Shown here: positions 1 through 9,332 of the stretch, in pieces
How positions within the stretch are numbered: the stretch's first letter is position 1
How the letters are laid out: each line of letters starts with the position of its first letter
Assembly: GCF_006345805.1 (NCBI RefSeq)
Contig: NW_021827949.1
Span: forward strand, 1 to 9,332
Reading direction: 5' to 3'
Origin: Octopus sinensis
Lineage: Eukaryota
Length of the DNA: 9,332 bases
Notes under the pieces: model-generated
Databases searched by the model: none
What the model saw: the letters and a program-made list of their open reading frames with translations, nothing else
Told to the model about the DNA's origin: nothing
Position numbers and translations under genes: made by a program

Positions 1-7
1 CCTTTAA

Positions 8-152
8 TATGTATGTATGTATCTCTCTTCTATATATATATAGATATATATATGTTATTTATATATATATATATATATGTTATATATTATATTATATATA
101 TGAATATATAATTTTATATGTCTGTATGTATATATGTATACATATATATATA

Positions 153-182
<30 letters not shown>
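8..182. repeat. Imperfect (TA)n/(TATG)n microsatellite
   Basis: Directly visible dinucleotide and tetranucleotide repeats. Confidence 0.95.
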
Positions 183-183
<1 letters not shown>

Positions 184-388
184 CACCGTGATCACCGTGA
201 CCGACCATCAGATGTTGCTACACATCGCTGGTCACAATGCGTTTGTATTGTTTTAGCCTTCGAACGACGCCACCCCGCTGGCTCAGCGAACAGGCCAACA
301 GAAGAAAGAGAGAGAGAAAGAGTGGTGAATGGGTACAGCAGGAATCACCAACCCCTGTCGGAGCCTCGTGGAGCTTTTAGATGTTTTA
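182..388 (-). mobile_element. 3' portion of a cephalopod-type SINE, 5'-truncated at a (TA)n tract
   Basis: GC-richer block between microsatellites, with a short tandem tail (ATCACCGTG x2 at 182-199). The body resembles an abundant octopus SINE as I recall it; not database-verified. Confidence 0.6.
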
Positions 389-389
389 G

Positions 390-471
<82 letters not shown>

Positions 472-702
472 GTGTCTGTGTGTGTATGTGTACATATATA
501 TAATGGGAAGGGGAGAGGGAGAGGAGAAGGGGCAGAAGGAGAGAAAGGGAGTGAGGGATATATATATGCATAAATATATATATATGTATGTATGTATATA
601 TATATATATGTATATATGTATATAATATATATATATATATATATATATTTATACATACAAATATATATACATATACATATATATATTAAGAGAGAGTGAG
701 AG
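389..702. repeat. Compound microsatellite (TA)n-(TG)n, purine tract, (TA/TATG)n; mirrored at about 1185-1491
   Basis: Directly visible. Confidence 0.95.
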
Positions 703-714
703 GGTGGGTATATT

Positions 715-955
715 AAGGACTGTGTAAGGAAATCACATGGAGTGTCAGTTGGAATTGATCCAAAAGCCATAGAAACCCTTGCTTCAGACCGAGTTGAATG
801 GCAAACAAAATTGCAGTGAAATTTTTGAAGAAGCCAGGATGACCCAATCAAAACTGAAAACAAAATTAAAGAAAAATGTTATTATCAACGAGAAAATGAA
901 TCTCAACAATTTCTTTTGTGTGTGAACATAGTACAGTAATAGAATTTTCAGAAAA
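715..955 (+). pseudogene. Frameshifted 3' remnant of an RTE-clade LINE ORF (C-terminus downstream of the RT domain)
   Basis: Manual translation gives [32 protein letters not shown], then after a frameshift EIFEEARMTQSKLKTKLKK, then FVCEH. This resembles the RTE C-terminal pattern KD..K......GID...WE.LA.DR..WR....FEE.R...KR...F.C..C. Confidence 0.6.
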
Positions 956-1171
956 TATGTTCACACACAAAAGAAATTGTTGAGATTCATTTTCTCGTTG
1001 ATAATAACATTTTTCTTTAATTTTGTTTTCAGTTTTGATTGGGTCATCCTGGCTTCTTCAAAACTTTCACTGCAATTTTGTTTGCCATTCAACTCGGTCT
1101 GAAGCAAGGGTTTCTATGGCTTTTGGATCAATTCCAACTGACACTCCATGTGATTTCCTTACACAGTCCTT
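956..1171 (-). pseudogene. Inverted copy of the RTE-LINE remnant (right palindrome arm)
   Basis: Reverse complement of 715-930. Confidence 0.55.
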
Positions 1172-1232
1172 AATATACCCACCCTCTCACTCTCTCTTAA
1201 TATATATATGTATATGTATATATATTTGTATG

Positions 1233-1276
<44 letters not shown>

Positions 1277-1417
1277 TACATATATATATATACATACATA
1301 CATATATATATATTTATGCATATATATATATCCCTCACTCCCTTTCTCTCCTTCTGCCCCTTCTCCTCTCCCTCTCCCCTTCCCATTATATATATGTACA
1401 CATACACACACAGACAC

Positions 1418-1491
<74 letters not shown>

Positions 1492-1659
1492 CTAAAACAT
1501 CTAAAAGCTCCACGAGGCTCGGACAGGGGATGGTGATTCCTGCTGTACCCATTCACCACTCTTTCTCTCTCTCTTTCTTCTGTTGGCCTGTTCGCTTAAC
1601 TACAGCTCTTGGTAGTCCAAACCGGGTATGCAATTTAAGTGAGAAGAAAAAAGAAAGAT

Positions 1660-1790
1660 GAGACCAATAGAACACGTACCAGGTTTTTTCTAAAACAAAT
1701 CAGTTCTAAGGTCGATTTGTTCCACTGAAACACTTCAAGGTGTTGCTCTAGCATGGCCGCACTCAGATAAGTGAAACAAGTAAACGAATA
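1660..1790 (+). mobile_element. Degraded 3' end of an octopus-type SINE
   Basis: GAGACCAATAGAACACGTACCAGG...GGTCGATTTGTTC...GCTCTAGCATGGCCGCA...GAAACAAGTAAA. The start resembles the end of the SINE at 8580-8850 (GATAGAATAAGTAATAGGCTT), and the rest matches the family tail as I recall it. Confidence 0.55.
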
Positions 1791-1865
1791 TTGTATAGAC
1801 TAAGCTCATTTTGTGGAGGCACATGGCCTAGTAAATCGGAAAACTGATCAATTGAATTCTTGTGA

Positions 1866-2030
1866 TGCATATGTAAGCATGTATGTATAAATATATGTAT
1901 GCGTGTATGTATGTATGTATCTATGTATGACGTATGTATATATGTTTCTGGGTATGTATGTACGACGTATTTATGTATGTTTCTTATTTTGTATACATGT
2001 AACTATGTATATTTCTATGTATGTATGTGA
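1866..2030. repeat. Degenerate (TATG)n microsatellite
   Basis: Directly visible. Confidence 0.85.
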
Positions 2031-2178
2031 TTTGTATAAATGAAGAAAGTGAGAGAGGGCGGAAGAGAAGGAGAGAGACAGGAAAGATGAAAACTAAAAA
2101 AATAGGACTTCTTGGGAGTGATATATAAAATATTTATATATGTGAATAGAAAGAAACAAAACACTGATGAACATCCAA

Positions 2179-2179
<1 letters not shown>

Positions 2180-2217
<38 letters not shown>

Positions 2218-2275
2218 CATATATATGTGTGTGTGTGTGTATGTGTGCGTGTGAGTGAGTCTCTGTGAGTGTGTG

Positions 2276-2323
<48 letters not shown>

Positions 2324-2511
2324 TACATATGAGAGAGAGAGAGAAATACAATCATAACCCACCGCAAATTAGGCGAAAGTAATACACAGGCACACACACA
2401 TACTTGAATATATATTTGTAAATAAATATATTCCTACATATATGCATACATACATTCATAGATTGATGCACACACATAAACACATGCACACAAATATATG
2501 CATATATATAT

Positions 2512-2583
<72 letters not shown>

Positions 2584-2638
2584 TGTATGTGTGTGTATGT
2601 ATATATATATATATATATATATATCTACATACATATAT
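2180..2638. repeat. Compound (TA)n/(TG)n/(CA)n/(GA)n microsatellite block
   Basis: Directly visible. Confidence 0.92.
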
Positions 2639-2640
2639 TG

Positions 2641-3154
2641 AGGTTATGAGAGGAAATGGTATAAATAAGACCCAGAGGTGTCAGGTAATAATACTTTGAA
2701 TACTACGTAAATACTATAGCAGCTTACACACAAGGTACAGGAATCTTTTATGTAAACCATTCTGCCTAAATAATGGAGCTACAGATACAATATCCCTGCA
2801 TATCTCACATCTATTTTCATTCCTCCACTCCACTTTCTATTTCATATCTTATCTAGAATAATTATTGCTTAACAATCTTCTCACACCGTCTACGCTGAAG
2901 GGATATATAAATTATCCCGGAAACAGCTCTAAGACCTTCTCTTTATAAATGTTCTGAGATCTTTCACAGCCTGAGACTTTCATCTCATTCTGTTAATTTT
3001 TTTTCATATCTACGCATGCTGATATATGAGATACGTTGGACTCCTCATTTCCTGAATCACCGAACATGGAGCTTAACTACAGTCTGTCCATAGCACTTAC
3101 TCAGCATTACCTAACACCTTTGGGATTTATTGACCCCATTACCTCTCATAACCT
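2641..3154. mobile_element. ~514-bp non-coding element with imperfect 49-bp terminal inverted repeats, flanked by (TA)n (MITE-like or PLE-derived)
   Basis: 2641-2689 AGGTTATGAGAGGAAATGGTATAAATAAGACCCAGAGGTGTCAGGTAAT vs the reverse complement of 3106-3154 AGGTTATGAGAGGTAATGGGGTCAATAAATCCCAAAGGTGTTAGGTAAT: 41/49 identical. Weaker similarity continues inward. Confidence 0.75.
2888..2935 (+). ncRNA. Degenerate minimal type I hammerhead ribozyme motif
   Basis: GTCT..CTGAA (core incomplete), stem II GGGATA/TATCCC, G-GAAAC-AGCT-CTA-AGAC. The stem III loop AGCT is palindromic and stem I is GTCT/AGAC, but the core is shortened and the stem III closing pair is mismatched. Confidence 0.45.
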
Positions 3155-3155
3155 G

Positions 3156-3211
3156 TATATATATATAATATATATATATATTATATTATAGAGAGAGAGA
3201 GAGAGAGAGAG
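3156..3211. repeat. (TA)n-(GA)n microsatellite
   Basis: Directly visible. Confidence 0.95.
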
Positions 3212-3384
3212 TCAATATGAGACAATATATTAGACAAAGTTTAATATTGTTCATCAAATAAATAAAATGAAGCAGATTTGATGTTAAAATGGATGATCCT
3301 TTTATTTCATAATCCCATCCCAGACAATTGTTTCTGTGAGAAAAAAAACAAGATATCCATAAAGAGATTTAAAGGAAAAAGATT

Positions 3385-3566
3385 ACGGAGATGTACTTGC
3401 ATAGCAAGTGATTTGATCTGAGATCGTGTGCTGAAACGTAAACAATTGCAGCGTGGAAGGTGTTTGTAAGACATTTAAGAAACACACAAAAGCCGTTCGA
3501 TTTACTTCAACATTGAAGTTTAATTTGTCAAAATATTTTGGTCGCTATAAGACCAAAATTTGACAC
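3385..3566. repeat. Probable interspersed repeat fragment with two hairpins
   Basis: Hairpins ACTTGC-ATA-GCAAGT and TGTCAA-aat-ATTTTGGTC-(7 nt)-GACCAAAAT-TTGACA (3526-3565). The sequence resembles a common octopus repeat from memory. Confidence 0.4.
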
Positions 3567-3590
3567 TGAATTATTTTTTAGATTGGAAGT

Positions 3591-3633
3591 CCACCTGAAG
3601 ATTGTCGATCAAGACAAGAAACGATTGTAGTGG
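3591..3633 (+). ncRNA. Minimal type I hammerhead ribozyme with intact core
   Basis: Stem I CCAC (3591-3594)/GTGG (3630-3633); core CTGAAGA 3595-3601; stem II TTGTC/GACAA with a 6-nt loop; GAAA 3618-3621; stem III C-GATT-G; GUA cleavage triplet with the cut after 3629. Confidence 0.8.
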
Positions 3634-3809
3634 CGGTTTTTTTGACTATTTATTAAAATTTTATGTATTGATTAAGTCTTTCCTTGTTTGTTTTGCAAAA
3701 TAGTGGTTTTGTCTCGAATAATATTTTATAATATTTTACTATAAAATCGATTTAATCCTAAATCTGATTTTTTCCCTGTAAATTTGGATTTATTCCCTAT
3801 ATTTATTAT

Positions 3810-3811
<2 letters not shown>

Positions 3812-3870
<59 letters not shown>
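3812..3870. repeat. (TA)n microsatellite
   Basis: Directly visible. Confidence 0.95.
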
Positions 3871-3872
<2 letters not shown>

Positions 3873-4067
3873 CTTTACTTATATAAAAGGGCTTAGTAAA
3901 ATAAATTACTTTGCCGCATACTGAACTCATTAGAAATAGCAGCTAAATAAACATTTATAAAACTATTTCTAATACTTAAAGAAAACTCTCTCATATAGTG
4001 TTTGCTCAATTCAACTCACGGAAGTATGGGGGGTAGAGACATTAAAAAATCAGATGCAAAGGTTATT

Positions 4068-4121
4068 TGAGAACGTACGTTTCAAGATTAGTCAAAACTC
4101 GACATTTCTATCATCAGCTCA
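4068..4121 (-). ncRNA. Minimal type I hammerhead ribozyme (copy 1)
   Basis: Exact reverse complement of 4593-4646. Confidence 0.7.
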
Positions 4122-4592
4122 GACTCACTCCCTGGTTTGGATTTGAAACACTGAAAGTGGGAGCATACTCCTTCGGCCTCCTATCGCTTTTGAAGATCCG
4201 CTCGTAACTAACAGTGCCAACAAACCCCAATATGCAAGCGAAGAATTTCTGCTCTCCCCCCTTTTCCACCAGCGTGGGTTAAAATCAGCAAACACTATGC
4301 TTTTTTCGGTAAAATACGAGGCATTTAAATAGAGAGAGATGAATTATAATTTCAACAATTGAGGGTAAAATTAATTAATTAATCAATTTCACCAAGTGTT
4401 CAGTATGCAAAGGGACCATTTAAGGCGAATTCAAATTATTACATTATATAAAAGGGCTTAGTAAAATAAATTACTTTGCCGCATACTGAACTCATTAGAA
4501 ATAGCAGCTAAAAAAAACATTTATAAAACTATTTCTAATACTTAAAGAAAACCTCTCTCATATAGTGTTTTCAAATCCAAACCAGGGAGTTC

Positions 4593-4646
4593 TGAGCTGA
4601 TGATAGAAATGTCGAGTTTTGACTAATCTTGAAACGTACGTTCTCA
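4593..4646 (+). ncRNA. Minimal type I hammerhead ribozyme (copy 2)
   Basis: Stem I TGAG/CTCA; core CTGATGA 4597-4603; interrupted stem II (AGA/TCT and GTCGA/TTGAC); GAAA 4631-4634; palindromic stem III CGTACG; GUU triplet with the cut after 4642. Confidence 0.72.
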
Positions 4647-5148
4647 AATAACCTTTGCATCTGATTTTTTAATGTCTCTAGCCCCCATACTTCCGTGAGT
4701 TGAATTGAGCCAACCTATATGAGAGAGGTTTTTTAAGTATTAGAAATAGTTTTATAAATGTTTTTTTTAGCTGCTATTTCTAATGAGTTCAGTATGCGGC
4801 AAAGTAATTTATTTTACTAAGCCCTTTTATATAATGTAATAATTTGAATTCGCCTTAAATGGTCCCTTTGCATACTGAACACTTGGTGAAATTGATTAAT
4901 TAATTAATTTTACCCTCAATTGTTGAAATTATAATTCATCTCTCTCTATTTAAATGCCTCGGATTTTACCGAAAAAAGCATAGTGTTTGCTGATTTTAAC
5001 CCACGCTGGTGGAAAGGGGAGAGCAGAAATTCTTCGCTTGCATATTTGGTTTGTTGGCACTGTTAGTTACGAGCGGATCTTCAAAAGCGATAGGAGGCCG
5101 AAGGAGTATGCTCCCTTTCAGTGTTTTCAAATCCAAACCAGGGAGTTC

Positions 5149-5202
5149 TGAGCTGATGATAGAAATGTCGAGTTTTGACTAATCTTGAAACGTACGTTCT
5201 CA
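5149..5202 (+). ncRNA. Minimal type I hammerhead ribozyme (copy 3)
   Basis: Identical to 4593-4646. The predicted cut after 5198 lies 556 nt from the previous site. Confidence 0.72.
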
Positions 5203-5518
5203 AATAACCTTTGCATCTGATTTTTTAATGTCTCTACCCCCATACTTCCGTGAGTTGAATTGAGCAAACACTATATGAGAGAGGTTTTCTTTAAGTATTA
5301 GAAATAGTTTTATAAATGTTTTTTTTAGCTGCTATTTCTAATGAGTTCAGTATGCGGCAAAGTAATTTATTTTACTAAGCCCTTTTATATAATGTAATAA
5401 TTTGAATTCGCCTTAAATGATCCCTTTGCATACTGAACACTTGGTGAAATTGATTAATTAATTAATTTTACCCTCAATTGTTGAAATATATATATATATA
5501 TATATATACATTTTATTT

Positions 5519-5561
5519 ACATCGTTGCGGCTGATATACCCTCCACCCTTAATCAGGTGTT
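5519..5561 (-). ncRNA. Inactivated hammerhead copy of the same family as 5864-5909
   Basis: Minus strand reads ACAC-CTGATTA-AGGGTGGAGGGTATATCAGCC-GCAA-CGATG, with core substitutions (CTGATTA, GCAA). Confidence 0.6.
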
Positions 5562-5616
5562 TTGGGGAAATTTCAAACCTGGGCTCTCATTCCTCAGGTA
5601 TCTTACGATGTTGCTA

Positions 5617-5617
5617 A

Positions 5618-5679
<62 letters not shown>

Positions 5680-5683
5680 TATT

Positions 5684-5714
<31 letters not shown>

Positions 5715-5764
5715 TTAGCATTATTATTATTATCATCATTATTATTATTATTATTATTATTATT
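5617..5764. repeat. (ATT)n microsatellite, internal to the element
   Basis: Directly visible; it accounts for the poly-I/poly-L ORF. Confidence 0.97.
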
Positions 5765-5767
5765 CAT

Positions 5768-5839
5768 GTCACTGCCTGGAATCGAAGTCTGAATGTTGGG
5801 GTTAGTAGCCCTCGCTCTTAACCACTATGCCATATTCCC
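5768..5839 (-). promoter_or_regulatory. tRNA-derived head with Pol III A and B boxes
   Basis: On the minus strand: A box TGGCATAGTGG (5832-5822), anticodon-like arm GGG-CTACTAA-CCC, and B-box-like cTTCGATTCC (5787-5778, one mismatch). No proper acceptor stem, so not a functional tRNA. Confidence 0.65.
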
Positions 5840-5863
5840 GTGGGCATTTGGCATAGTGATTAA

Positions 5864-5909
5864 GACACCTGATGAATGCTGGAGGGCATATCAGCTGAAA
5901 CGTTGTGTT
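5864..5909 (+). ncRNA. Minimal type I hammerhead ribozyme with intact core
   Basis: Stem I GACAC/GTGTT; core CTGATGA 5869-5875; stem II GCTGG/TCAGC with the closing pair mismatched in this copy; GAAA 5897-5900; loopless palindromic stem III AACGTT; cut after 5904. Confidence 0.72.
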
Positions 5910-6097
5910 AACAACCAAAAAGATGAGGACACATATCCTTCAAATATAAATAATATAAATAATGTACATATTTCCGCATTTCTTAAATATAGAACTCTTA
6001 TATGTGTATATATATATATATTATATATATATATATAATATATTATAGCATTATTAAATCTCAGAATGAGATTGAAACAGTAATCGCTCGACAATGT

Positions 6098-6215
6098 AAG
6101 CCATCTTAACATGGCTAACCACATGTCTAAAGCCAGCTGGAGACGACGTTCTCCTGGGGCTATAAAGCTACAGTAACACCCCTCCCCTATCTGGTTAGCC
6201 ATGTTAAGATGGCTT
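6098..6215. repeat. 118-bp hairpin (MITE-like) element with perfect 24-bp inverted repeats
   Basis: AAGCCATCTTAACATGGCTAACCA (6098-6121) and TGGTTAGCCATGTTAAGATGGCTT (6192-6215). Confidence 0.85.
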
Positions 6216-6219
6216 CTAT

Positions 6220-6254
<35 letters not shown>

Positions 6255-6479
6255 CAGGCATACATTGCTGAAAGTGTTCAATACTTCAATTTAAGTGGTA
6301 TTTTTTTCATTTATAACGGCAGCAGGGACTTAAAGTTTGTCTTGTACCCCATACAACAAATGTTTATAATCCTGGTTGTTTAGTGATTTACAATTATTAT
6401 CCGTGGGAATATCACGGGTATAGTTCAGGAAAATATCACTTCTATAATTCATGTATATATATATATATATATTTGTATG

Positions 6480-6514
<35 letters not shown>

Positions 6515-6751
6515 ATGTGTGTCCATACATATTTGTCCATATATATACCTACTGATACATCTATACATACAAATGCAGACATGTAATAGTGCGCGTGCGT
6601 GTATAGCCTTGACAATAATGATGATGACGATTATGATGATGACGTTGACGAAAGCTGCTTACACGTATATAAAACTGTCTGACCTGATTTTTGACTAAGA
6701 GGCCTGCAGTCGTTAATGTTAAGTCAAGTGTGACTCAGTTTCAACATTCTT

Positions 6752-6763
6752 AACACACACACA

Positions 6764-6795
<32 letters not shown>

Positions 6796-6800
6796 ACACA
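6752..6800. repeat. (CA)n microsatellite
   Basis: Directly visible. Confidence 0.95.
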
Positions 6801-6857
6801 GATAAACACGCAGGTGACTCAGACCAACAATTACTGCTATATCGTGCCTACCCAGAT

Positions 6858-7432
6858 GTGGCAAGCTAGTAGAAACGTTAGTGCCCCGCGCGAAATGCTT
6901 AGCCGTATTTCGCTCGTCGCTAAGTACTGAGTTCAATTTCCGCCGAGGTCAACTTTGCCTTTCATCATTTCGGGGTCGATAAATTAAGTACCAGTGACGC
7001 ACTGGGGTCGATTAATCGACGTAATCCGTTTGTCTGTCCTTGTTTGTCCCCTCTATGTTTATTCCCTTGTGGCTAATAAAGAAACAGATATTTCGCCCGT
7101 CGATACGTAATGAGTTCAATTTCCGCCGAGGTCAACTTTGCCTTTCATCATTTCGGGGTCGATAAATTAAGTACCAGTTGCGCACTGGGGTCGAAGTAAT
7201 CGACTTAATCCGTTTGTCTGTCCTTGTTTGTCCCCTCTATGTTAGCCCCGTGTTGGTAATAAAGAAACATATTTCACCCGTCGATACATTTTTAGTTCAA
7301 ATTCAGCCGAGGTCAACTTAGCCTTTCTTTATTGCGGGGTCGATAAATTAAGTACCAGTCAAACACTGAAGGTCGATATATTCGACTTGTCCCCCGCCCA
7401 AATTTCACGCCCTGTGCCTAGTGTAGAATTGT
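6858..7432 (+). mobile_element. tRNA-derived SINE with a Meta/MESC-type central domain, internally triplicated (~182-bp units)
   Basis: Head TGGCAAGCTAGTAGAAACGTTAG. Units start with TATTTC at 6906, 7089 and 7270. Each unit has a B-box-like AGTTCAA[A/T]TTC and the motif GAGGTCAACTTTGCCTTTCATCATTTCGGGGTCGATAAATTAAGTACCAG, which resembles the MetaSINE/MESC domain. Confidence 0.8.
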
Positions 7433-7469
7433 ATATCTTGTTCAGCCAATATCTTGTTACTAATATTCA

Positions 7470-7625
7470 TGGCTTTTTCCTGAGAATATCCAAGTCTCAG
7501 TTCGAATTCTGCCAATGCTAACATTCACTTTTAACGTTTTAGTGTCGATAAAATAAGAAGCAGGTTCATATCTGGGTCGAAGTAATAAACTAGCAAACTC
7601 CAACAACAACAATTTGGGACTTGTA
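7470..7625 (+). mobile_element. Older, degraded copy of the same SINE family
   Basis: AGTTCGAATTCTGCC...GTCGATAAAATAAGAAGCAG...CTGGGTCGAAGTAAT aligns loosely with the upstream units. Confidence 0.6.
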
Positions 7626-7664
7626 TATATGGCTTTTTTTCACTTTCTCTATTCCTCACTCACT

Positions 7665-7667
<3 letters not shown>

Positions 7668-7730
<63 letters not shown>

Positions 7731-7881
7731 ACGTATATATATATGTATATATATATATGTATATATGTATATATGTATACATATATATATATATCATATA
7801 TATATATGTATACATATATGTATATATATATATATATATAATATATATATATATATTACATATATATATATGTATATGTAT
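7668..7881. repeat. (TA)n/(TG)n/(TATATG)n microsatellite
   Basis: Directly visible. Confidence 0.95.
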
Positions 7882-8105
7882 CAGTAATGCAATACAACGT
7901 ATTGCCTTCCAGTAAAAAGTAGCCCGGGTGTTTCATCTTTCAGATGTTCTCCCTGGAGGTAAGACAGTTTTTTTTTCTCTAATTTGTTGCACACACGCAT
8001 TTTTGCTAATACATACGCGGTGAAGCTACACATTAGCGTCGTATTTTTACGTTCGCTATTTCCAGTAAATATCGGTACTTAGTTGTGCCATTTATTTACT
8101 AATTT

Positions 8106-8366
8106 GTATATGTATATGTATATATATATGTATATGTATATGTATATATATATATAATATATATATATATACATATATATATGTATATATATATATATAT
8201 TATATATATATTATATTTATATATATATAATATACATATATATTATGTATATGTATATATATATATGTATATGTATATATATATATATGTAATTATATAT
8301 TAATATATATCTAATAATAATATATATATATATATATATATATAATATAATATATTATTATATATA
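8106..8366. repeat. Imperfect (TA)n/(TATATG)n microsatellite
   Basis: Directly visible. Confidence 0.95.
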
Positions 8367-8369
8367 GTT

Positions 8370-8570
8370 TATCCAATCATGAAAGCACAAAAATCACAAC
8401 AACGCGAGGACGTGGAACAAATATAGTATTATTGGACGCTCAGGAAAGAAGGGAAGAAGGAGGGTTTAACGTTTCGAGCGGAGCTCTTCGTAGGAAACAT
8501 AGGAGAAGGAAAGATCCAGAGAAGGGAAGACAGAGGAAAAACAATCGCCAACGGTACACACGCGGTCATA
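8370..8570 (-). mobile_element. Short interspersed repeat carrying a degenerate hammerhead, adjacent to (TA)n
   Basis: ~200-bp purine-rich block between TA tracts that contains the HHR-like motif at 8464-8498. Confidence 0.5.
8464..8498 (-). ncRNA. Ultra-minimal hammerhead-like motif with mutated core
   Basis: Minus strand reads GTTT-CCTACGA-A-GAGC-TCC-GCTC-GAAA-CGTT-AAAC. Stems I and II and the AACGTT palindrome are intact; the core CCTACGA differs from CTGANGA at two positions. Confidence 0.55.
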
Positions 8571-8579
8571 TGTATATGT

Positions 8580-8850
8580 TGGATGTGTGGCAAGTAGCTA
8601 TCTAACCAATCACATGGTTCCGGTTTCAGCATGGCAGCGCAGGAAAGTGTCTTCTACTATATCCTCGGTCCGAATAAAGCTTTTTGAGCGGATTTGGTAG
8701 ACGGAAACTGAAAGAAGCCCGTCGTATATGTATATGTCTGTGTGTCTGTGCTTGTGCACCCACCATCGCTTGACAACCGATGTTGGAGTGTTTACGTCTC
8801 CATTATATAGCGGTCCGGCAAAGAAGAATGATAGAATAAGTAATAGGCTT
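8580..8850 (+). mobile_element. Diverged tRNA-derived octopus-type SINE, 3'-truncated
   Basis: tRNA-like head (TGGATGTGTGGCAAGTAGC...GGTTTCAG), body AAGTGTCTTCTACTAT...GGATTTGGTAGACGGAAACTGAAAGAAGCCCGTCG, and an internal TA/TG tract. Recognised from memory of octopus repeats. Confidence 0.65.
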
Positions 8851-9271
8851 TCTTTATTTTTATTTCTGAGACGCTACTTTCTTTCTAATAAATTATATTT
8901 TCAACTTTGCCTTAATTTTTTTGTCTCTAGTTTCTGTTGAGTAGAAACAAATAAATCATGTAACTAATGATTAATTACATAATTAATGTGTAATTCATAA
9001 TTGAAGTAATTAAATAGTTCAATCAGTGATTGAAAATTTATGAAACATTTATAAAAAGAATTGTCCTATAAATAATTTCCCATCACGCTAGAAATAACCA
9101 CCAAGTACACGAAGATATGCGTTGCTTTTGATAGAAAATTGAAAGGCACTTTAAGAGGGGTTTGTAGTCAGCCCCAAACACAAAACAAGGGACTTCATAT
9201 CCTCAGAGTCTAATCCTTCATTTTTTATATAAATGAAAGGCAGTTACGATGAATTTATAAAAGAAACTCAC

Positions 9272-9332
9272 TTCTATAATGTCTCGCATCCTTCGAGAAA
9301 CATCAACCAAGGGACATCGGATCAGCGATTTT
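9272..9332 (-). CDS. Candidate 3' end of a coding exon that runs off the window; protein unidentified
   Basis: Minus-strand open frame KSLIRCPLVDVSRRMRDIIE ends in phase 0 at GAA|GTGAGT (donor 9271-9266). The sequence is GC-richer than its flank and non-repetitive, but only 61 nt are visible. Confidence 0.3.

Follow-up and report, generated by a model that had tools for sequence, protein, structure and literature searches.

Introduction

Minimal hammerhead ribozymes (min-HHRs) have been described in the pseudo-LTRs of metazoan Penelope-like elements (PLEs), where thousands occur per genome, mostly as single motifs and sometimes as opposite-strand pairs (Cervera and De la Peña 2014, PMC4209133). 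According to the same report, most min-HHR copies are single and belong to probably truncated PLEs, a single motif showed no detectable cutting whereas dimers were weakly active, and the consensus at more than 80% includes an extra nucleotide after A9 as well as a G10.1-C11.1 pair. PLE hammerheads with a short stem III are reported to cleave as dimers (Lünse, Weinberg and Breaker 2016, via PMC6765202 and PMC6466107), and the PLE hammerhead of Anolis is described as cutting only with the element's protein and as dispensable for insertion in vitro (PMC11167929). PLEs are said to be biased toward microsatellite insertion (PMC8557442), and they are given as 6.83% of O. vulgaris (PMC13282606). For animal retrozymes, a preprint describes solo monomers as common and traces the families to PLE ends; it also reports nine Xenopus dimers, of which one cleaved and eight were inactive (bioRxiv 10.64898/2026.07.22.740005).

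Here we follow up a candidate hammerhead in a stretch of 9,332 nucleotides of Octopus sinensis DNA (the window), which is AT-rich and holds many TA, CA and ATT microsatellites and repeats. Our main reading, to which we assign a probability of roughly 0.7, is that positions 3582-3800 are a solo non-coding end-piece of a PLE, of the pseudo-LTR type, or a short non-autonomous derivative of one, carrying a hammerhead that would depend on dimer formation.

Results

Direct reading of the sequence and a search with a type I descriptor confirmed a genuine hammerhead motif at 3591-3633 on the forward strand, of the minimal type I kind and with a short helix III. Neither this descriptor nor a relaxed one matched any other site on either strand of the window. 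The 5' strand of stem I (3591-3594) forms four Watson-Crick pairs with 3630-3633 and is followed by the core segment C3-A9, CUGAAGA (3595-3601), and by stem-loop II (3602-3617), whose arms, 3602-3606 and 3613-3617, form five Watson-Crick pairs around a 6-nt loop, with U10.1-A11.1 closing the stem at the core. Then come GAAA (G12-A15.1, 3618-3621), CGAUUG as a wobble-palindromic helix III (3622-3627), and U16.1 and A17 (3628-3629), with the cut predicted after 3629; all these parts lie on the forward strand. The complete set of core nucleotides and the perfect stems of 4 and 5 bp given in the preliminary description were upheld, with Watson-Crick pairs throughout. All core positions listed for type I hammerheads in PMC3088659 (C3 U4 G5 A6 N7 G8 A9, G12 A13 A14 A15.1, U16.1 and H17) are present, and 1.1-2.1 and 10.1-11.1 are paired.

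The closest known motifs are the PLE min-HHRs, in particular those among them whose helix III is small and palindromic (PMC4209133). As far as these are described there, the octopus motif shares with them the type I topology, the full core, the short stem I and 5-bp stem II, a helix III that is self-complementary and depends on a dimer, flanks rich in U on the 5' side and in AU on the 3' side, the occurrence as many single dispersed copies, and a further motif close by in opposite orientation. It differs in two respects that are absent from the preliminary description: the core-side closing pair of stem II is U-A rather than the usual G-C, and stem II follows A9 directly, an extra nucleotide being obtained only if U3602 and A3617 are taken as unpaired. 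In the published min-HHR alignment of 56 rows, which we read by eye from PDF text that does not keep columns, U10.1-A11.1 appears in two rows (Hydra PLE and S. mansoni 3) and the extra nucleotide is likewise missing in two. Even U·U is reported at 10.1-11.1 of natural hammerheads (PMC3088659). G10.1-C11.1 and the extra nucleotide are consensus but non-absolute features of PLE min-HHRs, and the octopus motif has neither. Also unlike the PLE min-HHRs, it completes its palindrome by G·U wobbles, and it is known here without a link to an ORF.

The motif heads a very abundant animal repeat of ~220 bases, which we call family B (about 3582-3800, forward strand), consisting of the hammerhead, an AT-rich tract and a TA tail, with approximate limits drawn from contig depth and loose ends. 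Among 24 listed public runs, 20 contain part of 3230-3810; none of these is on record as RNA, and one, X6, is possibly RNA. We aligned the contigs of four runs, drawn from three studies and perhaps including one that is the source of the window, to 3215-3800 at 80% likeness, with a variant threshold of 5%, and obtained 8,202 (X1), 23,812 (X2), 8,281 (X3) and 1,039 (X6) contigs. Their summed depth, which measures abundance and is not a copy number, outlines two abundant repeats, family B and a neighbor at 3383-3554 that we call family A. The bin 3595-3614 within the hammerhead was 313-1,050 times as deep as the bin 3355-3374 in X1-X3 and only 5 times as deep in X6, and the depth of the bin 3555-3574 was 0.06-1.1% of that of the hammerhead bin across the four runs. 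In each run, the 5' edge of family B was sharp, looking abrupt rather than gradually truncated, and the motif belonged to a large genomic consensus family. The preliminary description had called the hammerhead standalone and had given it a repeat family of its own, without sequence relation to the other HHR units. A blastn comparison of 3215-3800 against the window found neither a second copy nor a match to the other hammerhead-like units, and when the 3' tracts of four units, those of families A and B among them, were aligned, no convincing kinship emerged, in agreement with a separate family; standalone holds within the window, where the copy is the sole one, but not beyond it, where family B is very abundant.

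Downstream of the motif, an AT-rich tract on the forward strand (3634-3797) is non-coding, with stops closing the reading frames, and carries variants at 3644, 3648, 3691, 3716 and 3753 as well as indels among the contigs. It runs into a (TA)n microsatellite at 3798-3871, seen both by TRF and in the contig table, as the earlier account of an AT-rich stretch ending in (TA)n had it. Family B has a loose end at 3799, in an ATT/TA tail (21 contigs in X3), and some copies, represented by 19 contigs of X3, stop in (TA)n near 3730, so that the TA tail is common to contigs of both endings. A 21-bp tandem duplication occupies 3759-3798, directly before the TA tail. Together, the duplication and the TA-tailed end near 3730 suggest two 3' termini in family B.

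At helix III, CGATTG rather than CGATCG is the sequence of family B in three of the four runs. Among the 40 variant rows listed of 45, none falls into 3519-3643 at the 5% threshold. When totals per run were compared with the listed variants, X3 and X6 left none unlisted, and the unlisted variants of X2 comprised one A>T, one C>T and one G>A, without any T>C, so that T>C at 3626 stays below 5% in X2, X3 and X6; in X1, the unlisted variants were one T>C of unknown place and one C>T. Variants near alignment ends can be missed, and 3626 lies 44 bases inside. Because no T>C reaches 5% at 3626 in these three runs, CGATTG is not a decay product. The preliminary description had expected a CGATCG consensus for the family; we reject it, since CGATCG is missing from X2, X3 and X6, while noting the one unplaced T>C of X1. 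None of the five substitutions listed falls inside the motif, which is compatible with chance (p 0.34; p 0.14 when indel sites are included, for 9 sites in all), and selection on the motif, considered on the basis of this low variation, was rejected as not significant. Covariation was not visible in family B: the motif has no listed variants of at least 5%, hence nothing to covary.

The size and abundance of family B invite comparison with metazoan non-LTR retrozymes, which as described (PMC7229834; 10.64898/2026.07.22.740005) are likewise non-coding, a few hundred bases long and low in GC, carry a type I hammerhead and occur also as solo monomers. Family B could accordingly be a non-LTR retrozyme or SINE-like monomer, whose ~220-nt RNA would start near 3582, be tandem elsewhere, be cut and circularised, and borrow PLE enzymes. 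The unit length lies within the reported 150-450 bp (PMC7229834), solo monomers are reported as frequent in such families (10.64898/2026.07.22.740005), and the sharp 5' edge fits, but the window holds no tandem copy, compared with the at least two tandem units by which such elements are recognized, and no contig of the four runs joins the end of family B back to its start, with the reservation that TA tracts break contigs. Moreover, the retrozyme hammerheads tested in PMC7229834 are canonical, with loop-loop contacts, and the minimal ones are described there as resembling PLE motifs, whereas the motif of family B is minimal. We consider this origin unlikely.

Between the two abundant repeats lies a low-depth spacer of 27 bp (3555-3581, forward strand) with a pyrimidine run and an AG at 3580-3581, 9 nt upstream of stem I and at the 5' edge of family B. 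By analogy with the introns of Penelope pseudo-LTRs, its end is a possible 3' splice site; in D. virilis, the Penelope intron is reported to end at helix I (PMC4209133). Counting both strands, the window has 13 such pyrimidine-AG sites, or about 0.01 per slot of 15 nt, and this one was noticed post hoc. Two contigs of X6 form a loose end of family B at 3582, where they diverge, and their upstream letters are dissimilar (agreement 0.68). Because most copies of family B lack the spacer, it may be mere flank. A more far-reaching reading would make family B a free mobile unit of ~220 nt, whose 5' end would result from a 3' splice site at 3581/3582 and whose hammerhead would function despite the fixed non-consensus U10.1-A11.1 pair and G·U helix III and might then cut via pairing between separate transcripts or with help from a PLE protein; we hold this to be speculative and rather improbable.

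CGAUUG is self-complementary via two G·U wobbles, and the self-duplex of 3621-3628 has 8 computed pairs at -5.8 kcal/mol, compared with -10.0 for a perfect palindrome. For the 43-mer, the minimum-energy fold of two copies was the full double hammerhead, at -21.4 versus 2 x -6.5 kcal/mol; this fold is allowed by 27 of the 256 possible 4-nt loops, and chance self-complementarity of the loop amounts to 36 of 256. Among the four units that we folded, this motif only gave a complete double hammerhead as its two-copy minimum. The 15.2-16.2 positions and loop 3 are palindromic through the two G·U pairs, and with flanks included (3582-3640 or 3582-3660) the best two-copy fold was no longer the double hammerhead. 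In its very short palindromic stem III and its predicted double-hammerhead fold, family B resembles the dimer-cleaving PLE hammerheads as these are reported, and it differs from them in having no tandem partner in the window and in that its cleavage is only predicted.

In the monomer, the pair probability of helix III was at most 0.04 in every context. Stems I and II dominated the isolated 43-mer, with a stem I probability of 0.76-0.95 that fell to about 0.02 with the flanks 3582-3660, where stem II was at about 0.1. Because the monomer fold is minor in context, a lone copy is probably inactive, and the models thus point to the copy in the window, which has no partner, as probably inert. That the motif would nonetheless cleave efficiently here on its own, as one hammerhead, is very improbable: its complete core, the dominance of stems I and II in the isolated 43-mer and the existence of U·U at 10.1-11.1 in natural hammerheads (PMC3088659) would favor it, but helix III hardly pairs in any context of the monomer, the flanks favor other folds, a published single min-HHR was inactive (PMC4209133), and even as dimers eight of the nine Xenopus constructs were reported inactive (10.64898/2026.07.22.740005). 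The preliminary description had named the motif the best single candidate for activity; it is indeed the best-formed one, as the sole descriptor match and the sole double-hammerhead fold among the four units, yet the minor monomer fold speaks against activity of a single copy.

The occurrence of the motif is far beyond chance. We shuffled the 7,267 non-microsatellite bases of the window 3,000 times with dinucleotides preserved and, on both strands, obtained 0 matches with Watson-Crick stems of at least 3 bp, and 5 hammerhead matches with 4-bp stems when G·U was allowed. No Rfam hammerhead family matched at E<=5 in the whole window or at E<=10 in 3560-3680, the only Rfam matches in the window being microsatellite-driven ones of miRNA type and similar noise, and folding z-scores were unremarkable (-0.70 to +0.79) and uninformative. 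A chance resemblance in a repeat unrelated to ribozymes, with which the lack of an Rfam match, these z-scores and the absent covariation would agree, is highly implausible in view of the 0 of 3,000 shuffles and the other hammerhead-like units of the window. Scans of metagenome contigs and viral contigs for the hammerhead motif gave no match, and a match in one prokaryotic genome was rejected as chance, with stem II broken and stem I and the cleavage site absent. Five family motifs sought in each supplement were absent from those of PMC13282606 (5,371 characters, with no repeat library) and PMC8557442, and a literature search, beyond whose reach most subscription papers lay, found no publication on family B.

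Family A (3383-3554, reverse strand) is an unrelated high-copy repeat, even more abundant than family B, that stands head-to-head with it, has loose ends at 3382/3383 and 3554, and is cut off inside a hammerhead-like motif. We rejected 3383-3554 as part of the family B element, as depth collapses at 3555-3574 and the family A consensus continues differently. The half motif in the window (3524-3554, reverse strand) could be extended by a loose-end consensus, which in X1-X3 draws on 37-71 contigs of each run and has an agreement of 0.71-0.78. By eye, the two together make up a hammerhead-like motif whose stem I has 7 bp and whose core is GUGAACA; an additional G precedes a stem II of 5 bp with G-C as its closing pair, and AAUAUU, a perfect palindrome, is followed by UU. 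At 3540, core position 12, the window copy has C, and no variant is listed there; 7 of the 32 contig pieces listed end at 3539, immediately before this position. On its sequence, family A is somewhat more probably than otherwise a min-HHR with a natural G3-C8 core swap, with the letter at position 12 known from the window copy only. The natural core swap reported in PMC3088659 and PMC4209133 is U3-A8, and G3-C8 is treated as an engineered variant or rescue in PMC3884650 and PMC11167929, as found in a literature search beyond whose reach most subscription papers lay.

Several further features of the window were recorded. Another hammerhead-like unit is present in three copies (4593-4646 and 5149-5202 on the forward strand, and a core at 4117 on the reverse strand) within a direct and inverted repeat of ~556 bp; it has a perfect CGUACG palindrome and an interrupted stem II, and its best two-copy fold is not a hammerhead. 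Degraded minimal hammerhead-like motifs of other repeat families lie at 5865-5908 (forward), about 8465-8505 (reverse) and about 2890-2930 (forward). A long near-perfect inverted repeat (285-930 and 956-1596), with 306 nt at 100%, outer arms of 208-230 nt at 93-95% and a 25-nt spacer, is either a recent inversion or an assembly artefact. At 6906-7359, a 183-bp unit occurs in 2.5 tandem copies with 89% matches, and 3215-3374, between a GA microsatellite and family A, is a low-copy repeat with several subfamily variants, for which no identity was found.

Discussion

The likeness of the motif to PLE min-HHRs, together with the dispersed abundance of family B and its TA tail, is consistent with our reading of 3582-3800 as a solo PLE end-piece or short non-autonomous derivative. 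Family B ends in an AT-rich, microsatellite target as PLEs do, a trait that is not specific to PLEs. No ORF for RT or GIY-YIG and no long ORF was found in 2600-5600, and no full Penelope-like element was recovered. Further points against the reading are the two missing consensus features, the absence of visible covariation, the loss of the double-hammerhead fold once flanks are included, the frequency with which a self-complementary loop is expected by chance, and the abrupt look of the 5' end. We infer the Penelope link, as well as transcription and cleavage of family B, and propose the following course of events. Family B would have been reverse-transcribed into TA-rich targets, leaving many copies in the animal genome. 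A single hammerhead would be unable to make a stable helix III, whereas in a transcript of two units both ACGAUUGU stretches could pair antiparallel through six Watson-Crick and two G·U pairs, with each 5' stem I strand pairing with the 3' strand of the other unit. Two active sites would form and cut after GUA, a reaction that is probably slow and may require the element's protein.

The significance of the motif itself is modest: its kind is already published, animal genomes having been described with such motifs by the thousand, and family B adds another example. Its particular value lies in the two missing consensus features and the helix III that is completed by wobbles family-wide, which make it a useful construct for tolerance tests. 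The possible natural G3-C8 core of family A is a more surprising lead than the motif of family B. If these readings are true, families A and B would form a natural test set for the tolerance of core and helices in the ribozymes of PLEs.

Follow-up and report, generated by a model that had tools for sequence, protein, structure and literature searches.

The window analysed here, an entire contig of 9,332 bases from a 2.72-Gb octopus genome, contains one insertion of a dispersed, non-coding hammerhead element. We lean, if only by a modest degree, towards an element with predicted self-cleaving double hammerheads that likely yields circles of about 556 nt and is likely copied into (TA)n by a Penelope-like RT-endonuclease. 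At the level of sequence the unit meets the definition of a non-LTR retrozyme, and this retrozyme probably owes its integration to a Penelope-type enzyme that primes on both strands of the target. The unit is found at more than a thousand TA-microsatellite sites, as tandem, often mirror-image arrays. Since the class of element is already known, the interest is mechanistic, not categorical: what is new is the fixed-end (TA)n junctions and the pairing statistics of the two ends, A and B, and these mechanistic footprints are unusually clear.

The hammerhead unit and its genomic family

Self-alignment resolved the insertion into a minus-strand arm and a plus-strand arm placed head to head (Table 1), the repeated parts of which are 96-99% identical. 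The first-pass annotation, made from the letters of the sequence, had described tandem permuted units in both orientations (about 1.2 and 1.7) between (TA)n flanks; arms of these proportions were recovered, and the flanking tracts are plainly visible. Of the extent that it gave, 3879..5487, the right end stood, while the left end is to be moved to about 3872-3875. Three copies of the motif were found where none is expected (200 shuffles), and the two on the plus strand lie 556 nt apart, which bears out the proposed single hammerhead per monomer and the 556-nt monomer; the cleavage positions predicted at the time, 4642 and 5198, agree with the placement of the motif, the predicted GUU↓C cuts of the plus arm falling at 4642/4643 and 5198/5199. 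The unit has a GC content of 35% and a predicted fold better than that of 100 out of 100 shuffles (z = -4.5). It had rightly been called non-coding: the longest ATG frame on either strand of a unit trimer is 29 aa, with no RT or GIY-YIG frame in the unit. An autonomous PLE was rejected for want of an RT plus GIY-YIG frame, as was a plant LTR retrozyme (type III hammerhead in LTRs, 4-bp TSD), since the unit has a type I stem order and no LTR. No tRNA was found in the window.

Two further repeats lie in the window. A second large palindrome (285-1596) has arms of ~645 bp, 93-100% complementary, with a 25-nt spacer and microsatellites, and is either a fold-back or an artefact that a chimeric read produced in this small contig. 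At 6906-7359 a 183-bp unit is present in 2.5 tandem copies (89% matches) and resembles a common SINE-like repeat of the host.

Table 1. Features of the insertion, in window coordinates
Feature	Position	Strand	Details	Basis
(TA)n target tract, left flank	3798..3871	.		TRF + sequence
Inverted arm, about 1.25 units	3872..4570	-	Runs from 4570 to ~3872; unit positions ~66-556, then 1-~200; 5'-truncated at unit ~66; ends in end-A cluster (unit ~197-202)	Self-alignment
Hammerhead motif copy 3	4059..4133	-	Motif 4117-4073; core start 4117; predicted cleavage between 4072 and 4071	
Head-to-head junction	4564..4570	.	7-bp microhomology AGTGTTT common to both arms	
Direct arm, about 1.66 units	4564..5487	+	Unit positions 478-556, full unit 4643-5198, then 1-287; 5'-truncated at unit ~478; ends at end B (unit 287)	Self-alignment
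Type I hammerhead motif copy 1	4584..4655	+	Motif 4597-4641	Sequence + alignment pair counts
Copy 1, distal stem I	4584-4587/4652-4655	+		
Copy 1, stem I	4593-4596/4643-4646	+	TGAG/CTCA	
Copy 1, core and stem II	4597-4634	+	CTGATGA 4597-4603; stem II region 4604-4630; GAAA 4631-4634	
Copy 1, palindromic stem III	4634-4641	+	ACGTACGT; predicted cleavage after T4642	
Complete 556-nt monomer	4643..5198	+	Between two predicted cleavage sites; non-coding, structured	
Conserved 11-bp long-range stem	4787..4880	+	4787-4797 with 4870-4880; end A in its loop	
End A (unit coordinates)	4833..4845	+	Main junction after unit 193 = 4835, variants 191-208; putative RT start site 1	
Tail, ~97 nt	4836..4932	+	At one end only of two-armed insertions	
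End B (unit coordinates 287-291)	4929..4933	+	Putative RT start site 2	
Hammerhead motif copy 2	5140..5211	+	Motif 5153-5197; core start 5153; predicted cleavage 5198/5199	
(TA)n target tract, right flank	5488..5508	.		Sequence

The motif, described here with the usual hammerhead numbering and NUH rule, is of type I, with stem I TGAG/CTCA, a core CTGA(T/C)GA, GAAA, a short stem III and GUU↓C. It was first taken for a minimal hammerhead, a description that does not hold, as stem II is long (its region measures 27 nt in the window), contains an internal loop and has either U-U or A-A at the base (U-U in the window), and a distal stem I is present. An Infernal-type check suggested with that reading came back negative: no Rfam hammerhead family matched the window or the segment 4560-4700, the remaining Rfam matches being microsatellite hairpins below gathering scores. 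A metagenome scan for the motif gave 0 matches. Conservation of the core and covariation of the stems, proposed as a check on the genomic copies, were both found. Across 11 hand-picked variants from different subfamilies the catalytic core is invariant and 95.3% of cells pair, with both-side changes at 5 of 20 pairs; this paired share was reached in none of 500 shuffles, a test that ignores relatedness, and slid controls gave 32-45%. The hammerhead stems thus appear to be under covarying selection.

Stem III occurs as ACGTACGT, ACGTTAACGT and ACGGCCGT, all of them palindromes, in keeping with the short palindromic stem III noted at first. Among 361 raw reads of this stem from the retrieved loci, 325 show a perfect palindrome (mainly the first two forms, rarely the third) and 36 an imperfect one, counts that are biased and not to be read as frequencies, because the loci overlap and the first two forms served as search seeds. 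Calculated energies are -11.6 to -15.9 kcal/mol for the palindrome duplex and +1.7 for the intramolecular hairpin, and this pairing of a stable duplex with an unstable hairpin fits, in the model, double-hammerhead cleavage. The predicted minimum-energy fold of the unit places the motif inside another hairpin, and both the basal U-U or A-A of stem II and cleavage at GUU suggest weak activity. The axolotl HHR_Amex2, whose stem III spans 2 bp and whose stem II likewise has U-U at its base, is reported to cleave better as a dimer (PMC7229834), and eight of nine predicted Xenopus retrozyme dimers are given as uncleaved in vitro (10.64898/2026.07.22.740005).

A DNA search of the genome gave at least 204 matches on many contigs, from the 39 of 1,347 candidate regions that were scored, and the full-length matches among those scored are 92-98% identical to the unit. 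Exact matches to the motif number 2,738, and those to the motif of a second subfamily 121, with 0 in the control in either case. The 89 complete monomers (537-588 nt) fall into seven clusters up to 28% apart, and their comparison shows unit positions ~126-300 and the ribozyme to be the best conserved parts; more distant subfamilies with a similar unit length are present. The 11-bp long-range stem, which holds end A within its loop, shows a C-G to U-A change between subfamilies. On contig C1 the first 100 motif places correspond to 49 loci with 68 arms, bearing 1, 2, 3 and 4 motifs in 46, 13, 8 and 1 cases, respectively. Of 19 sequencing runs (8 studies, 5 organism labels) none is on record as RNA, and 14 were guessed to be so. 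Contigs of four of these guessed-RNA runs cover 28, 27, 26 and 7 of 30 unit bins, with many variants; as they carry no indication of strand, end or level, we do not count them as evidence. A distant subfamily unit has a much longer stem II loop and one locus has tail-to-tail arms (L239:1500-2300; L173), while nhmmer (E = 5.7e-07) relates the sequence at L113:71-212, which adjoins a Neptune-type copy, to the conserved end region, from which it is much further diverged.

Insertion ends and a proposed course of integration

Read in the ribozyme sense, the arms end in (TA)n at two fixed sites, A and B, ~193 and ~290 nt past the cleavage site. Exact (TA)n junctions were counted 999 times for A, with its main junction after position 193 and variants at 191-208, and 1,165 times for B (287-291), against 0 in the control; end A of the second subfamily added 207 exact junction matches, and the same two sites recur in subfamilies 20-28% diverged. 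The main junctions overlap (TA)n by a few bases only, and a TSD is unreadable within (TA)n. The pairing of ends was analysed on C1 up to 190.4 Mb, where 81 A and 100 B junctions were listed (two later C1 rows and the C2 rows were dropped). Among 35 neighbouring pairs no more than 6 kb apart, 33 were divergent A+B, one was divergent B+B, one was same-strand B+B and none was A+A, so that A+B accounts for 33 of the 34 divergent pairs (P = 1.4e-9); the remaining 111 junctions had no exact partner. This pairing fits a single event in which A is primed on one strand and B on the other and the far ends are joined.

The head-to-head anatomy with a tail of ~97 nt, at one end only of two-armed insertions, was seen at many loci. 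Two-strand loci make up 19 of the 49 on C1, with the 5' ends inside in all 19, and the inverted arm can itself be multimeric. At the inversion junctions (n = 36) the arms overlap by 1-23 bp in 23 cases, meet bluntly in 1 and are separated by 2-19 extra bases in 12. The 5' ends of the arms are spread over positions 23-532 and none of 89 lies at the cleavage site (n = 93 less four arms whose hammerhead continues upstream); with those four included, the distribution is non-uniform (KS P = 0.004). An inverted 5'-truncated copy, a one-sided tail and a (TA)n bias are marks of PLEs (PMC8557442), and their presence at the insertion ends upholds the Penelope-type copying suggested initially.

Many insertions are tiny palindromes that hold the end region only, without the ribozyme (L061:212-470 and 3630-3890; C1 pairs of 159-480 bp), and a TE annotator could mistake them for MITEs. 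At L080, L144, L183 (L166-L167) and L044, copies of different subfamilies adjoin in one (TA)n tract, which means that tracts are struck repeatedly. Three A/B pairs on C1 are 3.2-4.8 kb apart (21926391-21929684, 122755084-122759882 and 158072828-158076019), the first with no exact hammerhead match inside; an autonomous copy, cargo or a nested insertion are the candidate explanations.

We propose that integration would begin with read-through transcription of an array, after which two motifs would pair via the palindromic stem III and cut at GUU↓C, as structure and covariation predict, and a host ligase would close the monomer, by analogy with axolotl and mussel retrozymes. A PLE enzyme would then bind the conserved unit region ~126-300, cut both (TA)n strands and prime cDNA at A on one strand and at B on the other, as the end statistics suggest. 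Each cDNA would circuit the template for a variable length, passing the cleavage site, and the far ends of the two would be linked through microhomology or a few extra bases to give a head-to-head array with a tail at one end, in an order that we infer. In its full form, as the genomic record of rolling-circle double target-primed RT, with a dimeric Penelope-type enzyme on one circular RNA extending A and B cDNAs on opposite (TA)n strands and joining them head to head, this is a tentative proposal to which we give appreciably less than an even chance. If true, rolling-circle double priming would explain the inverted-copy-plus-tail structure of all PLEs, and a retrozyme would be able to recruit a PLE via a structured 175-nt module in which no homology to the partner is detectable. 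Self-priming on an antisense template has been put forward as an alternative (PMC3846280); alone, it does not predict two fixed unlike ends or independently multimeric arms.

Template, partner and competing explanations

The most serious rival retains the element and the two-strand integration by a PLE, and takes an uncleaved linear multimer as the template, circles being absent or a by-product and the ribozyme only trimming or regulating transcripts; we regard it as rather unlikely. Purified anole PLE used uncleaved RNA as its main substrate in vitro and inserted ribozyme mutants normally, the hammerhead being dispensable (PMC11167929), and, given this behaviour, an uncleaved linear RNA would account for the read-through of the cleavage site as well as a circle does, and likewise for the absence of arm starts at that site. 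Arrays are also short, with at most ~6 units per arm in the loci examined. Against this, multimers persist across subfamilies 28% apart, whereas a linear template would cap a daughter arm at its parent's sense arm, so that arrays would shrink in each round; whole arrays are fixed for unit-level changes, such as a 17-nt deletion characteristic of one subfamily's units; and the covariation of the stems points to selection on them. Within-array variants fall on both sides. Of 78 such variants, 57 were absent from every other array and 13 recurred in at least three, the sharing of some between arrays being compatible with a linear template; two arrays carried private alleles fixed throughout both arms, one array had seven monomers that differed at one scored site, some variants were common to subsets of units within one array, and only 30 of 60 monomers had their nearest neighbour uniquely in their own array. 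Assembly polishing may blur this pattern. Taken together, cleavage-site read-through, decaying arm lengths, private fixed alleles and the subfamily-wide deletion would speak for a circle, which we prefer to a linear template about twice as readily.

A second rival sees in the unit the detached pseudo-LTR of an unrecognised autonomous PLE, most copies being 5'-truncated stumps and the tandems arising by local DNA amplification. Xenopus retrozymes are described as homologous to pLTRs, with local amplification proposed (10.64898/2026.07.22.740005), many insertions here are shorter than one unit, and the three long A/B pairs, one without an exact motif match, could be read in the same sense. We nevertheless consider it improbable, as no PLE frame continues from the unit in the family loci screened for long frames, one adjacent Neptune-type copy proved to be a separate insertion with its own ends, and multimers in both arms with shared private alleles are not predicted by local amplification.

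The search for an autonomous partner bears on the same point. Of the two outcomes envisaged for a genome-wide search, dispersed permuted tandem copies were found, while linkage or homology to an RT/GIY-YIG element was not. An abundant family with intact 784-aa frames (150 of 13,331 candidates scored), presumably Neptune-type in view of a CxxC linker and C-terminal GIY-YIG, has the same insertion anatomy with a tail of ~35 nt; blast matched none of it to the unit, and its 12 long loci held no convincing hammerhead. Six of 147 listed GIY-YIG loci yielded the 3' ends of two more families and one internal piece, with no match to the unit. Alignments of the unit with the first, abundant family reached z up to 5 against whole-sequence shuffles, but were equalled in 5-8 of 300 local shuffles, and reversed controls scored equally high for other queries; this similarity was rejected. 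Among the three Neptune-type families whose 3' ends were compared, with tails of ~35 nt against ~97 nt in the unit, the best similarity to the unit (5 of 300 shuffles in 36 tests) was not significant, and neither was any homology to the pLTR of a resident PLE. The octopus Naiads in the literature have (TA)n as their target (PMC8557442); ~600 nt at each end of their consensuses, compared by eye, had nothing evidently in common with the unit, and none of three 10-nt motifs was found in that supplement, in which line breaks can hide motifs.

This first Neptune-type family is very abundant and young, with a 4.4-kb unit and TA flanks (L111:1605-5209, at G000:C3, 57.63 Mb; L075, L112-L119, L121). 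Besides the 784-aa RT-GIY-YIG frame it has a 437-aa frame that belongs to no Pfam family; the two overlap by ~64 nt and lie in different phases, whereas descriptions of EN+ PLEs give them a single frame. TTTTTTAG stands at the overlap in 21 of 21 junction reads, with no strong downstream hairpin, and may serve for -1 frameshifting or as a splice acceptor. In the flanks at L079, L116, L185, L074 and L076 there are pieces of additional PLE families, with other RT or GIY-YIG types.

The last rival, a DNA-level repeat (fold-back, MITE or satellite) or an assembly artefact with incidental ribozyme likeness, could appeal to a window that is a whole 9.3-kb contig with a further large palindrome at 285-1596, yet it was already disfavoured and is very improbable given the same anatomy at many sites on chromosome-scale contigs with differing junctions and unmirrored flanks, ends A and B that are unlike, contrary to terminal inverted repeats, and a catalytic core that is invariant while the stems covary.

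The origin of the inverted and tail structures of PLEs has been called undefined (PMC8557442). Mobilisation of retrozymes by PLE enzymes has so far been proposed from co-occurrence and pLTR homology, and the present family has the PLE scars on the retrozyme itself. Its thousand-plus young short-unit insertions, among which 33 of 34 pairs use a single start site on each strand, place a quantitative constraint on PLE integration, and the unit offers a small RNA substrate for an in vitro test.

Comparison with known systems

In L1 twin priming both target strands prime and microhomology joins the products into a 5' inversion, the second site being variable and lying upstream on a linear RNA. The present unit differs in that its two sites are fixed and ~97 nt apart, and in that its arms overlap in template sequence.

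With the metazoan non-LTR retrozymes as described in PMC7229834 and 10.64898/2026.07.22.740005, the unit shares a non-coding tandem organisation, one type I hammerhead, a GC content below 50%, thousands of copies and no LTR, and the motif of axolotl HHR_Amex2 (2-bp stem III, U-U at the base of stem II; PMC7229834) is close to its own. It had been thought unusually long, an impression corrected by the published range of 51-972 bp, with a mean of 650 bp in ray-finned fishes (10.64898/2026.07.22.740005); it exceeds in length the validated circles of coral, mussel and axolotl (170-400 nt). The descriptions drawn on from those two sources mention no fixed pair of 3' ends, no arrays joined head to head and no targeting of (TA)n, and the pLTR homology reported for retrozymes (10.64898/2026.07.22.740005) has no counterpart here among the three Neptune-type families compared. 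For cephalopods, 235 Rfam hammerheads are mentioned in the giant squid (PMC6962438); a search of open papers and preprint texts found no description of a cephalopod retrozyme, of this unit family or of PLE scars on a retrozyme, and a prior listing in subscription papers or bioRxiv supplements is possible.

The minimal hammerheads of PLE pLTRs (PMC4209133) likewise have a palindromic, unstable stem III predicted to act as a dimer, whereas the unit departs from them in its long, internally looped stem II, which has no G10.1-C11.1 pair, and in its conserved distal stem I. The EN+ PLEs (Neptune, Naiad and Penelope/Poseidon; PMC8557442, PMC3846280, PMC11167929) also form partial tandems with an inverted 5'-truncated copy at the 5' end and have a tail at one end, a (TA)n bias and a hammerhead upstream of two internal start sites; unlike them, the unit has no RT or GIY-YIG frame, a tail of ~97 nt instead of 30-40 and an inverted arm that can be multimeric. 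Purified anole PLE cuts and extends both strands, its RT starting at two internal sites that bound the tail (PMC11167929). The start sites reported there show no strand difference, whereas single events in the present family pair unlike sites.
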